Source of the DNA: Spirochaetia bacterium
GTDB lineage: Bacteria; Spirochaetota; Spirochaetia; SZUA-6; Bin103
Length of the DNA: 64,000 nt
Assembly: GCA_965198005.1 (NCBI GenBank)
Contig: CBDAOI010000004.1
Coordinates: 1,376,001 to 1,440,000 of the forward strand
Reading direction: 5' to 3'
The notes under the pieces are model-generated. The model saw nothing but the letters and a program-made list of their open reading frames with translations. It ran no database searches and was not told where the DNA came from. The position numbers and the translations under genes are program-made. Positions 1 through 64,000 of the stretch are shown here, one piece after another. The first letter of the stretch is position 1. The number at the start of each line of letters is the position of its first letter.

Positions 1-786
1 CATGATCACGGCGCCCCCGACCAGGATCGGCAACTGCAGGCCGATCAGGGACACCACCGGGATGAGGGCGTTCTTGACGGCGTGTCGGATCACCACGGCC
101 CGCTCCCTGAGCCCCTTGGACCAGGCGGTTCGAATATAGTCCTGCCTCAGCACCTCCAGCATCATGGTGCGCGTCATCCGCATGGTGGCGGCAGCCGCGG
201 CCGTTCCCAGAATCAGGCTGGGAATGAGGAACACCGCCAGATTCCCCAGCGGGTCCTCTGTGAAAGAAACCAGCTCCAGCGGCGGCGCCCAGCCCCACCA
301 GATGGCTGGGTAGATCATGACCATGATGCCGAGCCAGAAGTTGGGCGTGGCCAGGCCGATGATGGCGACCGAGCGCCCCAGGAAGTCGGCGACGGTATCC
401 TGGCGAATCGCCGAGTAGATGCCGACCGGCAACGCGATCACCAGCCCGATGAGGATTGCCATCAAACCAAGCTCGATGGTTACCGGCAGTCTATCTATTA
501 TCTTCTGCTCCACCGCCCCGCGGCCCATCAGTGATTCGCCGAGGCTGCCGTGCACGAAAATGCCTCCTAGCCAGCGTCCATACTGCACGTAGGCAGGCAC
601 GTCCAATCCCAGCCGGCGCTCAACGGCTGCACGGTCAAGCGCCCCCATCGTTTGGTATTCCATCCTACCTGTCATCACGTCTACTACATCTCCCGGGATG
701 AAGCGCACCGAGAGAAAGACCAGGATGCTCAAGATGAACAGCGTGGGCAGAATCAGCAATAACCGCCTGATGATATAGGCTTTCAT
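1..786 (-). CDS. ABC transporter permease, DppB/OppB-like (runs off left edge)
   Basis: Manual translation from ATG at 786: MKAYIIRRLLLILPTLFILSILVFLSVRFIPGD...MRMTRTMMLEVLRQDYIRTAWSKG; paralog of 23588..24598. Confidence 0.92.
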   Translation of the reverse strand, partial: MKAYIIRRLLLILPTLFILSILVFLSVRFIPGDVVDVMTGRMEYQTMGALDRAAVERRLGLDVPAYVQYGRWLGGIFVHGSLGESLMGRGAVEQKIIDRLPVTIELGLMAILIGLVIALPVGIYSAIRQDTVADFLGRSVAIIGLATPNFWLGIMVMIYPAIWWGWAPPLELVSFTEDPLGNLAVFLIPSLILGTAAAAATMRMTRTMMLEVLRQDYIRTAWSKGLRERAVVIRHAVKNALIPVVSLIGLQLPILVGGAVIM

Positions 787-810
787 GGGGACACCTGATT
801 CAATGAGTCA

Positions 811-850
811 GGGGCTGGGAGGCTCGCTCCGAACGCAACCTCCCAGCCCC
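811..850. terminator. GC-rich hairpin between SBP and permease genes
   Basis: GGGGCTGGGAGG...CCTCCCAGCCCC inverted repeat; homologous hairpins at 23496-23528 and 32590-32620. Confidence 0.7.
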
Positions 851-1159
851 TTTCGTGTAGGTCAGTAGGGGTGGGCTCCCTCTAGCGACCCATTTCTTTC
901 TTCAGATCCTGGCCAATCCAGAGGCGGGTGAAGACGGTGTTACTTTGACCGCCTCCCAACGTGAATTCACCGTTGTAACCCATGACCCACGGCTGGCTTG
1001 CCTGAAAATGTGGAGCCAGAGGACCCCATATCTGCCAGAACTTCTCTATCGCATACAGATCCAACTCTCCAACTATCCTGTTGCGCCCCTCGAGGGTGGA
1101 AGCGGCTCCGCCCGCTTCAAACAAGGCTTCATAAACCGGGTCGTTGACATTTGAGGTGT

Positions 1160-2279
1160 TCTGGGGTATCCATTTAACCGGACTAATGCTGTAGACTGTC
1201 GCCATGGAATACCCGCGCGGCGGCGCGCACTACCCGAGGTCGGTCGGAGAGTTCCAGGCTTGGTTCCAGAACGATGAGGACTGCTTGGACTACTTGGAGT
1301 GGCTGCGATGGCCGGCCGGCTTCGTGTGCTCGGCTTGTGGTCATCATGGGGAGTGGCGGCTGGGGGACGGTAGGCTCAGGTGCTCCGGGTGCGGCGGCCG
1401 CACTTCGGCGACCGCCGGCACGATTTTCGACCGGACACGAACGCCGCTGACGGTGTGGTTCACTGCCTGCTGGCTGTTCGCCACCGGTAAAGATGGGATT
1501 TCGGCGCTGAGCCTGAAGCGGACGCTGGAGATCGGCTCCTACCAGACGGCATGGACTATGCTGCATCGTCTGCGCGCGGTACTGGTACGTCCGGGGCGGG
1601 ATCGGCTGCGCGGGCTGGTGGAGGTAGATGAGACTTACATCGGCGGTGAGGAGCCGGGGCTGCGCGGCGGCCGGGCCGCGGGCAAGAAGGTACTGACCGG
1701 CGTAGCGGTCGAAGTCCGGGAGCCGAAAGGGATGGGCCGGTGTCGGATCGCACCGGTCCCGGATGCATCGGGGGCCTCGTTGCACCGGTTCGTGACGGAT
1801 CACGTCGAACCGGGTGCGACGGTCATCACCGACGGCTGGCAGGGCTATAGCGGACTGGAGCAGCTCGGCTATGCCCACGACCGGCGCAGCCAGCGGGCGG
1901 CTCGATTACGCGGAGAGGAGCCCGGCAAGCTGCTTCCCGCCGTGCACCAAGTTGCCTCGCTGGCCAAGCGGTGGCTGCTCGGCACCCATCAAGGCTCGGC
2001 GGAACACACGCACTTGGCCAGCTACCTCAATGAATTCGTGTTCCGCTTCAACCGTCGCCGTTCCCGGAGTCGCGGGATGGTATTCTTTCGGGTGCTAGAG
2101 CTCGCCGTCACGCACGCCCCAGTGCGCTACCAGGATCTCATCGCCAGCCATCGACCTCGGAAAGTTCCGCCAACACCGCCGCGGGGGCGCGGGCATCCGC
2201 CGAGCTTAGCGCGGCCTCCAGCGAACCGCCCGTGGAGAACAGCGAATCCAGCTAAGTCCGGTTAAATGGATACCCCAGA
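1160..2279 (+). mobile_element. IS1595-family insertion sequence
   Basis: Perfect 25-bp terminal inverted repeats TCTGGGGTATCCATTTAACCGGACT (1160-1184 / 2255-2279); 8-bp target duplication TGAGGTGT (1152-1159, 2280-2287). Confidence 0.95.
1204..2265 (+). CDS. IS1595 (ISXO2-like) transposase
   Basis: N-terminal Zn ribbon (CSAC, CSGC); catalytic motifs VEVDETYIGG, VITDG, YLNEFVFRFNRR. Confidence 0.95.
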   Translation: MEYPRGGAHYPRSVGEFQAWFQNDEDCLDYLEWLRWPAGFVCSACGHHGEWRLGDGRLRCSGCGGRTSATAGTIFDRTRTPLTVWFTACWLFATGKDGISALSLKRTLEIGSYQTAWTMLHRLRAVLVRPGRDRLRGLVEVDETYIGGEEPGLRGGRAAGKKVLTGVAVEVREPKGMGRCRIAPVPDASGASLHRFVTDHVEPGATVITDGWQGYSGLEQLGYAHDRRSQRAARLRGEEPGKLLPAVHQVASLAKRWLLGTHQGSAEHTHLASYLNEFVFRFNRRRSRSRGMVFFRVLELAVTHAPVRYQDLIASHRPRKVPPTPPRGRGHPPSLARPPANRPWRTANPAKSG

Positions 2280-3806
2280 TGAGGTGTTATGGTTTGCGGT
2301 CGACGTATAGCGAGCTTGCAATCCCAATGGGAACCACCTATTGGCCGCTTCCGAACTCATCATTTCGAAATCCCTATCACTTCTTCTAGCGACGAATTCG
2401 GCTACTGGCTGTACATCGATCTCCACATCAACGCCAATTTTTTTCCAGTATGAAACGGCTAATTCTACATAGTTCAAATCGCGCCGGTCGAGGTGCACCA
2501 ACTCGGTCTTGAATCTGATGCCGTCCGCTCCGCGAGGATATCCAGCCTCATCAAGCAACGCCTCGGCACCTTCCGGGTCGTAGTCGAATACCTTCTTGAC
2601 ATCTTCGGACCACTCTTCAAATGGGGTGATAATGTCTGCAAAAGTACGGTTTGCCTGCCCCTGGGGTGTCGTATCTGCATAACCTCTATAGTAGGCGTTG
2701 TTAATTTCGTCGAGATTCAATGCCTTCTGCATTGCTTTGCGCACCCTGATATCGGAAAAATATGGCAACTGAATGTTCATACCAAAAGCGTTATCCGACC
2801 GAGTGTAAAATGGCCATATCACGAGTTCGGGGTTGGTCCGCCGGAGGCTCTCCACCTGGTCGAGAGTCCTCATTTGAGATATCCCGATCGGACCTATGTA
2901 ATCAACCTGACCCGTGCGCAGTGCCGCCATATATGTTGCCACTTCGGGCATAATCAGGGCCCTTAACCTGTCAACATAGGGCAAGCGGTTCTCCGGGTAT
3001 TTTTCGTCGAAACCCCAGTAGTCGGGATTCTTGTCCCAGGTTACCGAGCTGCCCTCGGTCCAGTCAGTTAGCATCATGGGTCCGGTGCCGACCAGATTCC
3101 TCCAATCCGTAACGTCACCGTGTTCCTTGATTACCTCGGGAGGATATGTCCAGCCAAGCAGGCCGTCGAGGATACCAGCCAGTGCACCAAGGTTTAGCTG
3201 CTTCAGCTTCATAACAACCGTCCATCTGTCGGTGGCCGTTATCGATTCAAATTGCACACCTTGCAACGCAGTAACAAATTGGCTAGGTTCGGTGAAACCG
3301 CTGCCCAGACCCAGAAAACGGTGATAGTTATAGACGATGTCATCGGCAGTCAGCTCGCGACCGTTCATCGGTGGTTTATCATGCCAGTGAACGCCCTGGC
3401 GGACGTTGAAGACATAAGTCAGTGGGTCGGGGGTTTCCCAGCTTTCCGCCAGATGCCCTGTGAAGGCAGAGAAAGGAACGAATGCGAGCGCTTTAAAGTC
3501 AAATTCATCCCTGGGCGTTGCCCAGTCCGCGATGGCCAGCTTCTCCAAAACGCCAGCGACGTAGGTGGACGCCCACACACCATGGGGCACGACGTCAGGA
3601 CCCTCAGGCTCTTCTTTTTGGGCGAAGGTTATTGTCCCGCCGTACTGGGGCGCCACCACCACCTTGCCGGTGGAGGGGTCGGTGACGTACTTCTTGTCAG
3701 CGGCGGCTGCCGGCTCCTCTTCTGCGCCAGCGGCCCACAGGCCGGTTGCGGTCAGGGCGAGGACCAACGCAATCGCGAAGGTCATTCTGATTTTTACAAT
3801 GTTCAT

Positions 3807-3990
3807 ACGTTTCTCCGTATGTGGATTTTTCGAGAGTATTGCGAAGCGGATTGCCGCTCCCTGGCTACTCTCGCGCCCGCGTTGCAGGCGGCCAGACCGA
3901 GTCAAATCTGCATGTGCGCGCGGCGTGTAACTCAGCGGGCTCAGGCCGCGCGCAGGTGCGGTTCTTTGAGTACCATGTGCACCTCCTGTG
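3807..3990 (-). promoter_or_regulatory. Conserved SBP leader, copy 1 (SD + uORF MVLKEPHLRAA at 3976-3941 + structured RNA)
   Basis: Aligns with 21471-21664 and 34468-34662; AGGAGGTG SD before uORF. Confidence 0.8.
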
Positions 3991-4160
3991 CGCCGGGAAT
4001 ACCGGCAGGGTTGTAATGGATGTGATTGACCGGCAACGCCGGCGGTTGGTTCTGCGACGGTGTGTCGGGGTCGGGGATGCAGTGGACTGAGCCGGCGCCA
4101 CGCGGAGCCGGCCGCTCCCCCGGTGCTGCAGGCGAAGCCGCCCGCGGTGCGGTGAGCCCG

Positions 4161-4200
4161 AGCGGTTAGTTGTTTCTCTGTTCGAAAAGTGGGGGGGGGA
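4161..4200 (-). repeat. Poly-C (C9) + TTTCGAACnGAnAAACAACTAACCGCT motif, copy 1
   Basis: Reverse complement matches 21181-21229 and 28865-28910. Confidence 0.85.
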
Positions 4201-4705
4201 CTCCTCACCATTAAGCAAGCGCGCCGCGAGCTGATTTTCAGCAAATCTCGGCGCGCGGCTGTCAGGGGAACAGAGTGTCATAAGCGTTGACGTGTTATAA
4301 GTCACTCAAGCCCTCCGCAGGTGAGGCACAGCCATACCCAGATGTAGTCGCGATGTCGCGATTGACTGGATCCCACCCTATCGTAACCTCCGCTCCCGTG
4401 GACGTCAACCACGAATCGGCCCAGCAATTCTCGGTGAACGGCAGTCGATGGCCTGAAGAGACAGTCTGGAGGGGCCCCCACCATTTGTCAACCCCCGCCG
4501 CGAAAGGATTTCCGGGGGGGAGGGGATGGGCAAGGGTAGGACGCGCCGGTTGCGTTGCCCCTAACCGGTGGCAGCGCTGAGTAGTGTTTTCAGCCATCTT
4601 TTGCATCCGTTCAAACCTGAGACTTTTTACTATGCCACCCCTGCGGCAAACACGTCGACAGGAAGAACTGGCGAATTGAAGGTTTCTTGAGATTTCTTTC
4701 GGGCA

Positions 4706-4870
4706 GCCGCGGCAGCCGAGAGCCCCTCGCGGCGCCGACTCGGGCGCATCGCCCCTCCGGAGCCGTCATTCGCCGGCGATGTGGCCGTCCGCAGGCCGTT
4801 CACCGTCCACGTCGGCCTCACAGCGGCCCGCTGAGGGCCTTCCAGCCCCTCGGGGGTAAGCCTGGGGTAC
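4706..4870 (+). repeat. Diverged ~200-bp direct repeat, copy A (split by group II intron; continues ~6787-6835)
   Basis: GTCGGCCTCACAGCGGCCCGCTGAGGGCCTTCCA vs GTCGGCCTCATAGCGGCCCCCTGACGGCCTTCCA at ~7152-7185. Confidence 0.75.
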
Positions 4871-6786
4871 GAGCGCCAGGCTAACTGGCATATGACAGAG
4901 GGTGAAAGTCCCTCGGAACGAAGGAGCAGCCAATCCACGTTTCTCCGCGAGCCGTGCGTTGGCACCTGCGAGGGTGCAGGCGAAGCGTCGGCAGCGGTGC
5001 GTGCGGGCAGAGTTATGGAGCGCCGCAAAATACGACATCTGGAGTGCCGAGACTCTGTACTCGGTCGAAGGCAACACCGGTCGAGCCAGTATGGTGAGGA
5101 TCGACCGGGCTCCACGGCGTCGAAGAACTCAGGCACGTGCGTACGTCATATACCGGGACCTGGGAGGTCTTCGGGTCGTCCCGGCGAGTCGTCGCCGGGA
5201 CCGCGGAGGGAAGGCGTGAGGCTGGACCAAAGATGAACGACCCGAAGGAGTCGGACATGGGCATAGTAGCGGCGAAGCCGGCGAACAAGGGAGCGCAAGC
5301 GACTGCGGAGACGGTGGAGCGAAGGCCCATGACCAACGGGAATTCGCAAGGTCAAAGCACGGGCCGGACGCAGAGTCGGGCAACCGTGACACAGGCGGCC
5401 GAGCGGATACGGCAATTCGTAAAGAGAGAACCGCAGGAGAAACTCACTGCGCTGCTGCACCACGTGACGCCGGAAGCGCTGCGGGTGGCCTATTACGCGC
5501 TGAAGCGTGAAGCGGCCCCGGGGGTGGACGGGATGACGTGGCGGGAGTACGAGACGGGGTTGGAAGTGCGCTTGCACGACCTGCACCGGCGAGTACACAC
5601 AGGAGCGTACCGAGCGACCCCGGTACGGCGGGTCAACATCGACAAGCCGGACGGAGGCACACGACCGCTGGGGGTGGCCGCGCTGGAGGACAAGATCGTC
5701 CAGAAGGCCGTGGTGGATGTGATCCTGACACCGATCTATGAGGAGGAATTTCTCGGGATCAGCTATGGGTTTCGACCGGGGCGCGGGGCACACGATGCGT
5801 TGGACGCACTGGCCTACGCCATCGAACGGCGCGAAGTGAACTGGATATTGGACGCGGACATTCGCGCCTACTTCGACACGATCTCGCGGGACTGGTTGAT
5901 CAGATTCCTGGAGCATCGGATTGGAGATCGGCGGGTGCTGCGGCTGATAAAGAAGTGGCTGCGCGCTGGGGTACTGGAAGAAGGCCGACAGATCGACGCG
6001 GGGCGGGGTACAGCGCAAGGGTCGGTGATTTCACCGATGCTCGCGAATATATACTTGCACTACGTGTTGGACCTGTGGGTCACCAAGAAGTGGCGGCCGC
6101 AGGAGGCGCGCGGAGACATGATCATAGTGCGCTACGCAGATGACTATGTCGCCGGGTTCGAGCATCGTGACGATGCGGAACGCTTCCTGCGGGAACTGAA
6201 GGAGCGATTCAGAGGCTTCGAGCTGGAACTGAACGCCGACAAGACCCGACTCCTCGAGTTTGGACGGTATGCCGAAAGGAACCGCCGAGCACGTGGGGAA
6301 GGGCGACCGGAGACGTTCGACTTTCTGGGTTTCACGCATTATTGCAGGAAGGACAGGAAAGGACGCTTCGGGCTGGGGCGGAAGCCAATTCGGAAGCGGA
6401 TGAATCGTACGCTGAAGAGGATCAAGATCGAGCTCCGCAGACGAATGCATGATGACGTGATGGAAACCGGGCGCTGGCTGGGACGGGTACTGCGCGGATG
6501 GCTCAACTACTACGCGGTACCCACCAGCTACCGCTATCTGCACCGATTCGTGTGGCGTCTGCGAGGAATCTGGGTAAAGATTCTACGCCGGAGGTCCCAG
6601 AAGGACCGATTCTCCTGGGCTTGGATGCTGGCGATCAGCATCAAGCTGTGGCCCCAACCCCGAATCGTACACTCATGGCCGGACCGGCGATTTGCCGTCA
6701 ACCACCGAAGGTAGGAGCCGGATGGTTTAACGACCACGTCCGGATCTGTGCGGGGGGCGCCGGGTAACCGGCGTTCCTACCGCGCC
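4871..6786 (+). mobile_element. Group II intron (bacterial class E-like), ends approximate
   Basis: RT ORF; domain V AGGAGCCGGATGGTTTAACGACCACGTCCGGATCTG and domain VI GCCGGGTAACCGGCGTTCCTACCGCG follow the stop; 5' end GAGCGCCAGGCTAACTGGC. Confidence 0.85.
5233..6714 (+). CDS. ltrA: Group II intron reverse transcriptase/maturase, no En domain (start uncertain)
   Basis: AAPGVDG, SYGFRPGR, DADIRAYFD, GTAQGSVISPMLANIYLHYVLD, VRYADD, FDFLGF, domain X GWLNYY. Confidence 0.95.
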   Translation: MNDPKESDMGIVAAKPANKGAQATAETVERRPMTNGNSQGQSTGRTQSRATVTQAAERIRQFVKREPQEKLTALLHHVTPEALRVAYYALKREAAPGVDGMTWREYETGLEVRLHDLHRRVHTGAYRATPVRRVNIDKPDGGTRPLGVAALEDKIVQKAVVDVILTPIYEEEFLGISYGFRPGRGAHDALDALAYAIERREVNWILDADIRAYFDTISRDWLIRFLEHRIGDRRVLRLIKKWLRAGVLEEGRQIDAGRGTAQGSVISPMLANIYLHYVLDLWVTKKWRPQEARGDMIIVRYADDYVAGFEHRDDAERFLRELKERFRGFELELNADKTRLLEFGRYAERNRRARGEGRPETFDFLGFTHYCRKDRKGRFGLGRKPIRKRMNRTLKRIKIELRRRMHDDVMETGRWLGRVLRGWLNYYAVPTSYRYLHRFVWRLRGIWVKILRRRSQKDRFSWAWMLAISIKLWPQPRIVHSWPDRRFAVNHRR

Positions 6787-7046
6787 CCCCTGCAACACCC
6801 GTCAACGCCGATTCCCGGCACCGCTGGCTCCGTATTGACCGCGCCGCCACCGCCCGCAGCCCAGCCTGGTCGGGTCGCAGCCACCTCCAGGACCAGCTAC
6901 TAGCGACGGCAGACCTCCTCGAGCGTCAAGCCGCCGCTCCGTCAGTCGCCGCGCGCGGGGGGAATGGGCCGTTGCTGCGGCCGTCGCGGCGCTCCGGAGG
7001 TGCAACCGCGAGCCGCTCGTCGGTTGAGTTCGAGGCTGCTCGGACA

Positions 7047-7265
7047 GGAGCGGCAGCACGAGCGCCGCCGCGGCGACGATCTCGGCACTCGGACCCGTTC
7101 AGGGCCGGCATTCACCGCCGATTGGCCGGCAGCGGGCCGCTCGGCGTCCGAGTCGGCCTCATAGCGGCCCCCTGACGGCCTTCCAAACCCAGGGAGATAC
7201 CCCAGGGCACCCCCCGGAATCCCGCAAAATGCCCGTCGAAGCCGTTTCCCACCACCGCTGACACC
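7047..7265 (+). repeat. Diverged direct repeat, copy B (intron-free)
   Basis: Colinear with 4706-4870 joined to 6787-6835. Confidence 0.75.
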
Positions 7266-7388
7266 GCTGACACGCCGCGCGGTCCGCCACCCGGCTCCCG
7301 TGTGCCACCTCGAACATCAATCCGAGACCGGCACTGATCAGCGCTTGCAGGTCAGGAACGACGTGAGGTGCGGGCTGCAGAGCCCCCC

Positions 7389-7676
7389 TCAGTCGCGCCC
7401 ATACCCGCGCGGCGGCTCGACGCTCTCCAGTTCGGCAAGATCAAGCCCGCACATCGCCTCCAGCCGCTGTGCGAGCGCGGACTCCTGGAGACTGTCGGGC
7501 AAGTGGTCGAGCCACGCTTGATACTCACCCTGGAGGTCAAGCAGGGTGCCTACCGCATCCTGCCAACGCTGCGGTCGGGACCTGCGGTCTTGCGGCCTGC
7601 GGTACTGCACCCGGGGCTGCGCTGCCTTGCGGCGCTCTCGATAGCGCCGTTGTCGTTCCGCGTTACTTACCGCCAC
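7389..7676 (-). CDS. Small hypothetical protein, probably mobile-element associated
   Basis: 95-aa ORF MAVSNAERQRRYRER...PPRGYGRD with SD-like GGGAAG; next to IS remnants. Confidence 0.7.
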   Translation of the reverse strand: MAVSNAERQRRYRERRKAAQPRVQYRRPQDRRSRPQRWQDAVGTLLDLQGEYQAWLDHLPDSLQESALAQRLEAMCGLDLAELESVEPPRGYGRD

Positions 7677-7815
7677 TGCTCTACTTCCCGTTACGCTCCG
7701 TTACGTAACAGGTTCGGATTATCCGTGCACCGGTGCCGGTTCGCGCCGCGCAGTCTCCGGTCGCTCCCGTGAGCGGCGGGGACGACGCTTCCCGCGCCCG
7801 GCCCACCTTCCCCCA

Positions 7816-8062
7816 TCAGGCGGTCAGCGGTCGCGGAGCCCGGTGCTGTGGATCAAACTGCGTGCGGTCACGCAGCATCGCGCACGCCACCGCGAGCAAC
7901 CGGTCCGCGACCGTACGCAGCGCCCGGCCATGGCGCTGCCCGCGCGCGCGCAGCGCCGCATACCGCTCCCGACTCACCGGATCGTGCTGGATCGCCACCC
8001 GCGCCCAGTGATACATCGCGTTGCTCAGCCGCTGGTTGCAGGCACGGCGCATGCTCACCTGG
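7816..8062 (-). pseudogene. IS110-family transposase C-terminal fragment
   Basis: MRRACNQRLSNAMYHWARVAIQHDP...RALRTVADRLLAVACAML. Confidence 0.8.
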
Positions 8063-8797
8063 CAACTCTTCCCCGACCACCTGTTCACGTTGCAACAAGC
8101 GCGGCTGACCTATGCGCACTACCAGCAACTCATCGACACGTGTGATCAGGAGATCGAAACCGTGATCCGCGCGTTGGACACGGCCCCGGAGGCACCCCCC
8201 GACGCTCCCTCCGCCGGCGCCGACCGTACCGGCGAGGCAACCGTCGAAGGCGAGGCGCCCACCTCCCCGAGCACCCCTGAACCTGAACCGTTCGTCCTGC
8301 GCCTCCACCTCATGCGACTGTTCGGTACCGATCTGATGCTCATTCCCGGCATCGGCGAGAGCACTGCCTTCACCTTGTTCGCCGAAGTCGGAGCCGATCT
8401 GTGACGCTTTCCCGATGCTGGGCACTTTGCATCCTGGTTGAATCTCTGCCCCGACAACAAGATCACCGGCGGCAAGATCATCAGTTCGAAGACCGGACCC
8501 GGCTCCAATCGCGCCGCTCAGGCGCTGCGCATGGCAACCCAGGCGCTGTATCGGAGCCACTCCTCGCTCGGAGATCACTTTCGCCGCAAGCGTGCCCGCC
8601 TCGGCACTCCGGAGGCAATCACCGCCACCGCCCACAAGTTAGCCCGCATCATCTACCACCTCGTCACGCACCATGTGCCCTACGATGACAGCCTGCTCGA
8701 CGCCCATCAGCGCCAGGACCGGAAACGCCTTGAACGCCGCCTTCGCAACCAAGCCCGAACTCTTGGCTTCGATCTCGTTCTGGAGGCCGCCGCCTGA
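8060..8797 (+). pseudogene. IS110-family transposase fragment with internal stop (8402-8404)
   Basis: DLMLIPGIGE...EVGADL*RFPDAGHFASWLNLCPDNKITGGK...AITATAHKLARIIY. Confidence 0.88.
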
Positions 8798-8965
8798 CTA
8801 GGTGTTTCTCAGAAGCTCTCCCACCGGAGCGTGGTGCGATTTACCGCGGCCGCGCCCGCATCGTCCTGGTCGCTGCCAGCCTCCCGACCCTCATTCCACC
8901 GGTTCCACGGCGAGCTCGGCGCGCGGCTCGGGTGGCAACCATTAGCCGTCCCCGGGTAGGATGGG

Positions 8966-10534
8966 GTGGTGGTGAAGCGCAGACTGCCGCTCGGCATACA
9001 GACCTTCCGCGAAATTCGCGAGGACAACTGCTACTACGTGGACAAGACCGCCTACCTCGACCGGCTGCTCGACGAGGGCAAGCACTGGTTCCTGTCGCGG
9101 CCGCGGCGGTTCGGCAAGAGCCTGTTCGTGGACACCCTGAAGGAGTTCTTCGAGGGCAACGAGGAGCTTTTTCGCGATCTGTACATTCACGACCGGCGGG
9201 ACTGCTCGCAGCGCCACCCGGTGGTGCGGTTGAGCTTCGCCGGCGGCAACTTCGCGCAGCCGGGTTACCTGCCCAAGAACGTGATCGCCCAACTGGGCGG
9301 CATCGAGCGCCAACTCTCCGTCAGCGGGCGCTACGACACCGCTGCGGACCGCTTTCGGGATCTGCTGGAGACCCTGCACCACGAGACCGGACAGCGGGTG
9401 GCGGTGCTGGTCGACGAGTACGACAAGCCGATCCTGGACGCGCTGCAGCAGCCGGAGCTAGCGGTCGCCAACCGTGACGAGCTGAGCGGCGTGTACGGGG
9501 TGATCAAGGACGCCGACGCCCACGTGTGCTTTACCTTCTTCACCGGGGTGAGCAAGTTCTCGAAGGTCAACCTGTTCTCGGGGCTGAACAACCTCACCGA
9601 CCTCACCCTCGATCCGTCCTACGCGGCGATCTGCGGCTACACCGACGAGGATCTGGATACGGTGTTCGCCGCAGAACTCCCCGGCCTGGACCGCGAGCAG
9701 ATCCGCGACTGGTACAACGGCTACAACTGGCGCGGCAGTGAGCGAGTATACAACCCCTACGACGTGCTGCGGCTGTTCCGCAGCCGCGAGTTCGATGCCC
9801 ACTGGTTCGAGACCGGTTCGCCGGCGTTCCTGGTGAAGATGCTGTTCGAACGCCGCGTCACCTCGGTGTCACTGGGGGACACGGTGAGCACCGCGGAGCT
9901 GCTGTCGGCGTTCGACGTCGGCGGCCGCCACGCCGCTGAGCACATCGGCACCGAGGCACTGCTGTTCCAGACCGGCTACCTGACCATCGATACCGAGGAG
10001 CGGCGGGCCGGCAGGATGCTGTATCGCCTCGGCTACCCCAACCGGGAGGTGCGCCAGAGCCTGAACGACCACCTGCTGCGCCACTTGGTGCAGGACACCA
10101 GCCGCCAGACCGCCAACAGCATCCGCCTCTACGACCTGCTGGAGGCGAATGATTTCGACGGCATGCAGGCGCTGTTCCAGGCATTCTTCGCCAGCATCCC
10201 GTACCAGTGGTACACGAACAATGACATCGCCGAGTACGAGGGCTACTACGCGAGCGTTTTTTTCTCGTACTTCGCGGCCCTGGGTTATGAGATTACCGTG
10301 GAGGACTCCAGCAGCCACGGGCGGCTGGACATGGCGGTGCGGGCTGGCGGGCAGGTGTACCTGTTCGAGTTCAAGGTGGTGGAGATGGAACCGGAGGGCG
10401 GTGCGCTGGCGCAGCTTCAGAGCCGGGACTACGCGGCCAAGTACCGCCACCTGGGTGAGCCCATCCACCTGGTCGGGGTGGAGTTCAGCCGCGCTACCCG
10501 CAACGTGACCGCGTTCGCGGTGGCGCCGGGCTGA
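8966..10534 (+). CDS. AAA-ATPase-like protein with C-terminal PD-(D/E)XK nuclease domain
   Basis: LPLGIQTFREIRE, RPRRFGKS (Walker A), LVDEYDKP, GRLDM...LFEFK. Confidence 0.92.
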   Translation: MVVKRRLPLGIQTFREIREDNCYYVDKTAYLDRLLDEGKHWFLSRPRRFGKSLFVDTLKEFFEGNEELFRDLYIHDRRDCSQRHPVVRLSFAGGNFAQPGYLPKNVIAQLGGIERQLSVSGRYDTAADRFRDLLETLHHETGQRVAVLVDEYDKPILDALQQPELAVANRDELSGVYGVIKDADAHVCFTFFTGVSKFSKVNLFSGLNNLTDLTLDPSYAAICGYTDEDLDTVFAAELPGLDREQIRDWYNGYNWRGSERVYNPYDVLRLFRSREFDAHWFETGSPAFLVKMLFERRVTSVSLGDTVSTAELLSAFDVGGRHAAEHIGTEALLFQTGYLTIDTEERRAGRMLYRLGYPNREVRQSLNDHLLRHLVQDTSRQTANSIRLYDLLEANDFDGMQALFQAFFASIPYQWYTNNDIAEYEGYYASVFFSYFAALGYEITVEDSSSHGRLDMAVRAGGQVYLFEFKVVEMEPEGGALAQLQSRDYAAKYRHLGEPIHLVGVEFSRATRNVTAFAVAPG

Positions 10535-10631
10535 CGAGCAGCCGGTGGCCTGGTCCGAAAAAGGGGACCAGCGGTCGATGCTTGAGCATCGATTTTGTTG
10601 GTCTTCCGTGTCACGGAGTGACCGTGCCGAC

Positions 10632-11915
10632 TCATAGCACATCGTAGAACAGGCCTTCGTACAGGAACGCAGGTCGGATCGCTTCACAGTCGCGCTCGCT
10701 CACTCCGGCGCGCCGCATCTCGGAACGCCATCCTGCGCGCACCGTGCTCGCGATACCGTCGAACACCGCCGCCGCCGCCGTACGATCGAGCAGAAAACGC
10801 CCGTGAGCGCTCAGCAGGTTCGTCTTGTTGGCATAACGCCCGAAACGGCCGCAGGTCATCGCGAGGTCGCGCCGCTCCAGCGCCACCACGGGCGAAGGCG
10901 TCAGGTCGTAGGCGGGGCTCAGCCGCCACTGTCGTCCCTTGGCGAGGAGCGCGTGATTGCGCGGGTGATCGTCCAGGTTGGACACCGCCGCGTTGAAGCA
11001 GATCCGACCGAACAGCTCGCGCAGATCGTCTTCCGGTCGCGCGCTCGCGCGGCGAACCTCATCGGCGAGCAGCAGATAGGACCAGTCGCCGCGGTCTGCA
11101 AGTCCGTCGCCGGTGCGCAGCAGCGTCAGGGCGCTGACCATCCGGTGGCGGCGATAGCCGGCCCCGCTTCGACCGTCATCGGCCCGGTCGCGGTCGAACC
11201 GCCGCACCAGCAACACGTCGCGTCCCCCCACGGTCTCGATCCGGCTGTCGGCGGCGGCGTTCAGGCCGCATGCCCGGGCCAGCGCCAGCATGCCGTGTTC
11301 GACCCGGGAATCGTTCCAGCGGTCGTCGCTGCGCCCGAACTTGGCGATCCGGAGATCGCCCTCGTGCTCGACTACCGCCTTCGGACGCGCCCCGCCCATT
11401 GACGTGCCGAGCAGCAACAGCTCCTCGGCCTGCGCCCCGGCGGACCCCGCGTACTCCCGGTCGTCATCGAGGATGGCATCGGCCGCCCGCTGCAGTGCCG
11501 CAAGATTCAGCGTCCGGTTGAACCGGTGCCGCGCGGCGGGGGGCTCGACGGAAGAGCCGAAGCCCAACGCTCCGGCGCGGTCGTCCGGCCCCTGCATCAG
11601 GTAGTCGAACTCGCTGAGCTCCGTCACGCCGCAGTTGCGCTCGATCACCCGCCGTCCCCAGAAGTCGGGCATCGAGTCCCGGATCGCGCCGAAGAACCCC
11701 TGCATGCGCCCCGTTTCGTAGACCTGGGCGGACAGACGCAGCTCGACCGGATCGAGCTCGACCGCATCGGCCCGCTCCCGGTAGGAGCGGCCATACACGA
11801 ACCGGCCGACCGCTGCGGCCCCGTCGTCGATCCAGCGGAAACGGCCGGCCGTCACGAATTCGGTCCAGCCCGGTGGCACGATGTAGACGAAGCACTCCCG
11901 TTCAGAAGTCATCAC
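10632..11915 (-). CDS. HipA-family kinase toxin
   Basis: GTSMGGARPKA, IAKF, NLDDHPRNH, LSPAYD. Confidence 0.92.
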   Translation of the reverse strand: MMTSERECFVYIVPPGWTEFVTAGRFRWIDDGAAAVGRFVYGRSYRERADAVELDPVELRLSAQVYETGRMQGFFGAIRDSMPDFWGRRVIERNCGVTELSEFDYLMQGPDDRAGALGFGSSVEPPAARHRFNRTLNLAALQRAADAILDDDREYAGSAGAQAEELLLLGTSMGGARPKAVVEHEGDLRIAKFGRSDDRWNDSRVEHGMLALARACGLNAAADSRIETVGGRDVLLVRRFDRDRADDGRSGAGYRRHRMVSALTLLRTGDGLADRGDWSYLLLADEVRRASARPEDDLRELFGRICFNAAVSNLDDHPRNHALLAKGRQWRLSPAYDLTPSPVVALERRDLAMTCGRFGRYANKTNLLSAHGRFLLDRTAAAAVFDGIASTVRAGWRSEMRRAGVSERDCEAIRPAFLYEGLFYDVL

Positions 11916-12243
11916 TCAGCGACCGGCGGCTTCGTGCCCGCCTCGGGCTGCGGGCGCGTTCCAGCGCCTTGCCCTCCTCGTCACGGTCCGGCTCGGCCAC
12001 CTCGGACAGGTCGCCGAGCAGGCCCAGCACCCACAGTGCGCCCACGTAAGCCGCCACGCCGGTGGTCGGCTTGCCTCGTTCCACGTCGGCTACCACGAAC
12101 CGGGATACGCCGATGCGCTCGGCGAGTGCGGTTTGCGGGAGGCGGCGGCGCAACCGCGCCGTGCGGATGTTCCGCCCCAGGCGTTGCAGCGCGTCCTCGA
12201 CCGCGGCCGGGGGAGAGCCGGCTATTCTCGTCAGCCTCGTCAT
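11902..12243 (-). CDS. XRE helix-turn-helix antitoxin (HipB-like)
   Basis: LGRNIRTARLRRRLPQTALAERIGVSR; overlaps HipA start. Confidence 0.88.
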   Translation of the reverse strand: MTRLTRIAGSPPAAVEDALQRLGRNIRTARLRRRLPQTALAERIGVSRFVVADVERGKPTTGVAAYVGALWVLGLLGDLSEVAEPDRDEEGKALERARSPRRARSRRSLSDDF

Positions 12244-12437
12244 ATCTATGTCCAGCTACATATACCTGTTTAATGTTATATCAAATAAACTACTCGTGCA
12301 TCTCGTCAATCGCCGCGGCCTGACCGATTCGTGAGACACGGCTTTCGCGTCGAGGTCACGACCACGCCGTCGCTCTGGGTTGCGGCGGCCTGGTGAGGCG
12401 ATGATGAGCCGGTCGCCGCTGTAGTACAATAGCGGGG

Positions 12438-12780
12438 ATGGGCAAGGCAGCCGCAACGTACCGTGTGGATCACGTGCTCGACTCGTTCCTCCGCCGCATC
12501 GCCGCAGTTCGTGGTGATGTGATCGGTTTGTATCTGTACGGGTCGCGCGCGCGGGACTCATCAGCCCGATTCCGACTATGACGTGTTCGTCGTCCTGCGT
12601 GGGCGCTCTCAAATCACCGTCGATGCGCTCTACGACGCCGTGGTTGATGTAATATGTGAAACCGGCTCGCTCATTTCACTGAAGATCGTCTCCGGAGAGA
12701 ACCTCGAGAGGTTGGTTGCCGCGGGCAATCCGCTCGTCGCCAACGTTCTGCACGATGGAGTGGAGCTTGCACTCCACTAA
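12438..12780 (+). pseudogene. Minimal nucleotidyltransferase (MNT) antitoxin, frameshifted near 12555
   Basis: LYGSRAR in one frame, PDSDYDVFVV in another. Confidence 0.8.
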
Positions 12781-13168
12781 CAAGCAACTCATTGAGGCCT
12801 ACATGGATAAGGCGCGGCAGAAGCTGGGAGTCGCCCGGCGCTTGCGCGACTCCGGGGATCACGAGGATGCGGTCTCGCGCGCTTACTATGCTGCGTTCCA
12901 CGCGGTCAAAGCGCTGTTGGCCAGCGCCGGCGAACAGCCGCGCACCCATCACGGGGCCGTGACTCTGTTCAATCTCCTGTTCGTGAAGACCGAGAAGCTG
13001 AGCAAGCGGACGGGGCGGTTCTTCGCCAACTTGAAGGACGATCGCGAGAGCGCGGATGACGAATTGTTCTCGTACGCCGATGCGGATACGGCACGTCTCG
13101 CCGTCGAGGAGGCGCAGAGTATCATCACCGAAGCAGCGAGCTACCTGGAGGGGTTGGCCGGGGAGTAG
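12767..13168 (+). CDS. HEPN-domain protein (MNT-HEPN pair)
   Basis: DAVSRAYYAAFHA, PRTHHG, DRESADD; TTG start overlapping MNT stop. Confidence 0.85.
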   Translation: MHSTNKQLIEAYMDKARQKLGVARRLRDSGDHEDAVSRAYYAAFHAVKALLASAGEQPRTHHGAVTLFNLLFVKTEKLSKRTGRFFANLKDDRESADDELFSYADADTARLAVEEAQSIITEAASYLEGLAGE

Positions 13169-13248
13169 ACTGAGAGCTCCTACCGCGGCCTCCCCCTGGG
13201 GGCGTTTACGGTCATCATGCCGGCGATGAGGCGGGCGGCAAGTCGACC

Positions 13249-13809
13249 GTGCGTGACAGCCTGCGGCGGGTGGCCCCGGTGGTGCGTGACCGGCGGCGCT
13301 ACCGCACCGTGCTGCTGTTTCTGGCCGCCTACTTCTTCTACATTGATGGGGTTGGCACGATCATCAAGCTGGCCACGGCGTACGGCACCGACCTGGGGCT
13401 GTCGGCCGACACGTTGCTGGTGGTGCTGCTGGTTGTGCAGGTGGTCGCGTTTCCCTGCGCGCTGCTGTACGGCCACTTGGCGCGGACCCGCGCCGCGTCG
13501 ATCTCGATGCTGGTAGCCAGCTCCCAGGGCGGGATCCAGGCGCTCTCCCGCTCCTACTCCGGACAACTGATCCCGGCCACCGCGTCCGCGGAGTTCTTCG
13601 GGTTCTACAACATGTTCGGGAAGTTCGCGGCGATCCTGGGGCCGCTGCTGGTAGGGGTGTTCGCGCAACTCACCGGCGACACCAGCACCGGCGTGCTCAG
13701 TATCGCGCTGCTGTTCGCGGTCGGCGGCGTGCTCCTGCTGCGCGTACCGCCTCATCCGACCGGCGTGACGCCCGCGGGAGACGCCGCTACAGTGGCGCCG
13801 GCCGGCTGA
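13249..13809 (+). pseudogene. MFS transporter (Atg22/UMF1-like) C-terminal remnant with internal deletion
   Basis: FLAAYFFYIDGVGTII, QGGIQALSRS, EFFGFYNMFGKFAAILGP; only 186 aa. Confidence 0.78.
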
Positions 13810-13817
13810 GGAGTCGA

Positions 13818-14630
13818 ATGGACCAACGCCTGGAGATCAACCGTCGCAACTGGGATGAACGGGTTCCCGTGCACGCCGCCTCCACCTTCTACAACGTGGA
13901 GAGCTTCAAGGCGGGGCGGATCACCATCAACCGGATCGAATGTGAGGAGGTCGGCCCGGTCGCGGGCAAATCCCTGCTGCACCTGCAGTGCCACTTCGGT
14001 ATGGACACGATGTCGTGGGCACGGCTCGGCGCACGCGCCACCGGGGTCGACTTTTCCGGTGCCGCGATCGACCTGGCGCACGGGTTGAACGAGGAGTTGG
14101 GACTGAATGCCCGCTTCATCCGCTCCGACGTCTACGATCTGCCGCAGGTGCTCGAGGAGCGGTTCGACGTGGTGACCACCTCCCTGGGGGTGCTCGTGTG
14201 GTTGCCCGACCTGGTGGCGTGGGCCAGGGTGGTTGCCACCTTCGTCAAGCCGGGCGGCATTTTCTACCTCCTCGACCAGCACCCCCTGTCCCACGTATTT
14301 GATGAGGAGAGCCGGGGCGGCGAGGCTCGGGAACTGCGCATCCGCAACTCCTACTTTCGGGATCCGGCAGGAGAGTTGTTCTCCGGGGATGCACCGAGTT
14401 ACGCGGGCACCAAGCAGATCAGGTCGTCCAACTATCAATGGCAACACAGCGTCGCGGACATCCTGAACGCGCTCACGGATGCCGGACTGCGCCTCCACTT
14501 CTTTCACGAATTTCCGTTCAGTTTCTTTCAACAGTATCCCGGTATGGTGCGCGACGCTGACGGGTGGTGGCGCCTCCCGCAACACAAAGACTCGATCCCG
14601 CTGATCTTCTCGCTGCGCGCCACCCGATAG
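13818..14630 (+). CDS. Class I SAM-dependent methyltransferase
   Basis: LLHLQCHFGMDT, TGVDFS; SD GAGGAG. Confidence 0.9.
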   Translation: MDQRLEINRRNWDERVPVHAASTFYNVESFKAGRITINRIECEEVGPVAGKSLLHLQCHFGMDTMSWARLGARATGVDFSGAAIDLAHGLNEELGLNARFIRSDVYDLPQVLEERFDVVTTSLGVLVWLPDLVAWARVVATFVKPGGIFYLLDQHPLSHVFDEESRGGEARELRIRNSYFRDPAGELFSGDAPSYAGTKQIRSSNYQWQHSVADILNALTDAGLRLHFFHEFPFSFFQQYPGMVRDADGWWRLPQHKDSIPLIFSLRATR

Positions 14631-14672
14631 CGGTGGTCAAGGACCGACCATTGAGATGTGGCTGCTGCGGGC

Positions 14673-15671
14673 CTACCAGGCGTAGGCGGCAGGTGCTTCG
14701 CCGCCGGGGCCCGGCCAGATCTCGTCCAGGCGGGCGAGGGTGGCCTCGTCCAGCGTCAGCTCGGTGGCCCGCACGGCGCTCTCCAACTGCTCCATGGTGC
14801 GCGGGCCGATGATCGGAGCGGTGACGGCCGGATTGTGCAGCAGCCAGGCGAGCGCCACCTCCGCCGGCGCGACGCCGAGCTCGGCGCAGTAGTCCTCGTA
14901 CTGCTGGAGGCGCTCGGGGTACCTGGTGGCGGCGCGCTGTGCGTACGCGCTATAGCGGCGGCGGCCCTCCGGTTGGCCGAGCACGCCGGCCAGGGCGCCG
15001 CCCTCGACGGGGCTGTAGGGCAGCAGCCCCAGCCCGTAGTGGCGGCAGGCGGGGATCACCTCCAACTCCGGTTCGCGGGTCGCCAAGTTGTAGCGGCTCT
15101 GCTCGCTGACCAAGCCCAGGCGGTTGCGCCGGGCCGCCTCCTGGCAGGCGGTAGCGATGTGCCAGCCGCCAAAGTTGGACGACCCGATGTAGGTCACCTT
15201 GCCCTGCTGCACCAGCGTGTCGAACGCCTGCCACGCCTCGTCCCACGGGCACGCCGGATCGATGTGGTGCATCTGGTACAGGTCGATGGTGTCGGTTTGC
15301 AGACGGCGCAACGACCCTTCCACCTGCCGCCGGATCTTCACCGCGCCGATGCCGCGACTCTGCCGGTTCGGCTCGGGTCGCATCCCCTCGCGCAGAAAGG
15401 CGGAGTACACCTTGGTCGCCAGCACCACCGCGTCACGCCGGCCGCCGCCCTGGGCCATCCAGCGGCCGAGCAGCTCCTCGACCAGGCCGTAGCCGTGCTC
15501 GTAGCCGTACACGTCGGCGGTGTCGATCAGGTTGATCCCCAACTCCAGTGCCCGGTCCAGGATCGCAAAGCTCTCCTGCTCGCTGGCGTTGGTGCCGAAG
15601 TTGACCGTGCCCAGCGCCAGGTTGCTGACCAGCGTCCCATGCCGGCCCAGCCGGCGGTATTCGATTCCCAT
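14673..15671 (-). CDS. Aldo/keto reductase
   Basis: LALGTVNFG, IDTADVYG, LATK, DLYQMH, IGSSN, IIGPRT. Confidence 0.95.
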   Translation of the reverse strand: MGIEYRRLGRHGTLVSNLALGTVNFGTNASEQESFAILDRALELGINLIDTADVYGYEHGYGLVEELLGRWMAQGGGRRDAVVLATKVYSAFLREGMRPEPNRQSRGIGAVKIRRQVEGSLRRLQTDTIDLYQMHHIDPACPWDEAWQAFDTLVQQGKVTYIGSSNFGGWHIATACQEAARRNRLGLVSEQSRYNLATREPELEVIPACRHYGLGLLPYSPVEGGALAGVLGQPEGRRRYSAYAQRAATRYPERLQQYEDYCAELGVAPAEVALAWLLHNPAVTAPIIGPRTMEQLESAVRATELTLDEATLARLDEIWPGPGGEAPAAYAW

Positions 15672-15746
15672 CTCGCCCGCCAGTATAGCTCAACCGACGG
15701 CCGAGTGCCGCCGACCAAGCAGAAAACTGCCCAGCGCCAATTCAAC

Positions 15747-16650
15747 TCAACGTTCGCCGCCTCTGAGCCGCGGGTCGAGCAGGTCCCGCACGGCGTCGCC
15801 GAACATGTTCAGACTGTAGATGGTAACGGTCAGGCACAGACCCGGCCAGATAGCCAGCCACGGCGCCGCCTCCATGTACAGCCGCCCTTCCCGGCTGAGC
15901 ATACCTCCCCAGTCAGGAATGCTCAGGCGGCTGAGCAGGTCTCTCCCCGCCTGGTCGGTACCCAGCAGATACTGGGACGATGCGCCCTGCAGCCGGTCTA
16001 TCAGGTGTATTTCGTTATATGGATAAGGGGATACCCGACCGCCAAAGAGAGCCACCAGGATCAATAGCAATATGACAATTCCGCTGGCCGTTGCCAGGCC
16101 GATAACGGCGACGGTGCGCCCGGCGTAGTCGGTGGCCGTATCCTGGCGGATCGCCGAGTAGATACCGACTGGCAGGGCTATGACGAGCCCGATTACGATC
16201 GCCATGACGCCAAGCTCAATGGTTACCGGCAATCTACCGAGTATCCTCTCCTCTATCGACCAACCACCAGTCAGTGATTCACCAAAGGTGCCCTGGAGGA
16301 GACCCATGAAGTGGGGCCCGGCACCCAGCTCGGTTACGCCGATGACCGAGCCGGAGCCCAGGGCACCCAACGGGCCTGAGACACCCTCCGGCCCGGTCAG
16401 GCCGCCGTCGAACAGGGGTACGCCCGCGGCCCTGCGGCCGCCGGTCTCCACGTAGGCCAGGCCGGGGTCGAGGCGGTCGAAGGGAACTCTCTCCAGCGTC
16501 GGCTCAAGGCCGCCGCCGGCGGCCCTGTCGGCCAGCCACCGCGCCGAGGCGCCGTCTACCTCTGTGCCGCTCCGATGCCAGCGCGCCCTGGAGGTCGTAC
16601 TCCTCGATGACCCACGCAATGCGCCTCTCCTGTTCACTCTGTGCGATCAT
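15747..16650 (-). pseudogene. Mosaic pseudogene: N-terminus of unknown protein + DppB fragment + two DppC fragments
   Basis: ...GAGP|HFMGLLQG...VIGLAT|ASGIVILL...RDLLSRL|SIPDWGG...DPRLRGGER compared with intact paralogs in the window. Confidence 0.85.
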
Positions 16651-16921
16651 CTTCGTGGTTGACCTGCGGCAGTACCATATTCGAACGCCCGAGATTCCAT
16701 GCAGGCGTTCACCCGCGCAGGCATGATCGTCCGGCGCCTCCAGCTTCAAGTCCAAGGAGGGCAAGCCGCATCCGGCGATGGGTCCAGCGCCGGCGCGCCG
16801 TTGTGATACGGCGGGGGATTGGGTAAGGTCGCGCCACTGTGGATCAGCCGGCACGGTCACCCGGTAAGACGGAAGACCTTGAACAGCGACGCGCGGCCAC
16901 CGGGGCAGCTTCTTCGGGTCA

Positions 16922-18659
16922 CGTGACCGCCGCGATCACGCGCATCGTCCGCGCGGCGGTGCACCAGGTAGCCGCCGCCAACGCGCAGCCGGGTACGACC
17001 AGCCCCGATCCGGCCGCCGGCGCCGCCCTGGAGATCGCGCTCACCACGCCGCCCGACCCGGCGCTCGGCGACTACGCGGTGCCGTGCTTCCGCCTCGCGC
17101 AACAGGTCGCCCAGAAGCCGGTGGCGCTGGCGGCTCAACTCCTGCATCTGCTTCAGCAAACCGATCTGGCCGCCCTCGGCATCGCCCGGGTGGAAACCCG
17201 CGGCCCCTACCTCAACTTCCACCTGCGCAAGGGCGACCTCGCGGCGCGGGTCATCAGCGCCGTGCTGGAGCAGGGCGAGCACTACGGCACCACCGGGTCG
17301 GGGTTGGGCCAACAGGCGCTGATGGAGCACACCAGCATCAATCCCAACGCCTCCCCCCACCTGGGGCGCGCGCGCAACGCCTGGATCGGCGACACCCTGG
17401 TACGGCTGCTCCGATTCGAGGGCTACGGCCTGCAGGTCCGCTTCTTCGTCAACGACGTCGGCCGCCAGATCGCGCTGCTCACCCTGGGCGTGGGGGATGC
17501 CACCCCCAGTTTTGCCGAGCTGCTGGAAATCTACGTGGGGATGAACCGCCGGCTCGAACGGGAACCGGAGTTGACCGACCAGGTGGACAAGCTGCTCGAG
17601 CGCCTGGAGAGCGGCGATCAGGCCACGCGCGCCGCGTTTCGGCGCGTAGTGGAGATCTCGGTGCGCGGCATGGAACAGATCTTCGCCGACGCCGGCGTGC
17701 ACTACGACCGCTTCGATTACGAATCGGACTACCTCACGCCCGCCCGCTACCTCGAGATCGTGGAGCGGCTGCGCGCCACCGGCAAGCTGTTCGAGGATGA
17801 GCACGGCCGCCTGGTACTCGACCTGGACGGGTTCGACCTCCCGTCACGCAACCCCGTGCTGGTGATCACGCGCGGCAACAAGACCTCGCTCTACGTGCTG
17901 CGCGATATCGCCTACACCCTGGACAAGGTGGCCGCGGCCGCCGATCTCAACCTGGTGGTGCTGGGCGAGGATCAGAAGCTGTACCACCGCCAGCTCCAGG
18001 CGGCGCTCTCCCTGCTGGGGTCCGCCGCCCCGACCGCCGTCCACTACAGCTACGTGATCCTGGGCAAGGAGTCGATGTCCACCCGCCAGGGCAACGTCGT
18101 GCTGCTCGAGGAGTTCACGGCCGAGGCCAAGCGCAAGGCCGCGGCCGAGCTGGCCGCCCGCGGCCACCCTGCCGACCCGGCGGTGGCGGCGACGGTGGCA
18201 TACAGCGCGCTGAAGTACTCCTTCCTGCGCGTGGCCAACGACAAGCAGGTGGTGTTCGACTGGGCCAGCGCGATGTCGTTCGAGGGGGAGAGCGGTCCCT
18301 ACCTGCTGTACAGCCACGCACGCATCTGCTCGATCCTGCGCAAGTACGGCGGCGCCCTTCCGGCTGCGGCCGACACCGCGTTCGCGGCGCTGGAGATGGT
18401 CGAGGAGCTGGAGTTGGTCAAGCTGCTTGAGACGCTCCCGGAGCAGGTAACGCGCGCCCTGCGGGTGCGCAGTCCGCACGTCATCGCCGGCTACACCTTC
18501 GCAGTGGCCCGCCAGTTCTCGACCTTCTACCACGCGTGCCCGATCCTGCAAGCGCCGCCGCCGTTGCGTGAGGCGCGCCTGCTGCTGGCGGCCGCCACCC
18601 GTCAGGTGCTGGCCAACTGCCTCAGGCTGATCGGGATCGACCCCCTGGAGCGGATGTAG
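16922..18659 (+). CDS. argS: Arginine--tRNA ligase (start uncertain)
   Basis: GDYAVPCF, EHTSINPNASPHLGRARN (HIGH-like), SMSTRQG, GESGPYLLYSHARICSILRK, C-terminal LERM. Confidence 0.95.
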
Positions 18660-18911
18660 CGGTCCACCCCACGGCCGGTCAGGAAGGCAGTCGGCGCAAC
18701 GCCCGCCGCCGGCCCGCAAGGCGATGCAGATGGCACTGGACCTTGAGACATTTAATGATACCTCGACTCGTTTCCTTTGAGCTTTATCGAATTGCTCGCT
18801 GCATACTGGAGTGACATGCCTCCCGTGGGCGGCGCCGGAGCAGCGCGGGCAGCGCGGGGGCCATTGCCCGGTCGTGCGGCGGTGAGTACACTCGGAGCAT
18901 CGAGTTGCGGC

Positions 18912-19538
18912 ATGGCTGACCACGACGGACACCGGGAATCGGCGACGCCGGAGGAGATCTGGAACATCCTGCGCGAGTTAGCGGAGAGCCAGCAGGAGAC
19001 CGACCGCCGCATGCAGGAGACCGACCGCCGCATGCAGGAGACCGACCGCCACATGCAGGAGACCGACCTGCGCTTGCGCCGGCTTGACGAGCTGTTCAAC
19101 GGGCAGTGGGGAAAGCTGATGGAGTCCCTGGTGGAGGGCGACCTCGTGCACCTGCTGAATCAGCGTGGCATCGCAGTGGACCACACGCTAGCCAATCCGA
19201 AGAAGAACTACGGGGAGCGGCGCTGGGAGTTCGACATTCTGGCGGTCAACGGCGAGCAGGTCGTGGTGGTGGAGGTAAAGACCACGCTCAAGGTCGCCGA
19301 CGTCGATTATTTCGTGGAGCGGTTGCAGGAGTTCCCGGAACTGATGCCGGAATACGACGATCGGCGAGCGTACGGGGCGGTGGCCTACCTGAAGGCGGAT
19401 GGATCGGTGACGGTCCATGCCGGGCGGCAGGGACTGTACGTGATCCGGGCCACCGGCAGCAGCGCGAGCATCACCAACCCCGAAGGCTTCACGCCGCGCA
19501 CCTTCGGTCAGCGCAGTCCGGCTCGCAGCGGCGCGTAG
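18912..19538 (+). CDS. Coiled-coil heptad-repeat protein with C-terminal PD-(D/E)XK-like domain
   Basis: QETDRRM 21-bp repeats (~18992-19067); WGKLMESLV, EFDILAVNG..VVVVEVKT. Confidence 0.85.
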   Translation: MADHDGHRESATPEEIWNILRELAESQQETDRRMQETDRRMQETDRHMQETDLRLRRLDELFNGQWGKLMESLVEGDLVHLLNQRGIAVDHTLANPKKNYGERRWEFDILAVNGEQVVVVEVKTTLKVADVDYFVERLQEFPELMPEYDDRRAYGAVAYLKADGSVTVHAGRQGLYVIRATGSSASITNPEGFTPRTFGQRSPARSGA

Positions 19539-19639
19539 CCGGTCCCTGGTCAGACACCAGCCATGAATGACGACGAAAATGACACGAACGTAAACTTCCA
19601 CATTACGGTGTCCGCTCTCAGGAAGTCTGAACTTAGTGC

Positions 19640-20494
19640 CTAACCGGGCTTCGCGGCGCCGGCTAGTAGCTCCCCGCGCGCTCGGCTTCCCTCGACCAGG
19701 TCCGACTGGGCGGCCATGCGCACGGTGATGCCGGCATCGACCATCAGGTTGTGGCCGGTGGTGTGGCGGCTCTCGTCGCTGGCCAGGTAGAGGGCCGCGT
19801 AGGCGATGTCTTCGGGGGTGCCGGCGCGGTTGAGCGGCAGCTGCTCGGCAAAGTGCTCGGTGAGCCGTTGGGCGCGCAGCTCGTTCTCCTCGGCGGATTG
19901 AGTGTGGTGGCCGCCCCAGAAGATGGGGGTGACGATCGCACCCGGGGAGATGCAGTTGACGCGAATACCGAACTCCGCCAATTGCGTGGCCCAGACCTTG
20001 GTCATATGGATGACCGCGGCCTTGCTGGCCGAATAGACCGGGCCGGAGCCATCGGTGGTGACCCCGGCGGTGCTGCCGTTGTTGATGATGCTGCCGCCGC
20101 CCTGCTGCTTCATGATCGCGGTGACGTACTTGAGGCCGAGAAAGCAGGAGCCGAGATTGGTCATGATTACGCGGTTGAAGTCGTCGAGCGCCAAATCTTC
20201 GGGACTGACGAAGCCCTGGCCGATGCCGGCGTTGTTGAACAGCACATCCACGCGCCCCCACTTGGCCATGGTGGCATCGACCATGGCCTTTACATCGGCC
20301 TCGACAGAAACGTCGGCACGGACGAACAGGGCACTGTCGCCGAGCCGGTCGGCCAGGGCCTGGCCCAATTCTTCACCGCGGGCGGCGATGACGACACGCG
20401 CCCCTTCGGCCACGAACAGCTCCACCGTGCCGGCGCCCATCCCACTGTTGCCGCCGGTGACGATGGCGACCTTGTCTGCAAGTCTTCCTGGCAC
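19640..20494 (-). CDS. SDR-family oxidoreductase
   Basis: TGGNSGMG, NNAG, YSASK; GTG start after AAGGAG. Confidence 0.95.
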   Translation of the reverse strand: MPGRLADKVAIVTGGNSGMGAGTVELFVAEGARVVIAARGEELGQALADRLGDSALFVRADVSVEADVKAMVDATMAKWGRVDVLFNNAGIGQGFVSPEDLALDDFNRVIMTNLGSCFLGLKYVTAIMKQQGGGSIINNGSTAGVTTDGSGPVYSASKAAVIHMTKVWATQLAEFGIRVNCISPGAIVTPIFWGGHHTQSAEENELRAQRLTEHFAEQLPLNRAGTPEDIAYAALYLASDESRHTTGHNLMVDAGITVRMAAQSDLVEGSRARGELLAGAAKPG

Positions 20495-20682
20495 TGTTGC
20501 CTCCTTGTGCGTGCGGGGAATGTAGGTGGTGGCGGCGGGGAAGTCAAAGCGCGAGCGGGCGAGCGCGGCTCGCGCGTGGTCAGAGGCGCCGTGGTGGCCA
20601 CCAAGGGGTGAGGCGCGCAAGTTCAGCCGATCGCAGAGCCGGGCGTGGCAGGGTGCACGAGGCCAGCGAGGCCAGAATCGCT

Positions 20683-21180
20683 GTTGACTTTTCTGAGTCG
20701 CCCGCGGAAGATGGTGATTCGGGTTGATCAGATGCGGATGGAGCGCCATGATGACAGTCAGCGCGGTGGCCGGGTTGGCGGTGACGTTCGGTGACCGCGG
20801 TGACCGCCGCGTCGTTGACAGGCGCGCCGCGCCTATGCTAGCGTGCCTCGCTTGGGTTTCGACGGATGCAGATGAAGCGCCATGATGGTCGGCGCAGTGG
20901 CCGGTTGGCCGTGATGACCTCCGATGGGTTGACAGGGTGGGCCGCGCCCATGCAAGCTTGCCTCGCTTGGGGTCGGGCGGAACGGTGATGACGCGTCATG
21001 ACGACAGTCAGCGCAATGGCCGGTTGGCGGTCACGTTCGGTGACCGCCGCGTCGTTGACAGGTTTCCGGCCGCATGCGACGGTTCACCGCTCGGGGTTGG
21101 ATGGATGAGGATGAAGCGCCGTGACGACAGTCAGCGCAGTGGCCGGTTGGCAGTGACGCAGCCGGTGCATCCCCTCCTGT
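20683..21180 (+). repeat. Tandem array A: four 114-131 bp units, each with TTGAC(A) and conserved core
   Basis: TTGAC at 20684, 20815, 20929, 21055; core GATGAAGCGCCATGATGACAGTCAGCGCAGTGGCCGGTTGGC. Confidence 0.88.
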
Positions 21181-21229
21181 CCCCCCCCCCCCCCCCCCCC
21201 AATTTCGAACCGACAAACAACTAACCGCT
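21181..21229 (+). repeat. C20 tract + conserved motif, copy 2
   Basis: C20 then AATTTCGAACCGACAAACAACTAACCGCT. Confidence 0.9.
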
Positions 21230-21470
21230 CCGGCTGATTGGCGCGTACGCGAAAGCGCGCACGCCGTTACCTTTACCACCGGCTCGGTCCATCGCCGAAC
21301 CGGGATGCAGACCGCCCGTGCCCTTCCCGTCGACTCGGGCCGTCGCGGATCCCCGCCCGCGACCGACTGCCAGCAAAACCCACCGCCGGCGTTGCCGGCC
21401 ATTCAGACTCGCTGCTGCGCCGACCACCGCCCCGCGTGGCGTTGTGACGCAGGGCACCCCGTGCCCCAGG

Positions 21471-21664
21471 AAGGAGGTGAAGATGATACTGAAAGAACCG
21501 CACGCGCGCGCGGCGTGAGCCCGGGTGAACCCGGATGAGTCACACGCTGCGCGCTTTGTGACTCGACTCAGACTGGCCGCCTGCGTTGCGGGCGCGAGAG
21601 TAGCCAGGCAGCGACAAGTCGCTACGCAATACTCTCAATAATTCGACATATTACGGAGATATGG
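21471..21664 (+). promoter_or_regulatory. Conserved SBP leader, copy 2 (uORF MILKEPHARAA at 21483-21518)
   Basis: AAGGAGGTGA SD; alternative stems; aligns with the two other copies. Confidence 0.8.
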
Positions 21665-23482
21665 ATGAATATTGTAATGATCACCAGGACTTTCGCGGTT
21701 GCGCTGGTCCTGGTCCTGACCGCAACCGGCCTCTGGGCCAGCGGTGCAGACGACAGCGACGAATCGGCAGCAGCCGCTACCGACAGAGAGACGGTGTTCG
21801 ATCCCGCCAGCGGCCTGACGTGGACGGCGCCAGAGTATGGCGGGACACTCAGTTGGGCCCATAAGCAGTTTCCTAAGAGTACTGACCCGCACATCGTTGG
21901 TGGCTGGGGACCTCACTTCATCAGTGGCGTCAATGAGAAGCTAGCCTACGGCGACTGGGCAGTATCCAGGGACAAGGTGGTTGAACTAGCCTGGACTTAT
22001 ACGGGCCCAGAGATGTACCGAGGGGCTCTGGCTGAAAGCTGGGAATTCCCCGACGCCACAACGGTGATCTTCCACATCCGCCAGGGCGTTCATTGGCATG
22101 ACAAGGCGCCGATGAACGGTCGGGAGCTGACTGCCGATGATGTCGTATTCAACTGGCACCGTTATTTGGGTCTGGGCGATTTCGCCGAAGACGGACCTTC
22201 CACGTTAGGTTATATGACGCAAGGTCTAGAGGAAGCATCGGTAACGGCCACCGACAAATGGACGGTCGAGTTCAAGCTGGCGAGGCCCAAACCCGATATC
22301 GAGTTTGCAATGACCCACAACGCAAACTATATACTAGCCCCCGAGGTAATCAAGGAACACGGAGACTATGCGGATTGGCGGAACGTGGTCGGCACCGGGC
22401 CCTATCGACTGACTGACCATGTCGAGGACACCTCGGCAACCTGGGAGAAGAATCCCAACTACTGGGGCTACGACGAAAAATTCCCGGACAACCGCCTGCC
22501 CTATATTGACACGTTAAGGTCCCTCCTTATAGCAGACCTTTCAGCACGTCTGGCGGCAATGCGCACGGGTAAGATTGATATGATAAGCAACACCGGCGAC
22601 GCTCATATATCCGAGATAGAACATATAGAGAGCCTCCAGGCTACCAACCCAGAAATCGAGGCCTGGCCCGTGTATCGCACTCCAATGGGCTCTTATTTGT
22701 ATGACCAGTCTCAGCCGGTGATGCAGGATGTCAATGTGCGCAAGGCACTGCAGATGTCCCAGGACCGAGAGACTATTTCGGCTGCCTTCTTTAAGGGTTG
22801 GGGAGATCCCGCACCTAATGGGTATATAAGTCAAGCTTCTACAGGGTATAGCTGGCCATATGAAGAGTGGCCCGAAGAGGTCAAGCGTGAGTATGAGTAT
22901 GACCCCGAAAGGGCAGAAGCGTTGCTTGATGCGGCTGGATATCCACGCGGCGACGACGGCTATAGATTCACGATCAAGATAGGCCATTTCGGGAGGTACG
23001 AACCGGAGTATACAGAAATCATCATGGGCTACTTCGACGCCATTGGCGTTAACAGCGAGATGGTTGTGGTTATGGACCCTGAGCTGCCACCTATCCTCGA
23101 GGCGGACACGTCCGAGTTCGCGTTGATTAGTTGGGTGACATATCCGCTAGCTGTCCCCGATACGTATGTATATTATATAGATAACCGCGACTATGGTGGT
23201 GTTGACTGGAGCAGGGCGAACGATCCGGAAATGGACGCCCTGCTGGCCGGCATGAGGAATGCTACCGAAGCGGAGGAGTGGCAAAGGTATCACCGACAGC
23301 TCGATGAGAAAACTGTACGGGAGCACTGGGGCCTGGTGAGAGCCAACTCCCCTATATTCGCCGTGAGCCAGCCGTGGGTCGAGGGTTATGCCGGTGAATG
23401 GAGTCTGGGATACTCTGAACGTAATACCCACTTTGCCCGCCTCTGGATTGATAGTGAGCTGAAGGAATCAATGGGTCATTAG
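21665..23482 (+). CDS. Family-5 ABC substrate-binding protein
   Basis: Signal peptide, LAESWE, RQGVHWHD, VGTGPY. Confidence 0.95.
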   Translation: MNIVMITRTFAVALVLVLTATGLWASGADDSDESAAAATDRETVFDPASGLTWTAPEYGGTLSWAHKQFPKSTDPHIVGGWGPHFISGVNEKLAYGDWAVSRDKVVELAWTYTGPEMYRGALAESWEFPDATTVIFHIRQGVHWHDKAPMNGRELTADDVVFNWHRYLGLGDFAEDGPSTLGYMTQGLEEASVTATDKWTVEFKLARPKPDIEFAMTHNANYILAPEVIKEHGDYADWRNVVGTGPYRLTDHVEDTSATWEKNPNYWGYDEKFPDNRLPYIDTLRSLLIADLSARLAAMRTGKIDMISNTGDAHISEIEHIESLQATNPEIEAWPVYRTPMGSYLYDQSQPVMQDVNVRKALQMSQDRETISAAFFKGWGDPAPNGYISQASTGYSWPYEEWPEEVKREYEYDPERAEALLDAAGYPRGDDGYRFTIKIGHFGRYEPEYTEIIMGYFDAIGVNSEMVVVMDPELPPILEADTSEFALISWVTYPLAVPDTYVYYIDNRDYGGVDWSRANDPEMDALLAGMRNATEAEEWQRYHRQLDEKTVREHWGLVRANSPIFAVSQPWVEGYAGEWSLGYSERNTHFARLWIDSELKESMGH

Positions 23483-23495
23483 GGTTTCACCAAAA

Positions 23496-23528
23496 GGGAG
23501 CTGGGGGGGTTCAAACCTCCTGGCTCCC
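23496..23528. terminator. Hairpin after SBP gene
   Basis: GGGAGCTGGGGGG ttcaaa CCTCCTGGCTCCC preceded by AAAA. Confidence 0.7.
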
Positions 23529-23587
23529 GATAACTCCTCGAATAATGAGTGTGGCAATGACGGGGAAGTCGCAATGAGGATTGTCAC

Positions 23588-24598
23588 ATGAGAGCCTACC
23601 TTATCAGGCGGTTATTGCTGATATTCCCCACCCTGTTCATATTGAGCATCGTAGTCTTTCTCTCGGTCCGCTTCATCCCCGGCGATGTAATAGACGTAAT
23701 GGTGGCCCAGATGGGAGGATGGTGGGCCGTGGGTGGCGATATAGACCGCGAAGCTCTTGAGCGCAGGCTGGGATTGGACGTGCCTGTGTACGTACAGTAC
23801 GGACGCTGGATAGGAGTGTTGCCAACCCCTGACTGGATTACCGGTGAGTCCCACTTTAGAGGTCTCCTCCAGGGCACCCTTGGCGAACCACTGATTGGCG
23901 GTTTTTCTACGATAGACGAGATGATAATGAGTAGATTGCCGGTAACCATTGAGCTTGGCGTTATGGCAATCGTAATCGGGCTAGTGATAGCCCTGCCAGT
24001 CGGCATCTACTCGGCGATTCGCCAGGATACGGCCACCGACTACCTAGGCCGCACCGTCGCCGTCATCGGCCTGGCAACGCCAAACTTCTGGCTGGGAGTC
24101 ATGGTCATGCTCTACCCGGCAATCTGGTGGGGCTGGTCGCCGTCGATGGAGTACATCCCTCTTGGCGAAGATCCGCTGGGGAATCTCGGGATGCTCATCA
24201 TTCCTGCTGTGATTCTGGGAACGGGCATGTCTGCAGCCACCATGCGGATGACGCGCACCATGATGCTGGAGGAGCTCAGGCAGGACTACGTCAGGACGGC
24301 ATGGTCCAAGGGTATCAAGGAAAGAGTGATTGTTATCAGACACGTCATCAAGAATGCATTCATCCCGATTCTTACGCTGATAGGCCTGCAGTTCCCCCTC
24401 CTGATAGGTGGCGCCGTCATCATGGAGAACATCTTCAACCTTCCGGGGATAGGTCGTCTGTTTATGGATGCCCTCGAAGGAAGAGACTACCCGGTAGTCT
24501 CCGGAATAAACCTGGTTTTCGCGACCCTAGTTATGCTTAGCATTGTACTTATCGACATGATCTATCCCTATTTGGATCCCAGGATCCGCTACAAGTGA
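23588..24598 (+). CDS. ABC permease DppB/OppB-like
   Basis: EAA-like loop DYVRTAWSKG, ENIFNLPGIG, RDYPVV, DPRIRY. Confidence 0.95.
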   Translation: MRAYLIRRLLLIFPTLFILSIVVFLSVRFIPGDVIDVMVAQMGGWWAVGGDIDREALERRLGLDVPVYVQYGRWIGVLPTPDWITGESHFRGLLQGTLGEPLIGGFSTIDEMIMSRLPVTIELGVMAIVIGLVIALPVGIYSAIRQDTATDYLGRTVAVIGLATPNFWLGVMVMLYPAIWWGWSPSMEYIPLGEDPLGNLGMLIIPAVILGTGMSAATMRMTRTMMLEELRQDYVRTAWSKGIKERVIVIRHVIKNAFIPILTLIGLQFPLLIGGAVIMENIFNLPGIGRLFMDALEGRDYPVVSGINLVFATLVMLSIVLIDMIYPYLDPRIRYK

Positions 24599-25566
24599 TG
24601 CCACAGGTACACACCGCTAAAGTGAGTGAGCCCAGGAGAAGTGGCGCGGTGGCTGTTTTCTTTATCAGGCTGTGGCGGGAGAAGCCACTGGGTATGGCCA
24701 GCGGAATTGTCATATTTCTAGTGCTGTTTGTGGCTTTATTCGGGGGTCAATTAGCCCCTTATAGATTTACCGAGATGAACCTGATAGACAGGATGCAGGG
24801 CTCATCAGTCCGGCATCTGATGGGTACCGACCAGATGGGGCGAGACGTTCTCAGCCGCGTTATATTCGGGGCCCGTATTTCGGTACTTGTCGGTCTGGCA
24901 GTGACCACGCTCAGTGTATTGATCAGTACGCTGATAGGCGGCATTTCAGGATTCGTTGGTGGTAGATTCGACATCATAGTGCAGAGAGTTGTCGATGCCT
25001 GGATTTGTTTCCCGGGACTGCTCCTATTGTTAACCCTGATGTCCATTGTGGGAAAGGGTGTGCCACAGATAATACTGGTCCTGGGGATATCAGGAGGCAT
25101 CGGCGGCTCAAGAGTAATCAGAGGCGCCGTTCTTGGCATTAAGGAGAATGTGTATTTTCAGACGGCGGAGGCTATTGGCAGCAGAAAATGGAGATCATTA
25201 GTCCGCCATGTCTTGCCCAACATCATGCCTGCCGTAATCATTTTATTCAGCACCAGCATAGGGGGCGTAATCATATCTTTGGCTTCTCTGAGCTTCCTCG
25301 GATACGGTCTGCCTCCCACGCTTCCTGACTGGGGAGGTCTGCTCAGTAGGGAGGGGCGTAAATACATGGAGCAGGCGCCATGGCTGGCTCTCTGGCCCGG
25401 TCTTTGTCTGACGGTAACCGTTTACAGTCTGAACATGTTCGGCGACGCAGCGCGTGACCTGCTGGACCCGAGGCTGAAGGGCGGCGTGGGGCAGCCCGGT
25501 GCCTATGGCACGAAGTCGGTCAAGAAAGCCAGGAAGAAGCTGGAGGCCAGGGACGAAACGCATTAG
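24595..25566 (+). CDS. ABC permease DppC/OppC-like
   Basis: HLMGTDQMGRD, RHVLPN, LSFLG, GDAARDLLDPR. Confidence 0.95.
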   Translation: MMPQVHTAKVSEPRRSGAVAVFFIRLWREKPLGMASGIVIFLVLFVALFGGQLAPYRFTEMNLIDRMQGSSVRHLMGTDQMGRDVLSRVIFGARISVLVGLAVTTLSVLISTLIGGISGFVGGRFDIIVQRVVDAWICFPGLLLLLTLMSIVGKGVPQIILVLGISGGIGGSRVIRGAVLGIKENVYFQTAEAIGSRKWRSLVRHVLPNIMPAVIILFSTSIGGVIISLASLSFLGYGLPPTLPDWGGLLSREGRKYMEQAPWLALWPGLCLTVTVYSLNMFGDAARDLLDPRLKGGVGQPGAYGTKSVKKARKKLEARDETH

Positions 25567-26146
25567 TCGACTCCTGTGACAGACCGTGCCCGTCTGTTCC
25601 CGGGAGCTCGAAATCCGTCACCCGGACGATCAGGCGGTGCCGGAACTGAGGCACGGTCGCTGCTGACCTCGGCATCAACCGCGTCCTGGTCGCCGTGTTG
25701 GCCGACTGGGAGAGCGGCTGAACGACCTCTACCACCCGCACGACGTGATCTACCGCATCGATCGGGCAACCGGGTCGCCCGTCGTCAGCCACCTGCGCGA
25801 AAGTCGCCGACGTGCACAGGGTCGAAGCAAGCGGCTTCGACGGTCCGGTTGTGATGGCGTTGTTCGAGGCGCCTTCTGCGCCGGGGGGTCCCGGCCAGAG
25901 CGGGCGCAGTAGTGACGGGGCACCGGCTCGAAATCGCAGTCGAAGATGGGCAGGTCCGACTGGACCGAGTGCCGTGATCGGTTGACAATGCCGTATCGTA
26001 CGTTTACCCTCGCAGACGCGGTTCACGTTGTCCGCGATGGGTGCCCATATTGAACCCGAGCACTGGCGCTGTATCCGTCGGAGCATGGAGCAGGCGATCC
26101 GGCTCCACGAGGCGCCCAGTACACGCAGCCATGGGACTGATCAAGT

Positions 26147-26383
26147 ATGGGTGAGCCGGGAAAAAAATCCCAATCGTATCCAGGGTATCGATGGGTCGTC
26201 TCTCATCCCGATTTGCTGGGTGGCAGACCGACCGTGAGAGGGACGCGAATATCCGTTTCGCATGTTTTGGAATGCCTCTCCATCGGGATGACGGCAAAAG
26301 AGATTGCTAACGATTATCCTGGTTTCCCTGCAGAGAGTGTGCCTGAGGTTCTGAGATTCGCTTCAGCCCATGTGGCTGCTTGA
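26147..26383 (+). CDS. DUF433-family antitoxin
   Basis: HPDLLGGRPTVRGTRISV...EIANDYP. Confidence 0.9.
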   Translation: MGEPGKKSQSYPGYRWVVSHPDLLGGRPTVRGTRISVSHVLECLSIGMTAKEIANDYPGFPAESVPEVLRFASAHVAA

Positions 26384-26610
26384 CCACAATCTACCGAAGC
26401 AATTGGTCGGTTCGCTGAAGTCCCTGGGAATCGACTGTGATACGACCGCACATCGGGGGTGGAACGATGGATCGGTTCCCGCAGATGGCTATCGTATTGA
26501 TTACGATACCTCAGACTAGAGGACACGAATATGCAGCACAATTCGTCAAGCACTGGAGAAGCTCACCAATTTCTCCAGAACCACACGGAATGATTCGTTG
26601 GCCATCGTAG
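26370..26610 (+). pseudogene. DUF5615/PIN-like toxin with internal deletion and frameshift
   Basis: MWLLDHNLPKQL...HRGWND, then plausible C-terminus in another frame (MAIVLITIP...MIRWPS*). Confidence 0.75.
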
Positions 26611-26714
26611 CAAGTCAACGGCGTGGCGGGATGCTCCCCACGCGGGCGATGTACTCTCTTATCTCCGAGATCGGCGTTCGGCACGCCGGTCCTAAACCTA
26701 ACCCTTAACCACGA

Positions 26715-26879
26715 TGTCCTTCGTAGGCCAGGTAGAACGTGTAGCTGTTCTCGTGGGCATGACGGTCGACGAAGCCACGAGAGGCAGTAGTCGCGCTCCA
26801 GGACGGTCTCCGGGATACGCCGGCCTCCCCGCTGGGCGAGTCGGTTGGAAAGAAGCGAGAGATCGCGCTGCGGGATGAT
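26715..26879 (-). pseudogene. AbiEii nucleotidyltransferase toxin remnant
   Basis: (ATC)IPQRDLSLLSNRL...IPETVLERDYCLSWL directly after AbiEi stop, then out-of-frame HENSYTFYLAYEG fragment. Confidence 0.75.
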
Positions 26880-26882
26880 GGA

Positions 26883-27710
26883 TCAGGTCCTCACGACGGC
26901 GCGGAGCTCTTGGGGATCGACGTTGAGTTGAAGGCGCCAGCGGCGCAGGTGTTTCCCCTCGGCCGGAAGGACCGGGTCGAGGCGGACGTAGGTCGCCGTC
27001 AAGCCGGCACGAACACGGTCCAGATCCGGCGGCGCCGCCATCTCGTAGGTCTCCAGCAGGAACCCCAGACGGCGCACGACGGCGCCGACACCGATCCGCT
27101 TGGCGTACTGGACCAGCCGGTCGACCTTCACGTCTTCGCGCCGCATCCAAAGGCCTTTGGCGACCTCGGTCAGCCCGCCGCAATGCTCGGGCTGCTTGAG
27201 TCCGTCGATAATCGTCCTCTCCAGGTCGCTCACGCGCACTTTCTCTTGCTTGGTGGCCCAGTGGTCAGTGAGCCCGAAGAGGTGCTTGTGCTGGCAGCGA
27301 ACGAACCGGAATTCCACGCCCAGCGCCGTCAGGGATCGCCGGGGCTTCAGGGTGCTGACTATGACTACCAGTTGGGGCTGGGTCGTCATGCCGTGGATCT
27401 CCATGGCGGTGGCGTGCGAGAGGTAGTAGTCCTCCCCGTGCATGATCTCCCGGGCGACGACGAGAGGGTTTCCCAGGTAGTGCCGCTCCCTTCCCAGCTC
27501 GAAGGGGACCAGGACGTACAGACCGGACTTGAGCCGGGCCGCCACACCCCGATCCACGAGCTTGCGGGCGAAGCTCCTCGCGGAGGTTGCGGAGAGACCC
27601 GTGATGTCCCGGACATCCTCCAGGCGGAAAACAGCACGGCTCCGTTCGTGGAGCGCCGTCAACAACTTCGCCGCCTGGGGCCCCAGGGTCTTGAGCGGTG
27701 TACTGTTCAT
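26883..27710 (-). CDS. Type IV TA AbiEi-family antitoxin/regulator
   Basis: N-terminal wHTH, RLKSGLY, YYLSHATAMEIHG, SDLERTIID. Confidence 0.9.
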   Translation of the reverse strand: MNSTPLKTLGPQAAKLLTALHERSRAVFRLEDVRDITGLSATSARSFARKLVDRGVAARLKSGLYVLVPFELGRERHYLGNPLVVAREIMHGEDYYLSHATAMEIHGMTTQPQLVVIVSTLKPRRSLTALGVEFRFVRCQHKHLFGLTDHWATKQEKVRVSDLERTIIDGLKQPEHCGGLTEVAKGLWMRREDVKVDRLVQYAKRIGVGAVVRRLGFLLETYEMAAPPDLDRVRAGLTATYVRLDPVLPAEGKHLRRWRLQLNVDPQELRAVVRT

Positions 27711-28319
27711 GAGCATTTCGTGCCCTTCAAGGACACATTCTAAGTCAAGGATAGAACTCCGTAAAGTGGAAACTATCTTCTGGCTTTCGTTCGTGCCCCT
27801 TGAAGGCACGTGTTACATCTCAAGTATAATCGTCGCACCGGCATGGCCTCCACACTCCTCTCCTTCCTTGGGCAGCCGCAGACTGAAAACCGCCGAGGGG
27901 CGCTGGCGCGGCGGACGCCGTCGCTGGTCAAGCGCAGCTCGCTGGTGGTGTTGTTCCCCGAGCGGCCTGCCGCCGGTCGGTGGGGAGCGGGCTCACAGCT
28001 GGTGTTCGCTGTGGCGACGAGTATCGAGAGTGCACCGATGAGAGACGTACGAGAGACCAGCGTCGAGATCGGTGCGGTCGCCGGTCGCCCGGCTCAACAC
28101 CTGGCGCGCTTCTTGAGCCAGCTCTACGGGCCCCCTCGCTATACTTCGCCGACTCGATCCTCGGTGCCCTGACGCTCCACAGCTTCGCTATGGATGATGC
28201 CCTGACGCTACGACGTGGGGCGCCACTCCGAGCTGACCGGCCAGGCCACGCCCATCCACAGCCCGGCGCCCGTACGACCTGGTCGGCCGCGTTCCGGGCG
28301 CGCCTCCGGAGTACCGACG

Positions 28320-28420
28320 GCTCCCGGCCCACGACGTCCCTGTCGCGGGCCGGGAGCTACATGCCACCCGTGGCGGCAGGGAGGGCGCCACGGGTGGAGG
28401 TCACCGTGCATCCGGCGTGA
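28320..28420 (+). repeat. 101-bp direct repeat (two hairpins), left copy
   Basis: Near-identical to 29138-29238. Confidence 0.92.
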
Positions 28421-28463
28421 CACCGCGCGTTGGCGGTCGGGCGCGCACCCACGGCTCGGCGCT

Positions 28464-28910
28464 GTTGACAGGGTGGCCACGCCCACCCATAGCAAGCTTG
28501 CCTCGCCTGGGGTTCGACGGATCGATGATGACGCGCCATGACGACAGTCAGCGCAGTGGCCGGTGGCCGGTGATGTTCGGTGACGGCGGTGACGCGGTGA
28601 CGTCCGAGTCGTTGACAGGGTGGTCGCGCCCACGCTAGCATGCCTCGCTTGGGGCGACGGATGCCGATGAAGCGCCATGATGACAGTCAGCGCAGTGACG
28701 GGTTGCCGGTGACCTTCGCTTACCCCGGTGACCCCCACGAGTCGTTGACGGCGCGCCGCGCCTAGGCTAGCGTGCCTCACTTGGGGTTCGACGGATGGTC
28801 ATGAAGCGTCACGATGACAGGCAGCGCAGTGACCGGTTCGCTGTGACGCGACCGGTGCATCATACCCCCCCCCCCCCCCACTTTTTCGAACCGAGAAACA
28901 ACTAACCGCT
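28464..28910 (+). repeat. Tandem array B: three 133-147 bp units + C15 tract + conserved motif
   Basis: TTGAC at 28465, 28612, 28745; same core as array A; C15 at 28865-28879. Confidence 0.88.
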
Positions 28911-29137
28911 CCGGCTGATCGCTCCGTACGCGACCCCGCGCACGCGGTCGCCTTCACCACCGCCGTAGCTATCGGTGGCACCGGCTCCGTCCATCGCCGA
29001 ACCGGCATGCGGGCCGCCCGCGCCGTTATCGTCGACCGCGACCGTGCCGGATCCCCGCCCGCGACTGACTGCCCGCAAAACCCACCGCCGGCGTTGCCGG
29101 TCAACGCGAGGCACCCCGACATGGGGAAGCAACAACC

Positions 29138-29238
29138 GCTCCCAGCCCACGACGTCCCTGTCGCGGGCCGGGAGCTGCATGCCACCCGTGGCGGCAGGGA
29201 GGGCGCCACGGGTGGAGGTCACCGTTCATCCGGCGTGA
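29138..29238 (+). repeat. 101-bp direct repeat, right copy
   Basis: Near-identical to 28320-28420. Confidence 0.92.
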
Positions 29239-29267
29239 TACTGGGTGCGGAACGCACGCGCACTCTC

Positions 29268-29610
29268 TCAAACCGACGTGGCGCCGCTGCCAGCGGCGAT
29301 CCCTTCTTGCTCGGTGTATTGCAGAACGGCAGCACTCGGCGAAGCGCCGTGGGCTGAGTAAGCAGCGTCTGCGTATGGCTGGGGTTTGACCTGGCGGCCG
29401 GCGGCGGCGATGACGGGCATCTCCTGCGCGCCAAAACCGGTGACGGCTGGATTCAGCGCATAGACCCGGTCGGGATAGTCAGCCTGAACGAGCTTGAGAT
29501 CGCCAATGTCACCTCGTTCCAGGATGGCTCGCGCATGCTCGATTGCGGGGAAACACCGCGTCCACATCCCTTCCTGGCAGAAGAGTCCGGCCTTGTCCGC
29601 GGCGTGGGAC
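29268..29610 (-). pseudogene. Gfo/Idh/MocA oxidoreductase fragment
   Basis: GLFCQEGMWTRCFPA...GDIGDLKLVQAD. Confidence 0.7.
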
Positions 29611-29990
29611 TGCCGGCCACCCGATGCCAGTCGATCGGCGTCTCCGGATCGCAAGTGCGTAACGAAACCGCGAGGCGCCGATCGTCGCTCGTCTGCGTCG
29701 CGTGTATGGTGTTGAGGCTCAGCAGCAGCAGGTCACCAGGCCCCACCTCCGGCGTCTCCACAACATCCTCGATTTCGAGGTCCTCGTCATGCCAGAGGAC
29801 CCCACTCCAGTCGGAAAAGTACAAGGTGCCCCCGTCACGAAGCGGGAACAGTCTACTCGCGCCCGCGCGCCGACAGAGGTTGAACACTCGTGGCGACTTT
29901 TCGGGAAGCCGATCCCAGGGAATCAGGTGCAGTCCCGCCTCGGTGCGGGCAGGCTTGACCAACGGAATCCAGTAATTGAGATGGGTCCGA
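29610..29990 (-). pseudogene. Possible 2OG-Fe(II)/PhyH-like dioxygenase fragment
   Basis: GPGDLLLL...IHATQ...RRLAVSLR. Confidence 0.5.
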
Positions 29991-30000
29991 TCGTACTCGG

Positions 30001-30500
30001 TCAGGAAGAAGGAGGTGCGGTGAAGCCGCTGCCCAACCCCAAAAGACGGTGAAAGTTATATTCGATATCTTGGGCCGTCAGCTCGCGGCCGTTCATCGGT
30101 GCCTTATTATGCCAGCGAACCCCTTCGCGTATTTTGAAGACTATCGTGGTGGCGTCCGGCGTTTCCCAGCTTTCCGCTAGTCGACCGGTAAGAACGGATT
30201 CGGGGAAGTAGCTGAAAGCACCGGTAAGGTCATACACGTCCCTGTCGATTCCCCAGTTGACCATGCCCAGCTTCTCGGCAACACCATCAACTTCCCCACC
30301 GAACAGCGGGTCAGTCGTCGGACTTTCCCGGTTGGCGAAGGTGAATGTCCCGCCGTACTCCGGCGCGGTCACCATCTTGCCGGTCGTCGGATCGAGCACC
30401 ATTTCCCTTTCGGCGGCGGACGCCGAGTCGTCTGGTTCGCTGCCGCCCCCCGCAAACGCAGCGGTCGCCACCAGCGCGAACGCCAGTGTGATCGATATCC
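30001..30500 (-). pseudogene. Truncated family-5 SBP N-terminus (no start, stops early)
   Basis: MVLDPTTGKMVTAPEYGG, LAESWETPD, REGVRWHNKAPMNGRELTA. Confidence 0.85.
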
Positions 30501-31459
30501 GTGGCTTCCAATCTTTCCCCGACTTTCTTAATCGACTTCGAGCCATGGACACCCAGACGACCGACGCCGCCCTTCAGCCTAGGATCAAGAAGGTCCCTTA
30601 CCGCATCGCCGAACATGCTCAGACTGTAGACGACAATCGTCAGGCAAAGCCCTGGCCAGAGCGCCAGCCGTGGTGCCATCTCCATGTACTGTTTTCCACC
30701 CCGGCTGAGCAGACCTCCCCACTCAGGAAGCTGGACTGGCAGACCGAATCCGAGGAAGCTCAGAGAAGCCGCACTCAGGATTACGCCTCCGATGCTTATG
30801 GTGAATATGATGATTACGACAGGCATAATATTGGGCAGGACATGTCGGATAAGTGTTCGCCATCTTGAACTACCAGTCGCCTCCGCCGCCTGAAAATAGA
30901 CATTCTCTTTTAAACCAATAACGGCGCCTCTGACTACTCTTGAGCCGCCGATGCCTCCCGATATCCCCAGGACTAGTATTACCTGTGGCACACCCCGCCC
31001 CACTATGGACATTATGGTTAACAAGAGGAGCAGTCCCGGGAAACACACCCAGGCATCGACAAATCTCTGCACAGCCAGGTCCAATTTACCACCAAGAAAC
31101 CCCGAAGTGCCGCCTATCAGGGTAGCCACCACAACATTGAGACTGGTCGCCGCCAGACCGACAGCTATCGAAAGACGAGCCCCGTAGATAAGGCGGCTCA
31201 AGAAGTCTCGCCCCAGCTGGTCGGTACCCAGGAGATACCGGGCTGATGGTCCCTGCAGCCTGTCTGCCAGGTGTGGTTCATCATATGGATAAGGAGCCAG
31301 AACATCGGCAAAGAGAGCCACAATAACTAAAATCAATAAGACAATCCCACTGGCAGTACCCAGTGGCTTCTCCCTCCACAGCCTGCTCAAGAAATCAACC
31401 GGTCCTTTACGTCTCTTTGACTCGCTTACTCGTGACGGTATCTCGGTGGCATAAGTCAC
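30311..31459 (-). CDS. ABC permease DppC-like; native stop lost, reads on over the SBP remnant
   Basis: Paralog of 24595..25566 up to ...ERLEA, then a non-homologous tail. Confidence 0.88.
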   Translation of the reverse strand: MTYATEIPSRVSESKRRKGPVDFLSRLWREKPLGTASGIVLLILVIVALFADVLAPYPYDEPHLADRLQGPSARYLLGTDQLGRDFLSRLIYGARLSIAVGLAATSLNVVVATLIGGTSGFLGGKLDLAVQRFVDAWVCFPGLLLLLTIMSIVGRGVPQVILVLGISGGIGGSRVVRGAVIGLKENVYFQAAEATGSSRWRTLIRHVLPNIMPVVIIIFTISIGGVILSAASLSFLGFGLPVQLPEWGGLLSRGGKQYMEMAPRLALWPGLCLTIVVYSLSMFGDAVRDLLDPRLKGGVGRLGVHGSKSIKKVGERLEATDIDHTGVRAGGDRCVCGGRQRTRRLGVRRRKGNGARSDDRQDGDRAGVRRDIHLRQPGKSDD

Positions 31460-31477
31460 GTTGTCGATCTTCCCCCT

Positions 31478-32479
31478 CTATCTATAACGGACCCTGGGGT
31501 CTAAATAGGGATAAATCAGGTCGGTAAGCAGAATGGTGAGCATAACCACGGTGGCGAAAAACAGGTTTATTCCGGAGACCACCGGGTAGTCTCTGTTATT
31601 GAGTGCCATCAGCATGAGACGACCTAGCCCCGGCAGGTTGAATATGTTCTCCATGATAACCGAGCCACCTACAAGCAGAGGCAACTGCAGGCCGATCAGG
31701 GTCACCACCGGGATGAGGGCATTCTTGATGGCGTGTCTGATAACAACCATCCTCTCCTTGAGCCCCTTTGACCAGGCCGTTCTGATATAGTCTTGCCTGA
31801 GCACCTCGAGCATCATGGTGCGCGTCATCCGCATTGTGGTTGCAGAAGAAGCCGTCCCCAGAATCAGGCTGGGAATGATGAGCACCCCGAGATTCCCCAG
31901 CGGGTCTTCGGTGAAAGGAACCCACTGAATCGGTGGCGACCAGCCCCACCAGATTGCAGGAAAGACGATCACCATCATTCCCAGCCAGAAGTTAGGGGTC
32001 GCCAGGCCGATGATGGCCGCGGTGCGCCCTACGTAGTCGGCGGCAGTATCCTGGCGAATCGCCGAGTAGATGCCGACTGGCAGCGCTATCAAGAGCCCGA
32101 TTACGATTGCCATGACACCGAGCTCAAGGGTCACCGGCAATCTACCTATTATCTTTTCCTCTATCGAAACAGGGCCGCCCCACAGTGATCCGCCAAAGGT
32201 GCCCTGGAGGATACCGTTGAAGTGGGACTCACCGGTAATCGAGTCAGGGGTAGGCAACACTCCTATCCAACGTCCGTACTGTACGTGCACAGGCACGTCT
32301 AATCCCAGCATGCGCTCGAGAGCTTCACGGTCGATATCACCGTCCGTGTAATCCATCCGACCCATCATCGTATCTATTACATCACCCGGGAGGAAGTGGA
32401 CCGAGAGAAAGACCAGGATGGTCAGTAAAAATAAGGTGGGGATTATCAGGAGTAATCGCCTGACTATATAGGCTCTTAT
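31478..32479 (-). CDS. ABC permease DppB-like (ATA at homologous start position)
   Basis: cacATAAGAGCCTAT vs paralog cacATGAGAGCCTAC; in frame with ORF 31478..32368. Confidence 0.88.
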   Translation of the reverse strand: MRAYIVRRLLLIIPTLFLLTILVFLSVHFLPGDVIDTMMGRMDYTDGDIDREALERMLGLDVPVHVQYGRWIGVLPTPDSITGESHFNGILQGTFGGSLWGGPVSIEEKIIGRLPVTLELGVMAIVIGLLIALPVGIYSAIRQDTAADYVGRTAAIIGLATPNFWLGMMVIVFPAIWWGWSPPIQWVPFTEDPLGNLGVLIIPSLILGTASSATTMRMTRTMMLEVLRQDYIRTAWSKGLKERMVVIRHAIKNALIPVVTLIGLQLPLLVGGSVIMENIFNLPGLGRLMLMALNNRDYPVVSGINLFFATVVMLTILLTDLIYPYLDPRVRYR

Positions 32480-32589
32480 GTGATACTACTCCTCTTCATT
32501 GCGAGCCCCGAACCATCGAGGCGTGGCAATCTCGTCGTCCCCAACCAGATCGCTTCGTCGTTAACGCCACTCGCAATGGCTTCGCGTAT

Positions 32590-32620
32590 GGGAGCTGGGA
32601 GGTTTGCCCCCCCAGCTCCC
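32590..32620. terminator. Hairpin after SBP gene
   Basis: GGGAGCTGGG...CCCAGCTCCC followed by TTTT on + strand. Confidence 0.7.
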
Positions 32621-32655
32621 TTTTCCCCTGAGGTCAGCCACAAGGGGTGAAACCC

Positions 32656-34467
32656 CTAACGACCCATCTCTGCCTTCAGCTCCTGGTCAATCCAGACGCG
32701 GGCCAACAAGGCCCTAAATTGATGATTTCCCATATGCGCTTCGCCGTTATACCCTTTGACCCACGGCTGACTCACTTGATACTGTGGAGAATCGGGGCCC
32801 CATATCATCCAGTGCTTCCCTATTGCATACTGATCTGCCTCTCGGAACAACCTCTGGTACTCTTCGAAGTCACTAGTAGCTCGAAGGGTATCAATCATGG
32901 CATCATAATCCGGGTCGCTGACCGCGGCGGCATTCCACGGGGAGCCTGTATAGAAGACAGACACTCGACCCTCACCAAAGTAGTGCGCGCCTGAACTCCC
33001 CGAGCGAAGAAGCTCAAAAGAAGCTCTTGAACCTTTCGCTAGCCACTCAGCGGCTGGCAGTACCCGAATCTCTAGATCAATACCAATCTCGCGCCAATAG
33101 AAGGCCACCAATTCGTAATAGTCAACAGAGTTCCATGGGCCAAGGATCACGGAGGTCTTGAATCGAATGCCGTCCGGACCGCGCGGTAACCCGGCCTCGT
33201 CAAGGAGATTGTCGGCGCCTTCTGTATCGTACATATAGCCCTTCTTCAACTCTTCGGGCCACTCATCAAACGGGACGAACCACCCTGTGAGAGATTCTCC
33301 TACCTGACCGTGAGGTGTCGTATCTGCACGACCATGAAAGAAGGTATCGTTAATTGTCTCCAGATCCAGTGCCATCTGCATAGCCTTTCGCACCCTGATG
33401 TCATCAAGCGGCGGCACATTAACGTTCACTCCCAAAGCGAAGTCCGAGCGGGAAAAATAGGGCCATTGTGCTATTTCCGGGTTGGTATTTGCGAGACTCA
33501 TCACCGGGTCTATAGTCCGTATCATGCCGCCACCGGTAGCGTAACCCAAATAGTCAATCTTGCCCGAGCGCAGTGCCGCCAGACGGGTTGCCTCTTCTTG
33601 CATCAACAAGTCTATTATCTTGTCAACATAGGGCAGGCGGTTCTCCGGGTACTTTTCGTCGAAGCCCCAGTAGTTCGGGTTCCTTTCAAAGGTTAGAGAG
33701 CTTCCCTCGACATAGTCGGTCAGCATAAACGGCCCCGTGCCGACCAGGTTCCTCCAATCTTTGGCATCGCCGTGTTGCTTTATTACATCCGGGGGATACA
33801 TCCAAAGGGTATTGTAATCGAGGATCTGCCTCAACGCAAAAAAGTGTGGCCGCTCCAGCTTAAAGACAACCGTCCACTTGTCGCTGGCCGCTATCGATTC
33901 GATTGCCACCTGGCCCAGAGCGCCAATTGCTGGGCTAGGTTCGGTGAAGCCGCTGCCCAGACCCAATAGACGGTGATAGTTATATACCATGTCATCAGCA
34001 GTAAACTCCCGACCGTTCATTGGTGCCTTATCGTGCCAGTGAACGCCCCTGCGGATGTTGAGAACGATCGTTGTATCGTCGGGCGTTTCCCAGGTTTCAG
34101 CCAATGCTCCTCTTAAAACCCAGGCAGGTGTGTCGGCACTAGTTGTCGGCCATTCGTTCCTATCTATAGCCCAGTCCACTATAGTTGGCTTCTCTAGAAC
34201 GCCATTTTTTTCGGCGAGACCGAAATTGTGACCCCACCAACTGTCACTGTGCTCCAACACCGCCGAAGCCCAGCCGGTGGTTAATGTCCCGCCATATCGT
34301 GGGGCCTCTACCATCTTGCCGGTTCCGGGGTCTAGCACCATCTCTTTCGCGGCGGCGGATGCGGAATCGTCGCTGTCGCTGCCGCCGGCGGCCCAGAGGC
34401 CGGCTGCGGTCAGAATCAGGACCAACGCAACCGCGAAGGTCATTCTAATACTTACAATATATTTCAT
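32656..34467 (-). CDS. Family-5 ABC substrate-binding protein
   Basis: MKYIVSIRMTFAVAL..., RRGVHWHDKAPMNG, VGTGPF. Confidence 0.95.
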   Translation of the reverse strand: MKYIVSIRMTFAVALVLILTAAGLWAAGGSDSDDSASAAAKEMVLDPGTGKMVEAPRYGGTLTTGWASAVLEHSDSWWGHNFGLAEKNGVLEKPTIVDWAIDRNEWPTTSADTPAWVLRGALAETWETPDDTTIVLNIRRGVHWHDKAPMNGREFTADDMVYNYHRLLGLGSGFTEPSPAIGALGQVAIESIAASDKWTVVFKLERPHFFALRQILDYNTLWMYPPDVIKQHGDAKDWRNLVGTGPFMLTDYVEGSSLTFERNPNYWGFDEKYPENRLPYVDKIIDLLMQEEATRLAALRSGKIDYLGYATGGGMIRTIDPVMSLANTNPEIAQWPYFSRSDFALGVNVNVPPLDDIRVRKAMQMALDLETINDTFFHGRADTTPHGQVGESLTGWFVPFDEWPEELKKGYMYDTEGADNLLDEAGLPRGPDGIRFKTSVILGPWNSVDYYELVAFYWREIGIDLEIRVLPAAEWLAKGSRASFELLRSGSSGAHYFGEGRVSVFYTGSPWNAAAVSDPDYDAMIDTLRATSDFEEYQRLFREADQYAIGKHWMIWGPDSPQYQVSQPWVKGYNGEAHMGNHQFRALLARVWIDQELKAEMGR

Positions 34468-34662
34468 GGTTCTCTCCATAAAATGTGTTCTCGAGAGTAT
34501 TGCGGGGCGGATTGCCGCTCCCTGGCTACTCTCAGGCGCGCAACGCTTGCTGCCAGTCTGAGTCAAATTCTCGGAAGCGCGCGGCGTGTGACTCATCCGG
34601 GTTTACCCCGGCTCACGCCGCGCGCGCCTATGGCTCTTTGAGTATCATTTTGCACCCCCTTT
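34468..34662 (-). promoter_or_regulatory. Conserved SBP leader, copy 3 (uORF MILKEP*ARAA* at 34648-34613)
   Basis: AGGGGGTG SD; same stems as the other copies. Confidence 0.8.
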
Positions 34663-34966
34663 TCTTGCTGTTGGGTGCCCCGACGGGACGGTGGCTCGGC
34701 CATAGGGCCGGCCGGCGCCGCAGCTAGCGCGCATCTCACGTCGAGAACTCTGTTCGGGCACAGATGTGTCGGTTGTCTGTATAGAGGTGCCGGCAAGCGT
34801 CCCTACGCATGCTGCTGTGGACCGGTGCAGTTTGCGGCCGACGCTGTCGGCCGTTAGACGCGCGGACGCGTGGCGGCTGTGCGCCACACCGATCGCTGGT
34901 GCCGCGCTCAGCATCGGCGCCGCGCACTCGGCTGCCGTGCGGTTGGCTGAGAGGCTAGCGGCGCGC

Positions 34967-35260
34967 GGTAGTCGGGTAGTCGGGTAGTCGGGTAGTCGGG
35001 GGCGTTAGCGCTAGCCGGCCGTTGGGATGGATGGCGTCAGTCACCATACGCGGACGAGCGTAGCCGACCGCGCGCCTTTGTGCAAGCGGCCACCTAACTC
35101 GCTGCGCCAGCGCTAGCCGGCGGCTGTGCTGGCGAGTGTCAGTCACCATACGCGGACAAGCGTAGCCGGCCGCGCGCCTTTGTGCAAGCGGCCACCTAAC
35201 TCGCTGCGCCAGCGCTAGCCGGCGGGTGGGCTGGATGGCTTCGGTGACCATGCGTCGACG
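34967..35260. repeat. (GGTAGTCG)x4 microsatellite followed by ~2.5 tandem 102-bp units
   Basis: 8-mer at 34967-34998; AGCGCTAGCCGG at 35007, 35109, 35211. Confidence 0.92.
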
Positions 35261-35422
35261 AGTTTAGCGGGCGGCCGAGCTTGTGTCCAGCGCTTTCTTT
35301 GCGTAGGTTTGGCAGCAGGGTCAGCGCGCTCGTCTGGTCCCGCCAGCCGGCGCCCCTGCCCATTCTTCTGTGAGCGCACGTCAGTTGGGGCCCCAAAAAA
35401 GAAAGAGTCAGACGGTGATTTC

Positions 35423-37249
35423 GTGACACCGGCACTTCCGCTGCGACATATGAAGGTGATCGACCTTGCGAGTGGGGCGGCGTCGTCGGTGGGGCTGGAT
35501 CTCGCGTTGCTGGGTGCGGATGTGGTGCGGGTCGAGCCGAGAGGCGGCCACGATGATCGGCGAGCGGCGCCAGCGGTTGATGGGGTGAGCCTAGACTTCG
35601 CGATCCGCAACCTGGGCAAGCGCGGTGTCGAGCTCGATGTCGGCGATGCGGCTGATCGTGCCGCGTTTTCGGGCCTGCTCGATGATGCCGATATCCTCAT
35701 CGAGTCGACGCGTCCCGGGTCGGCCGAGGCCGCTCAACTGCGCGCGGTCGACATCGCCGCGCAGCGCCCTACCCTCGTGGTCGTATCGATCAGCGACTTC
35801 GGGCAGGCCGGTGGCTGGGGGGCCGGGGGCCGGGGGCCGGGGGGTATGCTCGGTGGCTTGCCACATCGCCGGTCCTGGAAGCGCTGAGCGGCGAGGTGGC
35901 ACGCTCGGGAATCCCTGGGCGGCCGCCGCTGCTGCTACCCGGCGACCTCGCTATCGAGTGCGCGCTGGCTCAGGCGACCTACGTCGCGTTGCTGGGCTAC
36001 GTCAATCGTCTGAAAACCGGTCACGGAGACCACATCGATTTCTCGCTGATGAGGGGAGCGAGCCAGACGCTCGATCCGGCGTTCGGCATATATGGAAGCG
36101 CGACGATGGGCATCCCGGCGAGCGAGGTGCCACGCGGACGCCCGGAGGCCGCTTCCCTGTATCCCATCGTGCCATGCGCGGATGGGTGCGTGCGCCTCTG
36201 CGTAATCACGCCGCGCCAGTGGCAGGGCATGTTCGAGTGGATGGGAAGCCCGGCCGAGCTGGCCGACCCCTCCTTGAACCAACTGGTTGCCCGACGCAGT
36301 AGTCCCGATCTATTACCGGCCGTCGGTCGTTTCTTCGCCGACAAGACGCGGGCCGACCTCGAACGGGAGGGCCAGCGCGCCGGTGTGCCGATCGCCGCGG
36401 TACTGCACGACGACGAGGTGTTGCATAGCGATCAGATGGCGGCGCGGCGGGCCTTCGTGCCGGTCGAGCTCGCCGCCGGAGTTTCGGTGCCGGTGCCGAA
36501 TGGCGTCATCGAGATCGACGGTGTGCGTGCGGGAATCGGTGCGGAAAGTGCGGGTGGCGCTGCGGGTGGGGCGGCCGGTGGGGCGGCTGCCGCTGGTGCT
36601 GCGCCACCGCCCACCGCGGGCGAGCGCGAAACGCCGAGCTGGCCCTTCGCGGGTGCGCGCCCGCTCGCCGGGCTACGCGTGCTCGATCTTGGAGTGATCG
36701 TAGTGGGTGCCGAACAGTCGCGCCTGCTCGCCGATCAAGGCGCCGAGGTCATCAAGATCGAGAACAGTGCGTTCCCGGACGGCACCCGACGGAACCGCGA
36801 TGACAGTCCCATGTCGCTGCCATTCGCGGCCGGCCACCGCAACAAACGCAGTCTGGGCCTCAATCTGCGCGATGAACGGGGCAAGCAGCTGTTCTTGAAG
36901 CTGGTCGCGCACAGCGATGTGGTCATGACCAATTTCAAGCCCGGGACGATGGAGTCGCTCGGGCTCGGGCGTCCCGGCGGCCGCCATGCTGCGCGTGCAG
37001 GAGCTGCCGGATTTCCCCCTGTTCCAGGAACAGGGTTTCTATGTCCCGGCCAGCCACCCGGCCCACCCCGACCCTTTCTTGATGGAAACCGGGCCTGCCC
37101 GCTTTTCCCACATCGCCGAGCCGGCGATGCAACCGGCGCCCTTGCTGGGTGAGCACACGCGGGAGATCGCGCGCACGCTGCTGGATCTCTCGGATACGGA
37201 GATCGAAATGATGATAGCATCGGGCGTGCTCGAAGAGAGAGGCAAATGA
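35423..37249 (+). pseudogene. Double-domain CaiB/BaiF family III CoA-transferase, disrupted
   Basis: LGADVVRVE, NLGKR, ISDFG; second domain PLAGLRVLD, GAEVIKIE, RNKRS, PAPLLGEHT; breaks near 35815-35890 and 36970. Confidence 0.88.
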
Positions 37250-38149
37250 TGGCAACCGCGACCCAGGCGACGCAGCCGACGCAGCCGATTACGACGCTGG
37301 ACGAATTCGAAGAGGAGTTTCGCAAGGGCGTGGGTCAGCACGCAGCACTTCCCGATGAACTACGCCGGCGGCACCATCGACTTCATCCGGCCGATCTGGC
37401 GCGGCGATATCATCACCGTAAATGAGCAAGTGCGCGACGTGGTGCGTAAGCACAGCGAACGCATCGGCCCGTTCTGCATCTGCTCGCAATTCTCGACCTA
37501 CACCAACCAGCGCAAGGAGCTGGTGGCCAGCAAGACGACGTTGATGGCCCGCTATCACAATCTCGGCGATGGCCAGACGATGGAGTACGACCGAGACGCG
37601 AAGGAGCAGACCCTGCAGGTGCCGCCCGATCCCCTGGTGTGGGAGCGCGAGCGCCGCGGCGCCGAGACCCGCTACTGGGAAGACGTGGTCGAGGGTGAAT
37701 CGATAGCCGATCTGGAAAAGGGCACCTACACGGTCACCGACCTGTTTCTGTTCACCCACGGCGTGTACGGCACCACGCGCGCCTCACGCTCGGCGCTCGA
37801 GGGGGAGGGATCGACCGATCTCGGTGGCGGCGGCCGCTTCGACGAGGAGCACGCGAAGATGCGCCGCAACATGCCGGGCCAGTTCGACTGGGGCCCGCAG
37901 CGGGTGTGCTGGATGAGCCAGATCGCCACCGACTGGATGGGCGACGACGGCACGCTCAGGAAGATGGACAGCAAGGTGCGTCACCCCAACGTCGTGGGCG
38001 ACACCAACACCGTACGCGGGGAGGTGGCGCGCAAGTACCGGCAGGACGGCGAGCACCTGGTCGACCTCGACGTTCGGGTCGAGAATCAGACCGGCCTGGC
38101 CACCGCGTTCAGCCGGGTGACCGTGGCCCTGCCCACGCGCGCAGCTTAG
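37246..38149 (+). pseudogene. MaoC/FAS1-like double hot-dog dehydratase with N-terminal deletion
   Basis: RYWEDVVEGE, HPNVVGDT; ATG 37246 out of frame with the 37355 ORF. Confidence 0.75.
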
Positions 38150-38266
38150 GGCGCGGGTCACTATCTAGCTGTCAGACCCGGTGGCAACGTGCGTCTCGCG
38201 GCGGACTTGGCGCTATTGGCGCTAATTGCGCTTGTTACTGGTCTTTATTAGCGCTATTCTGTGGGC

Positions 38267-39400
38267 ATGGTGCTCCCAAGGTCCCTGCTACCGCTGATAC
38301 AAGAGAAAATCGAGCGCTCAGACAAGATCGTCATCCTCTACGGGCCCCGACAGGTCGGCAAGACGACGCTGGTCGGCCAGATCGTCGACCGCTCACCTTT
38401 GCGGACGCTGCTGGTGAACGGCGACGAGATCCGCTATGCCGATGCGTTGTCGAGCCGGGATTCGCGCGTGCTCGAGGGTCTGGTCAAGGGCTACGAGCTG
38501 CTCGTAATCGACGAAGCGCAGCGGATCCCCGACATCGGTATCAATCTCAAGATCCTGCACGACTCCCTGCCGGCGCTCAGGATCATCGCCACGGGCTCGT
38601 CATCCTTCGAGCTGGCAAATCGGGTCTCCGAGCCTCTTACCGGCAGAACCTGGACCTACGTGCTCTACCCCGTCGCGGTGCACGAGCTGGCGCTGACCCA
38701 CAATCCCTTCGAGTTGCGTGAGCTGCTCGGGGACATGCTCGTCTTCGGTTCCTATCCAGAAATACAGACCATGGGCGGCGACCTGGAACGGAGCGAGCTC
38801 TTGCGGGAGATCTGTAGCTCCTACCTCTACAAGGACATCCTCGAGCTGACCGGCATCCGCAACCGCGACAAGATCGCCGACCTGCTGCGGCTCCTGGCCT
38901 ATCAGGTCGGATCGCAGGTATCGCTCGAAGAAATTGGCAGAAAGCTGGGTATGGGCAAGGATACCGTCAGCTCCTACATCGATCTGCTGGAACAGTCGTT
39001 CGTGGTGTTTCGCCTGCCGGGTTTCAGCCGGAATCTCAGAAAGGAGGTCGTGAAGACCAAGAAGATCTTCTTCTACGATCTCGGCATCCGCAACGCCCTC
39101 ATCGACAATCTCAAGCGGCTGCCGGCCAGGAACGACGTCGGGCAACTATGGGAGAACTTTCTGATCATCGAGCGGCTCAAGACCTTGTCGTACGAGCGGA
39201 GGACGGCAAACCGCTACTTCTGGCGCACTTACACGGGCGCCGAGATCGACTACGTGGAGGAAGCCGGTGGTCGCCTCCACGGCTTCGAGTTTACGTTCGG
39301 CAACAAGGTAAAGAAGGCGCCCCGCACGTGGACGGAGACCTATCCTGAAGCCACATGGCAGCGCGTCGACACCCGCAACTATCTGGACTTCTTGAGCTGA
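38267..39400 (+). CDS. AAA_14 ATPase with DUF4143 domain
   Basis: YGPRQVGKTT, IDEAQ, ATGSS, YDLGIRN, YFWRT..EIDY. Confidence 0.93.
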   Translation: MVLPRSLLPLIQEKIERSDKIVILYGPRQVGKTTLVGQIVDRSPLRTLLVNGDEIRYADALSSRDSRVLEGLVKGYELLVIDEAQRIPDIGINLKILHDSLPALRIIATGSSSFELANRVSEPLTGRTWTYVLYPVAVHELALTHNPFELRELLGDMLVFGSYPEIQTMGGDLERSELLREICSSYLYKDILELTGIRNRDKIADLLRLLAYQVGSQVSLEEIGRKLGMGKDTVSSYIDLLEQSFVVFRLPGFSRNLRKEVVKTKKIFFYDLGIRNALIDNLKRLPARNDVGQLWENFLIIERLKTLSYERRTANRYFWRTYTGAEIDYVEEAGGRLHGFEFTFGNKVKKAPRTWTETYPEATWQRVDTRNYLDFLS

Positions 39401-41388
39401 TCGACGTCGAGCTGATCTGCGATCGTCAGCTTGATGAGCAGCTGACCTTCGGCGACCGCATCGCCGGCTCGACACACGAGCCGGCTGACGGCGGCGTCGG
39501 CCGGCGCCTCCAGTACGTGCTCCATCTTCATCGCTTTTAGGATTACCAGCGGCTGACGCGCGCGCACGCGCTGGCCTTCCTCCACGAGCATGCGCACGAT
39601 GGTGCCCGGCGTCGGGGCGCTGACCAGACTGGAAGCGGCGCTGGGCGGCCCTACCGTGCCCGCGCCATCGAGGCCGCCTTCGGCTTCCACCTCGTGCTCA
39701 CTTTCGGCGACCGCGTCACGTTCGCCGACTGCACCGAACGATAGCCGCCAGCGACGTTGGGCCCCGGCCAAGCGACTGCCGGCGACGGCGAACGAGCGGC
39801 CCTGGTAGCCGAACGACAGCGTCACGGTACCGTCCCCCCGCCAGGCGCCGAGGGCATCCCACGGGTCTATGCCCGCCGTGCTGTGGCGCGGCAGCAGGCT
39901 GACAACGGCCGCTGCCGCGAGCACCTCGTCGCCCAGGCGCGGGGCTAGCTCCTCCTCGGGCAGCGCCGCCGCAGTTGCGGGCGTTGCCGGAGACAGCGCC
40001 ACCGCAGTTGCCGCCGTCGCCAGGGCCGCCGGGGGCGACAGGGCCGCCGGGGCCACCAGAGTCGCCAGCGTGGTCAGGTCCGCGGCGCCCGAGACGAAGG
40101 GTGGATGCCGAAGCACGGCGGCGAGCAGGCCGAGGTTGGTCTGCACGCTGTCGACGGCGTAGGCGGCCAGGGCGCGCTGGCAGCGTTCGATCGCAACTGC
40201 CCGCGAGGCGCCGTGAACCATCAGCTTGGCGATGAGCGGGTCATACGCCATCGAGACGACCGACCCTGTTTCGACGCCGACGTCGTTGCGGATGCCCTCG
40301 CCCGCCGGCGGCGCGAAGTAGTCGAGCCGCCCCGATGAAGGCAGGTAGTCGCGCGTCGGCTGCTCGGCGTAGATGCGACATTCGATGGCATGGCCCGACA
40401 GCGTCACCTCCTCCTGAGCGAAGCCGATCGGCTCCCCCGCAGCAATACGCAGCTGCAGCGCAACCAGGTCGTGACCGCTTGTCAGCTCGGTGACTCCGTG
40501 CTCAACCTGCAAGCGGGTGTTCATCTCCAGGAAGTAGAACTCACCGCTCGGGTCGAGCAGGAACTCGACGGTACCGGCGTTGCGGTAGCCGGCCGCGCGC
40601 GCGATGCGCACCGCCGCTTCACCCAGCCGCGCTCGCAACGCCTCGTCGACCGCGGGCGAGGGGCTCTCTTCGATCACCTTCTGGTAGCGCCGTTGGATCG
40701 AGCAATCGCGCTCGCCGAGGTGCACCGCGCCGTCGTGGGCGTCGGCCAGCACCTGCACCTCGATATGGCGACCGCCCACGACTGCGCGCTCCAGCAGCAG
40801 ACGAGCGTCGCCGAAGGCGGCGGCAGCCTCGCGACCGGCCGCCTCGAGCGCCTCCTGCAGCTCGCCCCGATCGCGTACCAGCCGCATACCGCGGCCACCG
40901 CCACCGGCGGCAGCTTTCACCATCACCGGATACCCAATCGCCTCGGCGCCCGCCAGCAGCGCTGCCACATCATGCTGCCCCGCCTCGCTCCCCGGCAGCA
41001 CCGGTACGCCGCTGCCGACGGCCAGCTGGCGCGCCGCAGCTTTGTCGCCCATCGCCCGCATCGCCGACGGCGGCGGGCCGACGAACACGATGCCGGCGGC
41101 CGCGCACGCCTCGGCGAAGTCGGCATTCTCGGACAGAAAGCCGTAGCCGGGGTGAATGGCGTCGGCCGCGGTTGCGTGCGCCGCCTCGACGAGCGCCGCG
41201 CCCGCGAGGTAGCTCTCGGTGGCACGGGCCGGCCCGATGCGCACGCGCTCGTCGGCGCAGCGGGTGTGCAACGCATCGCGGTCGGCGTCCGAATAGACTG
41301 CCACCGTGCGCACGCCCAACTGCCGGCAGGTGCGAAAGATGCGCAGCGCGATCTCGCCGCGGTTGGCGACTAAGACCTTGCCGAACAT
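39379..41388 (-). CDS. Acyl-CoA carboxylase alpha subunit (biotin carboxylase + biotin carrier)
   Basis: KVLVANRGEIA, HPGYGFLSEN, GGGGRGMR, ERDCSIQRR, EMNTRLQVEH, AMKME. Confidence 0.92.
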   Translation of the reverse strand: MFGKVLVANRGEIALRIFRTCRQLGVRTVAVYSDADRDALHTRCADERVRIGPARATESYLAGAALVEAAHATAADAIHPGYGFLSENADFAEACAAAGIVFVGPPPSAMRAMGDKAAARQLAVGSGVPVLPGSEAGQHDVAALLAGAEAIGYPVMVKAAAGGGGRGMRLVRDRGELQEALEAAGREAAAAFGDARLLLERAVVGGRHIEVQVLADAHDGAVHLGERDCSIQRRYQKVIEESPSPAVDEALRARLGEAAVRIARAAGYRNAGTVEFLLDPSGEFYFLEMNTRLQVEHGVTELTSGHDLVALQLRIAAGEPIGFAQEEVTLSGHAIECRIYAEQPTRDYLPSSGRLDYFAPPAGEGIRNDVGVETGSVVSMAYDPLIAKLMVHGASRAVAIERCQRALAAYAVDSVQTNLGLLAAVLRHPPFVSGAADLTTLATLVAPAALSPPAALATAATAVALSPATPATAAALPEEELAPRLGDEVLAAAAVVSLLPRHSTAGIDPWDALGAWRGDGTVTLSFGYQGRSFAVAGSRLAGAQRRWRLSFGAVGERDAVAESEHEVEAEGGLDGAGTVGPPSAASSLVSAPTPGTIVRMLVEEGQRVRARQPLVILKAMKMEHVLEAPADAAVSRLVCRAGDAVAEGQLLIKLTIADQLDVDQLKKSR

Positions 41389-41647
41389 CGGCTCTTGGTG
41401 ACGCCGCCAGCCGGCACGCCGGCAGCCGGCATGCTCACCACAGTCGAAATACCTCGCCGGGCTGATAGTCGGGCTTGAGGTCCCAGTGCCAGCCGATGGG
41501 CAGGTCGCGGTGGCGATCTGGTTGCCGACCCCTTACCCACGCCACCCTGCCGGCCAACGGGTGCCGCTTCTCGGCGCGCCGGGCTTGCGGGCACCCGGCC
41601 CGGGCGGTGGACGCCAAGAGGGTGATGGGCTAGGTTTGCGGATAAGC

Positions 41648-42079
41648 CTAGGGGGGTGCCGCCACGGCGATGGCCGATTCGAACGCTTCGTAGTGGCGCA
41701 CGTTCCAGGTGATGATCGTCGACGCTTCGGCCTTCAGTGCGGATTGGGCGATGAGCACGTCATACATCTGCCCGCCGATGAGGGTGCGCCGCTGCGCTTC
41801 ATGCAGTGCATTCCACATCTCGAGTCCAGTGAGCTGCGCGATTGGCGTGTCCCTCCAGTTCCTCTCGATGAGGGCAATGGCATCGTCAGCCCGCAGCCGA
41901 TGGGGCGCAGGCAAGCGCGTAAGGACCGCATAAGTCTCAGCCAGAGAGTGAGCGGCTAACACCAACTCCTCGTTGCTGCCCTTGCGGCGCTCAATCTCGG
42001 CACACGTCCGATCGTGATGTTCATGCCATGAGCTCACCGCCGCGACCAGGGCACTGGTATCACAAAGATAGCGAGTCAC
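41648..42079 (-). CDS. PIN-domain VapC-like toxin
   Basis: YLCDTSALVA, LAETYAVLTRLP, MYDVLI, ITWNVRHY. Confidence 0.9.
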   Translation of the reverse strand: MTRYLCDTSALVAAVSSWHEHHDRTCAEIERRKGSNEELVLAAHSLAETYAVLTRLPAPHRLRADDAIALIERNWRDTPIAQLTGLEMWNALHEAQRRTLIGGQMYDVLIAQSALKAEASTIITWNVRHYEAFESAIAVAAPP

Positions 42080-42348
42080 TCTGCCGCTTCTTGCTCCATC
42101 GGCTCGTTGCGGAGTTCCGCAATCGTCTTGTCTACATCTTCCGCATGCATGACCGGCTGGTTCTCCTGGGGTACCGCGACCACGAGAGAGCCCCGGGGCT
42201 GCATGGTGACCTGCAGCGGGACTGGTTCGATCTCAATATGGCCACCCTGCACGCGAAACTGCACCTCGGTGCCGGGGCGCAGATTGGCGGCTTCGCGAAT
42301 CGCCTTGGGCACCACGATACGGCCGGCGCGATCTATGGTAGAACTCAT
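42076..42348 (-). CDS. AbrB/MazE-family antitoxin
   Basis: TIDRAGRIVVPKAIREAANLRPG. Confidence 0.92.
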   Translation of the reverse strand: MSSTIDRAGRIVVPKAIREAANLRPGTEVQFRVQGGHIEIEPVPLQVTMQPRGSLVVAVPQENQPVMHAEDVDKTIAELRNEPMEQEAAE

Positions 42349-42418
42349 ACCATTATCAGTACCATTTCCTGTGCCATCGCGCAAGCTTCGTCTTGATGAT
42401 CCGATGCGATCTTGGCGG

Positions 42419-43240
42419 TCAATGTTCGCGAGTAGGGACGGCTCTTAGAGCAGCGCCTGATAGACCAGGCGCTGAACCCCCCCAGCCGTAGGTGCCGACC
42501 GAGCGGATGAGCGGGAAACGGTGGCGGCCGTGATAGGTGGCCACGCCCAGGCCCCAGTGGAAGCCGGGCCCGGTCATCGGAATCATCATGTCGCCGGTGT
42601 GGTTGGCGATCACTCGGGCGATTTCGAGTTGAGATGCCCCACGCGTTCTGCGAGCTCCTTTTGCGTGAGGTTCAATCCCTTGCGCAGCGCGATGATCTCC
42701 GTGGCCAAGGTGAACTCCTCCTCCAGCGCCTCATACTCCCGCCTGAAGTTGGGGTCCCCGAGTTGCTCGTTCAGCAAATCCTGATACCTGGTTGCCTTCA
42801 TTGCTCGCTGGCCTCCTCGTACTGTCTCTTCAGTCTCATGGCTCTGATGCTTGCCGGCCACCCGCTCCTCGCTGGTGAGGTCGCCGCGGACCGCCAGTAC
42901 CTCCGCCCCGGTCGCGGTGGCGATCTGGTTGCCGACCCCTGGTGGAGGTGGGCGTGGAGCCCGGAAGATGGCGGGTCGATGCGCCCTGCAGGATGAGGCC
43001 GGGAATGAGGAACACGCCGATGTGGGCGAGCGGATCCTCGCTGAAGGCAAACAGTCTGATCGGCGGTGGCCAGCCCGAAGATGGCGAAGCTGCGTCCGAC
43101 ATAATCGCCCAGGGTGTCCTGGCGCACCGCCGAGTAGATGCCGACCGGCAGCGCGATCACCAGGCCGATGAGCAGCGCCGCCGCCCCCAGCTCCAGCGTG
43201 ACGGGCACTCTGGCGAGGATCTTCCCCTCCACGGATCGTA
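42419..43240 (-). pseudogene. Chain of fragments: DppB, SDR, possible RelE-like tail, XRE-HTH, serine hydrolase
   Basis: VTLELG..ALPVGIYSAVRQD; ATGAEVLAVRGDLT; EYEALEEEF...LTQKELAERVG; GLGV..GTYGWGG. Confidence 0.72.
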
Positions 43241-43289
43241 GACACCGCCGACACGCTCAGCGCAACAAGGTTTGGCGCCCCCGTATCGG

Positions 43290-44252
43290 TCAGTTACGCG
43301 ACGATCGCGCCCGCACCGCTCGCCTGAGCGCCTTGCCGCCATGCGCACCCATGTGCCCCACGCCGCCGCGCAGCCGCGGGTCGAGCAGGTCGCGCACCGC
43401 GTCGCCGAACATGTTGTAGCTGTACACCACGATGGTCAGGAAGATGCCGGGCCACATGGCCAGCCACGGCGCCACCAGCATGTACTGGCGCCCCTCGCGG
43501 CTCAGCAGCCCTCCCCAGCTCGGAACGCTCACCGGCAGCCCGAAGCCCAGAAAGCTCAAGCTGGCTTCGGTGATGATGACCGTACCGATGGTGATGCTGA
43601 AGATGATGATGATGGGCGCCATCACGTTGGGCAGCACGTGGCGCAGCACCGTGTGCCAAAGCGAGCTGCCCACCGCCTGTGCGGCCTGGAAGTAGGCGTT
43701 CTCCTTCACCCCGATCACCGCGCCCCGGACCACACGCGAGTTGCCGATCCCGAAGGCCAGACCCAGCACGATGATGACCTGCAGCGCACCGGTACCCAGA
43801 ATCGACATGACCGTCATGAGTAGAAGCAGTCCCGGAAAGGCCATCCAGGCATCGACGAATCTCTGCGTCACCAGGTCGAGCCGGCCACCGACGAACCCCG
43901 ACAGCCCGCCGACGACGGTGGCCACCACCACCGCCACCGCGGTTGCCGCGAAGCCGACCAGCAGCGACACTCGCGCGCCGTAGATGTTGCGGCTCAGGAA
44001 GTCGCGTCCCACATGATCGGTGCCCAACAAATGCTCGGCCGAGGAGCCCTGCAGTCGCCGGGTCACCTCCTGGCGCTGCTCGGGGTCCGGTGCCAGAAAC
44101 TCGGCGAAGATGCCCACCAGCACGAACAGCACGATGATGACGGCGCCGAGCAGGCCCAACGGCTTCTCCCGTACCAGGCGGTAAAAGAAGTCCGCAAGAG
44201 GGCCGCGCCGGCGTCCCGCTTCTGTGCCGACGGGATCAGCGATTTTGCTCAC
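43290..44252 (-). CDS. ABC permease DppC-like
   Basis: HLLGTDHVGRD, RHVLPN, EASLSFLG, GDAVRDLLDPR. Confidence 0.92.
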   Translation of the reverse strand: MSKIADPVGTEAGRRRGPLADFFYRLVREKPLGLLGAVIIVLFVLVGIFAEFLAPDPEQRQEVTRRLQGSSAEHLLGTDHVGRDFLSRNIYGARVSLLVGFAATAVAVVVATVVGGLSGFVGGRLDLVTQRFVDAWMAFPGLLLLMTVMSILGTGALQVIIVLGLAFGIGNSRVVRGAVIGVKENAYFQAAQAVGSSLWHTVLRHVLPNVMAPIIIIFSITIGTVIITEASLSFLGFGLPVSVPSWGGLLSREGRQYMLVAPWLAMWPGIFLTIVVYSYNMFGDAVRDLLDPRLRGGVGHMGAHGGKALRRAVRARSSRN

Positions 44253-44610
44253 TGGTAGCGAATCCTCGGGTCCGGATAGGCATACGGTCCGACAGCGACT
44301 GAACGAACAGCGACCCCAGGCCGGGCAGGTTGAGCAGCGTCTCGATGATGACCGCACCACCCACCAGGATAGGCAGCTGCAGCCCGATGAGCGTCACCAC
44401 CGGAATCAGCGCGTTCTTTATCGCGTGACGGACGACGACCACCCGCTCGCGCAGGCCCTTGGCCCACGCCGTCCGCACGTAGTCCTGCCGCAGCACCTCC
44501 AGCATCATGGTACGCGTCATCCGCATGGTGACGGCGGACAGGTAGGTGCCGAGGATGAGGCCGGGGATGATGAACATGCCGATGTGGGCCAGCGCATCCT
44601 CGCTGACGGG
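44249..44610 (-). pseudogene. DppB C-terminal remnant with internal deletion
   Basis: MRMTRTMMLEVLRQDYVRTAWAKG; DPRIRYQ* in another frame. Confidence 0.85.
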
Positions 44611-44777
44611 AAGCAGGGGTACGGGGGGAGGACTCGGCTGCGTCACCGCCTGGGAGCGGTTGTTGCTACTCCGGAGGCGCGCCCGGAGCGCGGCCGATCA
44701 TTCAGCGGTTCTTTATTGATATTGTGGACGGCATCGGATCTGACGGGATCATTTGATCATCGTACGTAAGGCTCCGC

Positions 44778-47700
44778 TCATTCCGGTGCCGTTGCGGCCG
44801 GATCGGGGGCCAGAATCTCCTCGATCGCCAGGCGGTCCGGTCCGAGCTCCGCGTTGGCCTGCTCCAGCTTGTCGCGGCTGGAGACGACGCAGACGGCGCT
44901 GTGCGGGAAGCCGGCGTCCAGGGCCTGTTCCAGGGCGCGCCGCACCTCGCTCGGGGTGACGGCCTTGAGGCGCTCGTGGCGCGCCTCGCGCAGCTCGGGG
45001 GTGATGCCGGCCAGGTGGCGCTGGAGGGCGAGCCCGGTGGCCGGGCGCGGGCGCAGGGGAGTGAAGCCGCGCTTGGCGACCGCGATCACGGCGCGGCCGA
45101 TGTCGGTCTCGCTCCAGGCGGCGGCGCGCACGAACTCGCGCGTACGCTTGAACACGTCCAGGGTACGGGTCACGTGGGGGTCGCGGTAGGAGCCGAGCCC
45201 GACCGTTCCCCCGAGCGCGTCGTAGCGGAACCAGGCGCCGTAGGCGTTGCCCTTGAACCGGATCTCGGGCAGCACCCAGTCCAGGTTGACGATGTGCGCT
45301 CCCACCTCCAGCGGCACCGCCTCCGGTTCCGAGTAGCGCGGCGCCGGCAGCACCTGGCGCAGTAGGCGACGTGCATCTGGGCCGCCAGTCCTTCGCGCGG
45401 GGGTGTGGCATAGGGCGTGAAGCCGAGCGGCGCATCGGCGATCGGCTCATCCCGCAGCCGTCCGCTCCAGCTCCGCAGGGCCGCCAGCACGTGCTGCGCG
45501 CCCGACTCGGTGCCGGTATGGCTCACCGTCAGCCGGCCGCGTTCCAGCAGAAACTCGCGAATCTGCTCGATGCGCTCCATCAGCGCCGCGTGTTCGCGGT
45601 CGAACGCCCCGGTCAGCCGCTCGCACAGGGCCAACTGCGGGAGCCCGTGCACGATCTCGGCCAGATGGCCTTCGAGGGTGAGGCCGCGGCCGGCGTGCAG
45701 GCTCGCGGTGCGCGCCCCGGCGTTCACCAGTCCGGTGCGGTAGCCGATGCGCGCCTGGATCAGCACCTCGCTCAGCCGCTCCCGATCGCGCGGGTCGACG
45801 CTGAACACCAGGCTGCCGAGCAGCGCCAGCGCCTCCTCCATCTGGTCGTCCAGCGCCTTGAGACTGAAGCGGACTCCGCGTAGCGTGCGCGCCGCCTGCA
45901 CGCTGTTGCCGAGTGCGACCGAGGCACGGATGCCGCCGGTGGCGGCCGCCTTGCGCCGCGCCACCTCCTCGTAGTCGGCGCCGGTCGTGCCGAGCTTGGC
46001 GGTGGCCTCGACGTAGCGCGGCAGGATCGGCCACAGCTCGGCGCCCAGTCCGGTCAGGTCGAAGTCGAGCACCAGATAGTTCACGCCGTTGGAAAACACG
46101 TCGTTGCGCAGCAGGGTGATGCTGGCGACGTCGCTGACCGTGGTGGGGACATGCTGCAGGCGCGCAGGGAGGTCGCTTACCCGGAGTTGCGGCAGGCGCG
46201 CAAGCTGCTCCGGCGAGTTGGGCGTGCTGTTGAGCCGTTCCAGCTCCGCAGCGTTGGCCGCCGCCTGCGCGATCTCGGCCTCCGACAGCTCCTGTTCAAG
46301 TCGTTGCACGCGCGCCGCCAGGGTCCGGTCGAGCCGCTGCTGCATGCCGCGGTCCGGGCTCAGCACCAGGTGCAGGCGGTGGGGATTGTCGAGCAGCCGC
46401 GCGCGCAGCAGATCGGAAAACAGGGTCGGTTGCCGCTGCCAGCGCTCCCGGCAGGCGTCCAGATGGGCGCCGATGCGCAGGAAGCGCAAGGGGTCCTCGC
46501 CGTGGATCCAGCTTCCCACCACCCGGAACAGGGTATGCAGGGGGAACATCGGCTGCACTTCGAGGTACTCGAAGGCCGCCTGGCGGAACGCGGTCTCTAC
46601 CATTTCAGTGCCGATGCCGCCGGCTTCAGTGCTGATGCCGCCGGCCGCCACCCGCTCCAGGGTGGTGTCGACCAGCTCCCGGAACTGCTCGGCCCGCTCC
46701 GGCTCGCTGCCGCGCAGACCGACGCTGAAGGTCGCCTCGCGCCCTACCGAAAAGCTGCCGGTGTGCAGCACGTCCGCCCCGAGCTGCGACCGGATCAGCG
46801 CCTTACGCAGCGGGGCGGCCTCGTTGCCGGCCAGGACCAGCGACAGGATGTGCAGCAGCGCCGTGTCCACGGGGTCGAGCGCGTCGCCGGTCAGCCAGGT
46901 GTCGACCAGGAAGGTGCGCTCGGTCTCGGGTTCGGTCGCGCCGATCGGGTAGGTTTCGCGGTGCGTGCGCGGCCGGCTCCAGCGCGCTTGCCGCGCGGGG
47001 TCGAAGTGGGGTGCGCCGGCGGCGCCGGCCAGCGCCGGCCAGCTTACCGGCTGGCGGCTGAAGTCAACCAGCCGCGCACCGAGGAAGCTGCAGTAGTCGG
47101 CCGTGGCGACGTCGCCGTAGGCGAAGAAGTAGGCGTTGCTGGGATGGTAGTAGGTGGCGTGAAACCGGCGGAACGCTTCGTACGTGAGGTCGGGAATCGC
47201 CTCCGGGGTGCCGCCGCTCTCGTGCGCGTACAGGGTATCCGGCAGCAGCCGGTGGTTGAGCAGGCGCCCGAGGCGCGCATGGGGGTCCGAGAACACCCCC
47301 TTCATTTCGTTGTAGACGATGCCGCTGATGCTCAGCCGGGGAGCGCCGGTGCCGCCGGTGCCGCCATTGGTGGTGCCGCCGCTATTGGTGGTGCCGCCGC
47401 GGCCGCCGTTGGCCGGCCGTGGGGCCAGGTGGTGGCCTTCCCGGCGAAAGGTCTGTTCCGTCAGCAGCGGATGGAAGGTGGCGTCGAAGTACACCTCGGC
47501 CAAGTTGAACAGGTCCTTGGGCACGTTGCTGGCCACCGGGTAGTAGGTGCTGTCTTCGCCGGTCATGGCGTTGATGAAGGTCGCCATGCTCATCTTGATC
47601 ATTTCGAAGAACGGTTCCCGCACCGGAAACCGGCGCGATCCGGCCAGCACGCAGTGCTCGAGAATGTGCGGGACTCCGGTATCGTCGGCGGGCGGCGTCG

Positions 47701-47899
47701 GGAAGGTTACCGAGAACAGGTTCTCGGGGTCCGCGGTATGCAGATGCAGCAAACGGGCGCCGCTGCCGCCATGCTCCAGCAGGTAGGCGACCGAGCGCAC
47801 CTCGGGTACGGCGGTGGCGCTCAGCAGGCGAAAGCCGTGCAGTTCCGCGCCGGGTTCGAGGGTGGCGCCGGCCGCGGGCGTCGATGGTGTGCGTGACAT
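44778..47899 (-). CDS. M16C insulinase-family peptidase (PreP-like), frameshift near 45360
   Basis: TGVPHILEHCVLAGS, FINAMT, GIVYNEMKG; C-terminal IRFKGNAYG, SYRDP in second frame. Confidence 0.9.
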
Positions 47900-47997
47900 A
47901 AGCGACAGTCTACCGTAATGAGCGCAAGGAAAGGGCGCCGCAGTGCGGGCAGCAGCGGGCAGAGCGGCGCGACGTGCAGCCGCGGCAGCCGCCGGAG

Positions 47998-48681
47998 TCA
48001 GCGGTCGATCGCCACGATGCACGGCAGGTGGCGCAGCGCGCCGGCGGCGTCCAGGCCGTACCCGGCGACCCATACCTCCGGAATCCGAAACCCCACCAGA
48101 TCCGGTGCCGCCCGCGCCCGCTGGTCGAGGATGGTCGGGTCGGGGGCGGCGAGCTGCTTGTCGAGCAGCACGCACACCTGCACGCTGTGCACTTCCCACT
48201 CGGCCAGCCGGTCGCGCAGCGCGGTCAGCGTGAAGCCGTGATCGAGGATGTCATCCACCAGCAGCACCGAACGCCCGGCCACGTCGGCGGGCTCGAGGTC
48301 GATGTTGACCCGCCGTTCCTCGACCGCATCGGCCGACGTGGCGAGGTCGTAGGTGCTGGTCTTGGTGAGTTCGAAGTAGATGTTGAGCGTGCTGGTCGAA
48401 GCCAGCGCGCGGCCCAGGTCGGCGGCAAACAGGAACGCGCCGGTGAGCACCGGGATGATCACCACCTCGGTGTCGCGCGGGTAGCGCACGGCCAGGTTCC
48501 GGGCCAGGACGCGGATCCGCTCCTGGAGGGCGGCCTCGGGAATCAGCACGCGGCGGACCACGCCGCGCAGCGCCCGCGGCAGCGATATCCCGTAGTCCGC
48601 CAGCGCGTCCCGCTCCGGATCGAGACCGGTCTCCGGGATTACCACCGGTTCCGTGGTGGGCGGAGGTGACAGTTGCGCCAT
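47998..48681 (-). CDS. hpt: Hypoxanthine-guanine phosphoribosyltransferase
   Basis: VLTGAFLFAADL, VLLVDDILDHGFTL, VAGYGLD. Confidence 0.9.
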   Translation of the reverse strand: MAQLSPPPTTEPVVIPETGLDPERDALADYGISLPRALRGVVRRVLIPEAALQERIRVLARNLAVRYPRDTEVVIIPVLTGAFLFAADLGRALASTSTLNIYFELTKTSTYDLATSADAVEERRVNIDLEPADVAGRSVLLVDDILDHGFTLTALRDRLAEWEVHSVQVCVLLDKQLAAPDPTILDQRARAAPDLVGFRIPEVWVAGYGLDAAGALRHLPCIVAIDR

Positions 48682-48806
48682 CAGCCGGCCCCCGCGCGGC
48701 GTGTCCGGTCAGCCACCGGCACGAACCTGCAGTCGTTCATCCTTCTGCCCACAGGCTATCAACCTTGACCATGATGTGCCACGTCCCGTGAAATGGTGCG
48801 GACGCA

Positions 48807-49610
48807 ATGTGCACCAACATCGAACCCGCGTCGAGGGCGCTGGCCGCGGCGAATCTGGATCCCCACCGGTATCGGCGGTGGGCGCCATACGTACCCGAGC
48901 TGGGCCGGGCCGTGGTCGATCTGCTGGATCCGCGGGCCGGGGAACGGATCCTCGACCTGGGGTGCGGCGACGGCATCCTGACGCGGCACTTGGCGTTGCG
49001 TGGCTGCACCGTGATCGGCGTGGATCGGAGCCGGGCGTTCGTGGCGGCGGCCCGCGACCGCGGCGTGCGGGCGTTCACGGTCGACGCACGCCGCCTGATC
49101 GGCCCCGAGCTGCTGGCCGGCAGCTTCGACGCCGTGTTCTCGAACGCCGTGCTGCACTGGATTCCGCAGGCCGGGCAGGTGGTGGCGGGCGTGCACCGCC
49201 TGTTGCGGCGCGGTGGCCGGTTCGTGGGCGAGCTCGGGGGGCTCGGGGGCGCGGGCAACATCGCGGTGGTGCGCAGTGCGCTGCATCGCGCTCTGCGGCG
49301 GCGAGGTCTCGACTCGGGACTATACGACCCTTGGTACTTCCCGAGCGCGGACGCGTATCGGGCGCTGCTCGCCACGCACGGGTTCTCGGTGTCGCACATC
49401 CGCCTGTTCGCCCGCCCGACCCCGGTTCCGGGCACGCTGGAAGAGTGGCTGGACACGTTCGCGATGCCGTTCCTGCACCATCTCGACTCCGTTACGGCGC
49501 GTGCGGTCGTGGCTGAGGTAACCGCCGCCGTGGCCCCGCACCTGCGCACGGCGAAGGGCTCGTGGCGGGTGGACTACGTGCGTCTGCGGTTTCGCGCGCT
49601 CAGACGGTAG
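48807..49610 (+). CDS. SAM-dependent methyltransferase
   Basis: ILDLGCGDG, FDAVFSNAVLHW, DYVRLRF. Confidence 0.9.
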   Translation: MCTNIEPASRALAAANLDPHRYRRWAPYVPELGRAVVDLLDPRAGERILDLGCGDGILTRHLALRGCTVIGVDRSRAFVAAARDRGVRAFTVDARRLIGPELLAGSFDAVFSNAVLHWIPQAGQVVAGVHRLLRRGGRFVGELGGLGGAGNIAVVRSALHRALRRRGLDSGLYDPWYFPSADAYRALLATHGFSVSHIRLFARPTPVPGTLEEWLDTFAMPFLHHLDSVTARAVVAEVTAAVAPHLRTAKGSWRVDYVRLRFRALRR

Positions 49611-49682
49611 ACCGGCACAGGGCTCACGCCGAAATCCCGCCGCCTGTCGGTGTCGCCCGGAACGGCCGCGTAGCGGATGGCG

Positions 49683-50207
49683 CTAACTCGAACTGCCCGG
49701 CGGCTTGGCGGGCCTCGTCAGCGTGGTCCACTGCGGCGCCCGCATGCGCGCCAGCTCGACGATCTGGCCGACGTGGTACGCGGTATGGGTCAGCGCCCAG
49801 AGCAGCGCGTGGAGCACGGTAAACGGCTCTCCCCGCACGGTCACGGTCCGCTGCAGGTGCTCGGCCCGCAGCGCGCGCAGGGTCGACTCGACGCAGGACC
49901 ACCCGACGTTCCACGCTTCGAGCACCGGATCCTGGTCCACGAGGTCGTTGCGGAACTCAGCGGGCCGGTTGCGCGTCGGCTTCTCGCCGTCGGTGGTGAG
50001 GAAATCCGTAAACCGCGATCGCAGGTAGCCCCCGAGATGCTTCAGCAGGATTGCGACGCTGTTGGATCGCTCGTCCGGCCGCCACCCGAAGTCGGTCGCG
50101 GGGAGCTGGTCGAGGGCGCGTTCGGCGACGTCCCGCATCCGGCCGAACTCAACGGCGATGCAATGCAGTGCATCGTTGCTCTGTACGGCGTCATTCATGC
50201 GCGCCAT
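49683..50207 (-). CDS. DinB/DUF1572-family protein
   Basis: SNSVAILLKHL, FTDFLTTDGEKP.RNR..EF, HTAYHVGQI. Confidence 0.88.
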   Translation of the reverse strand: MARMNDAVQSNDALHCIAVEFGRMRDVAERALDQLPATDFGWRPDERSNSVAILLKHLGGYLRSRFTDFLTTDGEKPTRNRPAEFRNDLVDQDPVLEAWNVGWSCVESTLRALRAEHLQRTVTVRGEPFTVLHALLWALTHTAYHVGQIVELARMRAPQWTTLTRPAKPPGSSS

Positions 50208-50303
50208 GCTACCCGCCGGGGGCGCGCGTGGGTAGAGGGTCAGGCGCGATTATGTGCAGCACCCGGCCACGACCCCGCTGAATCGGTGGCCTGATCTCCG
50301 GTC

Positions 50304-50332
50304 TTGATTTGCGACAGGTCATGTGGTACAGT
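50304..50332 (+). promoter_or_regulatory. Putative sigma70 promoter
   Basis: TTGATT-N17-TACAGT with TG extension. Confidence 0.5.
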
Positions 50333-50374
50333 TCTAATTGTCGTGATGGATGGTAATTACGCGTGGCTTGGCGA

Positions 50375-50505
50375 GTGGGAGAAGCCGCTCCTAAGAAACA
50401 ACAGTTTCTTGCATGACCACGCCGGGCCCCGCCCGGTGGGAAGCTCCTAAGAAACGACCGCTGTTCTTTCGTGAACACGCCGGGCTCCGGCCCGGTGGGG
50501 AGCTT
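50375..50505 (+). repeat. ~60-bp tandem stem-loop repeats (~2.2 units)
   Basis: GTGGG..GCTCCTAAGAAAC...CACGCCGGGC..GCCCG units start at 50375, 50436, 50495. Confidence 0.8.
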
Positions 50506-50639
50506 GACACGACTTGCCTTTCGTTGCAATTGTGCCGACAGCGGCAACGGAACGTATGGCTCACGTCAAGACTGCTGCGGCGCGTGCCGATAGCCTTACA
50601 CTCGTCCGCTTCTCCTTCTGAGATAGAGGAAACGTACTT

Positions 50640-50915
50640 ATGCCGACGGAAACTGGAAGATTCACCAACGAAGAACTAAGTAAGCTCCATGAACTCATTG
50701 GTCAGAAAAAGATAGATCCCGACGCAGAGTGTCCCAACTGTTTCAACAGAGACTGGCATCTTACTCCTTTCGAGGCTAGAGTGCCATTTTCCGACCCTCA
50801 GAAATACATGCCGATTGTCTCGCTGATTTGTACCAACTGCGGTTACCTGAAATCGTTTAACGCAATTGTGGCAGGAATAGTTGAAAACACGGAAAACAAC
50901 AATGGCAGTGGTTGA
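50640..50915 (+). CDS. Small Zn-ribbon hypothetical protein
   Basis: CPNC...CTNCG; SD GAGGA; AT-richer than flanks. Confidence 0.75.
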   Translation: MPTETGRFTNEELSKLHELIGQKKIDPDAECPNCFNRDWHLTPFEARVPFSDPQKYMPIVSLICTNCGYLKSFNAIVAGIVENTENNNGSG

Positions 50916-51135
50916 CGAAAAAACGTATCACGTGTACTTGGAAATTGAGCGTGGCGCGTCCGAATTGAAACAACGGCTCGCTACTATAGAAGCTCATATC
51001 GAACACTTTGCTACACGCGAGGACATCAAAGACCAGGCAAACAAGAGCCTCAAGTGGACGGTTGGGATAATGATCACTTCACTAATCGCAGCGGTGTCTG
51101 CTACTGCCGCCGTAATGGGTGGCATAGCCGGGTAA
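50902..51135 (+). CDS. Small coiled-coil protein with C-terminal TM helix
   Basis: LKQRLATIE..FATREDI..KWTVGIMITSLIAAV; overlaps upstream ORF. Confidence 0.72.
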   Translation: MAVVDEKTYHVYLEIERGASELKQRLATIEAHIEHFATREDIKDQANKSLKWTVGIMITSLIAAVSATAAVMGGIAG

Positions 51136-51196
51136 CCGGACGGCGAAGTGCGCAATGCTGGCTGTCACCGGTCAGACGGGGGAGCACCCAAATCCA

Positions 51197-52369
51197 ATGA
51201 TCAGGTCGATACTGGTACACGGGACGGCGGTACGCTGGCGGCTGGTCCGCGCTGCCGGAATCGCGTGCGTGCTGCTCGGCGCGGCGGCCATTGGTGCCGA
51301 CGCGCAGAGTCCGCCTCGGGTGTACGAGTCGCGCGAGCACCGGTTCCAGGTGGTGGAGGTGGCGTCCGGACTGGAGCATCCGTGGGCCGTGGCGTTTCTG
51401 CCCGGCGGCGATCTGCTGGTCACCGAGCGCTCGGGCCGGCTGGTGCGCATTGCCGAGGACGGCCGTCGTGTCGGTATCGCCGGGCTGCCACAGGTCGCCG
51501 CGGTCGATCAGGGCGGGCTGCTCGATCTGGTGCTGGATCCGCGGTTCCCCGCCAACCGGTTGCTCTACTTCTCCTATTCGGAACGGGCCGGCGGCGGCTT
51601 GCGTACCGCGGTGGCGCGGGCCGAGCTGGACGGCGACCGGCTGGTCGGCGTACGCGCCATCTTCGCCATGAACCGCTCGTCCGGGGGCGGCCGCCACTTC
51701 GGCTCGCGCCTGGCGTTCCTGGCGGACGGGGATCTGGTGATCACGCTCGGCGAGCGCGGCCAGCGGCACCGCGCCCAGGACCCCGCCGACCACGCCGGCT
51801 CGGTGCTGCGCATCAGGCCGGACGGCAGCCCGTCGCCGCGCACCGCCGCACTGGCCCTCGACGGTGCGGCGCCCGAGGTGTACAGCTTCGGTCACCGCAA
51901 TCCGCAGGGACTGGCGATCCATCCCGCGACCGGGCAGATCTGGATCCACGAGCACGGTCCGCGCGGCGGCGACGAGATCAACGTGGTCACCGGCGGCGCC
52001 AACTACGGGTGGCCGGTGGTAACGCACGGACGGGAGTACTCCGGCGGCAGCATCGGGGTCGGTGCGGAGGCGCCGGGGATGACGCCGCCGGTGCTGCACT
52101 GGACCCCGTCGATCGCCCCCTCCGGAATGGCGTTCTACACCGGCGACCGATTCCCGCGCTGGCAGGGCGACCTGTTCGTGGGTGCGCTGGCCGGCCGCCA
52201 CCTGCGCCGCGTCGTGCTGCGTGGCCGAACCGTGGTCGAGGAGGAGGTCCTGCTGCAGGGCCGGCTGGGCCGCATCCGCGACGTGCGCCAGGGGCCCGAC
52301 GGCCACCTGTGGCTGCTCACCGACGCCCGCAACGGCGCCCTGTACCGGCTCGACCCGGCCGGCGGATAG
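51197..52369 (+). CDS. PQQ-dependent glucose/sorbosone dehydrogenase family
   Basis: GLEHPW, QGGLLD, HFGSRL, GHRNPQG, EHGPRGGDEIN, SIAPSG. Confidence 0.93.
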   Translation: MIRSILVHGTAVRWRLVRAAGIACVLLGAAAIGADAQSPPRVYESREHRFQVVEVASGLEHPWAVAFLPGGDLLVTERSGRLVRIAEDGRRVGIAGLPQVAAVDQGGLLDLVLDPRFPANRLLYFSYSERAGGGLRTAVARAELDGDRLVGVRAIFAMNRSSGGGRHFGSRLAFLADGDLVITLGERGQRHRAQDPADHAGSVLRIRPDGSPSPRTAALALDGAAPEVYSFGHRNPQGLAIHPATGQIWIHEHGPRGGDEINVVTGGANYGWPVVTHGREYSGGSIGVGAEAPGMTPPVLHWTPSIAPSGMAFYTGDRFPRWQGDLFVGALAGRHLRRVVLRGRTVVEEEVLLQGRLGRIRDVRQGPDGHLWLLTDARNGALYRLDPAGG

Positions 52370-52383
52370 GGAAATCCGAACGG

Positions 52384-52590
52384 CTACATGCGGCTCAAGA
52401 CGACCGCGATCGCGATCATGATCGCCACCCCGGCTACCAGGGTCAGGCCCAAAAGCAGCCCCTGACTCAGACGCAGCGCTGACCCGGAGCGCACCATCTT
52501 CACCAGCGGCGTCCAGAGTGCGACGGTCATGGCCGCGAATCCGGCCGCCACCAGGAGCACGATCAGCATTACCAGCAGGTCAATGGTCAC
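52384..52590 (-). CDS. Small two-TM membrane protein
   Basis: 68 aa, two hydrophobic segments, SD AAGGA. Confidence 0.65.
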   Translation of the reverse strand: MTIDLLVMLIVLLVAAGFAAMTVALWTPLVKMVRSGSALRLSQGLLLGLTLVAGVAIMIAIAVVLSRM

Positions 52591-52682
52591 GTCCTTAACC
52601 TACCGGGTATGCGCGTCCGGATCAACGGCGTACGCGCCTCGCCTCGGCGGCTCAGCCGCCTCGACCGCTCGGTTCACGCCGC

Positions 52683-54212
52683 TCAGTAGGCGCGGGCGAA
52701 TACGACTTCGGGGGCGCCGGCGGCGCCGGTTACGATGCACGGCGCGGCCGCGCTCCCGTTCGGGCCGTCCAGGATGCAGCGTGGGCTGACCTTGAGCCGC
52801 TTCAACCGGGCCTGCACCCCGGGATCCTGCTCGGCGGCCTCCGCCATCGGCGCGATCGCGAAGCCCGCCTCGGCGTCGGCGCGGAAGTACTCTTCCAGCT
52901 TCCCCAGGTCGCGCACCCGCGCCGTGTGGTCGTCGAGGAACGCTCGCGCCCGCTGCAACAGTCCGTCCTGGATTTCACCGAGCAGCGCGGGCGCCTCCGC
53001 CACGAACCGCTCGCGGGGAATCGATTGCCGGTCGCGCGGCGGCCGGTCGCGGCGCGCGACCGCCAGCGTGCCCGCCGCCAAGTCGCGCGGTCCGACCTCG
53101 ATCCGCAGCGGCACGCCGCGCTTGACGTGGTGCCAGTTCTTCTCGCCGCCGCGCAGATCGCGGTCGTCGACGGTGACCCGCAACGGTTCGCCGGCGTAGC
53201 GGGCGGCGGCCAGTTCCGCTTGCAGCGCCTGGCAGAACGGCACCACCGCGCCGCGCTGCGCCTCGTCCTTGTAGATCGGCAGGATCACCACCTGGTACGG
53301 CGCGAGTCGCGGCGGCAACACCACGCCGTCGTCGTCGCCGTGGGTCATGATCAGCCCCCCGACCAGGCGGGTCGACACTCCCCAGGAGGTAGTCCAGGCG
53401 TATACCACGTTGCCGTCGCGGTCGCTGAAGTTGATCGAGCAGGCCTTGGCGAAGTTCTGGCCGAGGAAGTGGGAGGTGCCCGCCTGCAGCGCCTTCCGAT
53501 CCTGCATCATCGCCTCGATGGTGTAGGTATTGACCGCTCCGGGAAACCGTTCGGCGGCGCTCTTCTCGCCGCAGATGACCGGCATCGCCATGTAGTTCTC
53601 GGCGAAGTCGGCGTACACGCCCAGCATGCGCAGGGTCTCCTCCTGCGCCTCCTCCGCCGTGGCGTGCACGGTGTGCCCCTCCTGCCAGAGAAACTCCGCG
53701 GTGCGCAGGAACAGCCGCGGGCGCAGCTCCCAGCGCACCACGTTGGCCCACTGATTGATCAGGATCGGCAGGTCGCGGTAGGACTGGACCCACTTGGCGT
53801 ACATCTCGCCGATGATGGTCTCGCTGGTCGGCCGCACCACGTACGGCTCATCCAGCTCGCCGGCCGGCACCAGGCCGCCGTCCTTGCCCCGCTCCAACCG
53901 GTGATGGGTGACCACCGCGCACTCCTTGGCGAAACCCTCGACGTGCTTGGCTTCCCGTTCGAGGTAGCGTAGCGGAATCAACAGGGGGAAGTAGGCGTTG
54001 GTATGCCCGGTCGCCTTGAACATGCCGTCCAGCACCCGCTGCATGTTCTCCCAGACCGCGTAGCCCCACGGTTTGATCACCATGCACCCGCGCACCGGCG
54101 ACAACTCCGCCAAGTCCGCGGCGCGCACCACCTGCTGATACCACTCGGGGTAGTTCTCGGCGCGGGTCGGAGAAATCGCCGTCCGCGCCGCCTTCGCTGA
54201 TCCTTTGCTCAT
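52683..54212 (-). CDS. proS: Proline--tRNA ligase, archaeal/eukaryote type
   Basis: RPTSET, QWANVVRWE, FLWQEGHT, LQAGTSH, SWGVSTR, C-terminal FARAY. Confidence 0.96.
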   Translation of the reverse strand: MSKGSAKAARTAISPTRAENYPEWYQQVVRAADLAELSPVRGCMVIKPWGYAVWENMQRVLDGMFKATGHTNAYFPLLIPLRYLEREAKHVEGFAKECAVVTHHRLERGKDGGLVPAGELDEPYVVRPTSETIIGEMYAKWVQSYRDLPILINQWANVVRWELRPRLFLRTAEFLWQEGHTVHATAEEAQEETLRMLGVYADFAENYMAMPVICGEKSAAERFPGAVNTYTIEAMMQDRKALQAGTSHFLGQNFAKACSINFSDRDGNVVYAWTTSWGVSTRLVGGLIMTHGDDDGVVLPPRLAPYQVVILPIYKDEAQRGAVVPFCQALQAELAAARYAGEPLRVTVDDRDLRGGEKNWHHVKRGVPLRIEVGPRDLAAGTLAVARRDRPPRDRQSIPRERFVAEAPALLGEIQDGLLQRARAFLDDHTARVRDLGKLEEYFRADAEAGFAIAPMAEAAEQDPGVQARLKRLKVSPRCILDGPNGSAAAPCIVTGAAGAPEVVFARAY

Positions 54213-54296
54213 GAGCCTGACGCTACGGTAGCCGGTCGGCGGCACCCGACGCAACGCGCGCAGCCGGCCGCGCCGGTCGCGCCGTCCGCAGCAGCC

Positions 54297-56270
54297 TCAG
54301 TCGAGCCACACCCGAATCCTGGTATCGCCGGTCAACGGCGTGCCGGGCGCGGGATCCTGGCGGCGCACGTAGCCCGAGCCGCGCAGCTCGACGCGCACGC
54401 CGGTGTTGCCGAGCAACGGCAACAGCCGCCGTTGCGGCAGGCCGATCAGCCGCGGAACGACGTCGCCCAGGGTGGGACGCGGCGCCGCCGGCACCACGAC
54501 GTGTGCGGGGTGCTGCAGCGGTTGCTGCTCCGTGGGCGGCAGCGCGTAGTAGGTGGTGAGAAAGCTGGCGACCTCGCGCAGCAACGGGGCGGCGATCAGT
54601 CCGCCGTAGCGCTGCTCTCCCTTGGGATGATGGATCACGACGTAGACGATGAACGCGGGGTCATCGGTGGGGAGGATGCCCAGGACGGAAGCGGTGAGGC
54701 GCTCCTGAGAGTAGGCGCGGGTCTCCGGATCGATCATCTGTGCGGTCCCGGTCTTGGCCGATATCCGGTAGTTGCGCAGGCGCGCCAGTTGGGCGGTGCC
54801 CGATTCCGTCACGGTCTCCATCATCTCCAGAATCTGTCCGGCCACGGTCGGCGAGAGCACTGCGGTCGAGGGCTCCGGAGCGAACGACTTGACCACGGTC
54901 CCGTCCGCCGCCTCCACGGTGCGAACGATCTGGGGCCGCAGCAGCACGCCGCCGTTGGCGAGCGCCGTGGCCGCCTGCACCATCTGCAGCGTGGTGACCG
55001 AGATCTCCTGACCGATGGCGATGGTAGGTTTGGACCGGGCCGACCATTCGTCGACGGGCCGCAGGATGCCGGCGCTCTCCCCGCGAAACGGCGCTCCGGT
55101 CGGTTCCCCGAAGCCGAACTGGCGCAGCAGGCCGTAGAACGCGTCGGCGTCGATGCGGTCGGAGGCGTAGGCGGCCCCGGCGTTGCTGGAGTACCGGAGG
55201 ATGAGCTCGACGTTCACCGGGCCGTACACCCCCAGGTCGCGAATCCGGATGACCGTGCCGTTGGTCAGCCGGCGGATGTACTGCCCCGGGCTGGAAAACC
55301 AGGTGGAGGTCGACACTGCACCCGCCTGCAGCAGCGAGGCCATGGTGAACACCTTCAGGACCGAACCCGGCTCGTACGGGGTGGTGGCCATGTCGTTGCG
55401 CCACCGCGTCGCGGGCACCGCGGCATAGTCGTTGGGATTGAAGGTGGGGCGGGACGCGTAGGCCAGGATCTCACCGGTCCGGGCCGCGGCCACGACGATG
55501 TACACCGCATCGGCGGCGTGCTTCGTCCGGGCGGCGCCGGCGATCCGCTCCATCTCGAACTGGACGTTGACGTCGAGCGTCAGGAACACCTTGTTCCCGA
55601 ACACCTCGGTGCTGTCATCGGGAATGGTGTCCGGCGCCAGCACGTGGTTGAAGGTGTGCTCGATCCCTTCCAGGCCGATGTTGTCGACGCCGACGAACCC
55701 CAGGACCTGGGCCGCCAGCTCCTGCCCCGGGTAGGTGCGCGTCTGTTCCGGTTGCAGCCGGATTCCATGCAACTCTCCGCGTTCACGCGCCGCCTTGATC
55801 AGGGCGGACTGCGCCGGTGTGACGTGGCGGCGCACGAACACGAAGTTGTTGCTCCCGTGCAGCCGCGCCAGCACGTCGTCGACCTCCATTTCCAGAATCT
55901 CCGCCAGTGCCTGCGCGGTCTGGTGGGGGCGGCTCACGTCAGGAAGCCAGGCGGTTACCGAGTCGAGCTGGGTGGAAATCGCCAGGATCCGCCCGTTGCG
56001 ATCCAGCAGGGGGCCGCGCTCGATTTCCGGCAGCCGGACCGTCGGCCCCTGCTCGGAGCCGACCATGATGGTACCGTACCGCCAGATCAGGAGCGCGAAG
56101 CCGGCACCGAGGAGCAGCACGAACGGCAACAGCCGCCGCCGCAGCGGATCCCGCGCGCCGTCACCGGGGGGCGGGCCGTCGGCGGGCAACTGCTCGGGCG
56201 CTGATTCGCCTGCGTCCGAAGCTTCCTGCGCGCTGACGGACGTCGGGTAGTGAACGGTTCTCCGGTGCAC
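54297..56270 (-). CDS. Class B penicillin-binding protein (FtsI-like)
   Basis: RGPLLDRNG, YEPGSVLK (SxxK), SSN, KTGT, PASTA-like tail. Confidence 0.92.
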   Translation of the reverse strand: MHRRTVHYPTSVSAQEASDAGESAPEQLPADGPPPGDGARDPLRRRLLPFVLLLGAGFALLIWRYGTIMVGSEQGPTVRLPEIERGPLLDRNGRILAISTQLDSVTAWLPDVSRPHQTAQALAEILEMEVDDVLARLHGSNNFVFVRRHVTPAQSALIKAARERGELHGIRLQPEQTRTYPGQELAAQVLGFVGVDNIGLEGIEHTFNHVLAPDTIPDDSTEVFGNKVFLTLDVNVQFEMERIAGAARTKHAADAVYIVVAAARTGEILAYASRPTFNPNDYAAVPATRWRNDMATTPYEPGSVLKVFTMASLLQAGAVSTSTWFSSPGQYIRRLTNGTVIRIRDLGVYGPVNVELILRYSSNAGAAYASDRIDADAFYGLLRQFGFGEPTGAPFRGESAGILRPVDEWSARSKPTIAIGQEISVTTLQMVQAATALANGGVLLRPQIVRTVEAADGTVVKSFAPEPSTAVLSPTVAGQILEMMETVTESGTAQLARLRNYRISAKTGTAQMIDPETRAYSQERLTASVLGILPTDDPAFIVYVVIHHPKGEQRYGGLIAAPLLREVASFLTTYYALPPTEQQPLQHPAHVVVPAAPRPTLGDVVPRLIGLPQRRLLPLLGNTGVRVELRGSGYVRRQDPAPGTPLTGDTRIRVWLD

Positions 56271-56514
56271 ATTGGGAGTATCGGCGCGTACCGCCGCGCC
56301 GCCAGCACTCTAATCGAGTGACGATAGTCGGCGCGTTGCGGCCTCGCGCTCTGCGACGCGCTCGCGCTCCCACTGCTCAAGGTCCACCGTGCGCGCGCAC
56401 ACGGAGGCCTGTAGTCCAGCACGCGCACCGATTCGACATCCGGAGAGTAGGTCGACTTGATCGCGGTAACGGCCACTGGCCGGGGACCGTCGTAGCTGGT
56501 ACGATGGTCGTATC

Positions 56515-56745
56515 ATGACGGTGATACTGGCAGTGGGGATCATGGTGATGCTGGCCGCCTTCCTCGGCCTGCGCGTGCTGCTCGGGAAAGACGAGGAGGT
56601 GCGCAGGCCCGGCTGCTCCAACGCCAACGCGTTCATGGAGCAGCAGGAGGCGTGCCCGATCTGCGGGGTCGCAACCGGTGAGGCCTGCGCCGAACCCGCC
56701 ACCGCCGCTACGGCCTCCACACCGCAGCCGGACGACCCGCGCTAG
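56515..56745 (+). CDS. Small membrane-anchored Cys-rich protein
   Basis: N-terminal TM, then GCS...CPICG...C. Confidence 0.6.
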   Translation: MTVILAVGIMVMLAAFLGLRVLLGKDEEVRRPGCSNANAFMEQQEACPICGVATGEACAEPATAATASTPQPDDPR

Positions 56746-56761
56746 CGCTAGCCAACCGCCC

Positions 56762-58291
56762 CTACAGCGCGTAACCGGTTCTCGGTGCGGACGCGATGTC
56801 CGTTTCCTTGAGCACCACGTCGTGCGCCCCGCCCTCGCGCAGACTGGTGGCGGACACCACGGTGAGGCGGGCCTCCCGGTGCAGTGCGGCAATGTCGGTC
56901 ACCCCGCAGTTGCACAGGGTGGTCCTGATCCTGGTGAGAGTCTGTTCCAGGTTGTCGCGCAGCATGCCGGCATAGGGAACGTAGCCGTCCACGCCCTCCT
57001 CGAAGGCGAGTCCGCTCTCGGGCAGGCGGCCGGCGTAGCGCTGCCAGTTGCGGGCGCGGTTGGTCCCCTCGCCCCAGTATTCCTTGACGAAGGTGGTGCC
57101 CATCCGGATGCGCGGCGCCGGGCTTTCGTCGAACCGTGCGAAGTAGCGACCCATCATCACGAAGTCGGCTCCCATCGCCAGCGCCAGGGTGACGTGGTAG
57201 TCATGGAACACGCCCCCGTCGGCGCAGATCGGGACGTAGTGTCCGGTCTCCGCCAACAGCCGGTCGCGCGCGCTCCCCACGTCCAGCACCGCGCTCGCCT
57301 GGCCGCGACCGATGCCCTTCTGCTCGCGCGTAATGCAGATCGAACCCGGGCCGACCCCGACCTTGACGAAGTCGGCACCCGCCTCGGCCAGATAGCGGAA
57401 TCCCTCGGCGTCGGCCACGTTGCCGGCGCCGACCAGCACGGCGTCACCGCAGGTCCGTTTCACCCACGCCAGCGTGTCGCGCTGAAAACCGCTGAACCCG
57501 TCCGAGGAGTCGACGCACATCAGGTCCACCCCTGCCTCCAGCAGCCGCGGCACGCGCTCCTGAAAGTCATGCGTGTTGATGCCCGCCCCGACCAGCAGCC
57601 GCTTCTCGTCGTCGATCAGCTCGTTGGGGTTCTCCTTGTGCTCGTCATAGTCCTTGCGGAACACCAGGTAGCGCAGTTGCCGGTCGCGGTCGACGATCGG
57701 GAGACAGTTGAGCCGGTGCTGCCAGATCAGGTTGTTGGCCTCGGACAGGCCGATGCCGTCGGTGCCGTACACCAGCTCGGCGAACGGGGTCATGATGTTG
57801 ACCACCGGTTCCCCTGGGTCGACGTGGCCGATGCGATAGTCGCGGCCGGTGAGGATGCCGAGCAGCCGGCCGTCGGCGGCGCCGTTGTCGGTGATCGCCA
57901 TCGTGGTATGGCCCGTCCTGCGGCTCAGGGCCAGCACGTCGCCAAGCGTGGCCTGCGGTCCGAGATTGGTGTCGCTGACCACGAACCCCGCCTTGAACTT
58001 CTTCACCTTGCGTACCATCTCAGCCTGCGCCGCGACCGGCTGCGAGGCGTAGATGAACGCCAGACCGCCGCAACGGGCGAGCGCCACCGCCAGGGTGTCG
58101 TCCGACACCGACTGCATCATGGCCGACACCATCGGCACGTTGAGCGACAGTGCCGGCGGCGCCGGCGGCCGGAACCGAACCAGCGGCGTGCGCAGGTTGA
58201 CGTTGGCGGGAACGCACTCCCGCCGGGTGAGGTTGGGGAGCAGCAGGTATTCGCTGAAGGTGCGCGATACCTCGGGCAACACTAGGGGCAT
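56762..58291 (-). CDS. guaB: IMP dehydrogenase
   Basis: CBS pair, [27 protein letters not shown]. Confidence 0.95.
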
Positions 58292-58478
58292 GTCAGACGG
58301 TAACGGCCTGAGCGTGGCACGTCAAACGCGTCAAACGGTACAACGGTAACCACGGTAACCGGCGGAGCGGGCGCGCAAGCAGGGCGCCGCTGAGCATGCG
58401 CTCGGTCGTGTCCGCGCGGATCGTCGGCAGCCTTGAGCGCGCGCGGCCACGTCAGCGGCTTGATGGCGTGCCTGCGCG

Positions 58479-58877
58479 TCAGTGCGGGTGACCATGCCCG
58501 GGCCTGGTCGGGACTACGGTCACGTCGAACGTGGAGGAGAACTCACCGCTGGAATTCCTGGCCGTTGTCCTGACCTGGGCCTGCCCCGGCGTGTGCCCCC
58601 TGAGGGTCAGTGCATGGCCCTGAACCGTTGCCGTCACGATCCGCGGTTTCGAGGACCCGGCGGAGTACTCCAGCTTCATCCCCCGGAAGTGGGGGCGTAG
58701 GTCCAACGTGACGGTGTGGTCCACGTCGACTCTCTGCGCTCGGATGAGTTCGCCTTCGTACGGTGCCTCCAGCGGCGTGCCCGGCGGGCAGGCCACCAGC
58801 AAGACGCCGAATGACAGGATCACCAGCACGCGCAGCACTCTGTTCATCACGTTCAATGCGCTCTTCACGGTCTTCAT
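58479..58877 (-). CDS. Putative lipoprotein with Ig-like domain
   Basis: Lipobox VLLVAC; beta-rich tail; start overlaps serS stop. Confidence 0.7.
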   Translation of the reverse strand: MKTVKSALNVMNRVLRVLVILSFGVLLVACPPGTPLEAPYEGELIRAQRVDVDHTVTLDLRPHFRGMKLEYSAGSSKPRIVTATVQGHALTLRGHTPGQAQVRTTARNSSGEFSSTFDVTVVPTRPGHGHPH

Positions 58878-60157
58878 GATCCGTCTCCGATCACCGCGAA
58901 ACCGGTGTAGGACTGCAGCACCTCGGGCACCGCGACCGTGCGGTCGGCGCGCTGGCCCGCTTCGAGCAGCGCGGGCAGCAGCCGGCTGGTCGCCAGCCCC
59001 GAGGCGTTGAGGGTGTGGACCAGGGTGCTGCCGGGGCTGCCGCGCACGCGGGTGCGGGCGCGCCGCGCCTGATAGTCGCGGGTGTTGGAGGCGGAACTGA
59101 CCTCCTCGTAGCTGCCGAGGCTGGGGATCCACACCTCCACGTCGTAGGTCTTGGCGGCGGCGGCGCTGCAGTCCGCGGCCGCGAGCTGGGAGGTGCGGTG
59201 GTGCAGTCCCAGCTCGCGCACCAGCGACTCGGCGTGCGCTACCATCTGTTCCAGCGCCTGCGGCGACTGTTCCGGCGCCGTGAACTGGAACAGCTCGACC
59301 TTGTGAAACTGGTGGCCGCGAATCGTGCCGCGGTCGTGGGTGCGATAGCTGCCCGCCTCGCGGCGGTAGCACGGGGTGAAGGCGCAGTACTTCAGCGGCA
59401 GCGCCGCGGCGTCGAGAATCTCGTCACGGTGGAGCGCACTGAGGGCGGTCTCGGAGGTGGGGATCAGCACCTGGCCGCGGCCGTCGCCGCCGTCGCCGGC
59501 GTCCACCCGATACACGTCCTGGCCGAACTTCGGGAACTGCCCCGAGATGTACCCGCACTCCCAGTTGACGATGTGCGGCAGCAGCATCAACTGGTAGCCG
59601 GCGGCCACGGCGCGGGCGATGAAGTGGCTCACCAGCGCCCACTCCAGCAAGGCGCCGGCGCCGCGATAGACCCAGAAGCCGTTGCCCGCGAGCTTCACGC
59701 CGCGTTCGAAGTCGATCAGCCCGAGCCCGGTGGCGATGGCCAGGTGGTCTTCCGCGGGGAAGTCGAAGCGGGGCGCTTCGCCCCAGGTGCGGAGCACGCG
59801 GTTGTTCTCCTTGCCGCCGCCGGGCACGTCCGCGTCGGGCACGTTGGGCAGCACCTCGAGGAAGGCACGGATCCACCCCTCCAGCTCCGCGCGCCGGCAT
59901 TCTACCGCCTTTATCCGCTGCCCGACCTCGCGCATCTCCTCGATCAACTCCTGTACCGGCTCGCCGCGCTGCTTGAGGCGCGGGATCCGGCCGGACACCT
60001 CGTTGCGGCGCGCGCGCAGGGTGTCGGCCTCCACGACGTGGCCGCGCCGCCGTTCATCCCACTCCAGCAACTCGCTGAAGTCCAGGTCCGTGAGGCGCTT
60101 GCGCAGCGCCCGCGCGACGCCGTCGGGGTCCGAGCGAATCTGATTGATGTCGATCAT
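58874..60157 (-). CDS. serS: Serine--tRNA ligase
   Basis: LIPTSE, CYRREAG, HQFHKVE, KTYDVEVW, EVSSASN, HTLNASGLA. Confidence 0.96.
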   Translation of the reverse strand: MIDINQIRSDPDGVARALRKRLTDLDFSELLEWDERRRGHVVEADTLRARRNEVSGRIPRLKQRGEPVQELIEEMREVGQRIKAVECRRAELEGWIRAFLEVLPNVPDADVPGGGKENNRVLRTWGEAPRFDFPAEDHLAIATGLGLIDFERGVKLAGNGFWVYRGAGALLEWALVSHFIARAVAAGYQLMLLPHIVNWECGYISGQFPKFGQDVYRVDAGDGGDGRGQVLIPTSETALSALHRDEILDAAALPLKYCAFTPCYRREAGSYRTHDRGTIRGHQFHKVELFQFTAPEQSPQALEQMVAHAESLVRELGLHHRTSQLAAADCSAAAAKTYDVEVWIPSLGSYEEVSSASNTRDYQARRARTRVRGSPGSTLVHTLNASGLATSRLLPALLEAGQRADRTVAVPEVLQSYTGFAVIGDGS

Positions 60158-60262
60158 TGCCGCCCTCACCGTAACATGCCGGGCGCGCGTACGTCGCCCC
60201 GGCTATGGACGCCGAGACGGATAAGCGCCATGATGAGACAGGGGAGTAGAAGGGGTGCCGTG

Positions 60263-61394
60263 ATGGCGTTTTCCGTTGAGGACGTTGGCGATCTGGTTCG
60301 TATTCTCGAAGAGAAGCCCGAGTGGCGTTCCGAACTCCGCCGGGTGGTGCTCAGCGACCACTGGTCGGCGCTGCATGAGCAGATCGCGGAGTCGCGTTTG
60401 GCTACCGAGCGGCGTATCGACGCGATCAACGCGGAGATTGCTGAGTTGCGCGCGGCCACGGAGCGGCACACGGCGGAGATCGCGGAGTTGCGTGCCGCCA
60501 CCGAGCGGCACACGGCGGAGGCGGAGTTGCGTGCGCACGAGCGGCACACGGCGGAGATCGCGGAGTTGCGTGCCGCCACCGAGCGGCACACGGCGGAGAT
60601 CGCGGAGTTGCGTGCCGCCACCGAGCGGCACACGGCGGAGATCGCGGAGTTGCGTGCCGCCACCGAGCGGCACACGGCGGAGATCGCGGAGTTGCGTGCC
60701 GCCACCGAGCGGCACACGGCGGAGATCGCGGAGTTGCGTGCCGCCACCGAGCGGCACACGGCGGAGATCGCGGAGTTGCGTGCCGCCACCGAGCGGCACA
60801 CGGAGATCGCGGAGCGTCGCGGAGATCGCGGAGTTGCGTGCCGCCACCGAGCGGCACACGGAGCAGATCGCGGAGTTGCGTGCCGCCACCGAGCGACACA
60901 CGGAGCAGATCGCGAGACTGACCCGATCCGTACACTCCTTGTCGAACGACGTAGGGGATCTCAAGGGGATGGGCCTGGAGCAGCGCTATCGACGGATGGC
61001 GTACGCCTACTTCGGCCGATTCATCCGCCGCACGCGTGTGATGCAGACGGAGCGATTTGCTGCGCTGGTCGAGGACGCGATAACTCAGGGGGTGCTGTCC
61101 GACGACGAGGCCGACGAGTTGTCCTGGGTTGACTTGGTGGTCAGCGGGAAGCGTCGCGACACGGGTAACGAAGTGTTCCTGGTGGCGGAGATCTCCTGGA
61201 CCGTTGCTCCCCACGACGTGGAGCGAGCTGCTCGGCGCGCGAGCCTGTTTGCTCGAATTCGATCCCCGGTCCTGGCCGTGGCAGCCGGGAAATTCGTGAC
61301 GGAGGAAGCCGCTCTCAGGGCACGGGACGAGAACGTGTGGGTGTTCTTCGAAGGAACGGTCCACCCACCCGACAGTACGGCAATCGGCCCGTAA
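60263..61394 (+). CDS. Coiled-coil 14-aa repeat protein with C-terminal nuclease-like domain; frameshift within repeats
   Basis: MAFSVEDVGDLVRILEEKPEWR; (AEIAELRAATERHT)n; DLVV..AEISW..DVERA in second frame. Confidence 0.8.
60431..60915 (+). repeat. 42-bp coding tandem repeat (~11-12 units, some with deletions)
   Basis: GCGGAGATCGCGGAGTTGCGTGCCGCCACCGAGCGGCACACG. Confidence 0.95.
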
Positions 61395-61422
61395 GCGCGG
61401 CGAAGCGCGGGACCGGCCGAGG

Positions 61423-62154
61423 CTACCGGGCATTACCGCCGGGTGGGCCGGCTGGCGGGGGCGGTTCCCGCTCCAGGTCAGCCCTGGTCGCCGCCAGTCG
61501 ATGGCGCCAGCCGGGCGGCAACTCGACCCGGCCGGTAAGGCGAAAGTCCGCCACCAGGGCGCGCAGCCGGACGCGGCGCTCGGCGGGAGAGCGGATCGTC
61601 CGCTTGGCGAGCGACCGCAGCTCTCCGAGGGCGTCCAGATACTGCGCCAGCTCGGACGCGCCGCTCTGCGGAGCGGGGTTGCACATTGCCTCCAGGTCCT
61701 GCCGCAGACGGCTGGCCAGGCTCGGCGCCGCGTTGCTGGTGCTGATGCTGATCCGCAGGTGGCCGCAGGTCACCAGCGCGGCCATGGCCATGGTCGAGTA
61801 CTGCGGCACGTCGAACGTGTTGATCGGTATCCGCCGCCGGCGGGCGAGCATGTACACCTGCCGGCGCAGGGCGGGGTCGGAGCGCACGGTATTGAGCACC
61901 AGGGTGGCGCCCTCCAGGTCGCGCCGCCGGAACCGGCGCGGGCGGTGGCGGATGCGCCCGGCCTCGGCCCAGCCGCGCAGCTCGCCGCTCAGCGCGGGCG
62001 CCACCACCAGCACGTCCGCGCGCGCGTCGAGCAGCCGCCGCGTCTTGTCGGTGGCCTCGGCGCCGCCGCCGATCACCAGGCAGCGGCGCCCGGCCACGTC
62101 CAGTCCCACCTGAAACTGCGGGTTGAACTCCGCGCCGTCACCCTTCCTCGTCAT
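61423..62154 (-). CDS. Precorrin-2 dehydrogenase/sirohydrochlorin ferrochelatase (CysG N-terminal/SirC-like)
   Basis: CLVIGGG, ISISTSNAAPSLA. Confidence 0.85.
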   Translation of the reverse strand: MTRKGDGAEFNPQFQVGLDVAGRRCLVIGGGAEATDKTRRLLDARADVLVVAPALSGELRGWAEAGRIRHRPRRFRRRDLEGATLVLNTVRSDPALRRQVYMLARRRRIPINTFDVPQYSTMAMAALVTCGHLRISISTSNAAPSLASRLRQDLEAMCNPAPQSGASELAQYLDALGELRSLAKRTIRSPAERRVRLRALVADFRLTGRVELPPGWRHRLAATRADLEREPPPPAGPPGGNAR

Positions 62155-62323
62155 GGATTCTCCCATCGAGGCGATCATATTGCGTAGCGCCGCCGGCGCA
62201 CAGGTGCCGCGGCCCCCGCGTGTCAGTGCGTGCGTGTAGTGCGTGTCCGCTTGTTTGACGCCCGCGCGTCTGCGCGCTATGATCGGAGGACCGTGTGGGG
62301 TGGGGCGACGACGCGATGACGCG

Positions 62324-62764
62324 ATGACGCTGGATGGCGAACAAACGTTCACGGCCGACCGGGCGCTGGTCTGGGAGCGGTTGAATGACCCGGCGGTGCT
62401 GGCGCGGACCACGCCTGGACTGAAGGAGTTGGTGCCGGTGCGAACCGATGCGTACCGGGCGGTGTTCGAGATCAAGATGGGCCCGATCAACAGCAGGTTC
62501 GACGGTACGCTGGAGGTCGTGGACCGGGTGCCGCCGGAGCGGTTTCGACTGGTCATCAGGATTAGTGGTAAATTGGGCAACGTGGATGCCGAGGCGTCCA
62601 TCGCGCTGCGCGCGGAGGGGAGCGCCACCGTGGTTGCGTTCTCGGGGAAGGCCCGGCTGGCCGGGCTGCTGATGCGCATGGGGCAGCGGGTGCTTGGCGG
62701 AGTGGGCCGGATGTTCACCCGGCAGTTCTTTCAGGCACTGGAACAGGAGCTCACGATAGCCTAA
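62324..62764 (+). CDS. coxG: CoxG/SRPBCC-family protein
   Basis: VWERLNDPAVLA..PG, GQRVLGGV. Confidence 0.85.
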   Translation: MTLDGEQTFTADRALVWERLNDPAVLARTTPGLKELVPVRTDAYRAVFEIKMGPINSRFDGTLEVVDRVPPERFRLVIRISGKLGNVDAEASIALRAEGSATVVAFSGKARLAGLLMRMGQRVLGGVGRMFTRQFFQALEQELTIA

Positions 62765-62797
62765 CGTGAACGCCTTGAGCGTCACGCTTGCGAGGAG

Positions 62798-63283
62798 ATG
62801 GAGATGACGGTACCGATCAGCGTCACGGTCAACGGACGCAGCTACAGCAGGGAGGTGGAACCACGCCAGTTGCTGGTAACCTTCCTGCGGGAGGAGTTGT
62901 CGCTGACCGGCACCCACGTCGGCTGCGACACCAGCGGCTGCGGCGCCTGCACCATCGTGGTGAACGGGCGCGCGGTCAAGTCGTGCACCCTGCTGGCGGT
63001 GCAGGCCGACGGTGCCAGGATCACTACGATAGAGGGACTGGCAGAGGGGCTGGCGGAAGACGGCGCGTTGCACCCGCTGCAGCAGGGATTCCACGAGGAG
63101 CACGGCCTGCAGTGCGGGTTCTGTACGCCGGGCATGATCATCGCCGCCTGGCAGCTCCTGGAGCGCAATCCCCACCCCAGCGACGCGGAGATTCGGCACG
63201 CGCTGGAGGGTAACTTCTGCCGCTGCACGGGCTATGAGAACATCGTCAGGTCGGTCCGGCACGCCGCCGGGTCGCAGGCGTAG
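62798..63283 (+). CDS. coxS: [2Fe-2S] small subunit of CO/xanthine dehydrogenase family
   Basis: [25 protein letters not shown]. Confidence 0.93.
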
Positions 63284-63298
63284 GGGAGGAGGCACAGG

Positions 63299-64000
63299 AT
63301 GGCAAGCTACATCGGCCAATCGGTCAAACGCGTCGAGGACCGGCGGTTCCTTACCGGCAAGGCCCGCTACACCGACGACATCAAGCTGCCCGGCATGACC
63401 TTCGCCGCCATCGTACGCAGCCCGCACGCGCACGCCACGATCAACAGCGTGGACATCGCGGCGGCGCTGGCGGCCGACGGCGTGGTAGCCGCGTTCACGG
63501 GGCAGGATCTGGCCGACGCGGGCGTCGGCGGGTTGCCCTGCGGCTGGCAGGTGGACTTCAAGAACGGCGACACCATGAAGGAGCCGCCGCACCCGGTGCT
63601 GGCGGTCGGCAAGGTGCGCCACGTCGGCGACCCGGTGGCGATCGTGATCGCCGAGACCCGTGATCAGGCGCGGGACGCCGCCGAGCTGGTCACGGTCGAC
63701 TACGGCGAGCTGCCGGCCGCGGTCGCCATGGTGGCTGCCACCGCCGACGGCGCCCCCCTGGTGCACGACGACGTGCCCAACAACATACCGTTCGACTGGG
63801 GACTCGGCGATCAGGAGGCTGCCGCGACGGCGCTGGCCGGCGCCGCGCACGTCACCACGCTGGAGATCACCAATCAGCGCCTGGTGCCGAACGCCATCGA
63901 GCCGCGCTGCGCGATCGGCGACTACGATGCGGCGCGCGATCACTACACGCTCTACACTTCATCCCAGAACCCGCACCTGATTCGGCTGCTGCTCACCGCG
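63299..64000 (+). CDS. Molybdopterin large subunit of CO/xanthine dehydrogenase family (partial)
   Basis: MASYIGQSVKRVEDRRFLTGKARYTDD, RSPHAHA, PNAIEPR, SQNPH. Confidence 0.93.
   Translation, partial: MASYIGQSVKRVEDRRFLTGKARYTDDIKLPGMTFAAIVRSPHAHATINSVDIAAALAADGVVAAFTGQDLADAGVGGLPCGWQVDFKNGDTMKEPPHPVLAVGKVRHVGDPVAIVIAETRDQARDAAELVTVDYGELPAAVAMVAATADGAPLVHDDVPNNIPFDWGLGDQEAAATALAGAAHVTTLEITNQRLVPNAIEPRCAIGDYDAARDHYTLYTSSQNPHLIRLLLTA

Follow-up and report, generated by a model that had tools for sequence, protein, structure and literature searches.

A previously undescribed, repeated mRNA leader precedes more than 100 nutrient-uptake operons of an uncultured Spirochaetia bacterium

The leader and its copies in the window

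The window analysed in this work is a 64,000-nt stretch of contig CBDAOI010000004.1 of a Spirochaetia bacterium (assembly GCA_965198005.1) which carries, at 21665-23482 (+), an SBP_bac_5 solute-binding protein (SBP) gene of 605 aa heading an ABC importer operon, with permease genes at 23588-24598 and 24595-25566. The leader in front of this gene lies on the same strand, and its conserved block begins at a consensus Shine-Dalgarno (SD) sequence, AGGAGGTG (21472-21479, +), followed by an upstream ORF (uORF, 21483-21518, +) with the reading MILKEPHARAA plus a stop codon. The coding-like part of the uORF comprises codons 1-6 (21483-21500); codon 7 (21501-21503) is variable, and codons 8-11 are also the 5' arm of a helix, H1 (21506-21554, +). 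H1 is a 12-bp GC stem including one G-U pair, formed by GCGCGCGGCGTG (21506-21517) and CACGCTGCGCGC (21543-21554) around an optional hairpin (21520-21534). From the loop of H1 the sequence GAGTCA (21537-21542, +) may pair downstream with TGACTC (21559-21564), crossing H1, and in this copy there is an 8-bp stem of GAGTCACA (21537-21544) with TGTGACTC (21557-21564). The 3' part of the leader holds two further stems: S1, CTGGC (21573-21577) with GCCAG (21603-21607), which spans a hairpin H2 (21578-21594), and S2, GAGAGTA (21596-21602) with TACTCTC (21630-21636), which encloses the 3' strand of S1 and an inner hairpin (21610-21623). In most copies S2 is closed by a C-G pair, the corresponding positions in this copy being C21595 and A21637, which delimit the S2 element (21595-21637, +). 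A variable, A-rich linker (21638-21664, +) carries the SBP ribosome-binding site GGAGA (21655-21659).

Two more copies lie on the minus strand of the window, at 3807-3990 (uORF 3976-3941, MVLKEPHLRAA; H1 without inner hairpin) in front of the SBP gene 2262-3806, and at 34468-34662 (uORF 34648-34613, with TAG at codon 7, MILKEP*ARAA) in front of the SBP gene 32656-34467. A covariance model of the leader (R1) matches them at 3829-3990 with 160.6 bits and at 34490-34662 with 186 bits. The first-pass annotation of this DNA had described one leader shared by the genes at 21665(+), 3806(-) and 34467(-), and both direct reading of the sequence and a three-way alignment (82% mean column identity) bear this out; the SD sites, uORFs and stems of all three were found where it had placed them, as were the spacers of 146, 134 and 145 nt between the uORF stop and the SBP ATG at 21665, 3806 and 34467, respectively. 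Its description of the three SBP genes as full-length has to be corrected, since the product of 3806(-) has only 514 aa vs 603-605 aa for the other two; it aligns to residues 1-468 of the 605-aa paralogue and is C-terminally short. Single-sequence folds of the three window leaders are more stable than those of shuffled sequences (z = -2.3, -4.1 and -5.7). In a gathering-threshold Rfam scan of the window the sole match was a group II intron at 4905-5129.

The non-coding region upstream of the leader (20750-21470, +) may belong to the same functional unit. It opens with about 3.4 tandem units of about 125 nt (20750-21160) that contain TTGACA-N18-TAGCGT boxes; 20 consecutive C follow at 21181-21200, and then a segment common to subsets of the copies (21204-21470). 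Similarity between copies extends upstream for up to about 900 nt, and the flanks sort into several shared classes; C runs of 9-28 are present upstream of 43/90 copies and absent upstream of 47/90. A promoter scan of 20600-21750 returned no site, and the upstream classes contain no clear -35/-10 pair by eye, so a sigma-70 promoter beside the leader was discarded as a candidate.

Copy number, distribution and exchange of the leader

The leader at 21471-21664 is one copy, of what we call type A, of a modular, genus-restricted 5' leader of ABC-importer operons. In its own 4.9-Mb genome 87 BLAST pieces of the type A leader were found, far above chance, while the covariance model gave 96 matches at E <= 0.01, about 85 of which are true copies and the remainder weak palindromic matches on the GC helix. 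The expected enrichment before SBP genes is pronounced, 84 of the 87 BLAST pieces being followed on the same strand by an SBP_bac_5 gene, and a permease gene follows within 3 kb in 71 of the 74 SBP genes that bear a type A leader. A second leader family, type B, has the 3' domain in common with type A; a model of this 3' (pseudoknot) domain detects 116 sites in the genome, of which 111 have an SBP gene on the same strand no more than 400 nt downstream. Matches are overwhelmingly placed before SBP genes, and in proposing a real, sense-strand structured leader specific to this family the first-pass annotation is supported. This placement (84/87 and 111/116), together with the lack of any blastn match in plasmids or phages, led us to reject a MITE or other mobile repeat, and no known mobile element was matched.

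The leader is present in one genus only, and those species of the genus that have few SBP genes lack it altogether. Its carriers are a group of uncultured bacteria that appear to be associated with sponges. In JGI metagenome contigs two scans for exact patterns, which miss diverged copies, gave zero stretches and one stretch; model R1, run with filters off, did not recognise the latter (L153) as a leader. Contigs from four metatranscriptome runs of three studies contain leader-like sequence; these contigs are short, sum paralogues and give neither RNA ends nor strand nor level. Covariance-model scans of the window, the leader and the type B loci matched no Rfam family to the leader, as had been anticipated: an E-value scan of 21400-21720 against Rfam 15 yielded only asX1 at E = 6.2, and a scan of five type B loci nothing at E <= 1. 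None of the titles or opening parts of abstracts retrieved from the literature on sponge symbionts, SBP/ABC transporters, leader peptides and uORFs describes the element. The leader is a previously undescribed repeated mRNA leader standing before more than 100 nutrient-uptake operons.

Conservation among copies begins sharply at the SD of the mini-ORF and the block of high identity stops at the last strand of the pseudoknot. Mean pairwise identity of the leader core is 0.8-0.98, vs 0.47 at the amino-acid level of the SBPs and 0.55 at third codon positions. Beyond this block identity falls to 0.49 in the linker; the linker and the SBP ribosome-binding site are conserved least. The folds leave the A-rich linker unpaired, and at least three unrelated versions of the SBP SD context occur. 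Of the 60 copies measured, 43 have 24-25 nt between the end of S2 and the SBP ATG; the 21665 copy has 28 nt. Comparison between species shows that three of the four unambiguous orthologue pairs have near-identical gene bodies and different leaders, linkers and signal-peptide starts; by similarity the leader of the orthologue ranks only 27th to 53rd of 60. Leader variants are common to several species and are not homogenised within each. Judged from these sequence comparisons, leaders are swapped between paralogues by recombination, and much of their extreme identity appears to reflect exchange of a 5' cassette among paralogues, so that part of the conservation needs no function.

The mini-ORF, helix H1 and the pseudoknot

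An ATG start preceded by a consensus SD was found in 68 of 73 uORF copies, and AGGAGG or AGGGGG in 103 of the 146 units scanned. Changes among copies in codons 2-6 are predominantly synonymous (111, vs 51 non-synonymous, with 10 vs 35 possible), and within codons 3-6 the third positions are the most variable sites. This signature is lost in codons 8-11, where 32 synonymous vs 87 non-synonymous changes were counted (12 vs 24 possible). Codon 7 may be His, Tyr, Trp or stop; it is a stop in 13/73 copies, in which Pro is the last sense codon and the nucleotides beyond are unchanged. The uORF proposed by the first-pass annotation is real, and has its consensus SD, but the coding signature is confined to codons 1-6 (MILKEP): the 11-codon peptide itself does not hold up, given the stops at codon 7 and the identity of the remainder of the uORF with the 5' arm of the 12-bp GC helix. 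Type B leaders also have a consensus SD followed by tiny ORFs (MxPKTGYD, MKSPYD, MQN, VKL or start-stop), and in some type B copies no start codon follows the SD, which indicates that the peptide is not always needed. The mini-ORF is presumably translated.

Helix H1 is paired in 99% of cells across 84 distinct copies. One-sided changes in H1, as across the leader pairs generally, are mostly G-C to G-U, and in H1 this pattern argues that it is the sense RNA strand that folds; no compensatory change in H1 was seen among these 84 copies. A canonical intrinsic terminator can be rejected for most copies, in which the U-tract is missing (at least five U in the 8 nt after H1 in 12/70, two or fewer in 37/70), and a terminator scan found none on the plus strand within the leader; the want of a U-tract in most copies makes a classical intrinsic attenuator unlikely. 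The GAGTCA/TGACTC strands are paired in 95-99% of cells, with a double change at one pair only (two sequences), the same pair being unpaired in 13 cells, and may form a pseudoknot, or else a hairpin when H1 is open. H1 and the GAGTCACA/TGTGACTC stem had been described as competing. Both stems are indeed present, but they overlap by 2 nt in the 21665 copy only; in the other copies GAGTCA/TGACTC has no nucleotide in common with H1.

The two downstream stems had likewise been called mutually exclusive. CTGGC/GCCAG and GAGAGTA/TACTCTC share zero nucleotides, however, and only a nested drawing makes them exclusive; they are better read as an H-type pseudoknot with S1 stacked on S2. The H-type order S1-5', S2-5', S1-3', S2-3' is kept in types A and B, and this pseudoknot is the only module that the two types have in common. 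S1 is paired in 96.3% (A) and 95.6% (B, where S1 lies outside the type B model) of cells, S2 in 93.8% (A) and 95-97% (B), and S1 and S2 would form simultaneously; nested MFE folds alternate between the two. At the position of S1 the type B leaders have CCCTCGC/GCGAGGG, or the variants CCTTCGC/GCGAAGG and CCCTCGTC/GACGAGGG: the sequence of S1 differs between A and B, yet its position beside S2 is maintained. Type B S2 covaries at three pairs, with A-U to G-C in 12 and 4 sequences and U-A to C-G in 6, and the inner hairpin shows a G-C/G-U/A-U series (47/19/5). Double changes affect 19/45 pairs in type A vs 4.6 +/- 1.5 in shuffles, and 10/22 in type B vs 5.6 +/- 1.1. The covariation anticipated for the stems was accordingly found at pseudoknot pairs in type B, but no Watson-Crick covariation stands out within type A, where linked variants of the linker and ribosome-binding site dominated a mutual-information scan and the core gave no Watson-Crick signal. 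In other species, too, the primary sequence is preserved, down to the most diverged copies. Two of 93 aligned copies lack S2 together with the inner hairpin but have the remainder of the leader, and loop nucleotides are conserved (GG...CGCAA in A, GCCGGCAGU in B). With compensatory changes in S1/S2 and 116 sites, the pseudoknot is a structured, covariation-backed core resembling an aptamer; no alternative pairing that overlaps it and could serve as an expression platform was seen in the folds.

Modes of action and significance

The leader probably sets the expression strength of the nutrient-uptake operons that it precedes. Our best explanation, which we put forward tentatively, is control of importer operons coupled to translation through the mini-ORF with H1 and the pseudoknot, and the functions assigned below to these modules are proposals. 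The 5' module would consist of the consensus SD and the six-codon mini-ORF (MILKEP) running straight into the 12-bp H1, so that any ribosome engaged on the mini-ORF would have to open H1. Whether or not a ribosome sits on this long and otherwise untranslated leader would decide how much full-length mRNA survives premature, probably Rho-type, termination or decay, and expression of the transporter family would thereby be tied to translational status. The 3' module would be the H-type pseudoknot, S1 (CUGGC/GCCAG) on S2 (GAGAGUA/UACUCUC) with one hairpin per loop, which from its fixed distance to the AUG would set the initiation of SBP translation, serving as a structural platform or being bound by a shared factor.

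Other readings have to be weighed against this one. The pseudoknot could itself be the sensor, S1/S2 acting as a riboswitch-like aptamer or as the nucleation site from which a common RNA-binding repressor or activator spreads over the A-rich linker and ribosome-binding site; SBP genes would then follow one global signal and the mini-ORF would be secondary. That the pseudoknot alone is common to A and B, with both stems kept with covariation, conserved loop nucleotides, fixed AUG spacing and 116 sites per genome, speaks for such a sensor, but no alternative pairing covers the SBP ribosome-binding site, the linker is the least conserved part, 2/93 copies lack S2 and the inner hairpin, and there is no Rfam relative; we regard it as unlikely. 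We give the same weight to a constitutive device in which a ribosome is retained at the strong SD near the 5' end and the pseudoknot stops 5' exonucleases or endonucleases, so that a stable mRNA with an openly presented SBP ribosome-binding site yields high, unregulated output. The SD is the best-conserved upstream feature even with a one-codon ORF or no start, the linker is A-rich and unpaired, and leader-like sequence occurs in the metatranscriptome contigs, which show neither RNA ends nor levels. In a sponge metaproteome peptide/nickel SBPs (K02035, 140 proteins) were the most numerous protein function (PMC6081418). Such a device would leave unexplained the amino-acid-level constraint on MILKEP and the tight juxtaposition of codon 7 and H1.

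The two-state switch suggested by the first-pass annotation, in which uORF translation selects H1 or the GAGUCA hairpin and S1 or S2, and freed CUCUC masks the SBP SD, we consider improbable. In its favour, each of the four stems is present and conserved, nested MFE folds show now S1, now S2, and the uORF ends in the 5' arm of H1; save for 2 nt in the 21665 copy, though, the supposedly competing stems have no nucleotides in common, and type B retains both S1 and S2 despite a different S1 sequence, as a pseudoknot predicts. The proposed masking by CTCTC amounts to 4 bp (UCUC/GAGA) against an SD region which is not conserved and occurs in at least three unrelated contexts. The least probable reading is that the likeness of the leaders stems mainly from gene conversion or cassette exchange among more than 100 paralogues and that they have little function of their own. 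The different leaders of 3/4 orthologue pairs and the shared classes of upstream flanks fit this idea, but conversion alone produces no third-position periodicity in codons 2-6 and leaves unexplained the one-sided changes restricted to G-U, the compensatory pairs and the fixed AUG spacing; moreover, the same pseudoknot topology is preserved in the sequence-divergent type B, and variants are common between species instead of being homogenised within each. A broader and likewise unlikely reading makes the leader the core of an exchangeable 5' control cassette (promoter-like tandem units, hypermutable C run, mini-ORF, pseudoknot and signal-peptide start) that recombination would move among more than 100 transporter operons, within and between co-resident species; the C runs would phase-vary individual importers, and the shared pseudoknot would place them all under one global signal.

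Translation-coupled control through the mini-ORF and H1 has parallels in known systems, none of which it matches fully. As in the trp/his/leu and pyrBI-type attenuators, the leader ORF runs into the first strand of a strong hairpin, whose formation a ribosome can thereby prevent. The ORF here has its own SD and start, but there is no regulatory run or repeated cluster of codons, there are no overlapping 1:2/2:3/3:4 alternatives with shared strands, and no consistent U-tract terminator. With erm/cat translational attenuation it shares a very short leader peptide and a ribosome paused near the base of a hairpin; it differs in that no conserved hairpin sequesters the SBP SD or start, for which only the 4-bp complementarity and the unrelated linker versions were found, and in that the SBP start lies 134-146 nt past the uORF stop. 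Phage T4 gene 32 mRNA likewise has a 5' pseudoknot and, after it, an A/U-rich single-stranded stretch with the ribosome-binding site, and the cryIIIA STAB-SD is a strong SD placed well before the main start, whereas the present leader stands in more than 100 operons and has no known cognate binding protein. Many ABC binding-protein mRNAs are placed under one post-transcriptional signal by GcvB in enterics and AbcR in Rhizobiales as well, there through short target motifs and a trans RNA, here through a shared cis element of about 170 nt for which no trans RNA was found. The uORF-Rho systems of E. coli tna and of Mycobacterium tuberculosis, the latter also a high-GC organism, resemble it in having a short ORF in a long leader, with Pro as the final sense codon ahead of the stop in a subset of its copies and with downstream expression that would need a ribosome on the leader. 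They differ in that the present leader has no peptide of similar length that senses an inducer, and that no Rho site was identified in it. In the mycobacterial riboswitch cases structured RNA lies upstream of the uORF where here it lies downstream. In M. tuberculosis, another high-GC bacterium, translated uORFs are reported to shape Rho termination (bioRxiv 10.1101/2022.06.01.494293).

Binding proteins of peptide/nickel importers are among the most abundant proteins reported for one sponge microbiome (PMC6081418), and here a single lineage has more than 100 such operons. An undescribed RNA leader common to most of them would be the main point of access to the regulation of nutrient uptake in this uncultured symbiont. 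It offers a compact pseudoknot class with natural replication, in hundreds of copies and two sequence types, and a set of naturally varying mini-ORFs, between start-stop and 11 codons in length, bearing on ribosome loading on the leaders of high-GC operons. The swapping of cassettes illustrates that the regulatory regions of a large paralogue family can evolve apart from its genes, and if the broader cassette reading is true, the population could continually re-wire which importers are expressed.

Leader copies, their genes and their upstream regions

The leader at 21471-21664(+) recurs ahead of the solute-binding protein (SBP) genes at 3806(-) and 34467(-), as the first-pass annotation had described, with 82% mean column identity in a three-way alignment, and all three genes encode PF00496 (SBP_bac_5) proteins. 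In the flagged copy the reported Shine-Dalgarno (SD) sequence, mini-ORF and stems were all found on the plus strand: the SD AGGAGGTG (21472-21479), the mini-ORF MILKEPHARAA (21483-21518), the 12-bp GC helix H1 (21506-21517 with 21543-21554), the stem GAGTCACA/TGTGACTC (21537-44/21557-64), the stems S1, CTGGC/GCCAG (21573-77/21603-07), and S2, GAGAGTA/TACTCTC (21596-602/21630-36), and an inner hairpin (21610-23). The minus-strand mini-ORFs read MVLKEPHLRAA (3976-3941, 3806 gene) and MILKEP*ARAA (34648-34613, 34467 gene). All three leaders fold more stably than shuffled sequences in single-sequence folds (z = -2.3, -4.1, -5.7). Two permease genes follow the 21665 SBP gene, while the 3806 gene product (514 aa) is C-terminally short. 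Two leaderless SBP fragments, 885-1154(-) and 30004-30411(-), match residues 516-605 and 40-180, respectively, of a 605-aa paralogue and resemble leftovers from turnover within the family. A match to a group II intron domain (RF02005, 169.5 bits, 4905-5129) and, after it, a reverse-transcriptase ORF (PF00078, 5137-6714) lie on the strand opposite the 3976 mini-ORF, about 930 nt upstream of it.

This leader family (type A) gave 87 BLAST pieces in its own genome (4.89 Mb, 66% G+C, 4 contigs). The covariance model R1, made from 31 type A copies (alignment A2), returned 96 matches at E <= 0.01, the weakest being palindromic matches on the GC helix; real copies number about 85. The genome holds about 180 SBP-like places (tblastn). 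The expected enrichment upstream of SBP genes was borne out: 84 of the 87 pieces lie within 1.5 kb upstream of such a place on the same strand, and so do, within 400 nt, 111 of the 116 sites matched by R2, a model (alignment A4) of the S1/S2 pseudoknot domain that type A has in common with a second leader family, type B. A permease gene lies no more than 3 kb downstream of 71/74 leader-bearing SBP genes. Given its copy number and these associations, the element extends well beyond three copies and is a leader of operons in an ABC-importer family that has expanded enormously. Neither type was matched in Rfam scans, as had been anticipated, and no description of the leader was found in Rfam or in the literature searched, nor any blastn match on plasmids or phages.

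Similarity upstream of the leader copies reaches about 900 nt, and the segment preceding the flagged copy is common to subsets of them. This copy is preceded by about 3.4 tandem units of about 125 nt with TTGACA-N18-TAGCGT boxes (20750-21160) and by a run of 20 C (21181-21200), which lies about 280 nt before the mini-ORF. Within the 1.2 kb upstream, 43/90 type A leaders have a C run of 9-28 (C/G runs of at least 9 number 121 genome-wide); such runs are candidate sites of slipped-strand phase variation or of Rho loading. In the tandem units of about 125-134 nt at 20750-21160 and 28605-28847, every unit has a tiny ORF (MKRHDD...) together with a TTGACA-N18-TAGCGT/TAGCAT box that resembles a promoter. 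The genome contains 102 occurrences of the sequence GTTGACAGG, and 51 lie no more than 2 kb upstream of a type A leader (23/90 leaders). A 102-nt tandem repeat (2.4 copies, 35007-35251) upstream of the 34467(-) leader may correspond to the promoter-like units that precede the 21665 copy. Elsewhere, a 42-nt tandem repeat at 60431-60914 (9.4 copies, 94% match) is flanked by related arrays.

Structure and conservation of the leader RNA

H1, in which an inner hairpin is optional, H2 (a small hairpin inside S1) and GAGAGUA/UACUCUC around a hairpin appear both with RNAalifold and in single folds, as does, in some copies, a hairpin across the SBP ribosome-binding site. Pairs were counted in 93 type A copies, 84 of them distinct (alignment A3), with two crossing pairings added; because the nested helices served to fit A3, their counts lean towards the model. 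Cells pair in 96.9% of cases, with double changes at 19/45 pairs against 4.6 +/- 1.5 in shuffles and 4-13 in slid controls. H1 showed no compensatory change in the 93 copies; where only one side has changed, G-C has mostly become G-U, and this indicates that it is the sense RNA strand that folds. Series of G-C/G-U/A-U occur in H2 and in the inner hairpin, and the GAGUCA/UGACUC crossing pairing is weakly supported. Even the most diverged type A copies keep their primary sequence. As a canonical terminator H1 was rejected: the next 8 nt hold at least five U in 12/70 copies and two or fewer in 37/70.

Of 128 full-length SBP places, 66 have a type A leader and 62 do not, and 42 of the latter are linked by upstream similarity. 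These type B leaders open with a consensus SD, AAAGGAGG, and a tiny ORF (MxPKTGYD, MKSPYD, MQN, VKL, a bare start-stop, or no start), followed by variable hairpins and then by CCCUCGC, a hairpin, CGAGAGUR, GCGAGGG, a conserved loop, YACUCUCG, an A-rich linker and the SBP start. Type A has the same order, CUGGC pairing with GCCAG directly 3' of GAGAGUA, with a different S1 sequence. Within type B both stems covary, S1 as CCCUCGC/GCGAGGG, CCUUCGC/GCGAAGG and CCCUCGUC/GACGAGGG, and S2 as ..UA/UA.., ..UG/CA.., ..CA/UG.. and GGGAGUA/UACUCCC. In 36 type B domains (35 distinct, 7 genomes; alignment A6) 92.7% of cells pair, with double changes at 10/22 pairs (shuffles 5.6 +/- 1.1, slid controls 0-3); S1 lay outside the model and is 95.6% paired. 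Mutual information within type A gave no Watson-Crick signal in the core. Since S1 and S2 have no nucleotides in common and are contiguous on one strand with zero spacer, the economical reading is an H-type pseudoknot with stacked stems, which would form simultaneously. Its 3' end lies 24-25 nt ahead of the SBP ATG in 43/60 type A copies. In another genome, two type A leaders (L069:7167-7311 and L087:4814-4957) have a short AAAGAGA in place of S2 and the inner hairpin and would be natural deletion variants of the pseudoknot.

Across 66 full-length leader-bearing SBP paralogues, mean pairwise identity is 0.8-0.98 per 10 columns from the mini-ORF SD to the last stem, drops to 0.49 in the linker, climbs again across the SBP SD and ATG, and is intermediate in the signal-peptide codons; identity at SBP codon positions 1/2/3 is 0.62/0.65/0.55 and amino-acid identity of the proteins is 0.47.

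The mini-ORF and the mode of action

Of the 11-codon reading frame that had been proposed, the SD and the start stand (ATG in 68/73 near-full copies), whereas a coding signature is present in codons 2-6 and absent from codons 8-11. Exact MILKEPHARAA occurs in 36/73 copies; codon 7 is His, Tyr, Trp or stop, and in the 13/73 copies reading M(I/T)LKEP-stop the nucleotides after the stop are unchanged. Codon changes were counted in 146 units from eight genomes, duplicates included, and as copies are not independent the counts constitute a signature and no test: codons 2-6 show 111 synonymous against 51 non-synonymous copy-changes (possible single changes 10 against 35), the most variable sites within codons 3-6 being the third positions, and codons 8-11 show 32 against 87 (possible 12 against 24). 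Read plainly, constraint acts on six codons at the level of the peptide, or at the very least of the codon, and on the "ARAA" tail as the 5' arm of H1, which starts right after codon 7.

The leaders combine a consensus SD and a mini-ORF with coding signature, a helix from codon 8, a covarying pseudoknot whose distance to the SBP start is fixed, a ribosome-binding site that is A-rich and open, and considerable length. We tentatively favour a joint mechanism, at somewhat less than even confidence, in which ribosome loading on the mini-ORF would protect the long leader from premature, probably Rho-type, termination or decay, and the pseudoknot would act on SBP translation initiation. It is rather unlikely that the pseudoknot instead senses a ligand or protein, and a cassette serving as a constitutive stabiliser or enhancer is no likelier. 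The two-state switch of the first-pass annotation is far less probable: CTGGC/GCCAG and GAGAGTA/TACTCTC, cast there as competitors, share no nucleotides, both stems are kept and covary in type B with a different S1 sequence, and the proposed masking of the SBP SD by CTCTC comes down to 4 bp of complementarity in a ribosome-binding region that exists in several unrelated versions. Least probable, by a little, is a neutral block maintained by conversion, even though part of the extreme type A identity is due to exchange of the 5' cassette. Leader-like sequence is present in contigs of four metatranscriptome runs from three studies, contigs that cannot show RNA ends or levels.

Distribution and cassette exchange

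Matches to R1 and R2 are confined to the genus, where 7/10 other genomes have them (copies per genome are lower bounds); outside it, R1 had no match in 15 genera of the order (30 genomes), nor R2 in 26 genera (81 genomes). When species-representative genomes were scanned with a pattern, 36 stretches came up, all in MAG records named Spirochaetia bacterium (4 assemblies) or Candidatus Tectimicrobiota bacterium (1). Leaders are present where SBP genes have expanded: two leader-bearing genomes have 36 and at least 128 SBP matches, three leaderless ones 7, 7 and 1, although these genomes are kin and so not independent. With filters off, R1 had no match at the best SBP loci of two species that lack the leader.

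Leaders do not follow orthology: in 3/4 unambiguous cross-species pairs the orthologue's leader ranks only 27th-53rd of 60 in similarity. In cross-species alignments, gene bodies of about 100% identity are attached to signal-peptide starts, linkers, leaders and upstream flanks that differ. Upstream flanks sort into classes common to several copies. The 5' cassette is therefore exchanged among SBP paralogues. The SBP bodies of L079, L084, L073 and L094 have about 100% nucleotide identity to own-genome paralogues across species of the genus and differ in their 5' regions, which implies that co-occurring species have recently exchanged genes or 5' cassettes. The parts are of known kinds, namely mini-ORFs in leaders, pseudoknots close to ribosome-binding sites and a coordinated control of binding-protein genes; what is new is the way they are combined, how many copies there are and the exchange of cassettes.
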